From: Candidatus Asgardarchaeum abyssi
GTDB lineage: Archaea; Asgardarchaeota; Asgardarchaeia; Asgardarchaeales; Asgardarchaeaceae
Reading direction: 5' to 3'
DNA: 64,000 nt
Assembly (NCBI GenBank): GCA_040225955.1
Contig: JBECUL010000001.1
Span: 1-64,000, forward strand
In this document: positions 1 to 64,000 of the stretch, piece by piece
Layout: each line of letters begins with the position of its first letter
Numbering within the stretch: position 1 is the first letter of the stretch
Translations under genes and position numbers: made by a program
Notes under the pieces: model-generated
What the model was told of the DNA's origin: nothing
Databases searched by the model: none
The model's input: the letters and a program-made list of their open reading frames with translations, nothing else

Positions 1-299
1 TAGAGGGTCATGATTTTGGGGATTGATGAATGCGAAAACATCTTAAATCAGAAATTCCTTAATTTTTACATGTGCTCCTTCTAACCTTATCGATCACTCG
101 AAGTTATTAACTTATAGGTACATCAGCTATCTCAAAATAGCAACAATAAATGTATCCTTAAATATAAACGAGCTTGAAGTTATTAAATTTGACGATTCGT
201 TAACTAACGAGAGGACTGTGGCAAATCATATACTTAAAATGAAGAAAATTTCAATAGAAAAAGAGAAATAACAAATTGCATAATTACTCTTGATGACAT

Positions 300-1208
300 A
301 TGACAAAATTAGAATTATTCGGACTCGTCTTACCTGAGATAAAGAAAGGGGACGATCTTGCTAGTCTTATAGTTCATGAAGCAGAAAGGCAGTGTGGTGG
401 CGTTCAAGAGAATGACATAATAATAGTAACATCAAAAATTATTTCGAAAGCCAAGGGTTATATTATTCCCATGCCTAAGAAGTTCTCCAGAGACGCTATT
501 TTTCTATCAAAGATAACTAAGAAACCTCTATGGGAATGTGAATTAATTCTTAAATTATCAAGGAGAATAGTAGCTGCAATTCCAACTACCGAGATAATTC
601 TAAGATTTAATTTACACAAAATACTATCCAAAAATCCTGAAAGGGCAAAGAAGGTTCTAATGGAGGATCCCGTAATTTTAGTTGTGGAAAATGCGCGGGG
701 TTCTCTTTGCAGTGATGCCGAACTCGATTTATCAAATGTTCCTAAGGGCTTCGTATATCTTCCACCACCAGATCCGGATCTGGAGGCAAGAGAGTTAAGG
801 GAAAAAATAGAAAATATAACTAGTAAACATGTTGCAGTTATCGTTACGGATACCGAAGTATCACCATTTAAAATTGGATCTGTTGACATTGCAGTTGGGT
901 CTTCAGGAATAGTTCCAATCTCAAGAAAGTTTGCATCCCCCGATATGTATGGTCATTTAAAATATGGTGGTGTTGATGTTATTGTCGATGAATTGGCTTC
1001 AGCAGCAGCTCTCTTAATGGGTCAGACAGCTGAAGGGATTCCAGTCGTAATAGTAAGAGGCTTAACGTTTGAAAAAGCCGAAAAAATGTGCATAAAAAAT
1101 ATTTTGCTCTCGAGGAAAATTCTACATTATGGCATAGTAAGAACATTAGTGAGTACATTTTGGTTTAAGCTACATATGTTAGTCTATAAGATTTTTAGAT
1201 TAAAGTGA
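300..1208 (+). CDS. cofE: Coenzyme F420:L-glutamate ligase family protein
   Basis: CofE motifs LPEIKKGDDLA, IIVTSKIISKA, VAVIVTDT, DIAVGSSGI, DELASAAALLMGQTAEGIPVVIVRG. Confidence 0.88.
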   Translation: MTKLELFGLVLPEIKKGDDLASLIVHEAERQCGGVQENDIIIVTSKIISKAKGYIIPMPKKFSRDAIFLSKITKKPLWECELILKLSRRIVAAIPTTEIILRFNLHKILSKNPERAKKVLMEDPVILVVENARGSLCSDAELDLSNVPKGFVYLPPPDPDLEARELREKIENITSKHVAVIVTDTEVSPFKIGSVDIAVGSSGIVPISRKFASPDMYGHLKYGGVDVIVDELASAAALLMGQTAEGIPVVIVRGLTFEKAEKMCIKNILLSRKILHYGIVRTLVSTFWFKLHMLVYKIFRLK

Positions 1209-1323
1209 TTTTTCTTGTTTATTTCTTTGTATTGATCAAAAAGTAAATAACTCAAATGAACCTATATATATGTATGTCTTTTACATTTGCAGTCACTGGC
1301 TAATAAATAGGTGAGGGTAGGGC

Positions 1324-2703
1324 ATGGGAAAGCGCAATATTATTATATTTTTCCAAATAACCTTATTATACCTACTACAAAATATGTGTAGCTACCTTAT
1401 TATTCCTAATTATAACTTGATAAAACAAGAGTTTTATGTATCAGATACCCTATTAGGGATGATGTCTGGCTTGTATCTTTTTTTCAACGGGATAGCCGCA
1501 ATCTTTTGGTCCTATCTCTCTGATGTAAGCCTTCTTAAAAGGAAAATCTTCTTATCCTTAAGTATGTTTGCAAGCGGCATATTCTCTATCTTGGCATATA
1601 TGTCGCCTGATTTTATAAATCTCCTTATATGGAGGGCTCTTACGGGCATATCTCTAGGTTCCGTGCTACCTCTAGGATTTAGTATACTTTCTGATGCCTT
1701 TAGAAGAGAGCGTCGCACTCAAATTTTCATGATATGGTATGTTCTCAGTGGTTTTGGTCTCGGAATAGGCTTTGGAATGGCAGTCATTTTGGGTAATTAC
1801 TTTAATTGGCGTTTGCCCTTGTTATATGGTGGATTAACTATAATACTTCTAGGTGGTTTTGTTTCTCTAGTCTTATTAGAACCAGCCAGAGCAAGCTCTG
1901 AAGATGAGCTAAAGGATTTGTTATCTTCAGGAATTGAGTACAAATATCGTTTCTCTCCAGGAGACTTAGCAATTCTTATAAGTAATAGAAGTAACTTTTT
2001 CGCTGCACTCCAAGGAATACTAGGAACAATTCCTAATGGTATAATTTTCACATGGTCTCTTCAATATTTGGTCAGAGATGTTGGTGCCAGTGAATTGGTT
2101 GCTTCGATCTTTTTGGGCTTTATGAGTGTTGGAGCACTTGGTGGCTTGATAATATCATATATAGCTGATAAACTTTACCAGATTCATGTAGCCATGAGAC
2201 CAATAATCGCTGGTTTCTGCTCAATAATAGAATCAATATTATTCATACTTTTCTTCTCTCTCCCTCTAAAAATAAATGTATATACAAAGGATATAGCTGA
2301 GGCTCTGCAAGAAGTATTCAAAATAATAACCAGTGACTTTACTTTTATAGTTGCATTCTTCCTTTTCTTCATGGCTATGTTCTTTAATAGTTCTGTAGGT
2401 CCCATTAGGAACAGCGTGATTTCAGATGTAAACCTACCAGAGCATAGAGCAACAGTGCTTGCTGGAGTTACTATATTAGAGCTTTTCTCAAAGGCTATTG
2501 GAATAGCAGTTGTTGGTTTCTTAGCTGACTTTCTTGGTAGCCTACGTTTTTCTATAATCATAGCAATGGTCTTCTGGATATTCTCTGGCATTGCTTGGTT
2601 CTATCTGGCATGGTATTATGAATACGATATAAACTTCATCAGAGGAGTTCTTACTAGTCGTAGAAAATCCATGGAGAAAAATAATAACTTAAAAGGTAAT
2701 TAA
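1324..2703 (+). CDS. MFS transporter
   Basis: About 12 hydrophobic segments; MFS motif A-like WSYLSD and YIADK; RALTGISLG. Confidence 0.88.
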   Translation: MGKRNIIIFFQITLLYLLQNMCSYLIIPNYNLIKQEFYVSDTLLGMMSGLYLFFNGIAAIFWSYLSDVSLLKRKIFLSLSMFASGIFSILAYMSPDFINLLIWRALTGISLGSVLPLGFSILSDAFRRERRTQIFMIWYVLSGFGLGIGFGMAVILGNYFNWRLPLLYGGLTIILLGGFVSLVLLEPARASSEDELKDLLSSGIEYKYRFSPGDLAILISNRSNFFAALQGILGTIPNGIIFTWSLQYLVRDVGASELVASIFLGFMSVGALGGLIISYIADKLYQIHVAMRPIIAGFCSIIESILFILFFSLPLKINVYTKDIAEALQEVFKIITSDFTFIVAFFLFFMAMFFNSSVGPIRNSVISDVNLPEHRATVLAGVTILELFSKAIGIAVVGFLADFLGSLRFSIIIAMVFWIFSGIAWFYLAWYYEYDINFIRGVLTSRRKSMEKNNNLKGN

Positions 2704-2810
2704 ACAAAATATTAAACGGATTATAAACAATTTTTACACCCAATTTAAACAAAAACTAAACAGAAATAAAATTTATATGGAATACCGAAAATAAGTATTA
2801 TTAGCCACAG

Positions 2811-3716
2811 GTGGCCATGATGAATAGTTCATATTATTACCCATATCAAGTAAAACCTTATTCTACTACTGATCATTTCAAATTTGGAATTAACAACTTT
2901 AAAAATGCTATAGATCTTGCTGTACTCGTATTTTTCTATAATTTGATAATAAATATCCCTGCCTACTTTGCATTCTTACAACTCTTCCATGGTTTTCACC
3001 TGAGTGTGAAATTTACTTTTCCATGGACTTTCCCTACATTGTCGAATCTTTACGATTACCCCGAGTCTGTTAGTCCTTTCCTTCTCACCTTTACCTATCC
3101 TTCAATATTAACTATCATAGTTAGCCGTTTCATGCTTACGATTCTTGGAATTTGGGCTCTGAGCTTTATAATCTTTACAATTCTCGAGTCCGCATTCATG
3201 GGAGTTATCTATTCTAGAATCTTTAGCTCTGAAAAGATAGGGTTTTTTGATTCGGTAAATAAATACTTCATAAGATTTGTATTGTTTAAACTAATTATAA
3301 TGCTCATAAGCTTACCTTACCTGATAATATTCTTCGTGATGCCTTCTATCTTCCATTACTTTCCCTCAGGATTTTATTTCTTGGCAATACTAACTCCAAT
3401 AGCTTTTCTTCTTGTAAGCTATCTCTTCTTCCTAACTCCTTATATCATAGTTTCAGATGATAAACCCTTAGCAAAAGCATTATCAATGAGCGCTTCCTAC
3501 ACACTAACATCTCATACATTCTCATATGTAATCGTCTTCGTAATATTTACCGCTATTACGTCAGTCATCATCTCTGCTCTTATGCATATTCCAATAGTAG
3601 GCTTCATAATCAGCCTTGGAATAGTCTCTTACATCGGAACAGCTTTTGTAATCTCTACCTTTAACTTCTACGAGGATTTGAAAAGAAGAATGCCTTTTGA
3701 AACTGTTACGGTTTAG
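2811..3716 (+). CDS. Polytopic membrane protein of unknown function
   Basis: About 6 TM segments; C-terminal LTPYIIVSDDKPLAKALSMS pattern seen in membrane proteins of unknown function. Confidence 0.7.
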   Translation: MAMMNSSYYYPYQVKPYSTTDHFKFGINNFKNAIDLAVLVFFYNLIINIPAYFAFLQLFHGFHLSVKFTFPWTFPTLSNLYDYPESVSPFLLTFTYPSILTIIVSRFMLTILGIWALSFIIFTILESAFMGVIYSRIFSSEKIGFFDSVNKYFIRFVLFKLIIMLISLPYLIIFFVMPSIFHYFPSGFYFLAILTPIAFLLVSYLFFLTPYIIVSDDKPLAKALSMSASYTLTSHTFSYVIVFVIFTAITSVIISALMHIPIVGFIISLGIVSYIGTAFVISTFNFYEDLKRRMPFETVTV

Positions 3717-3761
3717 ATAGGTTTATATACTTGTTCGGCTCCTTTAGCATTAGTGACACAT

Positions 3762-3937
3762 ATGAAGAGAATGGAAAGAATGTTGAAAAGCGTGAAGCCG
3801 CAAAAATCCTCGGCGAGCATACGCACCGTGATCATGTGGATTAAGAAGGGCTTGATCAAGGCAGTAAGACTCCCCAACAGAAGATATAGAATCCCGAAAG
3901 CGAGGTGAGGAGAATACTTGAAGGCGGAAACAGTTAA
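3762..3937 (+). pseudogene. Frameshifted MerR/excisionase-like HTH protein (resembles the IS607 TnpA N-terminal domain)
   Basis: Reading across indels gives MERMLK.REAAKILG.SIRTVIMWIKKGLIKAVRLPNRRYRIP.SEVRRILEGGNS*; the stop overlaps the tnpB start. Confidence 0.75.
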
Positions 3938-5099
3938 AGCATATAAAATCCCCATTGAACCCCCAATGGACCTAATCGATGCATATTTCAAAATCAAAAG
4001 CATTGCGCTGAAAGAAATACTGAGCTACGTTAGCTACTCCAAGAGCGGTAAAGCCCATCTGCATTTCAATACCGAAAATAGAAGGGTGCTGAGAAGCACA
4101 CTTCTCAAAGATTGGAGATATGCGAAGCATTACGTCGATTCGGCTATAAACTCGGTTATGGGATTGGTTAAGGGATGGATAAAGCTGTATAACAGAGGAA
4201 AGGCTAAGTCCAAGCCGAAGATAACCAGGAAGACGGTCTATGTTAAAAGCACACTGTTCAGCTATAAGAATGGAATTATAAGGATCAGCGTTGAGCCGAA
4301 TCGAAGATACCTGGAGGTTGATTTGCGAAGCTACAATTGGGTTCCTAAGGATTTCGACAAAATCGGAGGACTGATCCTAACCGAGAAGGAGCTGATAGTA
4401 ACAGTTAAGAGGGAAATCAAGCTCGAAAAGCCAGAAAGCTGGGCATCATTCGATGTCAACATGACAAACATAACGGCGCTGATCAACGGAAAAATCATTA
4501 GGTACGACCTGAAAAAGCTATACCACATCCACAGAGTCTATGAGGAAAAGCGGAGAAGGATACAAAAGCTTTCCAAGTATAAGCCTAAGACTGCTGAGAG
4601 ACTGATACAAAAGTACTCCAAGAGGGAAAAGAATAGAGCCAACGACTTCATGCACAAGCTGACGACCATGACAACTAGGGAACTGCGGAGATTCGCTAGT
4701 GGGGCGATACTCGAGAACTTGAGGAATATTAAGGGCAGAATTTTAAACGGGTCCAGAGTGCTCAACCGCAAGCTTTCGAAGTGGAATGCCAGAAGGTTTC
4801 AATTTATGCTCGAATACAAGTTAAGGTGGTTCGGTCTGCCGGTCAAGTATGTTAATCCGAAAAATTCTTCTAAGACCTGCCCTCTCTGCTCCGGTCGTAT
4901 GGCGGCCTATGAGGGCAGGTTGATAAGATGCAAAAAGTGCCACCTAATCCTTGATAGGGATGTTGTGGCGGTCTTGAACCTTCAGATGTGGGGCTCCGGG
5001 GTTACCCCGAAGGCCCTACTAGGGGCATCAGCCTCGATGATGGGGAAGCGGTCGGTAGATAAAAACTCATTTATTTCTATGAAAGTCTACCAACCGTGA
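3918..5099 (+). CDS. tnpB: TnpB RNA-guided endonuclease
   Basis: RuvC-I SFDVN, RuvC-II ILENL, zinc finger CPLC...CKKC, RuvC-III DRDVVAVLNL. Confidence 0.92.
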   Translation: MKAETVKAYKIPIEPPMDLIDAYFKIKSIALKEILSYVSYSKSGKAHLHFNTENRRVLRSTLLKDWRYAKHYVDSAINSVMGLVKGWIKLYNRGKAKSKPKITRKTVYVKSTLFSYKNGIIRISVEPNRRYLEVDLRSYNWVPKDFDKIGGLILTEKELIVTVKREIKLEKPESWASFDVNMTNITALINGKIIRYDLKKLYHIHRVYEEKRRRIQKLSKYKPKTAERLIQKYSKREKNRANDFMHKLTTMTTRELRRFASGAILENLRNIKGRILNGSRVLNRKLSKWNARRFQFMLEYKLRWFGLPVKYVNPKNSSKTCPLCSGRMAAYEGRLIRCKKCHLILDRDVVAVLNLQMWGSGVTPKALLGASASMMGKRSVDKNSFISMKVYQP

Positions 5100-5125
5100 A
5101 CCCCATACTTCCCATCATAGCGCTT
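4980..5125 (+). ncRNA. Putative omegaRNA (reRNA) overlapping the tnpB 3' end; boundaries inferred
   Basis: GC hairpin gggc-tc-cgggg-tta-ccccg-aag-gccc at 4991-5016 just after RuvC-III; position matches the known TnpB omegaRNA layout. Confidence 0.5.
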
Positions 5126-6128
5126 CTAAATCCTCTTCAGGGAGCGTAGGCATTGACGATAAATCATTATCCCAATCACTTCTAACATTCTTAAGAAAAT
5201 TGATAAGCTCATTCATTGTTCGAATTGTTGGAAAAGCCTTTTGAAAGAGCAACAACATTCTTTCCTTATACTCAAATAAAAGCTCTTTAAGTACCATCGA
5301 GGGGATCCAAGGCTCATCTTCAACAACATTCATTATGAATGTTGTCATGTCTAAATTCGATCGAATACCGCTATGCAACAACTCATATAGCTCTTTATAT
5401 CTTTTTATTACTGATATTTTCGTTTTACCACAAATAAGCCCTATATCTTTTGCATCCCTTAAGGCATCTCTTATCTGCAACAATATAGGCTCCTTATAAA
5501 GATTAAATCTCTTGGAAATCTGAGCTTCAGTTTTATTAATAACTGGTATCCTCCAATTGAAAAACTTCCATTTAAGAAAATCATTAAGATACTTCTCCAT
5601 CTCCCTTCCATCTCTAAAATAAACATCCATCGTTCCAAAGAAAGATTTAAATGCCTCCTGAAAGTCATTCCTCAGCTTTCTAATCTCCACCCTCAGTTCA
5701 TCTTCAAAAAACCCACCCTTGAGCTCTTTAAACCAAGAACAAAAAACATCCTTCGGAAGAAAATAATATGCATACCTAAACTTGTCTACAATCGTAGTTG
5801 GATGTACAAACCTCTCATCAAATGGTCTTAACCTCAACGACTTAATAACTTGTTTGGCCCTTTTATAAATATAGTCCCTTGAAACACCAAAAAATTCTGC
5901 AACCTTTCTTGCTGGAACTTTTGTAAATGTTATACGAAAATAAATATAAACTATAACCGCAGCCCAAACCCTTGCATCACCAGCAAAATAACTTTTACCC
6001 TTAACTAAATTAAGTATCTTTAGTGCCTGCTTCTTGCCCATCTCACTTAACAATCCACAATCGCTGATACTATCAGCAACTGATTCATAAAGCAATAATG
6101 GTCCCCCTATCATAATATCCAAGAGCAA
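5115..6128 (-). CDS. Hypothetical protein with DUF6398-like helical/HTH N-terminal domain; 5' end possibly decayed
   Basis: WAAVIVY...VAEFFGVS...KRAKQVIKSLRLRPFDERF resembles DUF6398; an upstream in-frame ATG at 6173 is separated from the ORF by two TAA codons. Confidence 0.55.
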   Translation of the reverse strand: MLLDIMIGGPLLLYESVADSISDCGLLSEMGKKQALKILNLVKGKSYFAGDARVWAAVIVYIYFRITFTKVPARKVAEFFGVSRDYIYKRAKQVIKSLRLRPFDERFVHPTTIVDKFRYAYYFLPKDVFCSWFKELKGGFFEDELRVEIRKLRNDFQEAFKSFFGTMDVYFRDGREMEKYLNDFLKWKFFNWRIPVINKTEAQISKRFNLYKEPILLQIRDALRDAKDIGLICGKTKISVIKRYKELYELLHSGIRSNLDMTTFIMNVVEDEPWIPSMVLKELLFEYKERMLLLFQKAFPTIRTMNELINFLKNVRSDWDNDLSSMPTLPEEDLEAL

Positions 6129-6428
6129 ATAAACTTACTCCACTTCAGATATTTATTTCTTTTTTGTCGTCATGATAACCTTGCTATAACTAGTTTAAAC
6201 AATCAATATGCATCATAAAGTACACTGAAGCACTCGAAAAATCTAAACAGTCATAGGAAGGCGTTACAGCGAATGTACAATTGCCATCTGTAAAAATGAT
6301 TGACGCACTAAAGATCAGAGACCATCGTTATATCGTATACTCCTTTTATTTCTGATAAATGCAAAATCTATTTTGTTGTTTCATTATTGTAACCATGTAC
6401 ACATAATACAATAGAATAGCGAAATAAT

Positions 6429-6448
6429 TTTACCTAAGTATAGGTAAA
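6429..6448. promoter_or_regulatory. Palindromic operator candidate upstream of the abrB-MTase operon
   Basis: TTTACCTA-agta-TAGGTAAA, a perfect 8-4-8 inverted repeat about 50 bp upstream of the ORF. Confidence 0.5.
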
Positions 6449-6500
6449 CTATTAGATAATAAACTTTATAACTACTTTTTTATGATTATATTATATATAG

Positions 6501-6698
6501 GTGATAGAAATGGGTGAAGTGACTGTAATCACAAAAGCTACAACAAAAGGTAGATCGTTAAGGACAACAATACCTATAGGAATAGTCAGGCAATTTAATC
6601 TTTCAGAGGGAGATAAACTTAATTGGGAGATCAGAGCGGAAAATGGAGATCTTATAATTGTTGTTAAACCATTAAAAGAAAAGAAAGGTGATTATTAA
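6501..6698 (+). CDS. AbrB/MazE/SpoVT-family DNA-binding protein
   Basis: SLRTTIPIGIVRQFNLSEGDKLNW; stop overlaps the MTase ATG (TAATG). Confidence 0.85.
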   Translation: MIEMGEVTVITKATTKGRSLRTTIPIGIVRQFNLSEGDKLNWEIRAENGDLIIVVKPLKEKKGDY

Positions 6699-7633
6699 TG
6701 ACTGAGATTATGCAAGAGATAAAAACCACCCACAAAATAATAATCGGAGATTCCAGGAGAATGGAGGAGTTGGAAGATGAATCAGTTCACTTAATGGTTA
6801 CATCACCCCCTTATCCGATGATAGAGATATGGGATGATCTGTTTAGAAGGCTTGACGAAAGAATAAATAAAGCATGGGAAAAGATGGAGGCGGAGGCAAA
6901 TAAAGAAAAGAGAGAAAAACTTGTGAGGGAAATCTATGAACTGATGCATGAAAACCTTGCAGAAGTTTGGAAAGAGACATATCGTGTGCTGGTTGATGGA
7001 GGAATAGCATGTATTAATATAGGAGACGCTACGAGGAGCTTTAATGGTATCTTCAGACTTTTTCCAAATCACTCAAAAGTGATAGAACACTGTGAGAAAA
7101 TAGGTTTTATAACGCTTCCGTATATTTTGTGGAAAAAGCCAACAAACAAGCCAAAGTATAAGGGGAAGGGGGCATTCCTTGGCTCGGGGATGCTCCCTCC
7201 AAACGCCTACGTGACTCTCGACTGCGAGTACATTTTAATATTCCGGAAGGGGGAACCGAGAAAGTTCAAGCCCAATGATAAATTAAGATACGCCAGCAGA
7301 TATACTAAGGAAGAAAGAGATAGTTGGTTCACACAAATATGGGATATCGTAGGGACTAAACAAACACTCCCGGAGGTTGAAAGACGAGTAGCGGCGTTCC
7401 CAGAAGAAATACCATACAAGTTGATAAGAATGTTTTCGATCATCGGCGATACGGTACTCGACCCTTTCCTCGGAACTGGAACTACAATGAAGGTTGCTAT
7501 AAACCTAAATAGGAACTCCATAGGCTACGAAATTGATGAAAAACTACTGCCAGTAATAAAGGAGAAAGCAGGAATTACTCAAAAACGGTTATTTTCGGAT
7601 TATTCATTTGAAATTATAGTGAGATCCAAGTAA
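6698..7633 (+). CDS. Type II N4-cytosine DNA methyltransferase, beta class, probably CTAG-specific (M.MjaI/M.MthZI-like)
   Basis: TSPPY catalytic motif precedes DPFLGTGTT; GSGMLPPNAYVTL segment recalled from archaeal CTAG MTases; adjacent MjaI-family REase. Confidence 0.88.
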   Translation: MTEIMQEIKTTHKIIIGDSRRMEELEDESVHLMVTSPPYPMIEIWDDLFRRLDERINKAWEKMEAEANKEKREKLVREIYELMHENLAEVWKETYRVLVDGGIACINIGDATRSFNGIFRLFPNHSKVIEHCEKIGFITLPYILWKKPTNKPKYKGKGAFLGSGMLPPNAYVTLDCEYILIFRKGEPRKFKPNDKLRYASRYTKEERDSWFTQIWDIVGTKQTLPEVERRVAAFPEEIPYKLIRMFSIIGDTVLDPFLGTGTTMKVAINLNRNSIGYEIDEKLLPVIKEKAGITQKRLFSDYSFEIIVRSK

Positions 7634-8276
7634 TTTTTCTATCCTTTTAATTAATTGTAACCCTCTTTCTGATAAGCTTTTGATTTCTATTATTAAAATG
7701 TTGTTTTTCATATCTTTTTCATAGAAAATCATAATATCTCCTGCAGGGAACTCTCCTGCTATTTTTCCTTTTCTTTATATGTTATTGGTTTTATAGATAC
7801 ACTGTAGCTTCCTATATATCCATCAATCCCTCTAGATTCTTCCTCAGGATTTGAGAGTCTATATTTTTCGCCTATCTGGTTTGCAAAATGTTTTAAGATG
7901 GGTTCTTGAACTCTTAAACCTAAAAAACTTTTAACCAGAACTAAGTCTTCTACCCATCTTCTTACAAGGTTTTCATCTATTTCATCAAGGACTTTTCTAA
8001 ACCTCTTGAGCATTTCCATAATTTTTTAGTAGCGTTTTCAATAGCTTTTGGATATCTTGCCATATACCATTGCTTCCAGCCTTCAAGATTTCTATAAGGA
8101 CATTCTCTTATTAGCTCACTCATCTTTCCAACAATATTTGGACGTGTAGCTTGTGCAAATCTATTAGCTAAGTTTATTATGGGAGCTGCATACTTTGGAA
8201 GTTTCAACTCCTCTCTTGTTATGAGCGATCTAATTTCATCTACTGTTAACTTAATTCCTAATTTCAATTCTGGCAT
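7604..8276 (-). pseudogene. MjaI-family restriction endonuclease with two apparent frameshifts (possibly sequencing errors)
   Basis: KYAAPIINLANRFAQATRPNIVGKMSELI and EEESRGIDGYIG...VSIKPITY; adding one A in each run (8022-8027 and 7762-7766) restores one 224-aa ORF ending at 7604. Confidence 0.85.
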
Positions 8277-8421
8277 GATTCATAACCTCTTACATGTAAA
8301 TTCAACCAATTCATTATCTGTGCGTATAAACTAATAAGTACTTACCTTATTGGCAATCCGTTTGAGTTTACAGGCATTGGTATCTCTTACGCACCTAAAG
8401 TAATAGGATAACTTAAAGACA

Positions 8422-8757
8422 TTGCCTCTTTTATCTCTAGTCTTGCATGGGTTAGTGTGGACTTCCCTTGATGAACTTTTGCATTTCTTTCGGTCAATTA
8501 CTAATAGTGATTTTCTATTCGAAGTGTTAAGGTACATAAGTAAAGAGCTGAAAGAGAAAATCTCTCAGGAATCTCTTAGTAATGTTGTAAGGTTTATTGA
8601 AAATCTTTTAAATAATGTTAGATTGGCTAGTGATATAATAATTAAATGTATAGAAAGTGAACTTAAACAGAAAATTATAGAAAATAAGGAGGCACCTCTT
8701 TCAAAGAGGTTATTAAGCTTGATTAAAAAATCTATATCAATCCAAGATAATGATTAA
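8422..8757 (+). CDS. Hypothetical helical protein, probably a C-terminal gene remnant
   Basis: 111-aa ORF with TTG start and no recognisable motif. Confidence 0.3.
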   Translation: MPLLSLVLHGLVWTSLDELLHFFRSITNSDFLFEVLRYISKELKEKISQESLSNVVRFIENLLNNVRLASDIIIKCIESELKQKIIENKEAPLSKRLLSLIKKSISIQDND

Positions 8758-8846
8758 AGATGTAGCTGTTAGCAGCACACCAAAAACGTAATAAACTTTC
8801 TGAAGAGAATTGATACATAAGAAGTTAAGATTTAATATAATATTAG

Positions 8847-9278
8847 ATGGTGTTTATAGTGAGCCTCAATAAAACTTTCTTACAAGATAGAATAAATGAA
8901 ATCATTGTAAATGTAGAAAAGGCGAAAGAAATTTTAGCTGCCGACTTTAGTTCATTAAGCTGGAGAGATGTATATTCATTAAGGTATATTATAATTAGTC
9001 TTGTTGAGGCTTCTGGATCCATCTGTCTTCATATTCTAAGAAGAAAGTATGGCATAAAGCCTTCAGGATATGGAGAATGTTTCAAAAAGTTAAGTGAGGT
9101 TGGTATAATTAGTAAAGAGCTAGGAGAAAAACTGGTTAAGATAGCGAAATTAAGAACACTACTTGTTCATCACTATTGGGCAACCGATGATAGACGACTC
9201 TATGAAGAATCTAAAAAAGGTATAAGCGATTTTATGGATTTTGTATCCAATATTAGGGATGTGATTGAGCGTGGATAA
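8847..9278 (+). CDS. HepT-like HEPN RNase toxin (DUF86)
   Basis: RX4HXY motif RTLLVHHY; overlaps the downstream MNT gene. Confidence 0.88.
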   Translation: MVFIVSLNKTFLQDRINEIIVNVEKAKEILAADFSSLSWRDVYSLRYIIISLVEASGSICLHILRRKYGIKPSGYGECFKKLSEVGIISKELGEKLVKIAKLRTLLVHHYWATDDRRLYEESKKGISDFMDFVSNIRDVIERG

Positions 9279-9687
9279 AATAAAATACTATTATCTTTCG
9301 CACAATGAGAAGAAAGAGGTAAAGAGACGTCTTAAAGGGGATTTGCAAAAGAGAGATGATATCATATTTGCGGTTCTTCACGGAAGCTTTATAGAGAGTG
9401 AATATTTTAGAGATATAGATATAGCCATTTATGTAAAACCATGTGCTAAGGAATATTTGTTCAAGGAGTATGTTATAGACTTAAGCTTATCACTCTCTAA
9501 GAAAATTGGGATTCCCGTAGATATTCAAGTGCTGAACGAAGCACCGCTTATGTTTATATACGAGGTATTGAATCGGGGAGAGCTTATTGTTTGTAATGAT
9601 GAGTTATTTTTTGAGCGATATTCCATGACAATAGAGACTGAAGTTTGGGATTTTCTCTATTTATTGAAGATAGTTGAAAAACTCTAA
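9265..9687 (+). CDS. MntA-like minimal nucleotidyltransferase antitoxin
   Basis: HGSF...RDIDIAIY and VDIQVLNEAP. Confidence 0.88.
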   Translation: MSVDKIKYYYLSHNEKKEVKRRLKGDLQKRDDIIFAVLHGSFIESEYFRDIDIAIYVKPCAKEYLFKEYVIDLSLSLSKKIGIPVDIQVLNEAPLMFIYEVLNRGELIVCNDELFFERYSMTIETEVWDFLYLLKIVEKL

Positions 9688-9704
9688 GCAAAACTATATA
9701 TCCT

Positions 9705-11435
9705 ATGTTTTTCTTTAGATTATCATCAAAGAATGTTATTTCAATAGAAAATAGAGGCGATTATATGGAGATTATCCATCAAGCAATATCTCAAGCTAAA
9801 TCAAGTATATCAGGTCTTCTTTGGCCTCCAAAAGGCACTAAGAAGGTATTTAATCAGATTCTTAAAGAGATAATTAGTAAAACCATCTCCTCACACAACG
9901 TAACTTCCAAAATGGTATTAGGTATCGTAGATGATGATCAGTTTATTGATATAGCAAGACATATATACGACGCTTCAAGTTCTAAAGACTTCAAAGAGAA
10001 GGTTTACGATAATAAGTTAGTGATTTTCTACTATATTAATCCACTTGAGATGTTTGTGCCAATCAATGTAGTTTCGGTAGATGGCATTGACAATTTCATT
10101 CTCTTTCAAGATGACATTTACGGGGACCTAACACTATCAATGCCCATTAAGACTCAATATCTGAAGGAGTATATAGATGTAGTCTCATTAGGTGGTCAGG
10201 AACTTTTTGGCAATAGTGGTTTTATTGAAGAAGAGATAATGAGAATCATAAATTCCATATTCAGAAGTAAGGACTCAAGAAAAGAGAGTATAGCCATTAA
10301 ATATGTTGGAAATGTAAACTATAGGCTATCTGCGGATGGTAATTATTATAAGGCCTTTCTGTTTTCAGATTTTCAGTCGATAATAGCGTCAATAGAAAAG
10401 TTCCTTGATGAGATAAAAGAACTGTTTCATGTTAGATTCATAACTTATGCCAATCATGACCCTGAGCACACTAAGAACGTTGCAAAATCTCTTTCTCAAG
10501 GACTTCTTGATATCCATGGAGAAAATTTATTTTTCAGACTGAATATGATTGAAAGGTACCTACTTATATCATCTGCCTTGTTGCATGATATAGGAATGGC
10601 TCTCACGGATTCAGCAATTAAAGAACTTGATTTGGAGAGATGGAGCGATATAATTAAAATAGATAAAGACGAAATCATTCGAGAGCTTGAAGGAAGCGGG
10701 TCTCATATAAAGAAGAGGGAAAAAGTAAGAAAATACCATGCCTACATTGGTGGCAGTTTCGTCTCAGACCTTCTATCAAGATATATTAGAAATGAAAATC
10801 TCTTAAAATATATGGATTTACAGAACCGTGTTTCAACGCTTGTGGCAGCACATTCGCTAACCTTTAATCTAAAAAAGATAGATCCCGTAATTACATGTAC
10901 TCATGCTGAAAAAGAATACACCGTTAGATTCAGATTACTGGCTGCGCTTTTAAGGCTTGCAGATTGCTTTGATATAACCATTAAAAGAATAGACCCTATA
11001 AAAGCTGACTTGATAGAGCTATGGAAAGAGGAGCCATCACAAGTAAAGCATTGGGCATTTAAATTGCTTATTGGGAAAGTATCCCTAGTGCCATATGATG
11101 ATGGCTTTGCACCGTGCATCCAGCATGCAGCTCTTGATGAGGATGAAGAGTTTGGAGTTAAAATATTTGAAGGCATAAACCTACTTGAAGATGTATCTGC
11201 GATAACTAATGTATTACAAGAGGCTGGAAAAATAGGCGACACAGAATTAGATATTGAGTTAAATATAAAGCCCATAGTAATCGTAGAGAATATAAATAAA
11301 AAGCACAGAGAAATTTTGGATGGTCGGAATTTAAAAACTTTGAAAGAGACACAAAAAAGGAGTGAGGAACGTTTACTTAAAATCTCTTGCGATGTTCTTT
11401 CACGTTATTTAGGCCATCCACTCTCATTGCAATGA
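9705..11435 (+). CDS. HD-domain phosphohydrolase (HD-CE-like) with N-terminal TrmB/PLD-fold-like domain; likely start 9765
   Basis: NHDPEHTKNV, SALLHDIGM, RKYHAYIG, VAAHS, LLRLADCFD match the HD-CE pattern. The N-terminal ISQAKSSI...VVSVDG pattern recalls a TrmB effector/PLD-like fold (inference). Confidence 0.75.
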   Translation: MFFFRLSSKNVISIENRGDYMEIIHQAISQAKSSISGLLWPPKGTKKVFNQILKEIISKTISSHNVTSKMVLGIVDDDQFIDIARHIYDASSSKDFKEKVYDNKLVIFYYINPLEMFVPINVVSVDGIDNFILFQDDIYGDLTLSMPIKTQYLKEYIDVVSLGGQELFGNSGFIEEEIMRIINSIFRSKDSRKESIAIKYVGNVNYRLSADGNYYKAFLFSDFQSIIASIEKFLDEIKELFHVRFITYANHDPEHTKNVAKSLSQGLLDIHGENLFFRLNMIERYLLISSALLHDIGMALTDSAIKELDLERWSDIIKIDKDEIIRELEGSGSHIKKREKVRKYHAYIGGSFVSDLLSRYIRNENLLKYMDLQNRVSTLVAAHSLTFNLKKIDPVITCTHAEKEYTVRFRLLAALLRLADCFDITIKRIDPIKADLIELWKEEPSQVKHWAFKLLIGKVSLVPYDDGFAPCIQHAALDEDEEFGVKIFEGINLLEDVSAITNVLQEAGKIGDTELDIELNIKPIVIVENINKKHREILDGRNLKTLKETQKRSEERLLKISCDVLSRYLGHPLSLQ

Positions 11436-11660
11436 ACAGTTTGAAAATGCCCATAAATCTTTAATTTTCCAAATTTTTGTGCAAAGTTTATTAGATATTA
11501 AATTTTATTTGATTAACATTATTATTATATATCTACTAAATATATTGGACTAAAACAAATTAAAGGAGGAGTTATTATTCCAAAAGCCGTTAAAAGTATA
11601 TATACACTCATTAAGGTTTTAGCACTAATTTTCGGTCTATTAACGTCTGGCATTGCATTT

Positions 11661-12047
11661 ATGATGGCTCATGATGCTACAAAGGTTACTATTGATGCTG
11701 ATGAATTTGCAAGATCAATGAACTTTACAATATCGAATGATACGGTATATGTTAGTACATCTGGAACAATATCCTATGATGGTTACCTATTTACGATTTC
11801 TGATGTAAATGTAACAATCGTGCTTTATGTTAATAGCACAGAGCTCCCTCCTGTTGCAAAGCAAGAGAGGACCTTTACACTTGAACCTCATGATAGTGAA
11901 ACTCTATCATTTAACATATCAGTTCCGAGAAGTTACTATGAGCATGCTGAGAGATGGTACATTCAGGTTATTGTTTCCGGAGCAATGACTTATATGGACT
12001 ATAATTTCGCAAGTTTCTCATTAATATACACAAAGGAGGTATCGTGA
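11661..12047 (+). CDS. Membrane-anchored beta-rich hypothetical protein (true start probably about 11570)
   Basis: Upstream in-frame hydrophobic stretch VLALIFGLLTSGIAF; beta-strand-rich body. Confidence 0.55.
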   Translation: MMAHDATKVTIDADEFARSMNFTISNDTVYVSTSGTISYDGYLFTISDVNVTIVLYVNSTELPPVAKQERTFTLEPHDSETLSFNISVPRSYYEHAERWYIQVIVSGAMTYMDYNFASFSLIYTKEVS

Positions 12048-12463
12048 TGGCTCATGCAGCTAGAGGTTTTTTAAGTGCGTTAATAACATTTATATCATAT
12101 GGCATTCTACCTCTTGGTGGTAGTACTGTAGCCAGAAGCTATGGCATACATCTACAATATTTTGATCCCGATTTATTAGCAGAGCTAAGCTTAATAATGG
12201 CTGTTCTTGTTTTCGTTGAAAAAACATTTGAAGAGGGTCGACCTGCCCTCAGTGGAACTTGTGGAGTTTTGAAGGCTTTCCTTACGCTCTGGTACTTTTT
12301 AACTTTTCTGAGCATGATAGAATTCATCTCGATACCAGCGTTTGATATAATAGTCCAGGTAAAATACAACCTCATAAAAGATCTAACAATAACGTCAATT
12401 GCTCTTTACGCCTTTAAGAACATATATTTACTAATATTTGGAGGAAGCTTGAAAGAAAAATAG
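12044..12463 (+). CDS. 4-TM hypothetical membrane protein
   Basis: Four hydrophobic segments; overlaps the previous ORF. Confidence 0.6.
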   Translation: MMAHAARGFLSALITFISYGILPLGGSTVARSYGIHLQYFDPDLLAELSLIMAVLVFVEKTFEEGRPALSGTCGVLKAFLTLWYFLTFLSMIEFISIPAFDIIVQVKYNLIKDLTITSIALYAFKNIYLLIFGGSLKEK

Positions 12464-12559
12464 AAGATCTCAAAGTGATGATTATTTTATATAAAAAGAT
12501 TTTCGAAAACTTTTACTTTATCTCATTAGAAATATAATTAAGAATCCAGATGTGAGACT

Positions 12560-12961
12560 ATGAGATTCGAAGCTGAAAGATGGCTAAATGAGGCTTTATA
12601 TGATCTGGAGACAGCAAAAATACTACACAGAGAGAAGAGATGGAATGCGGCATGCTTTTATTCACAACAAGCTGCTGAAAAAGCTGCTAAAGCATTATTA
12701 TACTTTATTAACCAGTCACCATGGGGGCATTCCATAGTTAAATTATTAGAGCGGTTCTCCGATTCAACTGGAGAAGACTTATCAAAGCTTTATCCTAAAG
12801 CTATGGAGCTTGATAGACTCTATATGCCTAGTAGATATCCTAATATGATTCCAGAAAAAACACCACATGAGGTTTTTGATAAAACTGTTTCAGAGAGGGC
12901 TGTTAAATATGCCGAAGAAATTATTGAATTCGTCAGACAACGAATTAAAAAAGGCAATTAA
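12560..12961 (+). CDS. HEPN domain protein
   Basis: ACFYSQQAAEKAAKALL, WGHSI, YMPSRYP. Confidence 0.9.
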   Translation: MRFEAERWLNEALYDLETAKILHREKRWNAACFYSQQAAEKAAKALLYFINQSPWGHSIVKLLERFSDSTGEDLSKLYPKAMELDRLYMPSRYPNMIPEKTPHEVFDKTVSERAVKYAEEIIEFVRQRIKKGN

Positions 12962-13334
12962 TCTTATGGTAGAAAAGTTACCAATTTCATTTATAATATT
13001 ATTCGGTAGTCGAGCTAGAGGTGATTATCTTCCTTATAGCGATTATGATTTGCTGATAATAGGCAGCTTTAAAGAACAGTTCATGGAGCGATTAAAGAAA
13101 ATAATGGAGTTGCTGATTGGAATAAAGATACATATCGAGCCTCATCCTTATACACTAAAAGAGGCTATAAATATGCTAAAAAGGGGGCATCCAACAATAT
13201 ATCACGCATTAGATGAGGGCATAATCATTTTTGAGAGGAATGCAAAAGAAAGAAAGAAGTTATTCGAATTATTTAACAATTTGAAGAGAAAGGGAATGAA
13301 GAGGACAGACATTACAATTATAGTACCAAGGTAA
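12867..13334 (+). CDS. Minimal nucleotidyltransferase (MNT); likely start 12909
   Basis: ILFGSRARGDYLPYSDYDLLII. Confidence 0.9.
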   Translation: MRFLIKLFQRGLLNMPKKLLNSSDNELKKAINLMVEKLPISFIILFGSRARGDYLPYSDYDLLIIGSFKEQFMERLKKIMELLIGIKIHIEPHPYTLKEAINMLKRGHPTIYHALDEGIIIFERNAKERKKLFELFNNLKRKGMKRTDITIIVPR

Positions 13335-13355
13335 TTTCTTTATGGGTCACAAGTA

Positions 13356-13883
13356 GTGGTCATAATGAAAATAATCGTTGATTCCATGCTTGGTGATATT
13401 GTTGTTTGGCTAAGGTTAGGAGGAATTGACACTATCTACATAGATTCTAAAGAAAGTGATGCTGAAATATTAAAGTTATTAAACAGAAATACTTTGCTGG
13501 TCTCAGGAGATAAAGAATTAATAAAATGTGCAAAAAGAAGGAATTTCCAAGTACTCCTTATAACTCAAGGGAATACTGCCGAAAAAGTAGCTTTAATTCT
13601 CGCTATGATTGGTATACGAAAATATGAGGTTGGAGAAAATAGTCGGTGTGTCTATTGCAACTCTAAATTGATTAGGATTAAGGATAAGAAGCATTTTGAG
13701 GATTTTGTAAGGTACTACAAGATTGAAAATGTTAAGTATTTTGAAAAAAATGCTCCATACTTTTTCTGTGAGAGATGTAGGAAATTTTACTGGAAAGGCA
13801 GAATGTGGAAAAACATAGAAAAGATGATTAAGGCCATAAATGGTGAACTTAGGAGAATTAGCAAAAAGTGCTCTACAATTTAA
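13356..13883 (+). CDS. Mut7-C RNase (PIN fold + zinc ribbon)
   Basis: IIVDSMLG..VWLRLGGIDT, SGDKEL, RCVYCNSKL, CERCRKFYWKG. Confidence 0.88.
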   Translation: MVIMKIIVDSMLGDIVVWLRLGGIDTIYIDSKESDAEILKLLNRNTLLVSGDKELIKCAKRRNFQVLLITQGNTAEKVALILAMIGIRKYEVGENSRCVYCNSKLIRIKDKKHFEDFVRYYKIENVKYFEKNAPYFFCERCRKFYWKGRMWKNIEKMIKAINGELRRISKKCSTI

Positions 13884-14304
13884 CATTAAATATTTCTTCT
13901 AAGAGTTTTACATACTCCTTATAAACATATTCAGCCTTAGTATATGCCTCGGGTGCATAATCTCTAAAGTACTCGGCATCTATACCTTTTTCAAATCCAT
14001 ATCCCGCTAGGCCTCTAAGCTCCGCCAGCTCGGCTATTATATCACTTATTGATTCAACTTCATCTCTGAACCACTTAGGTATGTCATCTCTTTTAGCAAG
14101 CACCGTAAAAACATCACTGATATCATGACTGCGAGGAAAATCTATAGCCAGTGATATCAAGATGGCTTTTGTTGCATTTTCAACCGCCATTTGTGAGCAG
14201 TAAACTACATCATCCCATCTTTTATCCTCTAGAGCTCTTTTCGCACCTTGTAACCATCTACCAGCTCTCTTAATTCCTGAGATAGCTATATCGATATTTC
14301 TCAA
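13873..14304 (-). CDS. HEPN domain protein
   Basis: SQMAVENATKAIL, FPRSHDI, LRGLAGYG. Confidence 0.88.
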   Translation of the reverse strand: MRNIDIAISGIKRAGRWLQGAKRALEDKRWDDVVYCSQMAVENATKAILISLAIDFPRSHDISDVFTVLAKRDDIPKWFRDEVESISDIIAELAELRGLAGYGFEKGIDAEYFRDYAPEAYTKAEYVYKEYVKLLEEIFNVKL

Positions 14305-15068
14305 AGTTCGATAACCTCCCCTGCCTTTATATCCGCTAAAACCCAGTAATATCCTTTATTTGGAATCTCTATTCTTTTGGCTCCTAAATTTAGTAGTTTC
14401 TGGCGAATTTTTTCCATAGTTTTTGTAAGAAAGTTTTCTTTTTCGTATAATATAATCCCATCAATACAAATATCTATATAAACTCGGTGAAAACGTTTTG
14501 CCTCTTCCTTACTTAAAGGATAATGCTGTATTATTGGAAAATAGCCTTTTGACAAGGCATTCTTGAATTCTTCAGTCTCCTTAAGTATTTTCTTTAATTT
14601 CCTTAGCTCTCTGATTCTTTCCCATACAAGTTTCTTATCCCATTTATCCACAATGATTAATAAGTCGATATCACTGTCCTTATTCCAATCCCCCCTAGCT
14701 ATTGATCCGAAAAGAGCAACTCCTATGAGTTTTTCTCCAAAGTGCTCACACAGAATCTTGCAATATCTCTCTAAAAGACCACTATATATTTTATGAGGAA
14801 TTCTTTCAATGTTTTTTATATGAATTTCTGTCCCTTCGATTATCATATTAAGTTTCTTAAGAAGATCCACGACAATTTTTCCTTTCTCAGTCAGCTTATA
14901 CATACGCTTCTCAGACTTAATGATCTTTCTCGAAATTAGATATCTAAGCTTCCTGCTTAAAGTTCTTGGATTTTCTACAACCTTTAATAGATCAGAAAAT
15001 CTACATTCTCCACTTTTACTTATTCGTTCTAATATTCTTAATATAAATTGATCAATCATCCCGATCAC
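14301..15068 (-). CDS. wHTH-fused minimal nucleotidyltransferase
   Basis: N-terminal wHTH (RFSDL...TLSRKL...YKLTEKG) plus LFGSIARGDWNKDSDIDLLII. Confidence 0.88.
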   Translation of the reverse strand: MIGMIDQFILRILERISKSGECRFSDLLKVVENPRTLSRKLRYLISRKIIKSEKRMYKLTEKGKIVVDLLKKLNMIIEGTEIHIKNIERIPHKIYSGLLERYCKILCEHFGEKLIGVALFGSIARGDWNKDSDIDLLIIVDKWDKKLVWERIRELRKLKKILKETEEFKNALSKGYFPIIQHYPLSKEEAKRFHRVYIDICIDGIILYEKENFLTKTMEKIRQKLLNLGAKRIEIPNKGYYWVLADIKAGEVIEL

Positions 15069-15088
15069 TAAGAAATTATAACATTAAA

Positions 15089-15108
15089 TACTATAAAAAA
15101 GTATAGTA
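15089..15108. promoter_or_regulatory. Palindromic operator candidate for wHTH-MNT autoregulation
   Basis: TACTATA-aaaaag-TATAGTA about 20 bp upstream of the minus-strand start at 15068. Confidence 0.4.
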
Positions 15109-15134
15109 ATAACTTTACTATAAAATAATTACAC

Positions 15135-16622
15135 TTAAGCTACTGTTTTTCTGAATCCCTTTATACTTAAAATGAGTCCTAATATAAAGTATCCAATTAA
15201 AACAGAAAGTTCGAGCCATACATCAGTTAGTGAGGCATTCATAAAGGCTATTGCTTTTGCGGCTGAAACATAATATGTCAATGGGAATACGTACGCAATA
15301 GGCACTAGTACTTCAGGTAAAACTCTCAATGAAATAAACATTCCACTTAAAAATATTTGAGGAACTATATAAATAGGTATCATTTGTATAACCTGTAACT
15401 CGGTCTTCATGAATGACGATATGAAAATTGCTAGGCTAACACTCCCCATTGTGCATAGAAGAACTAGTATGTAAATGAATAGAAGACTCGAGATTATTCG
15501 TGTAGAAAAGAAAATAATTGTCAGAACAACGAGTGTTGATTGTATTGTTGCCACTATTAAGAATGCTATCAGATATCCGAAGATAATTTCTGTCTTCATT
15601 AAAGGAGAGGCTAACATTCTTTCTAGCGTCCCTTGGAGCCTCTCACGTAGGAAGAAAACACCAGAGATTATAAATGCAAAAAACATAGAAATGAAACCCA
15701 TGACCGATGGTCCTATAAGATCTATCATGAGCAAATCCTCGCTACCATAGATGTAATTTTTAGTAATCTCATAGCTGCTTATGTTTAATATCTCAGATAT
15801 TGAGTCGCTGATTGCATTCTGAATACTTTTTAAAGCAACTGAAACTTCGTCTCTCTCTATACCATTAATGAAAATTTCTGTCACCGAGCCATTTCTAAGG
15901 AGTAAGGATTTTGTAAAATTTGAAGGTATCCACAGACTTACGATACTCTTCCTTTTCTTTATGGCATCTATGCAATCTTCTCGTGTTTTAACAATGGAAA
16001 CACTTACGTCATCGTCACTTGCCAGTTTAGAGACTATCAAATCTCCGAATACTATCTCAAAACTGGAATCCAGATTAACAATGGTGATGTTTAATTTTTG
16101 GTCCATATCTACTGGTGGCAGTATATGTTGCTGGATTGTGGTGTTGAAATCAAATGAAATCCCAATGGCTCCAAAATAATCTTGCATTACATCATTTACT
16201 GCTGATGAAATAAAATTAGAGATTAACGTTGCGTAATATTGAAGAGAAACATTAATCCAAACTTGCAAGGTAACATTTTCCCCTATCAATAAATTCCTAG
16301 TAAAGTTCTCAGGAAATATTATTATTGTTTGTATCGATTTACCAAACTCACTCCAATTAACATTAAGATCCCTTATCTCATTTATGTTAAAGCTCTCGTT
16401 TTTTCTCATCTCATCTATAATGACGGATGCTAATATGTCTTCAAAAGACTCATCCTGATTTGCAATGGCAACTGGAACATTTTTAACTTCTCCTGCAAAG
16501 GCGTATGAGAAAAGAAACGTAACAAGAATAGGACCAATTATCATTAAACCTAAAGTTCTCTTATCTCTCCTAAGCTGGCGAAAAATTCGTATGACAATAA
16601 TTTTAACATTTTGAAAGTTCAT
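15135..16622 (-). CDS. ABC-2 type exporter permease with duplicated extracellular domain
   Basis: RRDKRTL N-terminus, RERLQGTLERMLASP, FLSG...PLTY; two copies of the VAIANQD...IIFPENFT module. Confidence 0.9.
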   Translation of the reverse strand: MNFQNVKIIVIRIFRQLRRDKRTLGLMIIGPILVTFLFSYAFAGEVKNVPVAIANQDESFEDILASVIIDEMRKNESFNINEIRDLNVNWSEFGKSIQTIIIFPENFTRNLLIGENVTLQVWINVSLQYYATLISNFISSAVNDVMQDYFGAIGISFDFNTTIQQHILPPVDMDQKLNITIVNLDSSFEIVFGDLIVSKLASDDDVSVSIVKTREDCIDAIKKRKSIVSLWIPSNFTKSLLLRNGSVTEIFINGIERDEVSVALKSIQNAISDSISEILNISSYEITKNYIYGSEDLLMIDLIGPSVMGFISMFFAFIISGVFFLRERLQGTLERMLASPLMKTEIIFGYLIAFLIVATIQSTLVVLTIIFFSTRIISSLLFIYILVLLCTMGSVSLAIFISSFMKTELQVIQMIPIYIVPQIFLSGMFISLRVLPEVLVPIAYVFPLTYYVSAAKAIAFMNASLTDVWLELSVLIGYFILGLILSIKGFRKTVA

Positions 16623-16625
16623 GGA

Positions 16626-17606
16626 TTACACCTCAGAGAAGATATTCTCGTTTTGTCTCCTTATCAAGTAAATGAAAACGTCATCAAGTGAGGACATCCT
16701 AATTTCCACCGACTCTATTGGAATGTCATTCTTCTTAAGAAAACTAATTACATCACCAACTATTGAGTCATCGCTATAACCAATCTTAATATTAAGCTCT
16801 CCTATAATAGTTACAGAAACATCAAAAAGTGATGTGAGTTTCTCAATGACCTCCTCCTCAATTTTCTTTCCGAGTTTCAACATAAGTGACTTGCCATGAG
16901 GCAGAAGGGACATAATTTCTGAGACAGTTCCCACGGCTAATATTTTTCCGTTATGCATCAATGCTATTCTATTACAATTGATTGCCTCCTCAAGATAATG
17001 AGTTGTAACAATAATGGTCTTACCTCTTTCTGTAAGAGACTTAAAATAGTTCCAAAAGCTCTTTCTAAGATTTGGACTGATCCCTACAGTAGGCTCATCC
17101 AGAAGAAGTAAATCTGGATCGTGAACAATTGCGCAAGCTAATGAAACTCTTTGTTGGGTGCCACCACTAAGCTCTGAAACAACCATGTTAGCCCATTTCT
17201 CAATTTCTACAAGCTTTATTACATTTTCAATATATTTTCTTCTTATCTCTTTATCCGAAAGTCCATTAAGCCGAGCAAAAAACTCTATATTCTCTTTTGC
17301 AGTTAAATCTGGATATAGTGATTTTGATTGTGGCATATATCCTATCTTCCTTTTCACTTCTGGTGTCAGGGCATCTATTGGACAACCTAAAATACGACCA
17401 TTACCACTATCCGGCCTTAGTAGGCCTATAAGAAGACGAATGAATGTAGTTTTCCCTGCACCATTAGGACCTATGAGTCCAAAAATTTCACCTCTTCGAA
17501 TCTTTAGAGATACCGAATCGACTGCTTTTATCTTGCCAAATGTTTTAGTGAGCTTCTCTGTTTCTACTGCAAAATCAAAGGTATTTTTCATCTCTATATG
17601 CACCAA
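16626..17606 (-). CDS. ABC exporter ATP-binding protein
   Basis: GPNGAGKTT, LSGG, LLLDEPT, TTHY. Confidence 0.95.
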   Translation of the reverse strand: MVHIEMKNTFDFAVETEKLTKTFGKIKAVDSVSLKIRRGEIFGLIGPNGAGKTTFIRLLIGLLRPDSGNGRILGCPIDALTPEVKRKIGYMPQSKSLYPDLTAKENIEFFARLNGLSDKEIRRKYIENVIKLVEIEKWANMVVSELSGGTQQRVSLACAIVHDPDLLLLDEPTVGISPNLRKSFWNYFKSLTERGKTIIVTTHYLEEAINCNRIALMHNGKILAVGTVSEIMSLLPHGKSLMLKLGKKIEEEVIEKLTSLFDVSVTIIGELNIKIGYSDDSIVGDVISFLKKNDIPIESVEIRMSSLDDVFIYLIRRQNENIFSEV

Positions 17607-17658
17607 TATTCTTTAATATAGAAAAATATAAAATATTGTTGTAACTTTTCGAGTAACA

Positions 17659-18462
17659 GTGATACGAATGAAAATCCCGAATACCTTAGTTTCAAAATTA
17701 ATGAAATTAGGCTTTAAGGAATACGAGGCAAAAGTATTCTTAGCATTATCAATCTTAGGCCCATCAACGGCATCTCAAATTCATGAATTCTCTGGAGTTC
17801 CTCGACCAAGAGTTTATGATGTTTTAAAAGAGCTTAGGAAAAAAGGATTTTTAGAGATACAACAAAGTTCACCACTAATTTTCAGGGTGCCATCAATAGA
17901 ATTTGTAATGTCTCAGATAGAAAAGGAAGTCATCAAAACAATAAAAGAAGTCAAATCCGAAATTCAAAAACTAAAACTAGAAACTCAAGTTAAAAGAGAG
18001 GTCTATACTCTAACCCTTTATGGGCAAAAAAGTATCTTGATCAAGACCAAAGAACTTATTTCTAATGCCCGAGAAGTAATATATGTTGGTGCGCTGGATT
18101 TGGAATTTTTCAAACCTCTTTTAAATGATTTGAGAGAAACACACAGAAGAGGAGTGAAGATAAGATTAATAACATTAAGGAAAAATTATAAGAGCATTAA
18201 CAAGCTTAAAGATTTTGCAGAAGTATATTTTGTTCCAGTTTCTCCAAAAAATCCACTTGGAGTAATCTCTTTAAAGATTCTTAAAAATTCAAAGAAGGCA
18301 CGAAGCCCTATTGGGGTTGTTAATATCGATGGAAAGGAAGTGATATTCATCATAAGAGAAGCAACAAATATAGGATTTGAAATAGTTGGTATCTGGGTAG
18401 GACTTGAAAGCGTTGCTTTGCTTCAGAGATACTTATTAGAAGGCTCAATTGGTGAGCTGTGA
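17659..18462 (+). CDS. TrmB-family transcriptional regulator
   Basis: LGFKEYEAKVFLAL, SGVPRPRVYDVL; divergent from the ABC exporter. Confidence 0.92.
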   Translation: MIRMKIPNTLVSKLMKLGFKEYEAKVFLALSILGPSTASQIHEFSGVPRPRVYDVLKELRKKGFLEIQQSSPLIFRVPSIEFVMSQIEKEVIKTIKEVKSEIQKLKLETQVKREVYTLTLYGQKSILIKTKELISNAREVIYVGALDLEFFKPLLNDLRETHRRGVKIRLITLRKNYKSINKLKDFAEVYFVPVSPKNPLGVISLKILKNSKKARSPIGVVNIDGKEVIFIIREATNIGFEIVGIWVGLESVALLQRYLLEGSIGEL

Positions 18463-18640
18463 AGAATGAGGAGATCGGGTCTTATTAAATACGTAAATTA
18501 AATAAAAAATGTTACAATTACTACACTGCTCTTATTCTCCATATTTATATCTTACATCGGTAAGTCCTTCTCTGTTTCCTTTTCTGAGAAAATTATTTAA
18601 TTCATTTATATTATGCTCGCAATTTAATTGTTCAAGATTA

Positions 18641-19882
18641 TTATCTTTTAGAAGAGGATGCAAAAAATAGAAGGAGAAAGCCTCCAAAAATATTGATAAT
18701 TCCGAGTATCGTAAATATAGCTTCCACCGAGAGAAAAAGCACAATTATACTCATAAGTAAATATCCAATCGCCTTACTTAAATTTAGGAAAGAACCCCAA
18801 ACACCCATAGCTAAGCCACGTTCCGATTCGGAAACATTTTCTAAAACTAGAGATTGTGCAACAGGGAGAAACATTCCAGTAGCAAATCCAGTTAATGATA
18901 GTATTATTAAAAGTTCAAGTAACGTGGATGCCGCCGGTAAAGCTATTAGAAGTACACCAAGTGAAAACATTGAGGAAACTAAAAATACAGATTTTCCATA
19001 TTTATCTGAGAGTGCTCCACCAGGAAATCTTACAATAAAGATTGCAGCGGATCTTCCGCTCATCGTTTGGCCTATTTCACTCTCACGAAGGAATTTATTT
19101 TTAGCCAGTATCGGATAAAATGATGTGAATGCACCAATAACCATAGACACAAACAGTACTCCCATTAAAGCGAATCTCACTGATTTATTTTTAATAAGGG
19201 TCACTATATCAGTCCATAACTCACTTAAAATCGATTTAATGCTTCTCTTCTCAAATTCCTTATTGGCACTTTTGGGAGAATATTTGTGTTCAAGCAAACT
19301 TAGCACTATATAAAACAGAGAACCACCGGTAAGTATTAAGGTAGCATTAATTAAGAAAAGAAACCTATAGCCATATTGCTCAGATAGCATTCCTCCAAGA
19401 GTTGGTGCAACTATAGCAGCACCATCTGTGATCATCCATAAAAAGCCAAGGACGGCTCCTAGTTTTTCTCTTTTAGATACATCAACAACATAGGACACAG
19501 AAGTTGGCCAGTATATAGAAGCAGCTATAGATACTATTAATCTTGCGGTGAAAAAGTCAAATGGGGTTTGGGCGTAGAAGAGCAGTATTTCAGAAAGACC
19601 TCTTAGAAACAATGCAATTGGGATTAACTTTAATCTTCCAAAATAATCGCTCGCTTTGCCAAAAATTGGACGGAGAAAAACTTGAACAAGTGATGCTACA
19701 AGAAAAATTATTGATAATTGAAACTCGGTTGTATTAATGGATAATGCAAATAATGATAAAATAGGTCTTATGAAATTAAATGAGAATATTATTATGAAAG
19801 AGATTAAGCTAATTGTCGCAAAGCGTGGTATTATACCACTGTTGTTCGTTGACATATGATCACCTAATGTAATGGCTTGCAC
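18641..19882 (-). CDS. MFS transporter
   Basis: GKASDYFGR and GALSDKYGK motif A copies; about 12 TMs. Confidence 0.92.
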   Translation of the reverse strand: MQAITLGDHMSTNNSGIIPRFATISLISFIIIFSFNFIRPILSLFALSINTTEFQLSIIFLVASLVQVFLRPIFGKASDYFGRLKLIPIALFLRGLSEILLFYAQTPFDFFTARLIVSIAASIYWPTSVSYVVDVSKREKLGAVLGFLWMITDGAAIVAPTLGGMLSEQYGYRFLFLINATLILTGGSLFYIVLSLLEHKYSPKSANKEFEKRSIKSILSELWTDIVTLIKNKSVRFALMGVLFVSMVIGAFTSFYPILAKNKFLRESEIGQTMSGRSAAIFIVRFPGGALSDKYGKSVFLVSSMFSLGVLLIALPAASTLLELLIILSLTGFATGMFLPVAQSLVLENVSESERGLAMGVWGSFLNLSKAIGYLLMSIIVLFLSVEAIFTILGIINIFGGFLLLFFASSSKR

Positions 19883-19982
19883 TGTCGGTAAAATACATAG
19901 GCAAATACTTTATAAATGTCTCTTCTTGGGCAAAATATGAAAAATAAATAATATAATCGCAAAATAACTTAACAATCCAGAT

Positions 19983-20777
19983 TTAAATCGCTTTGAGAAC
20001 CAAATTAAGTGGCTTGTAGATGTCAAATGGGGTCATATTTATAATATTGCCATAAGCTTCTACGAGAGACCAGCCAGCTCTATTTAATATTGATAAAATT
20101 TCGTGAACACTATATAGTCTAAGGTTTAAAGTTAATTTCCCAATGAAACTTAACTTTTTATCAAGGGATTTTTCATAGACGTACCACGTACTTTTTAATC
20201 TTGATTGAAAACAGTCTAACTCATTATCATGAAGAATGATTATATCACCAATTTCTTCCCAAATTCTTCGAGAGAATATCCTTAATAGTTGATCTCTTGA
20301 TGCACAACCTGCTATTACAAGTAACGCATCATCTTTAGAATATTTCCTTGCATTGGTGAATATTGCTTCATCTGTCTTTTCATCAAAGAACCCAATAGAA
20401 GTCCACACATTAATTACTGCGTCAAAAAACTGCTCACCAAAAGGTTTAAGGATACTTTTAAGGTTTCTAACGTCCCCAACTAAAAACTTTACTTTCTCTT
20501 CCACTCCATGCTCTTTTGCTCTTCTTCTCGCGTCTTCTATATAGAGAGGAGAAATATCAACTCCTACAACTTCGTAATCTAACCTGGCTAAATTAATGGC
20601 AATTCTACCATTGCCGCACATCAAGTCCAATATTTTTCCATTTTCCAAACCATGTTTTTTAAATACTCTGGCTATAGCTTTTGCTTCTTCTTCAGCGGTC
20701 TTCCACCTTTCATTCATTATTTTTAGAAATATATCTCCATGTTTTAAGAAGAAATCAATAACCCAATTCCTTTCCAT
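19983..20777 (-). CDS. Class I SAM-dependent methyltransferase
   Basis: ILDLMCGNGR, GVDIS, GDVR, FDAVINVWTSIGFF. Confidence 0.9.
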   Translation of the reverse strand: MERNWVIDFFLKHGDIFLKIMNERWKTAEEEAKAIARVFKKHGLENGKILDLMCGNGRIAINLARLDYEVVGVDISPLYIEDARRRAKEHGVEEKVKFLVGDVRNLKSILKPFGEQFFDAVINVWTSIGFFDEKTDEAIFTNARKYSKDDALLVIAGCASRDQLLRIFSRRIWEEIGDIIILHDNELDCFQSRLKSTWYVYEKSLDKKLSFIGKLTLNLRLYSVHEILSILNRAGWSLVEAYGNIINMTPFDIYKPLNLVLKAI

Positions 20778-20845
20778 AAGATCACCAAATCTTAAATGTT
20801 ATTGAGACATTTAATTTATTTGGCAATAAAAATTAGCCATAAAAA

Positions 20846-21418
20846 CTAATGTCCAAATGTAGCCTCGCGATAATAGATCGTTGCAGGGCATCCTCTGCAT
20901 TTATTATCTTTATAACGTGTACATTTATCACATCTAACACCACATGGTGCGACTTTTAATGATCTCTGATCTGCTATATTAAGTGGAATGTATTTTGGTA
21001 CTTCACTTACGCATAGAACAATAACTTCGCTTTTCCCAATGAGCTTATGAGTACGGAAGGAGCAAAAACTTATCACACTTTCCAATGTATCATCATCTTC
21101 AGCGTACATCATACTAAAAACGTTATACCGACCAATACTAGTACTTAAGAACATCATTCTTGGACAATCTTTGAATATGTTGAATAACTCATTCAAGTGT
21201 TTTGGATCGCCTATCTCTGTCAATATTACGGCAATTTTATACTTCAGTTGATCTATATTAAATGCAGGTACCATTTTCATAAAGCCAGATGATATTAATC
21301 TTTGAACTCGCTTTCTTACAGCAACATGTGAGATACCTATGATTTTGCCAATTTCAGTGAGGGTTGCTGATGGTTTTTCTTCCAATATTGATATTATACG
21401 CTTATCTATCTTATCCAT
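20846..21418 (-). CDS. Lrp/AsnC-family regulator with C-terminal Cys cluster
   Basis: MDKIDKRII...GISHVAVRKRV HTH; C-terminal PCGVRCDKC...CRGCP. Confidence 0.88.
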   Translation of the reverse strand: MDKIDKRIISILEEKPSATLTEIGKIIGISHVAVRKRVQRLISSGFMKMVPAFNIDQLKYKIAVILTEIGDPKHLNELFNIFKDCPRMMFLSTSIGRYNVFSMMYAEDDDTLESVISFCSFRTHKLIGKSEVIVLCVSEVPKYIPLNIADQRSLKVAPCGVRCDKCTRYKDNKCRGCPATIYYREATFGH

Positions 21419-21506
21419 ACGACCACCAAGACTATATTATTATGTTACAATTTGAAACCTGTTATTTAAATATAGTTACAAAATTTATCCTTCGGAAGGT
21501 AATGCT

Positions 21507-21914
21507 ATGGATCAGATTCTCTATGTGCTTCTTATCATTGTAGGTATACTTGCAGGTCATCAGTTATAAAGCAATTTTTGATTCTTAATAGGCATAACCG
21601 CTGGTGTAGCTGGCCTTGGTGGGGGGTATGCTCTAGTGCTTGGGACGATATATCTTTTCGGATCATCAGTTCATTTAGCAATGGGTACTTCATTAGTGGC
21701 CATGATACCGCTAGCTACTATTGGCGGTCTTATTAATAGTGTTGTAGACTTATATGTAGCAGTTTTACTTGGCATCGGTACAACTATAGGCGCTCAGATG
21801 GGTGCAAGGTTGATAAAACGATTTAAGCAGCATGTGCTAAAGTTAATATTTGGTTTGTACTTCCTTTATGTTTCTCTTAAGTATATTCTGATATCCTTCG
21901 GAATTTGCATATAG
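21507..21914 (+). pseudogene. Sulfite exporter TauE/SafE family gene with internal deletion
   Basis: N-terminal MDQILYVLLIIVGILAG joined directly to second-half sequence GITAGVAGLGGG...AMGTSL...GAQMGARL. Confidence 0.75.
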
Positions 21915-22188
21915 CAATAGTAGTATAAGATCTAAATGATTTTACTTCTTTTTTAGATCACTTTTTGCGTTAGTTTTCTATTTACTTATTTGTCTATAAC
22001 CAACAAAAAATTGTAACAAGAGTTGTTAATATGCGAGTGAAAGGCATTAAGTAATATTAAAATATTTTCTAAACGATTAATTATTATAAGTATATAGCAA
22101 TAATTAGGATAATCTAATTGTGAGACACTCTGTTGCCAAGCTTTTCAATAAATTCTCTTAGTTTTCAATAAATACATGGGCTTGTGAT

Positions 22189-23535
22189 ATGATGTTTAAT
22201 GAATTGTTTGCCTTATTAAATAAGCATGGATTAGATGTTGATCCATTTGCCTGTGCGGTGATTAGATCTCTAAAAGATAAAGATCTTTTTGAAAAGATGG
22301 TAAATGAGAGAATTTTGAAAAGGCCGTTATACAAATGTGAGGCATTATTATCTTTAAATGATGTTTATGAGGCAGGTCTTTTCATTCAAGAAATATTGGA
22401 TAACGCTAAAATTCAATCACAACCAGATTTGCTCTCATTAATAATTTGCCTAAGCTCTTTTGACTATTTTGATAAGTTAGAGAAAATTATAAAGAGCTTC
22501 CAAAATCCTTATGTATTAGGTGACTCTCTATCTATAGCTTCTACGTATATGGAGAAGGATAAACTTATCTTAATGATGGATAAGTACGTTATTGATAAGC
22601 TTCCAAAGAAAGATAGATTGTTTGCAAAAGCGCTCATGATAGATCAAATACTAACTCGCTTTTTTACGGGAAAACCTTTTGAAACAACAGTTAGATATGC
22701 CGAAGAAGCATGGACTTTAAACAGCTCAAAGGACTTTTTTAAGGTTGTAGTAGGCTCGGGATTAGGGTACGCTTATAAAGAACTGGGTGTACAAGAGAAA
22801 GCATATATGTTTTTGAATGAAGCAAAGAAAGTAATAGAGAACGACTCTAAATCACTTTATGTAGATCTTACACTTCCACTGGCTGCAAAGAATATTTACG
22901 CATATGGAGATATACATTTTGCTTGGCGACTACTCCTAAAAATCTTAAAAATGGTGGAGACCTCTAAAGAGACTCTAGTTGATTTGGTAAGAATCGTAAA
23001 GGCCAGTATTGGTGCGTTACACAAGCTTGAACATTCTGAAACTTTAAACACTGTGCAAGAGATATATTTAGATCTTTCTACACTGTGTAATATTTTATCA
23101 GATTCGTTACTAAATTTATCCAGATTGAACTCCTTCAGAGACTATGAATCAATGATTAATTATCTTTATAAGTTATATGAGATAGTAGGTGATCCTGCTT
23201 TCTTAAGCCTCACAATGCGATTTGCGATAAAATCAAGCTTTTCGTTGTTTGAAAAGAACTTTGAATACTATCTTAATTCATGTAAACTAGGAAAGACCGT
23301 TAATAATGATCAAAATTTTGATGATTTCCTAAAATCACTCATAAGCATGCTTGGAGAGCTTTTTATTTTGAATATCAAAAATAAGAGCTTATATTCTAAG
23401 ATCTTAGGCTTCTTTGAAACTTTAGAAAAATCGAGATTTAAAGAGAATGATAAGCTGTTAAGTATATTTATTACCAGTGCTTATATGGAATCAATCAAAG
23501 AGTACCCCTTAAAAAAACGTGCATTACTGGTTTGA
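22189..23535 (+). CDS. Hypothetical all-helical (solenoid-like) protein
   Basis: 448-aa ORF with helical pattern and a TPR-like segment LGYAYKELGVQEKAYMFLNEAK. Confidence 0.6.
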   Translation: MMFNELFALLNKHGLDVDPFACAVIRSLKDKDLFEKMVNERILKRPLYKCEALLSLNDVYEAGLFIQEILDNAKIQSQPDLLSLIICLSSFDYFDKLEKIIKSFQNPYVLGDSLSIASTYMEKDKLILMMDKYVIDKLPKKDRLFAKALMIDQILTRFFTGKPFETTVRYAEEAWTLNSSKDFFKVVVGSGLGYAYKELGVQEKAYMFLNEAKKVIENDSKSLYVDLTLPLAAKNIYAYGDIHFAWRLLLKILKMVETSKETLVDLVRIVKASIGALHKLEHSETLNTVQEIYLDLSTLCNILSDSLLNLSRLNSFRDYESMINYLYKLYEIVGDPAFLSLTMRFAIKSSFSLFEKNFEYYLNSCKLGKTVNNDQNFDDFLKSLISMLGELFILNIKNKSLYSKILGFFETLEKSRFKENDKLLSIFITSAYMESIKEYPLKKRALLV

Positions 23536-23554
23536 CTTATTTTTTATGGTTTTT

Positions 23555-23683
23555 ACAGCACCTTATGGTGCAATGGTTTATGTAATTGATGGAGAGTACG
23601 AAATTAAGATAGTTGAAGAAATGTATAATCTCTCTGAAGGCAATCTCATTATAACATTAGCTAAACATTTCTCACTCTGCTAG
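23555..23683 (+). pseudogene. Cupin-domain remnant
   Basis: Translates as TAPYGAMVYVIDGEYEIKIVEEMYNLSEGNLII, matching cupin motifs 1-2; no start codon region. Confidence 0.55.
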
Positions 23684-23805
23684 GCAGAGGAATGTTTTAA
23701 AATGCTATTAATAATGATTCGCGAAAAACAATAATCCTATTATTTAGATTTTATGATAATCATTTTTTCATAAAGAATGAAAAATGTATTTGTAGTTTTT
23801 AATCA

Positions 23806-26800
23806 TTACCTAGCAAATCCCAGTATTTGAATTGTTGTGCCAAATCCTATTCTTATGGATTGTCCTTCGGATATTTTGTATGGTGTATTTCGAGGAATTC
23901 TCTGGCCGTTAATAAACGTTCCATTGCTGGATCCCTCATCTATCACTATTAATTGCTGACCATCAAACTTTATAAGCAAATGTCTTCTTGACACTGTTGG
24001 ATCAGTAAGTCCAAGATTCTTTGTCATTCCATTTAAGTTAGCTTCAAGCATTCCAGTGGATGAACTTCTGTATATTCTAGTTTCTCCAACTGGGATATCT
24101 AAATCTATGGATTTATTGCCAATAGAGAGTCTTGCTTTAGCAACAACACCAACTGCTTTTACAACAGGAAACGTAACTGTTTGTAGTGCCGGCATTGCTT
24201 GTGATGGTGCTTGTGCAACAGAGACCGGAATTACTTGCTTTAGTTCGGGGAATAATAATACGGCCTTAGATGCGTAGGTTGGTCTCTCTGATGGCTTCTT
24301 TCTGTTAAGTGCAAGTAATATTAAGTATTTTCCGTAAAACTCGTCAAGTATTATAAATGTGCCAAACATTCTTTCCTCTTGTTTGATGAGACCACTACTT
24401 ATTATACGAGCCCAAGCCTCTTTATCGCCCATTATCATATCAGATATCTCTTCTAATGGTATCTCTTTGCTCTCCGACTCGACAAATTTGTCAATAAGCT
24501 TCAATAGCAAATCTCTTGAAAAACCTCTGATTCCAACTCTATTAAATATAGATGCCCCATGAGGATCCGCTATGAAAGCAAGCACTTCGTTGATGTTATT
24601 TATATCGATAAACCTTCCATTTTTGGTATAGAATTCGGAGAGTAAGCGCAAAATGTATGGCTTCTTGGCCAATCTGAAGAGTTCACCAGTAGGAACTGGA
24701 ATCCCATATTTCTCACAAGCGTCCTTAAGTTGCTCATCAGTAAATTCGCTTAGCATTGCAGATGCTTTTACTTCATGATATTCAGTTGTTGAGTAAATTA
24801 TTCTATTCATGGATGGAAGATTGTCCGTAATAGCAGGGTCTGATATCCAATCTATTGTTCTGCAACTCAGCACAATAGCAATGTCTCTACGCCCACCAAG
24901 GGAGATGATATATCTCAAAATTGCAGATCTTTCACTACTAGGGACTTCATCTAAGCCGTCTAAGAATAAAACCACTGGTTTTTTAACTATATCATTCATC
25001 TGAGAGATCACACTGTCCACTCTGAAATAGTCAGTGTTAAATATAGTCTCTAATTGGGATTTAAACCCAAGCCGTAGAGAGATAAAGAACACTGGAAATT
25101 CTTGATCAACAAGCTTATTTGCAAGGTGAGCTAAGAACCATGTTTTTCCTATACCCGCATCAGCAAGTACAAGAAACACATTACTCAAAGATAATGCCTC
25201 TGGATTCTGCATCTCTCTTATGAATTCATCAAAATCTTTTTCCTCATACCTTTCTACGTATAGATCTGGATCATAGTTTATATCGTATCGCGATGAAGTT
25301 TGTGCCATCTGCATTTGAACAACGCTCATCATCCTAATACTTTTTGCATCAAGTTTCTTTGAAAGAGCTGAATAGCTTTCGAGGAATTTTTCATCCAATC
25401 TATTCTTTGAACGTCTCAGTCTTCCTAAAAGGCCTGGTATCTTTGTAGCAATGGTAATCATAGTAGTTGGGCTTACCATAGCTCCGCCACCAGCAACCGT
25501 TCCAGTAGCTACTGTAGCAGCACCTATGCCAGCAAATGCAGGAAGATTTACATTTAGATTACTAATTGAAACCTTTAGGTCATCCGCTTTCTGCTTAAGA
25601 CTATTTGTTATGTTCACTAATTCAGAACTGTCTAGCTCACCACTTTCAATTTTTCGTTTGATTTCCATAACGTAATCCTTATATTCAGCTAATTGCTTTT
25701 TCAAGTCACCACTTACTTTTGAGACGTCTATTCCCTGTTCTTCTAGTACTTTAATTAATCTAGCCTCTACATCAGAAACAATGGCCTCAAATTCGTCAAC
25801 TTTACTCAATAAGCTCTTCGATACTTCACCGAGTTTACCTTTTTCAATGAGCTCAGGTAAATCTTTTTCTAGATCTGCCAAAAACTTGCTGATCTGGTCT
25901 GTTTTATCAGTTAATTTTAATCCAACATCAAAGAGAGAACTGAGATTCGATGGAAGTGATAATTTTTCGGAAAGTAAGGTTGGAAACTTCTTTTCGAATT
26001 CTGATACAAAGTTTTTGAATTCATTAGCATTTTTCGTTAATGTATCTCTGATTACATCCAAGTCTAATGTTTTTGCGCCCTCTTTTGCAAAAATTTGATT
26101 TTGAAGTTCATTTAGCGTCGATTTAAACTCATTCAGTTTTAAATTTATTGATTCCATTTCCTCTGGGCTGAGCAAACCACCATTGGATAATACAGCAACC
26201 ATTTTCTTTTCAAAAATTTCAATGTTCTCATTAAAAGTAGTCAGATATTGTTTAAAATCATTTTGAAAAGCATCAAGCGATAAAACACCAGCAGATGTCA
26301 TTTCACCTAGTTTCTGATCCAACTGAGTAGTTATCCGCTCGAGTGAAGAGATACTCGTTAATAGATCTCCCCTCGCGACAGTAAACGTGTTAAGTATGTC
26401 GCCTATCTGAATTTGTGGAAGTTGAGCTGGAACACCAAGGCCTTTCATTTCTTTGAATAGGTCCTCTAATAGGGATGCTTGCTTCTCTTTTAGCTCATTA
26501 ATCTGTTGCATAGTCGCTGTTATTTGATTATATATGTCTCTAAGTGAGTACTCTACTGCGGAGGATACCAAATGGCTTAGCTCTTTATTCTTCTCCATAA
26601 GCTGTTTCTTGAAATTTTCGAATATTTCATCAACTTGGTCCATCTTGGTTAAAATGCTTTCTGAAACACTGCTTAGAATATTGTCATCAAAGGATAGATC
26701 GAACTTTGATAATCTTTCTCTAAGTAATGTAGAAATAGCCCCAGCTGCTGGAGGAAATACTGTGCCAGCAGCTATAGAAACAACAATGGGCAATACCCGT

Positions 26801-26838
26801 TTCGATATCTTCTTTAATCTCTCTTTCCACCCAACCAT
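23806..26838 (-). CDS. STAND/NACHT-like NTPase with N-terminal helical repeats and hydrophobic segments and a C-terminal FHA domain
   Basis: Walker A ADAGIGKT, Walker B VLFLDGLDE, sensor IVLSCR, KPYILRL; FHA DPTVSRRH...DEGSSNGTFING. Confidence 0.85.
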   Translation of the reverse strand: MVGWKERLKKISKRVLPIVVSIAAGTVFPPAAGAISTLLRERLSKFDLSFDDNILSSVSESILTKMDQVDEIFENFKKQLMEKNKELSHLVSSAVEYSLRDIYNQITATMQQINELKEKQASLLEDLFKEMKGLGVPAQLPQIQIGDILNTFTVARGDLLTSISSLERITTQLDQKLGEMTSAGVLSLDAFQNDFKQYLTTFNENIEIFEKKMVAVLSNGGLLSPEEMESINLKLNEFKSTLNELQNQIFAKEGAKTLDLDVIRDTLTKNANEFKNFVSEFEKKFPTLLSEKLSLPSNLSSLFDVGLKLTDKTDQISKFLADLEKDLPELIEKGKLGEVSKSLLSKVDEFEAIVSDVEARLIKVLEEQGIDVSKVSGDLKKQLAEYKDYVMEIKRKIESGELDSSELVNITNSLKQKADDLKVSISNLNVNLPAFAGIGAATVATGTVAGGGAMVSPTTMITIATKIPGLLGRLRRSKNRLDEKFLESYSALSKKLDAKSIRMMSVVQMQMAQTSSRYDINYDPDLYVERYEEKDFDEFIREMQNPEALSLSNVFLVLADAGIGKTWFLAHLANKLVDQEFPVFFISLRLGFKSQLETIFNTDYFRVDSVISQMNDIVKKPVVLFLDGLDEVPSSERSAILRYIISLGGRRDIAIVLSCRTIDWISDPAITDNLPSMNRIIYSTTEYHEVKASAMLSEFTDEQLKDACEKYGIPVPTGELFRLAKKPYILRLLSEFYTKNGRFIDINNINEVLAFIADPHGASIFNRVGIRGFSRDLLLKLIDKFVESESKEIPLEEISDMIMGDKEAWARIISSGLIKQEERMFGTFIILDEFYGKYLILLALNRKKPSERPTYASKAVLLFPELKQVIPVSVAQAPSQAMPALQTVTFPVVKAVGVVAKARLSIGNKSIDLDIPVGETRIYRSSSTGMLEANLNGMTKNLGLTDPTVSRRHLLIKFDGQQLIVIDEGSSNGTFINGQRIPRNTPYKISEGQSIRIGFGTTIQILGFAR

Positions 26839-27079
26839 CCACTTTCACCAATTATTTTTCTAACTTATTCTATCTATTATTACATATATCTTTTTTATTA
26901 TGTTTAATACAATAATAGAATATATAAATTCGTGATATAATAATATTACTTAAGAAAGCCTCTTATTCCAGTAAAGTAAGTAAAATAAGTATAATTAATA
27001 CCGTCATATAAATCTTATTCACTACACTCTACTGTAATGAAATTTCTTTATAGGAAGTTTTAATTTTCTATTTGCCTTC

Positions 27080-27785
27080 TATTTCCTTTTCTTTATGACT
27101 ATAAGTACTATAAGAGAAGCCAAGATCACCAAGAATCCCAAAATAAAGTCTAGAGGCATCTTACTTTGAGATTCTAAATATCAATACCCTTAGAAATATC
27201 ACCGAAAAGATCCACTTCTGTTTGTAATAAGTCTCTCTCGTTGTAGATATAATTGTCCTTAATCGTGACGTTATATCCCGTAGCAGTAATACCACATGCT
27301 ATTGAGTTAATTAGGGTGTTTCTTGCAATGATTGCATTCTGGAGATAATCAAGAGTGAGAGCAAAGAGGCAATTAATGAATGTGTTATTAAAAATATTCA
27401 CACTTCCGCTAGCACTATACAACAATTAGATCTCCGTTACTTGAAATAACATAAGTGTATTCATTATTAAGATTGGAGATTATGTGTGAGTTGTTGATAA
27501 TAAGTGTTCCCCATTGTCAATTAGTGTAGAACTCGCAGTTAATTGACTAAAATCTAGTGTTGAATTTATTATTTCTAATATACCACCACTTTTAATAGTA
27601 ATGGTTTCGTCCATTACTATATGTTCATTTATGATTTTAACATGCCTCGTTATTATTGTTGTGGCTGATAAATCTGAAGACATAATAAAGGCTTTTCTTT
27701 GACCAATATTAAAATGAGAGTTTACTATTACAGGAGAAATCAGTAAAATGGTTAATAATAGGGAGAGAAAGATGCTTTTTCTCAC
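27080..27785 (-). pseudogene. Decayed secreted parallel beta-helix (NosD-like) surface protein
   Basis: Signal peptide (27785), beta-helix fragments (NIFNNTF, IIARNTL, TIKDNYIY) and an orphan C-terminal anchor MPLDFILGFLVILASLIVLIVIKKRK*. Confidence 0.7.
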
Positions 27786-27858
27786 CCTATCACAACCTTA
27801 ATACTCTGATAATTATTATGTATTCCTTCACTTATAATTATCTCGTATGCGCACCGGC

Positions 27859-28257
27859 TTAAGCTCTTCTAAGGATTTTATAGCCTACTCTAATTCCAAA
27901 GTAAAGCCACAAGGGATATGTTGCAAAGATTAATATCGCTAATAAGTTTAGAGAGCTAAGTGGATTTTTATATGTCGGAACAGAGGTATCTATAAATGGC
28001 TTGAGGCCAATAATCTCCACTCCAGAGTTCCACATAAAGTGATTTCCCCTACCATAATCACCAAGAAATGGAATATTAAGATAATCCAGATATAATGCAC
28101 CAGCAATTATCCAAAAGCAGAAAATTATAACCACTGAAAGAAATAACAAAACGTTCTTTTTTTCGTGATGTTTACATAAAATTTTTTCGCAAAGATAGAC
28201 CTCAGCTATTCCTGAGAAAATTAAAAGAAAAGGGTCTATGAGGAAACTCATATCCAT
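27859..28257 (-). CDS. 3-TM hypothetical membrane protein
   Basis: Hydrophobic segments; overlaps the upstream SDR gene. Confidence 0.65.
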   Translation of the reverse strand: MDMSFLIDPFLLIFSGIAEVYLCEKILCKHHEKKNVLLFLSVVIIFCFWIIAGALYLDYLNIPFLGDYGRGNHFMWNSGVEIIGLKPFIDTSVPTYKNPLSSLNLLAILIFATYPLWLYFGIRVGYKILRRA

Positions 28258-29234
28258 CCAACCTGCTTATACCATTCTATTGTTTCCCTTAAGCCTACGA
28301 GCGTATCGGGATATAATAGCTTATAACCAAGTTCTTTGATTTTTGTGTTGTCCATAATAGAGTCATATGTTAGATAGCGTATCATCTCCTTTGTAATTAA
28401 TGGCTTCTTTTTGGTAATTTTTGAGTATATAGAATTTAACATGGCAACTATATAGAGTATGGGTGCGGGAATGTGAAATTTGTGAATCTTCACCCCTATC
28501 ATATCTGCAGCTGCTAAAATTAACTCTTCAATCGTGTATCTTCCATCATCAGATATATTATAAACTTCACCAACAGCATTCATTTTCTCACAAACAAAAT
28601 AGGCTGCATTTACAACATCCTTTACATGAACTAGAGCTGGTCTAAATTTCCCTGGCCCTGGAATAGCAGGTAATTTTCCCTCAGCTAATAAGAAGAGAAT
28701 TACAGAAACTCCGTATTTTCCTCTAGGACCATAAATTGAGGCAGGACGTAATATTGTTATCGGAAGCCCATTCTCTTCATAATATTTTAATGCTATTTTT
28801 TCTTGCTCAGCCTTTGATTTTTCATAGTCATTAAGAGGTGCAGGAGGCACATCCTCCTTTACAGGGACCTTTTTTGGAATCCCATATATAGCTCCCGAAC
28901 TCCAAATAACAATTCTTTTCACACCGGAGTTTAGAGCTTCTTCGCAAAGATTCTTCGTTCCTTCTACATTGACTTTATAGAGTTCTCTCCACGAAGCAGA
29001 GTAATCAAATAGCGCAGCAATATGAAATGCATAGTCAATGTCTTCGAAAAGGGAAGTGAGCGTTTCTTTCTTCGTCAGATCTGCCCGTATAAACTCTACA
29101 TTGTTACTGATTATTTCGCTACATAAATATTTATCCATAGCTCTTACGTAGTGCCCCATAGAAAGTAACAAATCAACCATATGAGAACCAACAAAACCAC
29201 ATGCACCAGTTACTAACATGGACAGATGTTTCAT
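28248..29234 (-). CDS. Extended SDR, NAD-dependent epimerase/dehydratase (3-beta-HSD-like)
   Basis: TGACGFVG, HIAA, VNVEGT, YEKSK, RPASIYGP. Confidence 0.9.
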   Translation of the reverse strand: MKHLSMLVTGACGFVGSHMVDLLLSMGHYVRAMDKYLCSEIISNNVEFIRADLTKKETLTSLFEDIDYAFHIAALFDYSASWRELYKVNVEGTKNLCEEALNSGVKRIVIWSSGAIYGIPKKVPVKEDVPPAPLNDYEKSKAEQEKIALKYYEENGLPITILRPASIYGPRGKYGVSVILFLLAEGKLPAIPGPGKFRPALVHVKDVVNAAYFVCEKMNAVGEVYNISDDGRYTIEELILAAADMIGVKIHKFHIPAPILYIVAMLNSIYSKITKKKPLITKEMIRYLTYDSIMDNTKIKELGYKLLYPDTLVGLRETIEWYKQVGWI

Positions 29235-29479
29235 GAGTTTTACACGCTTCTTTCAGTGAAGTTCGCTATTACTACAACTAGATAGAGTACTAGTTATATA
29301 TAAAATATTAGATCCATCAAAAAATATGAAACTCGAGAATCAGAATCGAAGTTGGTAAGCTTATTTTCTTGCACGACGCAATTTTATTGCACGAAAACAT
29401 TCAATATATATTTCATAAGCAATATGATCAAAAAAATAAAATAGTATGAAAAAAATTATACTATAGTAGGTGATATACT

Positions 29480-29707
29480 ATGCCTATTACAAAAATCACT
29501 CGAAATAATCAGATTACTTTACCAGCAGAGATAAGAAAGGCACTTAATGTCAAGGAAGGGGACTACTTAGAAATAGTTATTGAAAATGGAAAAGCTATTA
29601 TAAGAAAGCTTGAGAGAGAAAGAAAAAGGATAAAACTCGGGAAAAAATTGACTTCCGAGGAAATTAATGAAATTATAGTCAAAGGGATGAAAGAATGCAT
29701 GCGGTAA
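29480..29707 (+). CDS. AbrB/MazE-family antitoxin (VapB-like)
   Basis: KITRNNQITLPAEIRKALNVKEGD; upstream imperfect palindrome ATAGTATGA...TTATACTAT. Confidence 0.9.
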   Translation: MPITKITRNNQITLPAEIRKALNVKEGDYLEIVIENGKAIIRKLERERKRIKLGKKLTSEEINEIIVKGMKECMR

Positions 29708-30108
29708 TAGATACCAATGTTTTAATATATGATACTATTGAGGACTCAGTATTTCATGACAATGCCCGAACTATTTTAGATTCTCTTAGCGTATGGATCA
29801 TTCCTTCAATTGTAATCTATGAGTATATCTGGTTTTTTAAGGGATTAAAATTCAATGCAAGTGAAGTAAAAGAGCTTCTAGATGGACGAATCTCAGATCC
29901 AAGATGTAGGATTGTGCCAGACGATGGACATTATACTCAAGAGGCATTAAATATTCTAGTAGACACAGGTTTATCATTAGCTTTGTTTAATGACATGATT
30001 ATTCTCTCGGTTGCGAAAGAGAGAAGATATCCTATTATAACATTCGATAAGAAGTTTCAAAAGAGAGCTAAAAAGTTTGGCTTAGAAGTATTACCTAAAG
30101 AACTTTAG
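29695..30108 (+). CDS. vapC: VapC PIN-domain toxin
   Basis: VIDTNVLIY, IYEY, FNDMII, ITFDKKF. Confidence 0.9.
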   Translation: MHAVIDTNVLIYDTIEDSVFHDNARTILDSLSVWIIPSIVIYEYIWFFKGLKFNASEVKELLDGRISDPRCRIVPDDGHYTQEALNILVDTGLSLALFNDMIILSVAKERRYPIITFDKKFQKRAKKFGLEVLPKEL

Positions 30109-30133
30109 ACGTATTGATACATCTTTTTCATAC

Positions 30134-30985
30134 TCAGCAATCTATTTCTATAATGGAACCAACACCAACCTCGATATAATCATCACCAAACTCTTGCCTA
30201 AACATGTCTCTTGCCAAATCTCCACTACAGTGACATGGGGCCACCTTTTGAACTCCCAAATCTTTTAATTGCTGAATTATAGATGATATCTCATCCTCAG
30301 ACTTTCCTGCTAAGTGAAAACCTCCAATGACAAGGTATATATCATTTCCTATTAGTTGTTTCGCTTTTTCAGCTATGTTTACAATACCGGGATGCGCACA
30401 ACCAGTAACTATTATGAGCCCTTTTGTGCTATTTATGATAAGAGATTGCTCTTTGATTGCATTGCCCAATTCACCCGTTGTAGCCACACCATTATAGACT
30501 TTTGTTGCATTTGAGACTTCAATAACTTCACATCCATAACTTTTAATTTCATTTTTAAAATCACTGGGAAAGCTTGAAAGAACATACACTGTAACATTAC
30601 TATTCAAGCTTAGTACTCCAAAAAGCCCACCTACATGATCTCCATGAATATGAGAAAGAACGATTATCTGTATGCTCTGGACACTTATATTTAGCATTTC
30701 CATATTGTAAAGGAGGATATCAGGATCTCCGCCTGTGTCAAAAAGTATAAGTGTATTACTTATATTAACAATACAGCTAAAACCCCACGCCGTTTTCAAT
30801 CTACTATCATATGGATTATTATCATAAACTATTATTAGCTTAACATTCTCAGCAACACCTACACTTAGATATTCAATGCTTTCTTGTTTCTCTGCTGGCT
30901 GCATGTAAAACGAGTAGTAAATACAGATTCCGAGGCTAATAACAATAATAATCAATAGAAGGCTTTTTAAATGTCTTATCATCAT
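30134..30985 (-). CDS. Membrane-anchored MBL-fold metallohydrolase
   Basis: LFDTG, SHIHGDHVGG, GCAHPG, GGFH, PCHCSG; N-terminal TM helix. Confidence 0.88.
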   Translation of the reverse strand: MMIRHLKSLLLIIIVISLGICIYYSFYMQPAEKQESIEYLSVGVAENVKLIIVYDNNPYDSRLKTAWGFSCIVNISNTLILFDTGGDPDILLYNMEMLNISVQSIQIIVLSHIHGDHVGGLFGVLSLNSNVTVYVLSSFPSDFKNEIKSYGCEVIEVSNATKVYNGVATTGELGNAIKEQSLIINSTKGLIIVTGCAHPGIVNIAEKAKQLIGNDIYLVIGGFHLAGKSEDEISSIIQQLKDLGVQKVAPCHCSGDLARDMFRQEFGDDYIEVGVGSIIEIDC

Positions 30986-31112
30986 TCCGCCTCGGTTATT
31001 AATTTTAAGTGAACTTACTTTTTAATGTTGCTTTCATATTTAGCAGTAGATATAATTCTAATCTAATAATGATTTATGGCCTATAAAGACATGTACTTAT
31101 AATACCATCAAA

Positions 31113-32438
31113 TTAAAGAAATTGCATTGCGAAGAAGTAAACATATCCAGCGAATACAATTAGGATTCCAAATGGGGTGAAGTACTTGAGAAGGTATATC
31201 CAGATTTTATGAATTTTCTCTTCTTCTAAAGTTTCTACTTTCCAAATCCAGCCAATAAAAATCGTTGTGATTAATCCCATTAGCGGTGGAATTATGGTCC
31301 ATAACCAATCAAAAAGGTCCCATATTACAAATGAAAGTGCTGATGGAACTCCTACTAAGAACTCAAAAACGCCTACTATTAATGCTGCCTTCTTTCTATT
31401 AAACTTAAATTCATCTACCAAATATGCTGTTGCAACTTCAAAGGCTGCTTTCGTGCATTCGAGCGCAGCTATAGCGAATCCTAAGAAAAAGATAACTCCG
31501 AGAAAGTATCCATAGGGCATTTTTGCAAAAATTTGCGGCAAAATTATAAACGCCAGGTTAGGTCCAGAATCTGGATTTAATCCAAAAGCAAATACAGCAG
31601 GAAATATTGCAAGCCCTGCTAGAATGGATGCTAGGTTATCCCCTATAGAGACAGCATAAGTGTTCCATTCAACGTTTTGATCCTTTTTCATATAACTTCC
31701 ATATGTTATTATAAAGCCTATTCCTAAAGCAGTTGTGAAGTAAACTTGTCCCAAAGCTTGCAACCATGTGACCCAATCATATAATGGTTCTAATCTTGGA
31801 TAGAATAGAAATATAACACCTTCGTACGAGTTTGGTAATGTTAGCGCCCTAATAACTCCTGCAATCAAAATTAAAAAGAGTGCAGGCATGAGAATAGAAT
31901 TAACTCTCTCAATTCCTTTACTAACTCCTCTAATTATGAAAAATGTGCAGTATGCAGTGGCTATCGCTAAACCAACTACAGAAAGCCATCCAGGGAACAC
32001 AGAGTTCCAAATTGAGTACAAAAAATCGGAATTAGTTGAGTAGATAATTCCACTTAAGCTTAAACAAAAATATATTACTGTCCACCCAACAACTACGAGA
32101 TACTGAGAGTTAAGAATGGTTCCAAAGATTACTATTAAATCGCCTACTCGTTTCCAATTTCTTGAACGTCCTATCTTGATTGCAATTTCTTCAAAAGCGC
32201 CTGCAGGATTCTTTTTAGTATTTTTTCCAAGTATTGTCTCAGCGATATACGCCGGAATTCCTACCAAAATATAGAAGACTCCATAAATTAATAGAAACGT
32301 TGCACCACCATAAACTCCTAACTTAAATGGAAACCTCCAAAGACTGCCAAGTCCAACAGTAGCGGCCATGAATGCAAAAATAGCACCAATCTTAGTTCTC
32401 CAAAGCTCTCGCTCTTCGCTCATAATGGCACCATCCAA
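31113..32438 (-). CDS. Sodium-dependent transporter, NSS/SNF family
   Basis: VGLGSLWRFP, GGATFL, ITYGSY, GPNLAFIILP. Confidence 0.92.
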   Translation of the reverse strand: MDGAIMSEERELWRTKIGAIFAFMAATVGLGSLWRFPFKLGVYGGATFLLIYGVFYILVGIPAYIAETILGKNTKKNPAGAFEEIAIKIGRSRNWKRVGDLIVIFGTILNSQYLVVVGWTVIYFCLSLSGIIYSTNSDFLYSIWNSVFPGWLSVVGLAIATAYCTFFIIRGVSKGIERVNSILMPALFLILIAGVIRALTLPNSYEGVIFLFYPRLEPLYDWVTWLQALGQVYFTTALGIGFIITYGSYMKKDQNVEWNTYAVSIGDNLASILAGLAIFPAVFAFGLNPDSGPNLAFIILPQIFAKMPYGYFLGVIFFLGFAIAALECTKAAFEVATAYLVDEFKFNRKKAALIVGVFEFLVGVPSALSFVIWDLFDWLWTIIPPLMGLITTIFIGWIWKVETLEEEKIHKIWIYLLKYFTPFGILIVFAGYVYFFAMQFL

Positions 32439-32555
32439 AAAAAGAAGGCACGGATAACTTAAAATTTTTATATAAATTTTGAGTCGTTCTTGGGCCTCAA
32501 TTAAATATTTTTTATTGATTGCTTGTTTTTAATAAGATAAAACGAAAAATGAATA

Positions 32556-33008
32556 TCACACTTCTAACTTTGATTGGTCATTTTTAAATAAGTCAGGTTC
32601 TATTTTTCTTGCAATCTCTTCAAGACGTTGAAGTATTTCTTTTTTAAAGCCTACAAATATGCCCCCCTCTTTAAGTCCAAGGTATCCGCCAACACGTTTT
32701 CCTTTTTCAATAATGTTGAGTCCACTAATTTTTATCTTTGTATACCTATGTTTACCTTTTACGAGCGGTTCTCTTGGAATTACAACAAAGCCATTCTCCT
32801 TTCCAACTATTATAGCTCCGTAACCTTCAGCTCTATTTTCAAATTTTAGCTCATCACTTTCTAAGTCCAAATGAGTTATTCTGGCAAGGGCATATCCCTT
32901 TATGTGAATATATGCGTCAACATCAACCTTCCAGATATGGTTATTATAAAGAGTTACTTCGACTTTAATGGGAACTTTTCCCTTACAAGGCCCTGTCATA
33001 GTGTTCAC
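32556..33008 (-). CDS. Hypothetical protein
   Basis: 150-aa ORF preceded by a GGTGA-like RBS; no known motif. Confidence 0.6.
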   Translation of the reverse strand: MNTMTGPCKGKVPIKVEVTLYNNHIWKVDVDAYIHIKGYALARITHLDLESDELKFENRAEGYGAIIVGKENGFVVIPREPLVKGKHRYTKIKISGLNIIEKGKRVGGYLGLKEGGIFVGFKKEILQRLEEIARKIEPDLFKNDQSKLEV

Positions 33009-33397
33009 CTAGATAATCTAGATAGCCTCCTCTATGATAACAAAGAATTTTTTCGTTAATAAAGTTAATTTAGTGAGAAAAATTTCTTAGATTGTTTAAA
33101 ATTCTCAAATTATTTCTAAAAGCTTGCTTAGATTATCTATGGATTATGTAGCACTATCATAAAATGAGTGGTACATTGGATCAAGCCTAATCACAAATTG
33201 CTCTTTATTTAATACCATTCCAGAATTATCTATTCTTAGATGTTGTTAATTATATCATAAAAATAAAAACTTATAAATACATTTCAACTCTCATGAGATT
33301 ATTGAGAAATAATTTTTAGGAATTAATTAAATTTACTAATTTGATTAGTGATAATTAAAATGCATAATTAAGCTAGCTTATATAAAAAGTATAAATT

Positions 33398-35032
33398 TTG
33401 TGGTATGAGAATATGAAGTTATCAGAAGATATTGATTATAAAATTACCGTTAAACGAATTTGGGTAAAGAACTTCAAAAGCCTTAGGGATTTCAAGTTAG
33501 ATTTAAGAAAAATAAACATAGTTGTAGGAAAAAATGGATCTGGAAAAACGAATCTCATAGAGGTATTCCAATTATTCAAAGAGATTTTAGATTTTTTATT
33601 TGACAAAGAAGTAAATCCTTTTTTAAAGTGGTGGAGCTATGCGAATGTTGTGTGGAATGGTAATGAAAATTTACCAATCACTGTAGGTATTGAGTATGAT
33701 GTAATCATACCAGAGTGCTTTTTCAGGGGACGTAACGATACGAAAAAGCCCACTACCGCCAAATATGAGATTACTGTAACGGGTGTAGGTGGTGAGTTTA
33801 ATATATTAGAGGATAGAATTAGCATTCCTAAAATTATTGATATTAAAAATAATCGTAATTCGATTATTATTCAATTTGATACGAATTTAATTAAAAAAAT
33901 ACTTTCCGAAGAAATTTCCTTTGAAAATGCATATTCATTTTTTATAGGTTCTCTGGTACAAATGATATACGATAAAGTTAAAGATCAAATAAGTTTAGAT
34001 GAGGTTAAAGATCGCTTAAACCAAGAACTCAAGATATTAAAAATGAAATGTTTAAACTACTTAGAAAGACTAAAGGTTCCATTAAAGGTAAAAAACTATC
34101 CTGGTACACTCCTATTAGAAGACGTAGTAGATGAAATAAGAACTAGTGTCGATATGGACAATGCTTTGGAACTGGTACATGATATCATTTCTGAAAAATT
34201 ACACTTTTGCTTAACAAGATTTCTCATAGAAGTGATTGAAGAAATAGCAAAGCAAGAAAAGTTAGAGCTAATAAATATATTTTTTGAACATTTAGGGAAA
34301 ATGAAGAATACCGAAAAATACTATATAATAGATAGGAGTGAGATAATAAAAATCATATTTCCAGAAATCTTATATTTTGCGAATCAAATTTCAGAAGCTT
34401 TAATCGGCGTTTATTTGATAATATCTCGTTCAGTTATCTTAAAGAAAATAGATTTTAAGAGTATTAAAGAGCCTGTGAAACTCAGAAAAGAGCTAGTTTT
34501 ATCCGAGGATGGTTCAAACTTGGTATCCGTTCTTTATAGCTTAGGAAAAGGTAAAACGCCTAAACGCGTTAAAGTAGCTATTGAATATGCCTTTGGAGAA
34601 CAATGCAATGTCCTTATCGAACCAACTTCTGATGGTCGAATATATTTAAAATTTCAAGAAAACGGAAAGGAGTGGAGCCCGCCTTCTATTCCAGATGGAC
34701 TATACAAACTCATAGCATTAGAATTGGCCTTAGAGTATAAAGCACCAATCATTGCAGTTGATGAGATAGAAAATTCATTATATGCCGATATTATACGCTA
34801 TTTCATAGATGAAGTAAGAAATTCATCATCGATAGCTATTTTAACAACACACTCTCCTGCGGTAATGGATTTTTCCGATCCTGAAGATATTGTGATTTTT
34901 AAAAAAGATATAGATAAAGAGACAAAACCGTATCGCCTAAAGAAACCAAAGAAAATTCAAGAAATGCTTAGAGAGGAGGGTATTACACTAAGTGAGTATA
35001 TTTTATATCGGGAAATATCCGATGAGACGTAA
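33398..35032 (+). CDS. ABC-type (AAA_15/AAA_21-like) ATPase of a putative defence pair
   Basis: KNFKSL, GKNGSGKTN, SIPDG signature, VDEIENSL, TTHSP; long helical insert. Confidence 0.85.
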   Translation: MWYENMKLSEDIDYKITVKRIWVKNFKSLRDFKLDLRKINIVVGKNGSGKTNLIEVFQLFKEILDFLFDKEVNPFLKWWSYANVVWNGNENLPITVGIEYDVIIPECFFRGRNDTKKPTTAKYEITVTGVGGEFNILEDRISIPKIIDIKNNRNSIIIQFDTNLIKKILSEEISFENAYSFFIGSLVQMIYDKVKDQISLDEVKDRLNQELKILKMKCLNYLERLKVPLKVKNYPGTLLLEDVVDEIRTSVDMDNALELVHDIISEKLHFCLTRFLIEVIEEIAKQEKLELINIFFEHLGKMKNTEKYYIIDRSEIIKIIFPEILYFANQISEALIGVYLIISRSVILKKIDFKSIKEPVKLRKELVLSEDGSNLVSVLYSLGKGKTPKRVKVAIEYAFGEQCNVLIEPTSDGRIYLKFQENGKEWSPPSIPDGLYKLIALELALEYKAPIIAVDEIENSLYADIIRYFIDEVRNSSSIAILTTHSPAVMDFSDPEDIVIFKKDIDKETKPYRLKKPKKIQEMLREEGITLSEYILYREISDET

Positions 35033-35041
35033 AATGAGGAT

Positions 35042-35560
35042 GTGAACGTCAACATGAATAAGATCGCTATCTTTACTGAAGACACTTATGGTAAACAATT
35101 TATTAGTGAAATTATAAAGAAGTTGAAAGACGAGAGGACCATTCTGAGATCAACAAAAATTTCAATTCATGCCATGCCGAGGAGATGTAGCTCCAAGTTG
35201 AGTAGAGTTTTAAAACTTCAATGTATAATGGGTTGTCGAAAGATAATATTTATTGTAGATGGTGATGGTAAGGATGAACAAAAGGTTAAAGAAAAAGAAC
35301 TTATTCATGGATTAGGGCTGAGGTGTCAATTAACTATTATTGTTAACAAGTATGAAATCGAAGAATGGATTCTATACGCCTATAATAGAAAAATCTCAGA
35401 GCATCCTAAGCCTAGTGTAGAACTTAAAAAGATTTTTCCAAATTATGAAAAAAATCAGCTTCATAAAGTTTTACAAACTGTATTGCAGGATCAGATAAAA
35501 TGGAATCGTCTTAAGCAATATGAAAAATTCAAAGAGTTAGTTCGCGAACTAAGAAATTAA
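35042..35560 (+). CDS. TOPRIM-like protein (DUF4276/RloB-like)
   Basis: FTED, IVDGD and EIEEW acidic motifs; directly downstream of the ABC ATPase. Confidence 0.7.
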   Translation: MNVNMNKIAIFTEDTYGKQFISEIIKKLKDERTILRSTKISIHAMPRRCSSKLSRVLKLQCIMGCRKIIFIVDGDGKDEQKVKEKELIHGLGLRCQLTIIVNKYEIEEWILYAYNRKISEHPKPSVELKKIFPNYEKNQLHKVLQTVLQDQIKWNRLKQYEKFKELVRELRN

Positions 35561-35993
35561 CTATACTTAACTAGGAGAGCAAAATAGATGTTGCTACCAC
35601 ATTGATCAATCACCTAAACTGTAGTTTTCGGTAACATTTTCAAAAATGAATGATTTATCATTTTAATTCTTTAAATGCCAAAGTAGTATGTTATATTACT
35701 CATTTTCAAATATTGTCTAGACTAAGGTAACATATTGAAGGTGGGTGATTTATGAATGATTCGTTAGCGTTTTCCAGCTCTTTTAAGACAAAAACAGTGA
35801 TAATCACTCACTCTCGATGCTAACAGACTAAAAGAAAAACTTAAATATTTAATTTAGGCGCTGTATGACAGTGGTATTCAGCGAAGAGTTATAAGAATTC
35901 ATTCCAATAAAGAGAGAAATTATTAAACTGTGAAAAATCCCCTAAGCTAGTTTTATATTCTTAGTAAGTTTCTTTTTAGAAAGTGGTGATTAC

Positions 35994-37583
35994 ATGGATG
36001 ATGAACTTAGGCAAGAGCTTCTGGATATTTTAAGGGAAGAGCCTCCTTTTAAGAGATTCGTCTCGCGTGGGGACATCCCCGATGAAATTGATGTTGAGGG
36101 ACCACATAAAGATGTTGATGAAGTTGTTACGAAGATAATTCAAAGAACCCTTTATGATAAGCTTCCAAGATTACAACCAATTTTAGGTAGTGCGGGCATT
36201 GGGAAAACTCATTATTACTGGGTTCTTAAAAGACTTGAGGAAGATAATGGGTACTCTTGGAAGACAATATACGTTCCCTCACCACCAGCACCTATTAGGA
36301 TGATGTTACACTTTTATACTTGTTTAATTGATGACTGTGGTGATTGGCTTATTGAAGAGGCCTCTGAAAGCATACTCTCAAAATATTATGAAAAAAGAGG
36401 TATTTTTAGAAAAGAGAGTATCGATGAGGTAATTGCTAAAGCTGTTTCGGATTATCCTGGGCTTATGGCAGATGCAATAAAAGCTCTAATTCTCTATAAA
36501 ATGGACAAGGAGAAAGCAAATTTAGCAAAGCGTTGGCTTTTTGCAGAATGCTTAAATGAAGATGAGCTTGACAGATTAGGTCTTAAAGTAATAATCGAAG
36601 ATGACGATGTATCTTTAGCCACAATGAAAGTTCTGACGGAAAATATTTCTAAGCCTATTGTCTTTTTCGTTGATGAGATTGAGAGTGTTTATAATATCTA
36701 CGGCTCCGAAGGAGAGAAAAGATTTCTTGAGGTCATAAAGAAAATATATAACGAGCTAAAGAATGTTACAATCATTGTTTCTTGTTTAAGTGAAGTTTGG
36801 GAGAGAGTATACCTATCTGCAGATGAAACTGTTCGCAGCAGAACCGAAGACCCGGTTCATTTAAGATCTTTTACGAAGAACGATCTGAGAGAGTTTATAG
36901 AGAAGACAATGTCGACATACTGGGATAAGCAAAATATGGAACCTCCCGAGAACAGAATATTTCCATTTACTGATGAAGATATAGATGAAATTTACACAGC
37001 TTCGCAAGGTAATCCAAGAAAAGCTATAAGATACACCATAAATAAGCTAGTTGAAATTCTATTTGGTAAAAAGAAGAAAGTCCAGGAGGTAAAGAAGACT
37101 GATGAGACAGTGATTAAGTTTACACCTTCTGTGATTGCAGATTCGATTATCAAGGCACTACGACGATTTGGACTAAAAAATGGAATCGACATTGCTCTTC
37201 ATATGATTGAAGGGAAGATAAAAAATAGAAAACAGAAGCTAGCTGCACTTATTTCTGTGGTGAAAGATGGTCAAGAATCCATCTATGCGATAGATATTCC
37301 TAACGTAAAGTCTTGGAACAGAAGTGGGGGTGTAGCCGTCTACTACGCCGCAAAAAGAATGAAGAACATTATAGAATCAGGAATAGCTAAAAAGGGAATA
37401 ATACCAATGCCTAAGGGAACATCGGGCAACAAACTGGCAGTGCTACAGAAAGAACTAGGTGAGAAATTAATACTACTTGAATTTGATGAGAATCGCTTAA
37501 GAAAGCTAATAGAATGTGTAACCAACGATCAGGACTGTGAGGAAATCGATAAGATTGGCGAGGTTATCCTAAAGGATGTATAA
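35994..37583 (+). CDS. P-loop ATPase (BrxD-like/AAA) with uncharacterised C-terminal alpha/beta domain
   Basis: GSAGIGKTH, FFVDEIE, IFPFT, GNPRKAI. Confidence 0.75.
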   Translation: MDDELRQELLDILREEPPFKRFVSRGDIPDEIDVEGPHKDVDEVVTKIIQRTLYDKLPRLQPILGSAGIGKTHYYWVLKRLEEDNGYSWKTIYVPSPPAPIRMMLHFYTCLIDDCGDWLIEEASESILSKYYEKRGIFRKESIDEVIAKAVSDYPGLMADAIKALILYKMDKEKANLAKRWLFAECLNEDELDRLGLKVIIEDDDVSLATMKVLTENISKPIVFFVDEIESVYNIYGSEGEKRFLEVIKKIYNELKNVTIIVSCLSEVWERVYLSADETVRSRTEDPVHLRSFTKNDLREFIEKTMSTYWDKQNMEPPENRIFPFTDEDIDEIYTASQGNPRKAIRYTINKLVEILFGKKKKVQEVKKTDETVIKFTPSVIADSIIKALRRFGLKNGIDIALHMIEGKIKNRKQKLAALISVVKDGQESIYAIDIPNVKSWNRSGGVAVYYAAKRMKNIIESGIAKKGIIPMPKGTSGNKLAVLQKELGEKLILLEFDENRLRKLIECVTNDQDCEEIDKIGEVILKDV

Positions 37584-37704
37584 CTTATACTATCCTAATT
37601 TTTAAAATAAGCTAATCTATGATTAATCTTAATTTTATTTCTTTTTTACGCACATAATTAAACATAGTGAAGATTTGCATAGATAATAATATAAAGGGTT
37701 ATAT

Positions 37705-39114
37705 TTTATCTTTGAGTTAAATTATCCAAGCAGACTAGGTTATCAGGCAACATTTACAAATGTAACTATTGTTCTAGACACGAATAAGGAGTTCCTTGAA
37801 GGTTCTGCTATTGTTGATGGAAAAAATGTGGGCTCCCTTAATGAGTATCTTGACGATGTCATTAAGCTTACAAAGGCAATTTTTGAGTTAACTATAGAGG
37901 GTGATTCGCTTGGCCAGCCATTTACATTTCCAATAATAACTCTTATGCTAACTCCTAATTTCGACTGGAATGGCCATAGGTGGGATGATTTAGTAGATAC
38001 AATTTTCATGTCTTTAGCTTATAGAGGGTCTTCCTACTTGCTTAACGGGTACAACTCTGAAGTGGGATCCTTATATGCTATGTGCTGTAGGTTAACCTTA
38101 GATGTATCAAAAATTGCTTCATTAAAACTACTGAGAGAAGAAATGGAAGATGTTAGTGAGTTACTTAGAAAAAAGAAAAGTGCTAGAGGAATCTGGGCAA
38201 TGCCAGATGCCACAGGTAGCATAGGTGTTGTTACAATAAACCTACCAAGAATCGGAATACTCAATAAGGGAAGCATGGATAAACTTGAGGAGATGCTCTT
38301 CGAGAAGATAGAGCTTGCAAGAAAGATTTTCTTAACATGGAGAGAAAAATATGAAACATCCTTAGAAAATGGTTTAATGCCCATGACAAAAGTCTATCTT
38401 GGTACATTAGCAAGTCATTATAATACTATAGGACTCTTAGGTCTCCCAGAAATGGTTGCTAATTTCATGCAAAATCCCAACTTGTGGTATGATCTTGAAA
38501 GCAAAGAATTGAGAGAAGCAGTTTCTATAATGAAACACATAGTCAGCCTAACTAGGAAGATAATAGAAGAATATGAAGAAAAAGATGGATATTTATATAA
38601 TGTGGAGGAGGTCCCAGCTGAGTCAACATCGTACAGGCTTGCATTACTCGACTATAATAAGTTTAAGGAATTAGTTAGTAAAAATGAAATTTTAATACCC
38701 CAAGAGGGCGAGACTCCTTACTATTCAAATAGTATAATTCCATATTATGCTGACATTTCACTTGGTGAAAGAGTTGAATTTGAGGGAGAAGTGCAGCAAG
38801 AGTTCACTGGTGGAGTTATGATGCATATATTCCTTAATGAGACGCCTGACCCGATTGCTTTAAAAAAGTTAGTTTATAGAATTGCTGTAAATACCAAGGT
38901 TGTGTATTTCAGTATAACGCCTACTATAGCTACATGCAGAAATTGTGGTTGGCATGGAATCGGTATTTATGAGAAATGTCCAAAGTGTGGAAAGTCTGTT
39001 GATCTCTGGAGCAGGATAGTAGGCTACTATAGGCCAATTAAAAATTGGAATATAGGCAAAAAAGCTGAGTTTAAGCAAAGAGTACATTACGGAGGATCAA
39101 AGCTTTTAGCGTGA
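37705..39114 (+). CDS. nrdD: Class III anaerobic ribonucleoside-triphosphate reductase, N-terminally truncated
   Basis: FIFELNYPSR, PFTFPI, AMCCRL, EEVPAES, CRNC/CPKC, SRIVGYY. The frame is open back only to the TAA at 37687. Confidence 0.85.
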   Translation, partial: FIFELNYPSRLGYQATFTNVTIVLDTNKEFLEGSAIVDGKNVGSLNEYLDDVIKLTKAIFELTIEGDSLGQPFTFPIITLMLTPNFDWNGHRWDDLVDTIFMSLAYRGSSYLLNGYNSEVGSLYAMCCRLTLDVSKIASLKLLREEMEDVSELLRKKKSARGIWAMPDATGSIGVVTINLPRIGILNKGSMDKLEEMLFEKIELARKIFLTWREKYETSLENGLMPMTKVYLGTLASHYNTIGLLGLPEMVANFMQNPNLWYDLESKELREAVSIMKHIVSLTRKIIEEYEEKDGYLYNVEEVPAESTSYRLALLDYNKFKELVSKNEILIPQEGETPYYSNSIIPYYADISLGERVEFEGEVQQEFTGGVMMHIFLNETPDPIALKKLVYRIAVNTKVVYFSITPTIATCRNCGWHGIGIYEKCPKCGKSVDLWSRIVGYYRPIKNWNIGKKAEFKQRVHYGGSKLLA

Positions 39115-39121
39115 TGGGTCC

Positions 39122-39921
39122 ATGAGGAAATCTTTAGTGCTTCATATAGCGGGATGGATAGAAACATCACTTATTGATGTAATTGGAGATGTTTCGTTTG
39201 TAATTTGGTTCAACTATTGTAATTTTAGATGTCCCTGGTGTCAAAATGCACATGTGGTGCATGCCAAGGTTACAAGAAGAGTTACAATTGATGAAATATT
39301 AGATGCCATAGGGCGAGTTGCAAATATTATAGGCTATGTTCATGTGACTGGAGGAGAACCCACATTACAAGCTGAGGGTTTAAAGGGACTTCTTAAGAGA
39401 TGCAAAGATGAAATTGGGGTAAAAACCAGCATATCAACAAATGGAAGTAGGCCCATAGTGGTGAAAGATCTAATTGAAAATAAGCTTTTAGATCATATAG
39501 CAATCGACATAAAAGCACCACTTAGGGACGAAAGGAAATACAAGCAACTTACTGGTTGTCAAAAAATTACTGACTTCAAAAATGTTCTAAACTCCATAAG
39601 GGATACAATAGAACTTTCTCTTAGAAGAATAGAGTTTGTAGAGCTAAGAACCACTATCATCCCTGAAATGTTAAAGAGGGTTGATGTTCTTGATATCATC
39701 AAAGATGTAAAAGATTTAGTTTCTTATATAAGTTCAATAATAGAGTGGCTTATGTTTTACAACAATTTATGCCTAGCGATACTATGATAAATAGGGCTTT
39801 TAGAGAACTTCCAAAGACCGATTTAAAACTACTGTATGATTTAGCACATGTTGCAAAAAACAAAATTAAAGATATTGAAATTTATATTAGGGCTCAAGAG
39901 ATTGGAATTCTTAAAATTTAG
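39122..39921 (+). CDS. nrdG: Anaerobic RNR activating radical SAM enzyme, with a frameshift near 39730
   Basis: CNFRCPWCQN, TGGEPT, STNGS, ELRTT; the C-terminus YVLQQFMP...IYIR continues in another frame to TAG at 39921. Confidence 0.88.
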
Positions 39922-39953
39922 AGTCCTATTTAAACTTAAAGGAGTTTTTAAGG

Positions 39954-42019
39954 CTATAGGCACTTATAGTGAGACTCAAAGCCGTAAGAGAGAATATCAT
40001 ACAACTCGTGTAGTATACTTTCTGGATTCTTAATTTTGATTGCATTAAGTATCGATGTATCGAGTTTATATCTATATTTATCATATAGCTGATCCCAAAG
40101 AGGAGGAAGGGGCTTCTGTATGATATTATCAATATTTCGAACTATTTGCATAGCACAGTAATTCTCAATAGAGTTTACATTAATTAAAGGTAATTCTAAA
40201 TAATCATTCTCGACAAACCTCGTCCAAGTATCTGATATCCTTCTTCCTAGTAGTATTAGCGTTGAAATAAAGATCGTGCTATTAAACCAACTAGTAATTA
40301 TTTTTGAGGTAATGCCATCGTGATCCTTAATTATGTAAAAGTTCTTTGACGCAGAAATATTTTCTTTTGAGTAATTTGCAAATACGCCTCTCTGCTTAAA
40401 TGATAAATCAACTTTATCAGGGATAAAAACATGACCAAACGGCTTCTTACTCCTTATCTGTTTATATGTATGACTATACCAGTATGCACCATATGCATTA
40501 ATAGCTGGCTTCGCTGATCCAGAAAGCATTCCCCATTTGATATAATATTGTAAGTCTTTAGGCAGTTCATTGATTTCAACTAGGGGAATTGAGAGAGCAT
40601 AGCTATTTGATGTTATTTCAATAGAATTACTATAAAGACTGGGTTTTCTAAGAGTTTTTACTAGAAATTTCTTATTTATTTCCAAACAATCTTTATTTTT
40701 GAGATTACTAATAACTATACTCTCCCGATCATCCTCTATAATCTTCCAATACTTATTTGGTATAAAAAAGAAGTCTGGACCATACATTTCTACCCTCTAA
40801 CGATGCTTCTATTGCCTAAAATCTCATTCCCAAATCCTAAAGTGCCATTTTTTAATCCTTGGTTGAAAATATTTACTACTATTTTCCTAAACTTTTTATT
40901 TTCCAAAAGTGAAAGCCAGTTGGTATCTATAAATCCTGGGAGATTATAGATGTTAATTAGGTAATCGTCTATGTTATGTGAGTCTTTCCTCATAATAATT
41001 CTTGCAACGTCCTTTTCTGCACCATTTAATCTCATGAAAACTGTTTCTGTGTTTCTATTAACTTCTTTTATAGCAACTATTATGACTTCTTTAAATCCGC
41101 TATCTTCCGAAAATGATATCTTAGACGTGTGATCTATAAATCCCAATAAGGTATATTTTTCCCTTAGAAGTTTTTTATATCCTCTACCATACAGCGTATA
41201 AAAAGTTGAGGCAGGAAGAACTGCTGCAAGTAAACCATTATCATTCAGAATAAAGTCTGCTAGAAACATTGATAATACTTGCAAGCCTGTTTCTCTTCGG
41301 GTTAAGTATCTTTCATAGCCTAATTTCATTATTATCTCAAGTATGTGATCTCTGTAATTTCTATCCAAATGCAACCATCTAGTAAATGGTGGATTGGTTA
41401 GGATGGCATCTGCTTTCGGAATAGGTGAAGTGGAGGATAAAAAGAGCTTTGGAATTACTTTAAAAGAGTCACCTACAATAATTGTAACTTTTTCCATTTC
41501 TCCATTTATAGCTTCTAAAATAGATGCATACGCTACTAATGCAGATAGGGGGAATTTCTCAATACCCCACACTTTCTGTATTCTACTTGCACCAATTTTT
41601 TGAATAGCGGTTGTTAGTGTTCTTGCAGATCCTACAAAAGGATCAGCGAGGACTACACTTTTCTTCTTACGCTCCTTGAGGAATTCATAAGTTATGTTTG
41701 CCATTAAGTTTACTCCTTCATTGACTGTATAAAATGCAGCTAATCTCTTTCTCTTTTTCTCGGGTATGACTTTTTGAACTTCAGTCTGGCACTCTCTAAT
41801 CGAATATTTAATTTTCTTTATTTCTTCTTTAATAAGATCTATCTCTTTAGAGCTTAACTTATTAAAGTTTGATAAAACTGGAAGTTTTGATTCTTTTAAT
41901 GACTCAATATCACTTTTTAGGTATTTCAGTATTGCTTTTAGACAAGTTACAAGTATCTTAAAGCTTTTTGGTGTGGGCTCTATGCCCATTTTTACTAATA
42001 TCTCTGCTTTTTTATTCAT
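39954..42019 (-). CDS. N6-adenine DNA methyltransferase (gamma class, Eco57I/TaqI-like) with TRD, split by one apparent frameshift
   Basis: AFYT, DPFVGSA, TNPPF; adding one G to the run at 40793-40795 fuses both ORFs (RGVEMYGPDFF, about 688 aa). Confidence 0.82.
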
Positions 42020-42094
42020 TTTAACACCTTATTTTGCGATATTCTCTACTACATAATATATAAGACACTCATGACAATTAAGTATGAATATCAT

Positions 42095-42233
42095 CAGTAC
42101 TTCCGTACTATTTTCGAAATAAATATGCTCCTAGACACCAAGATTCGCCTCAGTCCCCATGAAATTTCGAAATCCCAATAAATAATTTTCACAGCCAATA
42201 CGGATTTTTCACCTAATTAGTGCGGGAGTACTG
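42095..42233. mobile_element. 139-bp MITE-like element with 16-bp terminal inverted repeats
   Basis: CAGTACTTCCGTACTA ... TAGTGCGGGAGTACTG (14/16 match), flanked by ATCAT / CTCAT. Confidence 0.6.
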
Positions 42234-42240
42234 CTCATGC

Positions 42241-42261
42241 AAAAATAAAAAATAAAAAAAA
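42241..42261 (-). terminator. Oligo-U terminator of ade
   Basis: T-rich tract on the minus strand directly after the ade stop codon. Confidence 0.5.
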
Positions 42262-44043
42262 TTAGATATATTCTATGACTGGAGAGATGAGTTTTTGCTT
42301 CATAACATCTACGAATCCTTTATCTGTAATAGCATAGAGTGGAATTGCTGCTAGTGGAATGAATATCAAGAACATAAATGGATGATAAATTGTTGAACCT
42401 AATTTGTGCGTAGCTTCTTTGAGCTTTTCAACTTTATCTGCAACAACCTCAGGTGGCTCATCTGACATTAATCCTGCAATTGGAAGTGACAGTTCTGCTA
42501 AAATTTCTCCATTCTTTACAACTACTTGTCCTCCTTGTAACTCTGCAACCCTATTTACAGCGTGTGCCATATCTTCTAAGTTTGTCCCTAATACGACAAT
42601 ATTATGATTATCATGAGCCATGCTTGAAGCAAAAGCACCCTCCTTTAGGTTAAAGCCTCTTATAAAGGCGCTTCCCACATCACCAGTTTTTCCGTGACGT
42701 TCTATAACTGAAATTTGAGCTAGATCTCTTGATGGATCAGGATAAACTACACCATCTTTGATTTCAAAGACATCCTCATCATGCTCTACTATTGGAATTG
42801 TAGGAGGTACTTTCATGACAATTAGTTTGACTTTACCACTACTCTTCTCAACTCTAAATTTCAGATCATCAGGCTCTATTTTCTTCTTCAATTTTACTGT
42901 ATTAAGAAGCACGGGGTCATGTTCAGGCAATGGAAAATCTTTAACCATCTTTCCATCTTTAGCGACCATTTCGCCATTAGCTATTACCGTTTTAACATTG
43001 AATTTTTCTAAATCATCAACTAGCAGAATATCAGCGTATCTTCCAGGAGTTAATGAGCCAACTTCATAGTCAACACGATAGTTCTCAGCTGTGTTAATAG
43101 TAACCATCTGAATAGCTGTTATTGGATCCACACCCTCCTCAATGGCTCTCCTTATCAAGTGATCAAGATGACCATCTTTGAGTAGATCAGGAGCGTCTAC
43201 ATCATCCGTAATCATAATTGCGTATCTAGGATCCACCTTTTTCTCGGTAATAACTTTAATAGTTTCATGTAGGTTTTTAGCAACTGAGCCTTCTCGCATC
43301 ATTAATCGAATTCCATTTCTAATCCTTTGCCAAGCCTCTTCAGTTGTGAATGATTCGTGATCTGAACGAATACCAAAAACAGCATAAGCAGATAACATAG
43401 CATCCTTTAATGTAGGAGCGTGCCCTTCAAGAGTCACTTTTGCATTTTTAGCATATTCTATTGCCTTTAAATAGCTGGGATCGCCCATCAGAACATTCAT
43501 CGCAACAATTTCACTTAATCCTACTGCGTTAGGAATTTGTAATAATTCTTTTACATCTTCAGGTCCTAACTCACCACCCGTTGTTTCAAGACCTGGATGA
43601 AAAGGTATTTTAACTGGAACTATAAAATAGAGTTTCAGTGGGGTTTTATTTGCTTCATCTATCGTTGCTTTAATTCCTTTTACACCTGAGACTATTCCCA
43701 CCTCATGGAAATCACACATAACTGCTGTGGTACCATGAGGCATTACAGCTTGAGCAAAACGAGCGTAGCTTAAGAGACTAGTTTCTACATGAACATGACC
43801 ATCAATTAAGCCTGGAACAATATATGCTCCGTTTGCATCAATAACTTTTGTGTTATCACCTACTGTGTAGTCAACATTACCTATTGCTGCAATTCTTTTT
43901 CCTGTTACTGCTATACCACCTTCAAAAGTCTCCCTAGTTATAGTATTGACGATGACACCATTTTTTATAACAAGGTCGGCAGAGCGCTTACCTAATGCTG
44001 TTAAAACTACATCTTGAATATTTTCCACACCTAACCACTCCAC
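42262..44043 (-). CDS. ade: Adenine deaminase
   Basis: PGLIDGHVHVETS, EGHAP, SDHE, MMREGS, TDD, AHDNHNI. Confidence 0.93.
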   Translation of the reverse strand: MEWLGVENIQDVVLTALGKRSADLVIKNGVIVNTITRETFEGGIAVTGKRIAAIGNVDYTVGDNTKVIDANGAYIVPGLIDGHVHVETSLLSYARFAQAVMPHGTTAVMCDFHEVGIVSGVKGIKATIDEANKTPLKLYFIVPVKIPFHPGLETTGGELGPEDVKELLQIPNAVGLSEIVAMNVLMGDPSYLKAIEYAKNAKVTLEGHAPTLKDAMLSAYAVFGIRSDHESFTTEEAWQRIRNGIRLMMREGSVAKNLHETIKVITEKKVDPRYAIMITDDVDAPDLLKDGHLDHLIRRAIEEGVDPITAIQMVTINTAENYRVDYEVGSLTPGRYADILLVDDLEKFNVKTVIANGEMVAKDGKMVKDFPLPEHDPVLLNTVKLKKKIEPDDLKFRVEKSSGKVKLIVMKVPPTIPIVEHDEDVFEIKDGVVYPDPSRDLAQISVIERHGKTGDVGSAFIRGFNLKEGAFASSMAHDNHNIVVLGTNLEDMAHAVNRVAELQGGQVVVKNGEILAELSLPIAGLMSDEPPEVVADKVEKLKEATHKLGSTIYHPFMFLIFIPLAAIPLYAITDKGFVDVMKQKLISPVIEYI

Positions 44044-44123
44044 AGATATTTATAAAAGTTAGAATTATAGAAGTATTTAAAATTTTGTACTAAATCGCTA
44101 TAGAAGCCGCCTATGAGATTAAC

Positions 44124-45344
44124 TTATGGCCCGATGTGACCTATTACCGTCTGGACAATCACTTTCTTTAATCCCGTACTTTCCAACACCTTTTTTACTT
44201 TGAGCATTTCCTCAGGAGAGGGTTGTTTTATATTTAATCTTCTAAATTCTGGTCTGTAATCAAGTACGCATACTTGTAAATCGGGATCTATAGAACAGAG
44301 CTTATCTCCAATTTTGTATAACTCGTCCATTGTGGGATAGAAAAACTTATTGTATGGAATTCCTACGCCCATAAAAACGCGTTCTGGATAATAATTATCA
44401 GCTATATATTTCACTGCGTTCCATTCCGTATTTAGATATTTTTCTGCTAGTTCTCTATCTTCAATATTTGTTATTAGCTGAAAAGTTTCAACACGTAATC
44501 CCTTTAAGTCAGGACCTATATCTGTAATACCAGCATCCAAGATTAGTTCATCAATGTAATCCTTAGTAAGGATTGTTGCATTTGTGTCTAAATGGAAGCG
44601 AGCTTTCTCATCTTTATTTAGTTTTCTCAATTCCTTGAAAAATTGAATTAACCATCTCCTATTTATAGTAGGCTCGCCACCACTGATAGCCATCCTATCA
44701 ACATGATAGTAATGTCTTATTGAGGTTAATATTTTTGCAGCTTCTTGAGGTGTCATTGGCTTTACTGAGCTATTATATGTCACAAAATAATTCTGACATG
44801 TTGGGCAACGTAAATTACAACCAGCGGTAAAACAAGCAACTTCTACGTACTTGTATCCTTTGAGCCAATAGGGAGTGCCCACACCTCCAACTGTATGCGG
44901 AGAGAAACCTTCAACTCTTCTGAGTGGTACAGCTTTCTCAATATTAGTTGATATAACCATGCCATCTTCTACACGAGTATGGCAGCTTGGCATTAATTTG
45001 CCATTAATTAAAACGGCACATGCAAAACAACCACCAGTATGACATGGAGCAAACAATTTATCTCTTTCGGGGTACTGAGAGAATGCATATCCGCATATCT
45101 CAAGAGCATCTTTAACCGTTATATACTCTGGGACCAAATATTCAACACCATCAATAACGATCTTTATATTTTTTCTTGGATAATCATCAATAACGGGTTC
45201 TATCGCATTATAAGGGCATCCTAAATAGCAGGACATGCATGCTATACAATGCTCTTTGCTTGGACAAGAAATTACAGTTTCACAAAAGCCGCAGTTTCTG
45301 CATTTTTCCTTAATTTTAATATACTTTTTCATCATATTTCTCAA
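44124..45344 (-). CDS. Radical SAM protein (PflA-like) with N-terminal 4Fe-4S and 2Fe-2S ferredoxin-like domains
   Basis: CRNCGFC, CIACMSCYLGCP, CHTGGCFAC..SC, GCNLRCPTCQN, SGGEPT. Confidence 0.88.
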   Translation of the reverse strand: MRNMMKKYIKIKEKCRNCGFCETVISCPSKEHCIACMSCYLGCPYNAIEPVIDDYPRKNIKIVIDGVEYLVPEYITVKDALEICGYAFSQYPERDKLFAPCHTGGCFACAVLINGKLMPSCHTRVEDGMVISTNIEKAVPLRRVEGFSPHTVGGVGTPYWLKGYKYVEVACFTAGCNLRCPTCQNYFVTYNSSVKPMTPQEAAKILTSIRHYYHVDRMAISGGEPTINRRWLIQFFKELRKLNKDEKARFHLDTNATILTKDYIDELILDAGITDIGPDLKGLRVETFQLITNIEDRELAEKYLNTEWNAVKYIADNYYPERVFMGVGIPYNKFFYPTMDELYKIGDKLCSIDPDLQVCVLDYRPEFRRLNIKQPSPEEMLKVKKVLESTGLKKVIVQTVIGHIGP

Positions 45345-45544
45345 AAAGTTTAAATCTTGATACTTTAATAAGCTTTCTGTATATTAGAGGAGGAGGTGAG
45401 CATGAAAATTAGTGCACTTTCGATAATAATTATTAGTAAAATTAATAACTGTTTGGCAAAAAAGTTATATTTAATTATATGTGGAATGGTAAATAGTTTA
45501 TTGTTTTTAGCGGGATGATCGATAACTCGACATGGGTGCTTTGA

Positions 45545-46429
45545 ATGATTTCAATTCTTTATGATGACAAAAGCATTTCGTGGTCCCTTATCACTTTGCT
45601 CAAGAAATTACCTATTGATGATATTATGATAGTTAATATTCCATCTACAGACTTTACACTTAGAAGTGGAATTCATATATCACTAAGTTTTACCCGTTTA
45701 GTTAAGCGTTTGGCGCAGAAGAAAATAAGAAGTACGGGTCATTTTTCAAGCATTCTTAGAGAGTTAGATATTTTGGATAGAGACATTCCAGATATAGATT
45801 TAGCATTGTGTATAGCACAGACATTATGGATGAAAAATGATCTAAGACTCCTTGAGTTCTATAAAAGAATTAGCCTGATCTTAAATATCAAATATAAATT
45901 ATACACACTATTAGACCCCCCTCCCTCAATGTCAATAAAAACATCTCTAGGCGAGTTAGACCCTATTAGCTTCCGAAAATTAAGAAAAGTTCCAGACATC
46001 AAATCTATAGATTTTGTCAACTTAGACAAATCTAATATCATTAAGGAGACAAAAGAGGCTTTGCGACATAGTAGTAAAGTCTTATTATTTCAAACAACAC
46101 CTTTATCAATGTATCTGCTTAAGTCAATAGGCGGTCTTAATAAAATGCTTGAGGAGTTTAAAGGAAGTATCATTTACCTTCTACCAAGGAGACTTTCCTC
46201 GTCTGATAAAGCTATTTTGAAAAAATTGGGATATGCTGAAGATATGGAAGGACTTATTGATTTCTCTTGTGAAAGGGTAGATGTAATAATATTTGATGAT
46301 AAGCATACCAACATAGTTGAAAATTCGTCAAAGTACAATGTAACGCTTTATCCAATGTCCTACAATACTAATGATAAAGAAACATTAAAAAGATTTATTG
46401 ATGATCTGCTTACGATTCTGTATAAGTAG
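45545..46429 (+). CDS. Divergent CofD/UPF0052-fold protein, probably catalytically inactive
   Basis: DFTLRSGIHIS, DIDLALCIAQT, SIKTSLGELD and KEALRHSSKVLL align with CofD segments, but the GG(T/V)G loop and NTGDD motif are absent. Confidence 0.55.
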   Translation: MISILYDDKSISWSLITLLKKLPIDDIMIVNIPSTDFTLRSGIHISLSFTRLVKRLAQKKIRSTGHFSSILRELDILDRDIPDIDLALCIAQTLWMKNDLRLLEFYKRISLILNIKYKLYTLLDPPPSMSIKTSLGELDPISFRKLRKVPDIKSIDFVNLDKSNIIKETKEALRHSSKVLLFQTTPLSMYLLKSIGGLNKMLEEFKGSIIYLLPRRLSSSDKAILKKLGYAEDMEGLIDFSCERVDVIIFDDKHTNIVENSSKYNVTLYPMSYNTNDKETLKRFIDDLLTILYK

Positions 46430-46432
46430 AAG

Positions 46433-47758
46433 GTGCCCACTTTGAGGATAATTCATATTGTCGTTCCTCGTGAACGTGCAGAAATAATGCAGACAATCTT
46501 AAATAAGCTGGGTGTCAGATTCTCTGTAATCAGCGATGAAAAAAACTCACTTTTTTTAGTTACAGAGCGAGATGAAAATGTTGAAATTGTAATTGATGAA
46601 ATTAAAAAACTAGGAGTTGGAGATCTCTACGGGAGCTTTCAAGTTTATGCTCCAGAATATGCTAGTGGCGAGGTTGAGGTAAAAGTCAAAAGAATACCAT
46701 CCAAGAGAGCATCTAGAGAGGAGATTCTTGCAGATGTTCAAGAATTGGCTAGATTAGATAGGAATTATATCCTATATAGCATATTGGCGGCTATGCTGGC
46801 AACCTTAGGACTATTAACAAATAATCTTGTTATCATTATTGCTTCCATGATCATTGCTCCTTTCATAGGCCCGATCTTAGGCACCTCGCTAGGAATTGTA
46901 CTTAACATTGACCAGTTAAGAAAAGAGAGTATGTTATCAGAATTTATAGGAATTGGCCTATCAATATTGACTGGCTTTCTATTTTCAATGATCATGCCAC
47001 ACACAGTGCCAACAACTCAAATAATGCTTCGGGCACACCCAACCTATGTTGATGTTCTTTTTGCTGTTGTGGCTGGATTTGCTGTGGCTATCAGTGTGGT
47101 TAGCGTAACATCTATGGCATTAGTTGGTGTAGCTATTGCTGCGTCGATACTACCTCCAGCTGCAAATATCGGTATTGGATTAACTTTTCTTATAAAGGGA
47201 TCACCATATGCATATGACATAATTTTTGGTTCTACCCTATTACTTGTAATAAACATTCTAGCAATAACTACAATGAGCATAGTGTTCTTCTGGTTCGAAG
47301 GCCTAACACCAGGTGAGTCAATAAGGAAAAAACTAATTGCTAGAAAGGTTGTTAAGAGAAGGTTAATTGCTGTTACCTTTGCATTAATCGTTGTTTTGGT
47401 TCCAATTATTCATTCCGCAGTAATTCACTACAAACAAGAGGAATTTGAAAGTAAAGTACGAAGCTCTGTAATTTCATATATTTCCGATAATTATCCTGAT
47501 GTTGAAATCATAAACCTTGAAGTATCTTATATAGAGAGTAAGAATGTAACCTACATTTATTTGACTATTGGTGTGAATAATGTAAGTCAATCACTAAACA
47601 ACATAGCAAGCGATATAGCTGAATATATTGAAAATGAATACCATGTAAAAGCTAAAGTTTATGTTAGCATATCACTTACCAATGGTTTCTCTAGTACATT
47701 CAGTTATCCAAAAGCAAATCTTATGAGACACTACAAAATCGCTATGCTAAACTCTTAG
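46433..47758 (+). CDS. TIGR00341/DUF389 family membrane protein
   Basis: IIASMIIAPFIGPI and LVGVAIAASILPPA. Confidence 0.88.
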   Translation: MPTLRIIHIVVPRERAEIMQTILNKLGVRFSVISDEKNSLFLVTERDENVEIVIDEIKKLGVGDLYGSFQVYAPEYASGEVEVKVKRIPSKRASREEILADVQELARLDRNYILYSILAAMLATLGLLTNNLVIIIASMIIAPFIGPILGTSLGIVLNIDQLRKESMLSEFIGIGLSILTGFLFSMIMPHTVPTTQIMLRAHPTYVDVLFAVVAGFAVAISVVSVTSMALVGVAIAASILPPAANIGIGLTFLIKGSPYAYDIIFGSTLLLVINILAITTMSIVFFWFEGLTPGESIRKKLIARKVVKRRLIAVTFALIVVLVPIIHSAVIHYKQEEFESKVRSSVISYISDNYPDVEIINLEVSYIESKNVTYIYLTIGVNNVSQSLNNIASDIAEYIENEYHVKAKVYVSISLTNGFSSTFSYPKANLMRHYKIAMLNS

Positions 47759-49103
47759 AGAGTATATCTTTAGCATCGTCAAGTCTGGAGAAGACAAATG
47801 GAACAATAAGTTCTTGCAATGTTAAAGAGCCATGAGTTGCCTTAAGCTCACGTGGTATAATTTCCTCTTTTTTATTTTCATCCGTTTTAACTTTCAAACT
47901 CGCGTTTTCATAAAAGATGACTTGAACATTACCAATTCTTGTAATAACGCGATCTTTATTTTGAATAGTTAACTTAGGATAAAGTTTGTTAATTTTGTCT
48001 TTGGTCTCGATAACGATTCCGTTCCCATTAATTTTCTCACCAATCCAATTAATGAAGGTATTAATGTACTCATCCTTAACATAAAAATGGTATACGCGTC
48101 CACTCACACCAGGGGGATATTTAAGCCAATCCTTTATTTCATCAATTTCATCTTTCTCAATGACCACTCTCTTTTCCTCATGCAAATCAACTTGCCCATG
48201 ATCCGCGAATATGAAAAGAGAAGCCTTTTTGAGTATGCTATCATTTAAAGATTTCAAAAGCCACCACAGGTGTTGTTCTATTACTCTCATCTGAAATTTG
48301 TATTCATCGCTATATGGCCCGTAAAGATGAGCAATCTCGTCCAACTCGGCCAAATAAACCTCAATAAATATTTTCTTCTCTGAATATTTTTCTAAGATTT
48401 GCTTAATTATTGCCATGCAGTCGACTAACGTATCAAAACCCACAACGTAATTAAAGTCGTCAATCAGAAACCAACTGAGCCCCCTTTTTGAAATTCTTTT
48501 AAGGAGCACTTTAGCTCTCATAAAATCGTCATCAGCAATTATGTTATCAAAGATCATTGAGTTCCATAGAAATTTTCTAACATTGACACCAACCATCGGT
48601 AAGGCATCAATAACTTTATAATTTGGCGTTAACATTGCTATTGTATCAACGATATTTCCAATCTCGTCGATGTATATCTTATGACCAAGAATACCATGCT
48701 CCTCAGGAGGAGATGCCGTAGCTATTGATGTCAAAACAGCAGGAGTTATTGTTGGGAAAATGGAGGATAATAAAATACCAGAGTCGTGTTCAAACATTTT
48801 TGTAAGAAGTATCGACTGGCTGATATTCCTATAACCTATTGTATCTATGAGAAAGGATATAACATATTTTGAGTCCAAAACTTCTCTATCGTCTAATACT
48901 TTTTTAATCTCTCTCTTTGTCAAGAGGCTATCTTTATTCTTTACATTTACCCCTTCCACCGCTAATAAACTTGTAGATAAGGCTTTGTAAACATTGTACT
49001 CATAGTTAGGGAGAAATAATTTTTCAGTCCTAAGTAAAGGTTTAACTAGACGCCTCGCCTGCTTCTCTATGTTTGATAACTCCAATTTCTTCACCATTAT
49101 CAT
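47742..49103 (-). CDS. Alkaline phosphatase superfamily protein (nucleotide pyrophosphatase/phosphodiesterase-like)
   Basis: LIDTIG, SIFPTIT, EHGILG, LDEIAHLYGP, ADHGQ, HGSLT. Confidence 0.88.
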   Translation of the reverse strand: MIMVKKLELSNIEKQARRLVKPLLRTEKLFLPNYEYNVYKALSTSLLAVEGVNVKNKDSLLTKREIKKVLDDREVLDSKYVISFLIDTIGYRNISQSILLTKMFEHDSGILLSSIFPTITPAVLTSIATASPPEEHGILGHKIYIDEIGNIVDTIAMLTPNYKVIDALPMVGVNVRKFLWNSMIFDNIIADDDFMRAKVLLKRISKRGLSWFLIDDFNYVVGFDTLVDCMAIIKQILEKYSEKKIFIEVYLAELDEIAHLYGPYSDEYKFQMRVIEQHLWWLLKSLNDSILKKASLFIFADHGQVDLHEEKRVVIEKDEIDEIKDWLKYPPGVSGRVYHFYVKDEYINTFINWIGEKINGNGIVIETKDKINKLYPKLTIQNKDRVITRIGNVQVIFYENASLKVKTDENKKEEIIPRELKATHGSLTLQELIVPFVFSRLDDAKDILSKSLA

Positions 49104-49787
49104 TTATAACCAGTTTTAGTACAGTTTATTTAACTAAAATCGTTTGTCCTCAAAACATCAATATAGTTTCCTTCCTCATCTAAAAATATTTTCACAAGCT
49201 CGTACTTTATAAAAAATATTATTAAAATGACCTAATATAGCTGTTGGGAAACATCATAAAAATGGAAAAGAAATTATTATTGTTGCATGGCTATATATTT
49301 TTCTAAGACAGCTTTGAAGGCCAAATTTATTATCATTTATCTTCACTCACTAAAAAACTTATTTATTAAATTTTTACAAGGCTCATACTATCTAGTACTT
49401 TACTTTTAGTTTATTTTGCAAAAGTAGAGTGAGCCTATTCTATATAATTGGAAAACAAATAGGCCCTACCCACCCTACTTTGCCGTACTTATTAGTCATT
49501 AAATAACAATTTATATAGTACTATTATACATAGTGTTGAATCTTATTTATATCATTTTAATCTAATTATCTTGTGAAAGAGTCTTAAATAATTTACTTTA
49601 GTTCAAAAATCAAGGATCTATCGTATGAGATTCTGGTTTGTGTCATTTCAAAGAAATATGATAAGAAAACAAAAAATAATAAAATTATATTATCATGTAT
49701 AATTTTTTTCAAAAATTGAGATATCATTTTACCATTATTTACATATATTTTTATACTAAATTTAGATTTTTTCAATTGGTGAGTTTT

Positions 49788-50930
49788 ATGGTGAAGGATA
49801 ATGTGATGGTTGTTGGAGCTGGTGAAGTTGGTAGATTCGCCGTTGAGTATTTGGCACACTATCCTATCGTGAGAGAACTGATAATAGTAGATATAAATGA
49901 AATGCGTGGAAAAATGGTTGCCTACAATGCGGAAATCGCTGCTGCTATTCATAAATATTATCCCCGTATAGTATACGAGAAACTTGACATAGCAGATACT
50001 GAAAGAGTTGTGGATGTTCTTAGAAAGTATAAACCTAAAGTAATATTGCATGTGGCTACTTTATTGTCCTCATTTTACTATCAGCGTCTTGCAAAAGCGT
50101 ATATTAAAGCGTATAAGCTACCCTATAAATCTCACTTAGCAGGGCATACATTTGCAAAAGATTTCTACTTAATCTACAAACTTATGCAAGCTGTGAAGCA
50201 GTCAGATATTGATACTAGGGTTGTTAATCTATCATTCCCCGATAATACACATATAGCTTTAGGCAAATTAGGATTGGCTCCAACAATAGGTGCTGGAACT
50301 ATAGACCTAACAGTTCATGGTATTAAAAAACATGTTTCTGAGATGCTAAATATAGAGAAGCATAATGTTAATGTAGTGATGGTAGCGCATCATGCAATTA
50401 GGACTCAAGACGCAAAATATGTGCCATTCTACCTGAAAATTGAAAAAATAAATGGTGAAGATCTCACAAATAAGTTTGACTTAGTTGAGGTTGTAAATAA
50501 AGGAACATACTATACAGGCGTTTGGGGTGGAGGCAATTCACCAATGACAGCAGCATCTGCAGTTGATAATGTAATAGCTTTATTGAGTGATTCAGGAGTT
50601 ATAAAACACGCTCCTGGTCCAGCTGGTCTTCCTGGTGGATGGCCAGTAGAGATAACATGGGATGAAGTAAAGGTTGTGCTACCTCCAGAAGTATCTATGG
50701 AGAAAGCAATGGAAATGAATATTGAGGGTATGAAACTTGATGGTATTGAACGCGTTGAGAACGACGGCACTGTTGTTTTCACAAAGGAAACTGTTGAGTA
50801 TATGGCTACAGCATTAGATATGCACTGGACGAAAGTTAAGCCCGATGAAACACTAGACATGTCAAAAGAACTTATTGAAGCATACCACAAACTTGAAGAA
50901 AAATTAAGAAAAGAGGGAATTATAAAATAG
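49788..50930 (+). CDS. NAD(P)-binding oxidoreductase (saccharopine dehydrogenase/LDH-like Rossmann fold)
   Basis: VVGAGEVG...IVDIN; start chosen at the GGTGA-preceded ATG at 49788. Confidence 0.7.
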   Translation: MVKDNVMVVGAGEVGRFAVEYLAHYPIVRELIIVDINEMRGKMVAYNAEIAAAIHKYYPRIVYEKLDIADTERVVDVLRKYKPKVILHVATLLSSFYYQRLAKAYIKAYKLPYKSHLAGHTFAKDFYLIYKLMQAVKQSDIDTRVVNLSFPDNTHIALGKLGLAPTIGAGTIDLTVHGIKKHVSEMLNIEKHNVNVVMVAHHAIRTQDAKYVPFYLKIEKINGEDLTNKFDLVEVVNKGTYYTGVWGGGNSPMTAASAVDNVIALLSDSGVIKHAPGPAGLPGGWPVEITWDEVKVVLPPEVSMEKAMEMNIEGMKLDGIERVENDGTVVFTKETVEYMATALDMHWTKVKPDETLDMSKELIEAYHKLEEKLRKEGIIK

Positions 50931-50960
50931 ATTCACCTCTCTATTTTTATTAAATGATGT

Positions 50961-51225
50961 TTATTTTCTACGTTGGTGCAACATTATCGCAATTCCTATT
51001 ATAGCAATTATTGCAATTCCAGCAGCGACATATATTAAGGGCATAAACTCACCTTTAGGTTTTCAACAGAAAAATGATAGTGCATCTTTTATTGTTATCG
51101 AATTGTCATAGATATCCGTAGCTATTATATCTACACTAAATTCTCCTATTCCTGATATAGTAAAGTTGCCTGTTACTATATTATCATCAACAATGGCTTC
51201 TGTTTCTACATAATACCCCAGCTGC
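50961..51225 (-). pseudogene. C-terminal remnant of a membrane-anchored surface protein
   Basis: ...GNFTISGIGEFSVDIIATDIYDN... then MPLIYVAAGIAIIAIIGIAIMLHQRRK*. Confidence 0.6.
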
Positions 51226-51389
51226 TATCAAATCGGATTTTATTTCAGAATGGGCCTGTGACTTTGATTTCGTCTATAACACTTGCCTTCGCAAGCACGA
51301 GAGGCCCATGACATATTGCTGCCAAAACTAAACCTTTTTTGATAAGCCTCTTTGACTAAATCTAAGACAAATTGATGTTCTACAATCTT

Positions 51390-51915
51390 ATGGGTAAGGT
51401 TATTAGAGAGGTTTATTATTTCGATGAGCTTGGTGAGCATAATACAGATGATGTTATTAATGCCGTAAGAAATGCATTAAAGAAACTAATATAAAGTATT
51501 ATTCGTTGCAAGCACATCTGGCAAGACGGCCTTAAAATTTGCAGAAGCCCTAATAATAATTGATAGAATCCCGTACAATTTTTATGATTCAGTTTTAGAA
51601 TTAGTGAAATGACATGTTCCTATAGTTGAACATGTTGTGGGAGATATCTTGGCATTTGTGGGAGGTCAGGGATTAAAAGTGGCTGTTGAAATAGTGTTCG
51701 TGGCAGTACAAGGTGGCTATATTAAACCAGGTGACGAGGTAATCTCAGTTGCGGGCTATGGTGGAGGTGCAAATACCGCTATAATAGTAAAAGCTAGTTT
51801 TCCAGAAATGTTATTCTCTGCGGATGTAGATAAATGACTTGAGATAAGAGAAATATTAGCTATGCCCAGAAAGAAGAAGTGGTGGGATTGGGACAAAAGA
51901 GCATGCCCTAAATGA
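51390..51915 (+). pseudogene. Pyruvate kinase alpha/beta-domain (PK_C-only) family pseudogene
   Basis: YFDELGEHNTDDVI, VASTSGKTA, GQGLKVAVEI, GGANTAIIV, EIREILAMP spread over frames with stops. Confidence 0.8.
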
Positions 51916-51927
51916 TAAGGAAAGAGG

Positions 51928-52596
51928 TTAGCAATCTCTTCTAATTTTTTCAAGAAAGCTATTTAACTTTCTATTGAATATTTTCATTAGCACAGGGTAT
52001 ATTACTCGCAAATGAACAGGCAATCCTTTACCACTTGTAACATCTAATACTAATTTAGGCACATCCTTAGACGTGCCTAAGTCTTCAAGGAAGGTAAAAC
52101 CTTTCAATAAGTAGTCATCTCTTCCATTCCACTCGTGCACGTCAAATACCTTATTCAACTTGCTATCAATAGTAGCATCGGCCACTATCCATTTATCTAA
52201 GTATACTTCTGCTGCAACATGATAAATTATTCTATCTCCTCTAAATTTCTTCTTAGATTTTGAAAATAGTAAATTGTTTATCTTCGCTACTGTTTCATCG
52301 GAGAATTTCACTTTCCAAGTGTGGAAACGACTTGGGATTCCAATTGATCTATATAGAGCAACTTGCAGAATTGCTTTTGATACACATATTAGTGGCTTAT
52401 TCCTATTTCTCAGTACTTCGGACGCTTTATAAATAGGCGAGGCTCCAAATTTTAAGTCGCGAATGAAATTAAAAATTCTAATTGCGGCATTAATATTACA
52501 CGTAGAGCCCTCTATTAATCTTTCTGCAAATCTTCTAATTTCTTGAGTTATATCCACATATTTGGTGGGCTCTAAGTATGATTCCAAAACAATCAC
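51928..52596 (-). CDS. Transglutaminase-like protein
   Basis: ICVSKAIL..ALYRSIGIPSR, HVAAEVYL, WIVADAT (C-H-D triad). Confidence 0.85.
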   Translation of the reverse strand: MIVLESYLEPTKYVDITQEIRRFAERLIEGSTCNINAAIRIFNFIRDLKFGASPIYKASEVLRNRNKPLICVSKAILQVALYRSIGIPSRFHTWKVKFSDETVAKINNLLFSKSKKKFRGDRIIYHVAAEVYLDKWIVADATIDSKLNKVFDVHEWNGRDDYLLKGFTFLEDLGTSKDVPKLVLDVTSGKGLPVHLRVIYPVLMKIFNRKLNSFLEKIRRDC

Positions 52597-52633
52597 CGGA
52601 TTACTATTTTGTTTATACTTACTTTATTTCTCT

Positions 52634-53821
52634 TTATTTTAAGAAATCAGATGTTGTAATTATTTCGAGAAGGGCAGCGCTAGACCATGCTTGAAGTGGA
52701 TTGGCTATTGCACGATGTGCAGCCTTAGTGGGTATAGATAGATCAACAATTTCATTGCCTACAAATGTATAAAACTCAGGGATTTTATTGAGTTTTTGAT
52801 AAGCTCGTAGTAAAGCTTGTTTTATCTTCTCAGCTTGCTCATAATAACCAAGTTCCTGCAATCCCTTATAAATAATCCAATTATCATGAGGCCATATGGA
52901 GCCAAGGTGATAACTATAGGGATCAAAGTCTGGAGCTCTTGTAGAATGAGTTCTTATGCCATAGGGTGTCCATAAATCTTCTTGAAAAAGGCGTTTAACT
53001 ACATAATCTATTTTGTCTCTATTAACAATTCCAGTAAAGAGAAGATGTCCAGGATTAGAGGAAGCAACCTTTTTCTGTTTTTTCTCCCCATCAAGGGCTA
53101 ATGCAAAATATTTCTCCTCATCCATCCAAAAATCTCGATTAAACTTTCTCTTTAACTCTTCGGCTTTTTTCATAGCCTTTTCTACAATATCATTATTTCT
53201 ACCAAGTTTCTGAGCAATATAAATTAAGCTTTGATAAGCAGCATAAACGTAACCTTGGACTTCAACAATAGCCACAGGAGGCTTAATTTTTAGATGATCC
53301 TCAGATCCATCTCGCCATCCTTGATGGAAAAGGCCATGAGTATTCATTCTCTGATATTCTATGTAACCATCGCCATCTTTATCTCCGTATATAATGATCC
53401 AGTTGAAAGCTGCTTGAAGGTTTTCCCATATTTTTGCTATGAAAGCGATATCATTAGTATTTTTGAGATATTTTGCTGCTAGAATTATGTAAAGAGGCGT
53501 ACTATCAATACTTCCGTAATATGGAAATTTCCATTCTGGCATTTCTGCCTGATCCTTAGGATTAAATCTATGCTCATGCAAAATTTTTCCAGGTTCTTCT
53601 TCAGATTTTAAATCTATGGTCTTCCCCTGGTATTCTGATAATATTTGAAGTGTGGCTTGAGCTATTGATGGATCTATTCTTAACATTTGCCATGCAGAGA
53701 TTATAGAATCGCGACCAAAAAGAGTATTATACCTCGGGTATCCAGCATTAAGATAACCTCTTTGACTCTTTAGTATTCTTATATCACGATAAAGTCTCTG
53801 TTTTAGCTCGTCTATTTTCAC
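52634..53821 (-). CDS. Amylo-alpha-1,6-glucosidase / GDE C-terminal-like glycoside hydrolase
   Basis: LFGRDS, EEPGKILHE, YYGSIDSTPL, QGWRDG, YHLGSIWPHDN, PLQAWSS. Confidence 0.88.
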   Translation of the reverse strand: MKIDELKQRLYRDIRILKSQRGYLNAGYPRYNTLFGRDSIISAWQMLRIDPSIAQATLQILSEYQGKTIDLKSEEEPGKILHEHRFNPKDQAEMPEWKFPYYGSIDSTPLYIILAAKYLKNTNDIAFIAKIWENLQAAFNWIIIYGDKDGDGYIEYQRMNTHGLFHQGWRDGSEDHLKIKPPVAIVEVQGYVYAAYQSLIYIAQKLGRNNDIVEKAMKKAEELKRKFNRDFWMDEEKYFALALDGEKKQKKVASSNPGHLLFTGIVNRDKIDYVVKRLFQEDLWTPYGIRTHSTRAPDFDPYSYHLGSIWPHDNWIIYKGLQELGYYEQAEKIKQALLRAYQKLNKIPEFYTFVGNEIVDLSIPTKAAHRAIANPLQAWSSAALLEIITTSDFLK

Positions 53822-53886
53822 GCAGCTCCCTCTTCTTACAATTATTAGTAACTATTTTCCATTCTAAAAAGTAGAATAATAAAGGG

Positions 53887-55131
53887 TTATATTGTTTTTA
53901 ACTCTTTAAATAGTCTTAGGTAATCCTTAAGGTGTCTAGTTATTAAAAAGTTCTTTTTCACATACTCTATTCCTTTAATTCCCATTTGCCTAGCCTTTTC
54001 AGGGTGTTTGAGCAAGTATATTATCTTTTCAGCTGCTTCTTTAATGCTATCTACAAGGAAGCCATTAACACCATCTATTACTTGTAGAGGAATTCCTCCT
54101 GCACGACTACCTACTACTGGAACACCCTTCCATAGAGATTCTGCTACAACTAAGCCAAAACCCTCACGGATTGATTTTAATAAAGCTACGTCTGTTGCTC
54201 TTTGAAACGCATTAACCTCTATGTTGCCAACACCTATTAGATTTGTCAATAGGTGAATATCATAATCGTTTCCAGCATATCTAGCTGTTTTCTCGTACCA
54301 ATACCATCCTTCCGGGTCATCAAGTGCCATAGCGGTTATGAGTAAAAGTTGAGTATCTGGTATTTTCTTCTTCACAATTCTATAAGTGTCTATGACTCCT
54401 AGTGGGTCTTTCCATGGATCAAATCTCCCAACTTGAGTTATTATCGGCCTCTCTGGATCTACATCATACTTTTCCAAGATTGAAATAACTTGACTTTCAC
54501 TCAGAGGCTTATTTTTATCACTAAGTGGGTCTATTGAGGGGGGGATAATTGCTATCTTTTTCACCTCTAATCCTTCTTTAACATAATCTTTCAACGTGAA
54601 TATGGCTGCATCATATAACTTGATATACTTCGACACAAACTTCCAAATGTAAGGATTTGGAGTTGATGCGTCAATGTGACATCGCCATATCCATTTTGAC
54701 GTAGATTTACGAGGATAATAACTTATAATAGCGAGTGGCTGAGGGTCATGAATTATAACAAAATCATGATCCATTTTCAATTTTTCCGCATTTATCTTAC
54801 TATTACGTAAATATATTTCCTTTTCCTTTTTAGAAAGAGTAACATTATCACCTTGAATGCCATTATGAAGTTTTGTTTTTGTGATCGTAAAAAATTCTAA
54901 ATCTCCCTCAATTACACCCCAAGACGTATTCAAACCAACGTTTCTCATTAAAGGGATTAGGCTATGTAGGATTTCAGCAACACCACCTCCGAGCGATGTT
55001 GAGTTTACATGAATCACTGAAGATCCACGAAGGTCGTCTGCCATTGACTTTATAGTTTCTATTTCTTCCTCACCTACTATATTTCTGTAATCATTTAGTT
55101 TATTTCTTCCTATAGGTTCAGCCATTGACAT
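53887..55131 (-). CDS. treT: Trehalose glycosyltransferring synthase (GT4)
   Basis: HVNSTSLGGGVAEIL, IHDPQP, WRCHID, RFDPWKDP, REGFGLVVAE. Confidence 0.88.
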   Translation of the reverse strand: MSMAEPIGRNKLNDYRNIVGEEEIETIKSMADDLRGSSVIHVNSTSLGGGVAEILHSLIPLMRNVGLNTSWGVIEGDLEFFTITKTKLHNGIQGDNVTLSKKEKEIYLRNSKINAEKLKMDHDFVIIHDPQPLAIISYYPRKSTSKWIWRCHIDASTPNPYIWKFVSKYIKLYDAAIFTLKDYVKEGLEVKKIAIIPPSIDPLSDKNKPLSESQVISILEKYDVDPERPIITQVGRFDPWKDPLGVIDTYRIVKKKIPDTQLLLITAMALDDPEGWYWYEKTARYAGNDYDIHLLTNLIGVGNIEVNAFQRATDVALLKSIREGFGLVVAESLWKGVPVVGSRAGGIPLQVIDGVNGFLVDSIKEAAEKIIYLLKHPEKARQMGIKGIEYVKKNFLITRHLKDYLRLFKELKTI

Positions 55132-55208
55132 TCTTCACACCATATTAAGGTTTACGTTACTCATGGAAGTAAGCTTGTATATTACTGGGAATAATTATTA
55201 TTTATCAC

Positions 55209-56348
55209 TTACGTGATTGCCCTACTAGTTCTTTTATCAAAAATGTATAACTTTTCTTTATTAAATATCATCCAAATTTCCTCTCCGCTCTGAGCCTTGA
55301 AGTCTGCTTTCTCTTCAACTTTGAATATCGTATCACCTACTTCTATGTTAACTATAGCCTTTCTTCCAAGAGGTTCTATTACGTATACTTTAGCTTTAAT
55401 ACCCCCTTCTACAGGTTTTTTACTTAATGTGATATCCTCTGGTCTAATTCCAAATACAAGTTCACTGCTTGTAGCATTTTTCTTTATTAGGTCACTGAGA
55501 TTTGTAACATCAAGCATGAAAAAACCAGTGTCTATGAAAGCCTTTCCTTCCTTCTCTACAAAACTGCCATCCATAAAGTTCATAGGTGGGCTGCCGATGA
55601 AGCCCGCTACAAATAAATTTGCTGGATGTGTATATATTTCTTCTGCAGTTCCAACTTGTTGCAAACGACCATCATTCAGAAGCGCAATTCGATCAGACAT
55701 TGTCATGGCCTCTACTTGATCATGAGTAACATATATTGTTGTCACACCTAGTCTTTTCTGTAATGTTTTTAGCTCTGCTCTCATATAAACTCTTAACTTG
55801 GCATCTAAATTACTTAATGGCTCATCCATTAGGAAAACATTTGGTTCTCTTACTATGGCTCTACCTAAAGCGACTCTTTGTTGTTGTCCTCCACTCAGCT
55901 CCCCAGGTTTACGTTCCAAAAGTTCACTTATTTGTAGCAATTCTGCGACTTCTCTAACTTTCCTTTCAATTTCATTTCGAGGATACTTACGCATTCTAAG
56001 AGGAAATGCTATGTTATCGAATACAGTCATATGCGGGTATAATGCCCAATTCTGGAAAACCATTGCAATATTTCTATCTCTTGTGGGAACATCATTGACT
56101 AGTTCATCCCCTATGTATATATTACCGCTAGTTGGAGTTTCTAGACCAGCAATGCATCTTAATGTTGTTGTTTTCCCGCAACCCGACGGACCAAGAAGCA
56201 CTAAGAACTCCTTATCTTTAATATGTAAATTTATATCTTCTATTGCTCTAACCTTTCCAAAATATTTAGTTAAATGTTCAAGAACAACGTCAACCACAGG
56301 TAGACCTCCATTTATTAATGAATTATATATACCATCATACATTAACAT
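55209..56348 (-). CDS. Sugar ABC transporter ATP-binding protein (MalK/MsmX-like)
   Basis: GPSGCGKTT, LSGGQQQR, DEPLSNLDAKLR, GFIGSPPMN. Confidence 0.95.
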   Translation of the reverse strand: MLMYDGIYNSLINGGLPVVDVVLEHLTKYFGKVRAIEDINLHIKDKEFLVLLGPSGCGKTTTLRCIAGLETPTSGNIYIGDELVNDVPTRDRNIAMVFQNWALYPHMTVFDNIAFPLRMRKYPRNEIERKVREVAELLQISELLERKPGELSGGQQQRVALGRAIVREPNVFLMDEPLSNLDAKLRVYMRAELKTLQKRLGVTTIYVTHDQVEAMTMSDRIALLNDGRLQQVGTAEEIYTHPANLFVAGFIGSPPMNFMDGSFVEKEGKAFIDTGFFMLDVTNLSDLIKKNATSSELVFGIRPEDITLSKKPVEGGIKAKVYVIEPLGRKAIVNIEVGDTIFKVEEKADFKAQSGEEIWMIFNKEKLYIFDKRTSRAIT

Positions 56349-56398
56349 TTTGTAAATTGTATATCTATCTCAAAATCGTATAGTGTATAAATAAAAAT

Positions 56399-57268
56399 TT
56401 AACCTTTAATTACCCAGCCCACCATACCTCTAACGTAGTATTTTTGAAGAAGAGTATAAACTATAACTGGAATTGCCATAACTAATATAGCACCAGCAGA
56501 TAGCAGATCCCATGGCACATGATGCCTCCCTTTCATCCAAGCGAGGCACTGAGTAGCAACTAATTTATCAGAAGAATATATGAAAAGGAGAGCGAAAAAG
56601 AAATCATTCCAAACCCATGTAAATTGTAAAGCTGCTACTGACAGTAGAGCTGGCATTGACATCGGAAGAACTATCTTTGCGAAAATCTGAAAATCTGAAG
56701 CACCATCTACTTTTGCAGCTTCCTCTATTTCAATAGGGAGTGTAAGAAAGAAATTTCTTAAGAACAGGATAATCCATGGAAGCCCCCATGCGGTATGAAC
56801 AAGAATTAATCCAAGGTAAGTATTTACAAGATTAAGTTTTACCATTATTTGAAAGAGCGGTATAGCGACCATTTGTTGCGGCATTGCCATTATAACTACA
56901 ATGACAACAAATAAATATGTCTTAATGGGAAAACTGAACCTTGCAAATCCATAAGCTGCTAATGCTGCTATAAATATTGGTATTATTGTTGCAAAAGTCG
57001 CAATTATGAGCGAATTAGCAAGACCAGTACTTAATGGGAGAGTGGGATGATTTAAGACACCTATAAAGTTTTCATATGTTGAATGAAATTCCGAGAAATC
57101 CCACCATCCATGTAAAACTTCTCTTATAGGTCTTATTGCCACCATAAAAATGCCAACAACTGGTAAAATCCATATTATAGCAATTATCCATGCTATTATA
57201 TTAGCTACTATTGTAGAAACTTTTATCTTCATAGTCACTTCCTCCCTATTGCAGTTTTTGCTATCCAT
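56399..57268 (-). CDS. Carbohydrate ABC transporter permease (MalG-like)
   Basis: EAA loop IEEAAKVDGAS. Confidence 0.93.
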   Translation of the reverse strand: MDSKNCNREEVTMKIKVSTIVANIIAWIIAIIWILPVVGIFMVAIRPIREVLHGWWDFSEFHSTYENFIGVLNHPTLPLSTGLANSLIIATFATIIPIFIAALAAYGFARFSFPIKTYLFVVIVVIMAMPQQMVAIPLFQIMVKLNLVNTYLGLILVHTAWGLPWIILFLRNFFLTLPIEIEEAAKVDGASDFQIFAKIVLPMSMPALLSVAALQFTWVWNDFFFALLFIYSSDKLVATQCLAWMKGRHHVPWDLLSAGAILVMAIPVIVYTLLQKYYVRGMVGWVIKG

Positions 57269-58191
57269 ATAGCTGGTGGTAATGTTAATAATGTTAGAAG
57301 TGTTGCTAAAGCTGCAGCTTGGTTATATTTAAAGTATACAAAGCCCTTAAAATACATCAGAAGAGCTAAAACGTTAGAGGACCACCCTGGGCCTCCTAAT
57401 GTAGCAACATATATGATATCGAATATTTTTAATTCATACAATACAGACATAACTATAACAACAAGAGTAGCAGGTTTTAATAAGGGAAGTGTAATATGTA
57501 TAAATTTCTGAAATGATGATGCACCATCAATTTCAGCTGCTTCGTAATATTCACGAGGAATCGTAGATAACGCCGCAGAATACACGATCATGCTAAAGCC
57601 AGTCCACATCCATACGCCACTAAGGATTGTAGCAATCAAAGCAGTTTCTGGATGGGCTACCCATGAAATATCGGCAAGAGCATGTATTCCCATTAGCCTC
57701 AGAATAACATTTACTATTCCAATATCTTTGTCGAAAAGAAACACCGCCATTAATCCACCCACAACCATGGGCATTACCATTCCTAAGAAAATCATAGACT
57801 TTACTATTGATGCTCCCTTAACATCTTTTAAAATAATTGCAAAAAAGAGCCCCAAAAGTACAGATAAGGGAAGATGAATTGCTATCCATACAGCATTATG
57901 CACTAATGCTCCCCAGGGAGGCGACATTGTGAGAAATCTATCTGAATTAATTATCTCTTTACTTTTTAAAAGTTCTAAATAGTTACGTAATCCTACAAAT
58001 TCTCCATCTGGTGAGAGAAAACTAAGCCATAACGTTTGAATAACGGGATATATTACAAACACGATAAGAAGAATCATAGCAGGCGTTAAAAAAAATAAAA
58101 TAGAAGGAAGATTCTTATGTCTCATACTAACATCACCTGACTGTTTTATTAAGGTGCTTTTGATTCTATATTTTGTAGTACGGTCTCCCAT
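57235..58191 (-). CDS. Carbohydrate ABC transporter permease (MalF-like)
   Basis: EAA loop YYEAAEIDGAS. Confidence 0.93.
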   Translation of the reverse strand: MGDRTTKYRIKSTLIKQSGDVSMRHKNLPSILFFLTPAMILLIVFVIYPVIQTLWLSFLSPDGEFVGLRNYLELLKSKEIINSDRFLTMSPPWGALVHNAVWIAIHLPLSVLLGLFFAIILKDVKGASIVKSMIFLGMVMPMVVGGLMAVFLFDKDIGIVNVILRLMGIHALADISWVAHPETALIATILSGVWMWTGFSMIVYSAALSTIPREYYEAAEIDGASSFQKFIHITLPLLKPATLVVIVMSVLYELKIFDIIYVATLGGPGWSSNVLALLMYFKGFVYFKYNQAAALATLLTLLTLPPAIWIAKTAIGRK

Positions 58192-59360
58192 TCATCTGGA
58201 TGTACCCATAGATACTTCAATTGATCCCAGAAGTTGGTCTGGAACTCTCCACCAATTGTATCATCAAGGTCAGTAACAGCTGTTGCTCCTTCTAGAAGTT
58301 GAGCAACTCTCTTATCAACCTCTGGATAATCATCAAGCGACACGCCAAGATTTGTAGCTATATGACCTCCTTGTTTTACTTGTATTGTCTGTCCCTCAGC
58401 GCTTGAGAGGAACTTAACCAGCTCTTTAGCTTCGTCTGGATGTTCTGTGTATTTTGGTATAAAGCAAAAGTCTGGGCAGAAGACAAACGCTTCTGCTCCT
58501 GGTAAGGAGAAGACACCTAAATCACTAGCATTTTCTACCATACCAGTTATCCAACTGCCCATGAAATATAATGCATATTTTCCTGCCCACCAATCTTCTA
58601 ATATCAAGGTCCAATCTTTAGGTTCACTAAAGTATCCTTCTTGAAGTAATGGTACTAATCTATTTTTAAAGATGTCTTTAACTTCATCACTTGTCCATGA
58701 GACACTACCATTTATAAGGCCTTGGAATAAATCTACACCGCCAAATGTTAACAAAAAGTGTTCAGTTACATCTGAGAGAGGCCATCCGACACCGTCTCCA
58801 CTTGCTATCGGAGCTTCTATACCGTCGATTCCTTTAATTGTCTCTAATAAAGATACAAATTCATCCCATGTTGTAGGTACTTCAAGATTATGTTCTTTGA
58901 AGAAAGATATTCTGTACCAAAATCCTGGTTTAACTTTACCGGTATATGGAGCCCCATAAATTTTTCCACCAACGGAAACTTGATCTACAATACCAGGCAT
59001 GAAATCACTCGGATCTATAATATCGCTGATTTCAAGTATGTGGTCAGTATTATTCCTTATCCACCATGCCCACATGAAAATTACATCAGCAGGAGCCATT
59101 TCGGCTTCAAATTGTGCCGGCAATATTGTTGCTAAATCTTCAGCTCTATACATTTTATATTGTACTTCTATACCAGTTTTCTCGGTAAATGCTTCCAAAA
59201 CAGGCATAAAGTTTTCCATTTCATCGCCAGACCAAGGACCAATTATAATTAATGTTGTTGGTTTTGGTGTTGGTTTGACCATCCAGCCAATTCCAAAACC
59301 TATAAGAAGACAGACGATAGCAACAACTATAATCATCGTTTTTGCTTCTTTAACTGCCAT
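58149..59360 (-). CDS. Carbohydrate ABC transporter substrate-binding protein
   Basis: N-terminal TM anchor; PTTWDEF, GWPLSD, YFMGSWI. Confidence 0.9.
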   Translation of the reverse strand: MAVKEAKTMIIVVAIVCLLIGFGIGWMVKPTPKPTTLIIIGPWSGDEMENFMPVLEAFTEKTGIEVQYKMYRAEDLATILPAQFEAEMAPADVIFMWAWWIRNNTDHILEISDIIDPSDFMPGIVDQVSVGGKIYGAPYTGKVKPGFWYRISFFKEHNLEVPTTWDEFVSLLETIKGIDGIEAPIASGDGVGWPLSDVTEHFLLTFGGVDLFQGLINGSVSWTSDEVKDIFKNRLVPLLQEGYFSEPKDWTLILEDWWAGKYALYFMGSWITGMVENASDLGVFSLPGAEAFVFCPDFCFIPKYTEHPDEAKELVKFLSSAEGQTIQVKQGGHIATNLGVSLDDYPEVDKRVAQLLEGATAVTDLDDTIGGEFQTNFWDQLKYLWVHPDEWETVLQNIESKAP

Positions 59361-59585
59361 TATTTTCCCCCAAAAAATAATTTATTCTGATTTGGTTCTC
59401 AAGTTGTATATAATGCTTTCCATAAAAATAATAAAAAAGCTCTAAAAAGTGCTAAATATTCATAAAAACTATCGTATATAAAATAAAAAATTTTAAAAAC
59501 CATCGAATGTTTAGCATTAGTTGTCTTATTTATCATAATTAATATCAATTATAATCAACAATAATTTAATTAGTTAAAATGATAA

Positions 59586-60623
59586 TTAATTGCCATTCGT
59601 GATCTTGCATATTTCATATAATGTTTCTCGTATATATTTTGCAGCATGCTCTGGTGGTACTGGGTTTATAGCAATATTTGTGTTATACTCAAATCCAGCA
59701 TATATTGTAAGCCTTGGGAATATTCGTATGTGCATATGATACTCTTTCTCGTTCACCGTCTGCCAGATGGCATAATTGTACGGAGGGTCGTTTAAGATTT
59801 TACTAATTGCGGAAAGGATATCACGAGTTGCTATTGCCAAATCGTCTCTTTCTTCGTCTGATAATTCTAAGATATTATGAACATGTCTCTTTACAAAAAT
59901 CCATACTTCAAAGGGGGTTGTAGAGGCAAAGGGACTGAATGCAATGACATTTTCTCTTTCAAGAATAAAACGTTCTGATTTCCTTTCATGCTCAATAATC
60001 TCGTCATACTTACAACGTTTTCCGTCAAAATTTAAACGCTTAATTTCTTGGAAAAACGAAACTGGAACAATAGGTGTAGCGATTATCTGAGAATGTGGGT
60101 GAGATAGACTGGCACCAGCTTTCTTGCCGTAATTTCGAAAAATACTTACAAATTTAACAAAATCATAAGAGGTTAAATCCCTAAACCTATCACGATATGC
60201 TCTGAATACAAGTTTTACTTGATCATCAGACATGACTTGAATTTGCTCGTGATGATCTGGACTTTCGATTATTACTTCATGATCTCCAATGCCACTAATT
60301 TTAGAAACGTAATTGGAAAAAACTTCTGCTTTTTCGCTGGGCTGCAATGCTGGAAAGAGATTAGGAACAACTCTGATTATCCAATCAGAACGTCTTTTCT
60401 CACTATTTCTATCTCTATCAATAATTATCTTCTTGTCATCAACTGGTATGTAAAGCATCCTTGCTGGAGGAGTCATATTCTCATTACCCGCGCAAAACGG
60501 GCAGTTTACCGCTTTATTAATTTCTTGCACTTCTGTTTTAAAGTCGGTTGGCCTCTTTGCACGCTCTACAGCAATTATAACCCACTTATCAAGTAGGTAA
60601 TCTTTACGAATTTCATTACGCAT
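59586..60623 (-). CDS. galT: Galactose-1-phosphate uridylyltransferase family protein
   Basis: RAKRP, CPFC, VPNLFPAL, HEVIIESP, GASLSHPHSQ. Confidence 0.88.
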   Translation of the reverse strand: MRNEIRKDYLLDKWVIIAVERAKRPTDFKTEVQEINKAVNCPFCAGNENMTPPARMLYIPVDDKKIIIDRDRNSEKRRSDWIIRVVPNLFPALQPSEKAEVFSNYVSKISGIGDHEVIIESPDHHEQIQVMSDDQVKLVFRAYRDRFRDLTSYDFVKFVSIFRNYGKKAGASLSHPHSQIIATPIVPVSFFQEIKRLNFDGKRCKYDEIIEHERKSERFILERENVIAFSPFASTTPFEVWIFVKRHVHNILELSDEERDDLAIATRDILSAISKILNDPPYNYAIWQTVNEKEYHMHIRIFPRLTIYAGFEYNTNIAINPVPPEHAAKYIRETLYEICKITNGN

Positions 60624-60945
60624 TAATAATCCTCCAAAAACGCAGCATCGCTTTGATTTTGATTATTGTTTTCTCTTTATATATCTTTTTGATAACGATA
60701 TCCATGCTATTAAGATCAAGTAAGTGTTGCGCAGAACTGCTAAAACAATCCTTATATTGTTAAGTCTCTCAAATAAGAATTCATTTTAAGTCGTATGATG
60801 ATATGCATATTCTCTAAATATATATTTAAAATTACGCATTTGCATATTCAACCGTGATCCTGCAAGCAAGATATTATTTAATATATATATTATATAAAAA
60901 ATAATTAAGTACATTATAATTATTATATTAATTTGGTAAACTAAA

Positions 60946-61803
60946 GTGGGCTACATAACACATATAGGTTGGGGAGTGATTGCCTTGAGATACATTCATT
61001 TCTCATCATTAGATTATAACATCTGGAAAGCTCTGCTTAAACTTTACTTTAATGATCCAATAGAGCACGTATATTTTATGTATGATATCATTTATGCTAT
61101 AGATAAAACTGACATTTACCTGGCATTATCAAATAATGATGTGATTGGTTATCTGCTGATTTGGAAAGGTGCTGATGTTGCAGGAGTGCACATATGGGGT
61201 GATGCCGAGCCGCTTATTCGTTTTCTCCCAACAGATATCCCGATGACTATTCAAGTGTATAATGATGATTTATTTAAACTAGTTGTAAGCCATCTTAAAT
61301 TTAAAGGCGGTAAAGTTTTATCAAAGCCATATTATAATATGAGTGTTAATGAACAAAATTTCAAGCTGTATCATAGTGATAAAGCCATTAGATTATCTGA
61401 AAAGGACCTTGATGCTTTTATTGAACTTCGAAAAATTCAGATTTCAGACATTGCAAGGCGGGAAATTAATAGAAAAGAAGCTCTTGAGATTATGATCAAG
61501 TGGCGATATTATGGTTTTTACATGGATAATAAATTAGTCTCAATTGCTTGTGCTTTCGTAAGGTTAAATGAGGTGTGGATAATAGGAGGTGTTTTTACTC
61601 ACCCAGATTTTAGAGGTAGAGGCTATGCAAAAATTGTCACATCAGCCATTACACAGAATGCTTTAAATTCTGGAGCCATAGCTTTTCTTCAAGTTAGGGA
61701 AGATAATATTCCTGCTATCAGAGCCTATAAGGCCTTGGGATATAAAATTATAGGAAAAAGGAATTGGATATTCTATAACAGGCCAACTGAAATCTTGCCT
61801 TAA
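60946..61803 (+). CDS. GNAT acetyltransferase (FR47-like C-terminal domain)
   Basis: VFTHPDFRGRGYA, NIPAIRAYKALGY. Confidence 0.9.
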   Translation: MGYITHIGWGVIALRYIHFSSLDYNIWKALLKLYFNDPIEHVYFMYDIIYAIDKTDIYLALSNNDVIGYLLIWKGADVAGVHIWGDAEPLIRFLPTDIPMTIQVYNDDLFKLVVSHLKFKGGKVLSKPYYNMSVNEQNFKLYHSDKAIRLSEKDLDAFIELRKIQISDIARREINRKEALEIMIKWRYYGFYMDNKLVSIACAFVRLNEVWIIGGVFTHPDFRGRGYAKIVTSAITQNALNSGAIAFLQVREDNIPAIRAYKALGYKIIGKRNWIFYNRPTEILP

Positions 61804-61906
61804 ATTTAAACTTTCATTAATTTGTGAACGCAATGAGGGCAATCGTCGTTGTTGTAATATTAATTAGTTTACTTGCTATGTATTCATTTATAGTATGGTG
61901 TAAATT

Positions 61907-62862
61907 ATGAAGATAACATACTATTGTATATATTGCAACACGGAGCTTAGTTTAAGTCCCCTAAAAGGTCATATTGGAGCTTTATATTGCGAAAAATGCT
62001 TACGCTTTTATCCTATCAGTAAGAATATCGTTGATGTGCCAGAAATTCTTCCAGATTTCTATAGAGATCTTACAGATGATAAAAGGTGGCTTATTGATAA
62101 TCAGATAGACGTGCCGCTGCAAATTATAGAACATGAGATCAAAATGGAGCATCTTAACAAACGTATGAAGTTCATTGTTAATGCGATAAAAGACGCTATG
62201 ATACCTTATGATATATCTGGCGAAGAATATCCATCATTGTATGAAAAAGAGTATCTTAATTTTTTCTTAGCCCAAATTAAAGAGGCTTCAATGATACTAG
62301 ACCTTGCTTGTGGTAATGGGCGTCACCTTCCAGACTTATGCAAAAATGCAGATTATGTAGTTGGTTTAGACCTCTCTGTAAGTAATCTCAAGAGAGCTAA
62401 AGTAGTAGCATCGAAGTTTAACAATATTGAACTAGTTAGAAGTGATATTCTTAATTTACCTTTCAAAAGTGAGTTCTTCGATGGTATTTGGTTCTGCCAG
62501 GCATTTGAGTATGTCCCCCAGACTTTAGGAGGAAAATTTTATCTCAACTTTATAAAATTCTTAAACCAGGCGGAATTATATTCATGAGTGTTGAAACATG
62601 GCAAGATCCTAGCATTATAACTACTATGAAGGAGCTTTTCGGAGACTTAAAATATTTTTTGCTCTGGAAAGTAATTAAGAGAAAACCTTTACTGTGGGGT
62701 GAGTTTCTTTACCCTGTTCGTATAGATGATAAATTAAGTATTTGGCATTATCATGTACACACGAGCAAGCGAGCTTTGCTTAAATTATTAAGAGAATTGA
62801 ACTTTCAAATAGTTAAGTTAAAAATAGGTGATGGATATATTCACGTCATTTGTAAAAAATAA
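61907..62862 (+). CDS. Trm112-like zinc finger fused to a class I SAM methyltransferase, split by one apparent frameshift
   Basis: CIYC...LYCEKCLRFYPI...VPEILP; LDLACGNGR; adding one C to the run at 62515-62519 restores ...LKPGGIIFMSVE (about 318 aa). Confidence 0.82.
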
Positions 62863-62994
62863 TAGGATAGTTTCATGCTTTTTCTTAACTTTGTGTTAAC
62901 AAGATTGAAGTATTATATATTATAGAAAAATTATAGTAATAACATCTGAACATTTATTTAATAGGATATAGAAAAGGTATTAAAGGAGGTTTTT

Positions 62995-63180
62995 ATGCGG
63001 GTTATAGGCTTAGTTTTTAGTGCTAGGAAAAAAGGAAATTGTTATCATTGTGTTAATTATTGTTTAGAAAAATTCAAAACACGAGGATTTAAAACTCAAA
63101 TTATAAACGCTTATGACTATGAGATAAAGCCCTGTAGTCACTGTAATTACCAATGTTTCCCAGAGGAGGTTATCGGAAAG
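62995..63180 (+). pseudogene. N-terminal fragment of an iron-sulfur flavoprotein/flavodoxin-like protein
   Basis: SARKKGNC, IKPCSHCNYQC; similarity ends abruptly near 63180. Confidence 0.7.
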
Positions 63181-64000
63181 AAGATGAAACTTCTGGAATT
63201 AAAGAGGTGTTTGTGGTTTATTCAGAGAATAAAGCAGACTGGAATAATGTAACGGCTTCTCTTTCTGATTCGAAATATGTAGCGTATATTCCTGAGCAGT
63301 CTAGAGAAACTACTCTATATGTATATATTCTGGCTGTTGATAATTCGGGCAATGTCAAGTACGATGATAACAATGGAGAATACTATGTAACTTATGTGAT
63401 ATTACCGAATGTTACTTGTAAAATAATATCACCAGAGAATAATTCTATAGTTAGAGACACCGTAAGTATAGTTGTAACTTTAAGAGCGTTAGCGATTAAG
63501 AATGCATCACTATTAATAGAGAATGAGATCGCTATGGCATGGTTCTATAGCGGAAACTATAGCTACTCGTGGAACACAACAGGGCTATCTGATGGAAGAT
63601 ATAAGATTGAATTGGTTCTCTACACAATAGATGGTGAAGTTTATAGTGATACAATTACACTACTTATCGATAGACACCCTCCCATGCTAGAAGATTTAAC
63701 ATATCCGGCTGAGGTTAATGTTGGCGATAATATCATAATAAATATTACTGCGCGAGATGAAATCTCTGGAATAAAAGGAATCTACGTCCTTTATACAATT
63801 AATGATGGAATTTGGATAAACGTAACCAACAAAGATGAATTCCAAATATAATGTAACTATCGCTGCATCAGCCGAGGGAACTTTAAAATTCTACATAATT
63901 ATGAGAGATAACGCAGACAATAAAGTAGTTTATGACAAATGATGGTGCATACTATGAAATAACAATAAAAAGTAAGACTGAAGCCCAATCGGAGGAGGTA
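63180..64000 (+). pseudogene. 5'-truncated, frameshifted Ig-like repeat surface protein running off the window
   Basis: Repeated DETSGIKEV...YILAVDNSGN...DDNNGEYY and DEISGIKGI...RDNADN...DGAYY units; YSWNTTGLSDGRY; no signal peptide. Confidence 0.7.

What the first reader, a model, noticed from the sequence alone, without database searches (positions are those of the whole stretch)
23806..26838. Archaeal NLR-like protein with FHA in the sensor position and a putative membrane-acting N-terminal effector
Seen in sequence: an N-terminal hydrophobic helix (VLPIVVSIAAGTVFPPAAGAISTLL). About six amphipathic helical repeats follow (e.g. FKQYLTTFNENIEIFEKKMVAVL, LTKNANEFKNFVSEFEKKFPTLL, LTDKTDQISKFLADLEKDLPELI, LLSKVDEFEAIVSDVEARLIKVL). 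Next come a Gly/Ala hydrophobic segment (LPAFAGIGAATVATGTVAGGGAMV), a NACHT-style NTPase (ADAGIGKT / LFLDGLDE / LSCR), a helical region, an Ala/Pro/Gln linker and an FHA domain (SRRH, SSNGT). Established: STAND immune receptors (NLRs, Avs) run effector-NTPase-sensor, usually with TPR/LRR/WD40 sensors, and FHA domains bind phosphothreonine. Inference: a phosphorylation-triggered oligomerising switch whose apolipoprotein-like/hydrophobic N-terminus inserts into or remodels membranes, i.e. a possible kinase-guarding cell-death or membrane system. I know no characterised protein with this architecture. Caveat: the canonical FHA 'GR' appears as 'YR'.
Basis: partly seen in the sequence, partly recalled or inferred. 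Interest (0 to 1): 0.85.

Follow-up and report, generated by a model that had tools for sequence, protein, structure and literature searches.

The report
Asgard NLR-like switch with FHA sensor
This Asgard-archaeal gene encodes an NLR-type (NACHT-like) ATPase switch that carries a phosphothreonine-reading FHA domain where its relatives carry LRR, HEAT or WD40 repeats, so it is probably set off by a protein kinase; the claimed membrane-attacking head is not shown.

Summary
It has an N-terminal helical module with an Ala/Gly/Pro-rich hydrophobic segment, eight long repeat helices, a disordered Gly/Ala linker, a NACHT-signature STAND NTPase, a flexible linker and a true FHA domain.

The protein belongs to a patchy Asgard family. 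The N-module and NTPase stay constant, while the C-terminus is LRR, HEAT, WD40 or FHA. So 'FHA in the sensor position' is supported.

Two divergent FHA-type relatives have a Ser/Thr kinase gene directly beside them; one of these kinases is fused to WD40. The query has no kinase on its 103-kb contig, although its genome has 11 kinase matches and this is its only FHA.

The membrane-effector idea is unproven. The hydrophobic segments are not classical TM helices, the second is a disordered linker, and the N-module matches no known fold or family.

I read it as a new variant of a known kind: a phosphorylation-gated NLR-like switch.

The scan had already noted this family on other DNA: e1-5485350, e1-548012, e1-5613330, and the same-genome paralog e1-5593498.

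The parts
23806..26838 (-). Whole gene, 1010 aa (P0001), including the stop codon
   Evidence: Full-length homologs at 42-57% identity.
26440..26838 (-). Family-private N-terminal module, aa 1-133: a basic N-terminus, a hydrophobic helix-kink-helix and three further helices
   Evidence: Found fused to this NTPase in 41 of the 159 retrieved proteins. Alignment A2: G25 and R100 nearly invariant. AF2 helices 4-24, 29-44, 52-64, 66-83 and 85-133. No fold match.
26722..26796 (-). Ala/Gly/Val/Pro-rich hydrophobic segment, aa 15-39, with the central 'G..FPPAAG' kink
   Evidence: Kyte-Doolittle 1.7. Approximate insertion free energy +5.6 kcal/mol, against below 0 for true membrane proteins of the window. 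pLDDT 54-72.
25534..26406 (-). Expansion of eight long (26-39 residue) helices, aa 145-435, with internal repeats. Present only in the closest (Odin-labelled) subgroup.
   Evidence: AF2 secondary structure. Self profile hits. Short forms P0005, P0017 and P0006 lack it.
25465..25533 (-).
   Evidence: pLDDT below 50 at aa 440-458. Approximate insertion energy +4.9.
24229..25443 (-). STAND NTPase module, aa 466-870: lead-in helix, P-loop domain, helical domain and winged helix
   Evidence: Pfam nSTAND_NTPase5, NACHT and NPHP3_N. NCBIfam EruA NACHT E 2e-10. Foldseek matches to NLRP2/7, NOD2, NLRC4, CED-4, Apaf-1 and Avs4. pLDDT mostly above 90.
25141..25164 (-). Walker A, aa 559-566 (ADAGIGKT)
   Evidence: G562, G564, K565 and T566 are invariant in 46 homologs.
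24946..24975 (-). Walker B with the NACHT signature, aa 622-631 (hhhhh-D-G-L-D-E)
   Evidence: D627 and G628 invariant; D630 and E631 at least 90% conserved. Signature as defined in 10.1101/2022.07.19.500537.
24859..24861 (-). Sensor-1 arginine R660 (in LSCR)
   Evidence: Invariant.
24145..24228 (-). Flexible Ala/Pro/Gln linker, aa 871-898, with nearly invariant P891
   Evidence: pLDDT below 50 at aa 876-896. Alignment A3.
23809..24144 (-). FHA domain, aa 899-1010. Pocket residues R924, S950, H953 and N972; family-specific hairpin at aa 925-941.
   Evidence: Pfam FHA E 1.1e-15. PDB FHA domains (FhaA, Rv1747, Rad53, GarA) E 2e-7 to 1e-5. Foldseek FhaA and CEP170 FHA, TM 0.64-0.75 normalised by target length. 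Invariant residues.

Best explanation
The gene encodes a single-chain NLR-like switch of an Asgard-specific NACHT-clade STAND family.

Shown:
- The architecture is N-module, NTPase, FHA.
- The catalytic and phosphothreonine-pocket residues are intact.
- The C-terminal slot is the variable one in the family.

Inferred mechanism:
1. In the resting, ADP-bound state, the C-terminal FHA holds the NTPase closed, as repeat sensors do in other NLRs.
2. A Ser/Thr kinase phosphorylates a threonine on a host protein, a viral protein or the switch itself. In two relatives this kinase is encoded next door, once fused to WD40 repeats that could be the real pathogen or stress sensor.
3. The FHA binds that phosphothreonine and autoinhibition is released.
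4. ATP binding drives oligomerisation. This clusters the family-private N-terminal modules, which deliver the output.

The output is most likely growth arrest or death of the infected cell. Acting on the membrane is one candidate, unproven.

The 290-residue helical expansion in this subgroup is a lineage-specific spacer or extra interaction surface.
For: NACHT-type STAND:
- Walker A, D-G-h-D-E Walker B and sensor-1 Arg are invariant.
- 32, 25 and 12 of 46 family members hit nSTAND5, NPHP3_N and NACHT respectively.
- EruA antiphage NACHT E 2e-10.
- Fold matches to NLRs, CED-4, Apaf-1 and Avs4.

Sensor slot:
- The C-termini of homologs are LRR (14), HEAT (9), FHA (7) or WD40 (3) of 46.
- On the NTPase tree the FHA forms are one weakly supported clade (support 80/58) plus one outlier. 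They sit next to LRR, WD40 and HEAT clades.

FHA competent:
- Above the Pfam cut-off.
- R924, S950 and N972 invariant, H953 nearly so.

Kinase input:
- P0022 has a Pkinase gene 45 nt downstream on the same strand, on three contigs from three samples.
- In genome G104 the FHA-type gene lies 84 nt downstream of a 620-aa kinase-WD40 gene.
- The query's genome has 11 Pkinase matches and no other FHA domain.

Defence-like behaviour:
- Single gene with no conserved neighbours.
- Patchy distribution: 19 of 301 phylum genomes.
- Window neighbours within 10-17 kb include a DNA methylase, HepT/MNT plus HD-CE, HEPN/NTase, PIN, an AAA_15/21 ATPase and a BrxC/D-like ATPase.
- Relatives lie beside Cas1/Cas2/Cas6 or a CHAT protease.
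Against: - No kinase gene lies on the query's 103-kb contig or in the flanks of seven other FHA-type lineages. The link to a kinase therefore rests on two divergent relatives.
- The query itself is below Pfam's curated cut-offs for nSTAND5 and NACHT.
- Its fold matches ORC/Cdc6 as well as it matches NLRs.
- No antiviral activity, oligomerisation, phosphopeptide binding or toxicity has been measured for any family member.
- The N-module has no recognisable effector fold, and no known effector domain replaces it in relatives.
- The defence context is loose and interleaved with housekeeping genes.
Confidence: 0.55

Rival explanations
1. The switch is not an immune receptor. It is a housekeeping signalling scaffold: a kinase-pathway adaptor that assembles, at the membrane or cytoskeleton, a complex controlling a cell-biological process of Asgard archaea. 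The FHA acts as an ordinary phospho-dependent docking module.
For: - It is the only FHA domain in a genome with many eukaryote-like kinases.
- The best-studied archaeal FHA protein, ArnA, which appears among the PDB hits, is to my knowledge a regulator of motility and not of defence.
- Neighbouring genes are mostly housekeeping.
- There is no recognisable killing domain.
Against: - A housekeeping function does not predict a patchy distribution (19 of 301 genomes), paralogs with swapped LRR, HEAT or WD40 ends, or unconserved neighbourhoods.
- The nearest named profiles are antiphage NACHT and Avs proteins.
Confidence: 0.2
2. The FHA is a regulatory latch, not the sensor. It binds a phosphothreonine within the same protein or a neighbouring protomer, as in GarA/OdhI or Chk2-type FHA switches. 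The signal itself is sensed by the helical-repeat region or the N-module.
For: - A flexible linker lies directly before the FHA, with a Thr four residues before the nearly invariant P891 in four of the five long forms.
- The long helical expansion is specific to this subgroup and could be a binding surface.
- FHA-mediated cis or trans self-binding is established for GarA/OdhI and Rad53/Chk2 (my knowledge; these proteins appear among the hits).
Against: - The linker Thr is absent from the short FHA forms.
- The helical expansion is missing in most family members. It therefore cannot be the family's general sensor.
- The FHA sits exactly where the variable repeat sensors sit in relatives.
Confidence: 0.15
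3. The N-terminal hydrophobic segment is a constitutive membrane tether (a monotopic hairpin). It only localises the switch at the membrane; the output is something else, or is recruited.
For: - A conserved basic stretch is followed by a 25-residue hydrophobic helix-kink-helix with a nearly invariant Gly and a Pro-Pro.
- In distant members the same motif lies 40-70 residues from the N-terminus, so a free N-terminus is not required.
Against: - Approximate insertion energies are +2 to +8 kcal/mol, against below 0 for real membrane proteins of the window.
- Each hydrophobic arm is only about 10 residues.
- AF2 packs the segment against the helical module, with low to moderate confidence.
Confidence: 0.2

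Closest known systems
Bacterial NLR-related NACHT proteins (bNACHT; Kibby et al., read as bioRxiv 10.1101/2022.07.19.500537) and the NCBIfam antiphage NACHT proteins EruA and HyoA
   Same: - Central NACHT-signature NTPase (D-G-h-D-E) with a winged-helix extension.
- N-terminal output domain and C-terminal variable sensor.
- Single-gene unit.
- FHA, HEAT, LRR and N-terminal helical domains are all listed among NACHT-associated domains in that paper.
   Different: - Only partial, sub-threshold profile matches (EruA E 2e-10 over 145 residues).
- Archaeal (Asgard) family with a private N-terminal module.
- No member has been tested.
- An FHA at the C-terminus has not been characterised functionally in anything I could find.
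Avs (antiviral STAND) receptors, e.g. Avs2 and Avs4 (PADLOC and NCBIfam models; PDB 8dgf, 9o4e)
   Same: - Effector, STAND NTPase and sensor layout.
- Fold match of the NTPase module.
- Weak profile hits to Avs2.
- Stand-alone gene with a patchy distribution.
   Different: - Avs sensors are large repeat or helical domains that bind phage proteins directly. Here a 110-residue phosphopeptide reader would sense a modification, not a fold.
- The Avs hits are far below the family cut-offs.
HeLo, HELL, MLKL 4HB, plant CC/RPW8 and prokaryotic Bell domains (Dyrka et al., bioRxiv 10.1101/2020.01.06.895854)
   Same: - An N-terminal helical bundle of about 120-140 residues and five helices, beginning with a hydrophobic helix.
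- It sits in the effector position of an NLR architecture.
   Different: - No sequence or fold similarity detected.
- The N-terminus is strongly basic. It lacks the acidic residue at position 2-3 that marks those domains.
- No stand-alone copies were found, whereas Bell and HeLo are mostly separate small proteins.
- No amyloid motif was seen.
FHA phospho-readers of kinase pathways: M. tuberculosis FhaA, Rv1747 and GarA, Rad53 FHA1, Sulfolobus ArnA
   Same: - The FHA fold with the Arg, Ser, His and Asn pocket.
- In two relatives, a kinase gene next door.
   Different: - Fused to a STAND NTPase.
- Gly of the 'GR' motif replaced by Tyr in this subgroup.
- A 13-residue hairpin inserted after the Arg.
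Bacterial STAND proteins with N-terminal FHA or kinase domains (Kaur et al. 2021, PMC8195603)
   Same: A phosphorylation-related domain fused to a NACHT or nSTAND NTPase in predicted conflict systems.
   Different: There the FHA is described as displacing the N-terminal adaptor or effector domain. Here it is C-terminal, in the slot of the repeat sensors.

Membership tests
STAND NTPase, NACHT clade | Walker A GxxxxGK[ST] | tested here: met
   aa 559-566. G562, G564, K565 and T566 are invariant in 46 homologs.
STAND NTPase, NACHT clade | Walker B with the D[GAS]hDE signature (definition quoted from 10.1101/2022.07.19.500537) | tested here: met
   D627-G628-L629-D630-E631. D627 and G628 invariant; D630 and E631 at least 90% conserved.
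STAND NTPase, NACHT clade | Profile match above the curated threshold (Pfam NACHT or nSTAND_NTPase5) | tested here: inconclusive
   Query: nSTAND5 26.0 bits against a cut-off of 34; NACHT 20.2 against 26.7. Family: 32 of 46 members hit nSTAND5 (best E 9e-10) and 12 of 46 hit NACHT (best 3e-8).
STAND NTPase, NACHT clade | NTPase, helical domain and winged-helix module resembling solved NLR or AP-ATPase structures | tested here: inconclusive
   Foldseek E 2e-5 to 3e-4, probability 1.0, to NLRP2/7/14, NOD2, NLRC4, CED-4, Apaf-1, Avs4 and MalT. ORC/Cdc6 matches equally well. The sequence profile against PDB is weak.
STAND NTPase, NACHT clade | Tripartite architecture with a variable C-terminal sensor region | tested here: met
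   LRR, HEAT, WD40 or FHA follow a conserved N-module plus NTPase.
FHA domain | Pfam PF00498 above the gathering score | tested here: met
   58.3 bits against a cut-off of 20.7, E 1.1e-15.
FHA domain | Phosphothreonine-pocket residues (Arg of GR, Ser and His of SxxH, Asn of NG) | tested here: met
   R924, S950 and N972 invariant, H953 nearly so. Gly is replaced by Tyr in this subgroup but is Gly in P0022 and P0098.
FHA domain | Binds phosphothreonine peptides | not testable with these tools
   Needs ITC or peptide arrays with aa 899-1010.
Antiviral STAND / bNACHT defence systems | Protects against viruses when expressed | not testable with these tools
Antiviral STAND / bNACHT defence systems | Enrichment next to known defence genes | tested here: inconclusive
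   The window holds a methylase, HepT/MNT, HEPN/NTase, PIN, an AAA_15/21 ATPase and a BrxC/D-like ATPase 3-17 kb away, interleaved with housekeeping genes. Relatives lie beside Cas1/2/6, CHAT or DUF3800. No statistics were done.
HeLo / Bell / MLKL / CC-type membrane-disrupting N-domains | N-terminal hydrophobic helix heading a helical bundle of about five helices | tested here: met
   AF2 gives five helices in aa 4-133, with a hydrophobic helix-kink-helix at aa 15-39.
HeLo / Bell / MLKL / CC-type membrane-disrupting N-domains | Acidic residue at position 2-3 of the N-terminal helix (signature quoted in 10.1101/2020.01.06.895854) | tested here: not met
   The N-terminus is basic (consensus K..LKK..K) in 37 homologs.
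HeLo / Bell / MLKL / CC-type membrane-disrupting N-domains | Sequence or fold similarity to a known member | tested here: inconclusive
   No Pfam hit. Foldseek PDB best E 1.5. VIA-align best Z 6.9, non-specific helical matches. Atlas TM at most 0.47.
HeLo / Bell / MLKL / CC-type membrane-disrupting N-domains | Permeabilises membranes or kills on activation | not testable with these tools
   Needs toxicity and liposome assays.

The most novel reading that the evidence does not exclude
A two-tier immune relay in Asgard archaea. A WD40-bearing Ser/Thr kinase senses infection and writes a phosphothreonine mark. An NLR-type switch reads the mark with its FHA domain, then oligomerises and kills the cell through a previously unknown N-terminal, membrane-directed death domain. 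That would be a prokaryotic counterpart of the kinase-to-NLR circuits of plants and animals, in the archaeal lineage closest to eukaryotes.
Probability: 0.2. Interest if true: 0.85.

Novelty: new variant of a known kind. Interest (0 to 1): 0.62.

Why it matters
NLR-type receptors are known to be triggered by direct binding of pathogen molecules or of guarded host proteins through large repeat domains. Here the sensor slot of an NLR-like switch holds a small phosphopeptide reader. In relatives, a kinase-WD40 gene sits next door. This suggests that phosphorylation itself can be the trigger.

The family also offers compact two-gene systems in which to test this: P0022 with its kinase, and the G104 kinase-WD40 with its FHA-STAND gene.

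Because the family is so far seen in Asgard archaea, it bears on how kinase signalling and NLR-type immunity became connected before or around the origin of eukaryotes. It also defines a family-private N-terminal domain whose output activity is unknown.

Tried and rejected
1. Fold of the N-module: Foldseek against PDB, VIA-align wide, ESM Atlas by shape and by language-model features. Nothing specific was found, so the fold remains unassigned.

2. Complex prediction with four copies of the N-module: no verdict. It counts neither for nor against self-association.

3. Classical TM helix test. Both hydrophobic segments scored positive, while membrane proteins of the same window scored negative. 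I therefore rejected 'TM anchor' as the default reading.

4. Glycine-zipper periodicity (small-xxx-small-xxx-small) in the N-terminal segments of 36 homologs: 60 observed against 57.8 +/- 7.1 in composition-preserving shuffles. This is no more than composition gives.

5. Stand-alone or differently fused N-modules of 71-408 aa: only a fragment of the same gene was found.

6. Known effector domains in the N-terminal slot of relatives that lack the N-module: none.

7. Profile of the NTPase against PDB sequences: only weak generic P-loop hits, including Avs2 at E 0.004. The full-length profile was swamped by LRR matches.

8. The genome-contig scan was saturated by the generic NACHT motif and returned only distant bacterial NACHT proteins.

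9. PP2C phosphatase in the genome: none found. The genome is 93% complete.

10. I tried to join a kinase fragment (contig C125) with a WD40 fragment (contig C67, 64-67% identical to the WD40 of the G104 kinase) into one partner gene. The contigs do not overlap.

11. Literature: no paper on 'nSTAND5', 'EruA' or 'HyoA' as defence proteins was found in the library.
Full report
**1. The gene**

window:23806-26838 on the minus strand is one open frame of 1010 codons. Its first residues align with the starts of homologs, so the start codon is right. Base composition around it is unremarkable for the window, about 32-37% G+C.

**2. Domains found by profile search**
- Pfam gives a significant FHA domain at aa 943-998: E 1.1e-15, 58 bits against a cut-off of 20.7.
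- It also gives sub-threshold hits to nSTAND_NTPase5 (E 9e-6), NACHT (6e-4) and NPHP3_N (8e-4) over aa 537-666.
- NCBIfam adds a partial match to the antiphage NACHT protein EruA (E 2e-10, aa 599-742) and weak ones to HyoA and Avs2.
- PADLOC gives only weak Avs2 hits.

**3. The family**
- Searches of two large protein collections found full-length relatives at 42-57% identity with the same architecture. One of them is labelled Candidatus Odinarchaeota.
- They also found about fifty further clusters that share the NTPase.
- When I split the query into parts, 41 of the 159 retrieved proteins have both the roughly 130-residue N-terminal module and the NTPase.
- The helical stretch at aa 131-465 is found only in the closest subgroup. 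Short forms such as P0005 (685 aa) and P0017 (699 aa) go almost directly from the N-module to the NTPase and still end in an FHA.
- In a 46-member alignment the invariant columns are G562, G564, K565 and T566 (Walker A), D627 and G628 (Walker B), R660 (sensor 1) and W567/W664. D630, E631 and P727 are at least 90% conserved.
- D-G-L-D-E is the D[GAS]hDE signature that separates NACHT from other STANDs, according to Kibby et al. (10.1101/2022.07.19.500537).

**4. What sits in the C-terminal slot**
- A Pfam scan of the 46 members found LRR in 14, HEAT in 9, FHA in 7 and WD40 or beta-propellers in 3. nSTAND5 was found in 32, NPHP3_N in 25 and NACHT in 12.
- A scan of previously unlabelled tails added further WD40, HEAT and LRR cases.
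- On a maximum-likelihood tree of the NTPase domains, the FHA forms make one clade of eight with weak support (80/58), plus one outlier, P0021. They lie beside a clade with LRR and WD40 ends and a well-supported HEAT clade. FHA needs at least two changes on the tree.
- So the FHA occupies the position where the family varies and where NLRs carry their sensors.

**5. The FHA domain itself**
- Aligning ten family FHA regions shows three invariant residues, R924, S950 and N972, and a nearly invariant H953.
- From established FHA knowledge (Durocher and Jackson 2002, cited in PMC8195603), these are the Arg of 'GR', the Ser and His of 'SxxH' and the Asn of 'NG', which hold the phosphothreonine.
Two relatives, P0022 and P0098, have 'IGR' in the same column, so 'YR' is the canonical position with Gly changed to Tyr.
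- A 13-residue insertion follows the Arg. The AF2 model folds it as a beta-hairpin at aa 931-941.
- The nearest solved FHA domains are FhaA, Rv1747, Rad53 FHA1 and GarA/OdhI. Foldseek aligns the model's FHA to FhaA and CEP170 with TM 0.64-0.75, normalised by target length.

**6. Structure**
- The full-length AF2 model built with the family alignment has mean pLDDT 84.
- The NTPase, helical and winged-helix part is mostly above 90.
- The model shows eight long helices at aa 145-435 (pLDDT 60-90).
- It has two disordered linkers, at aa 440-458 and aa 876-896.
- A self profile comparison of the N-terminal half finds internal repeats at 96-97% probability.
- Foldseek places the NTPase module with NLRP2/7/14, NOD2, NLRC4, CED-4, Apaf-1, Avs4 and MalT, but equally with ORC/Cdc6.
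- The fold alone therefore does not separate STAND from its sister clade. The sequence motifs and profiles do.

**7. The N-terminal module**
- Modelled alone with 37 homologs, it is a five-helix unit (pLDDT about 90 for aa 31-100). Its first 30 residues are less confident and form a helix-kink-helix.
- The hydrophobic segment at aa 15-39 is conserved as a type: rich in Ala (23%), Gly (12%), Val and Leu, with Pro in the middle and a nearly invariant G25. A basic stretch precedes it.
- An approximate biological hydrophobicity scale gives +2 to +8 kcal/mol across the family. True membrane proteins of the same window have windows below zero. It is not a classical membrane anchor.
- The second 'hydrophobic' stretch (aa 436-458) is a disordered Gly/Ala linker.
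- A glycine-zipper spacing is no more frequent than composition predicts.
- Three structure libraries and a language-model search gave no specific relative.
- No stand-alone copies were found.
- No known effector domain replaces the module in relatives.
- The module resembles Bell, HeLo, MLKL and CC domains in size, helix number, position and a leading hydrophobic helix. It lacks their acidic N-terminal signature.
- The membrane-effector reading thus stays possible but is only an analogy.

**8. Kinases**
- The genome (2.6 Mb, 189 contigs, 93% complete) has 11 Pkinase matches, none on the window's 103-kb contig. It has only one FHA domain, this one. No PP2C was found.
- Among the flanks of FHA-type relatives, most show no kinase.
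- P0022 is followed after 45 nt, on the same strand, by a protein kinase gene (Pfam E 3e-33). This arrangement is seen on three contigs, one from each of three samples.
- In another Asgard genome (G104) the family gene is split over two contigs that overlap by 255 identical bases. Joined, it is N-module, NTPase and FHA.
- 84 nt upstream of it, on the same strand, lies a 620-aa protein with a kinase domain (E 7e-25) and WD40 repeats (E 7e-79).
- Both of these relatives carry the canonical 'IGR' form of the FHA motif. P0022 sits on a long branch at the base of the FHA clade; the G104-type protein (P0098) was not in the tree.
- This gives real but limited support for a kinase input. It also suggests that the kinase's WD40 repeats may be the true sensor.
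- An earlier unchecked note of this scan (e1-5613330) described such a locus and led me to look.

**9. Context and distribution**
- The gene has no conserved neighbours.
- In the window, genes within 3-17 kb include a DNA methylase, HepT/MNT with an HD-CE protein, a HEPN/nucleotidyltransferase pair, a PIN toxin, an AAA_15/AAA_21 ATPase with a small partner and a BrxC/D-like ATPase. Transporters and metabolic genes lie between them.
- Relatives lie next to Cas1/Cas2/Cas6 (P0017), a CHAT protease (P0002) or DUF3800 (P0005).
- The N-module was found in 19 of 301 genomes of the phylum, mostly in one family. The NTPase-to-FHA profile was found in 38 of 400.
- The genome has a paralog on contig C9 that is cut by the contig end.
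- All of this fits an accessory, defence-like gene but does not prove it.

**10. Literature**
- Leao et al. 2024 (PMC11291487) count NLR among Asgard defence systems but do not treat this architecture.
- Kibby et al. list FHA, HEAT, LRR and N-terminal helical domains among NACHT partners.
- Kaur et al. 2021 (PMC8195603) mention FHA as an N-terminal domain of bacterial STANDs.
- The 2026 survey of prokaryotic STANDs (PMC13581612) does not mention FHA in its main text.
- I found no functional study of a C-terminal FHA on an NLR-like protein.

**11. Verdict**
NLR-like with FHA in the sensor slot: yes. Kinase-triggered: plausible, with two linked kinases in relatives. Membrane-acting effector: untested analogy.
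- It is a new variant of a known kind. It is of clear interest because it points to phosphorylation as an NLR trigger and offers small two-gene systems in which to test that.

Noticed in passing
L097:8016-9875 (+) and L097:9959-11461 (+) with L096:3534-4220 (-); genome G104, contigs C168 and C130: A 620-aa Ser/Thr kinase-WD40 gene lies 84 nt upstream of an FHA-type family member. That member's gene is split over two contigs that overlap by 255 identical bases. This pair is probably the best natural system for testing the kinase-to-NLR idea.
   Followed up: partly
L037:127-2022 and L037:2068-2607 (also L038, L039, L045): P0022 is a short FHA-type member with the canonical IGR motif. After 45 nt, on the same strand, it is followed by a protein kinase gene that is cut by the contig end.
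   Followed up: partly
G000:C9:53373-55348 (locus L011:1045-3024): A paralog in the same genome has the N-module plus NTPase at 40% identity. It runs off the contig end after 660 codons, so its C-terminal domain is unknown. The scan noted it earlier as e1-5593498.
   Followed up: partly
window:33398-35560 (+): An AAA_15/AAA_21 ABC-type ATPase (544 aa) is followed 9 nt later by a 172-aa protein with no Pfam hit.
   Followed up: no
window:35994-37583 (+): A 529-aa P-loop protein has a weak BrxC/BrxD hit (E 3e-5) and a weak NACHT hit. It may be another STAND or ORC-like defence ATPase.
   Followed up: no
window:22189-23535 (+): A 448-aa all-helical protein lies convergent with the NLR-like gene, with only a weak TPR_MalT hit. 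The same neighbour is present on a metagenome contig whose protein product is 97% identical to the query (L040). It is not next to more distant homologs.
   Followed up: partly
window:27174-27785 (-): Two short ORFs sit just upstream of the gene. One (101 aa) has a signal-like start and the other (83 aa) has a beta-helix/NosD hit. They look like pieces of a decayed secreted beta-helix protein.
   Followed up: no
window:24157-24171 (-), aa 887-891: In four of the five long FHA forms, a Thr lies four residues before the nearly invariant P891 of the linker (T-x-x-hydrophobic-P). It could be a self-ligand for the FHA. The short forms lack it.
   Followed up: no
G000:C67:106-735 and G000:C125:4223-4651: A WD40 fragment at a contig start is 64-67% identical to the WD40 of the G104 kinase. 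A kinase fragment lies at another contig's end. They may be one kinase-WD40 gene of this genome, but the contigs do not overlap.
   Followed up: partly
window:8847-11435 (+) and 13873-15068 (-): A HepT/MNT pair is followed by an HD-CE protein, and there is a second HEPN/nucleotidyltransferase pair. The Pfam hits were confirmed here.
   Followed up: partly
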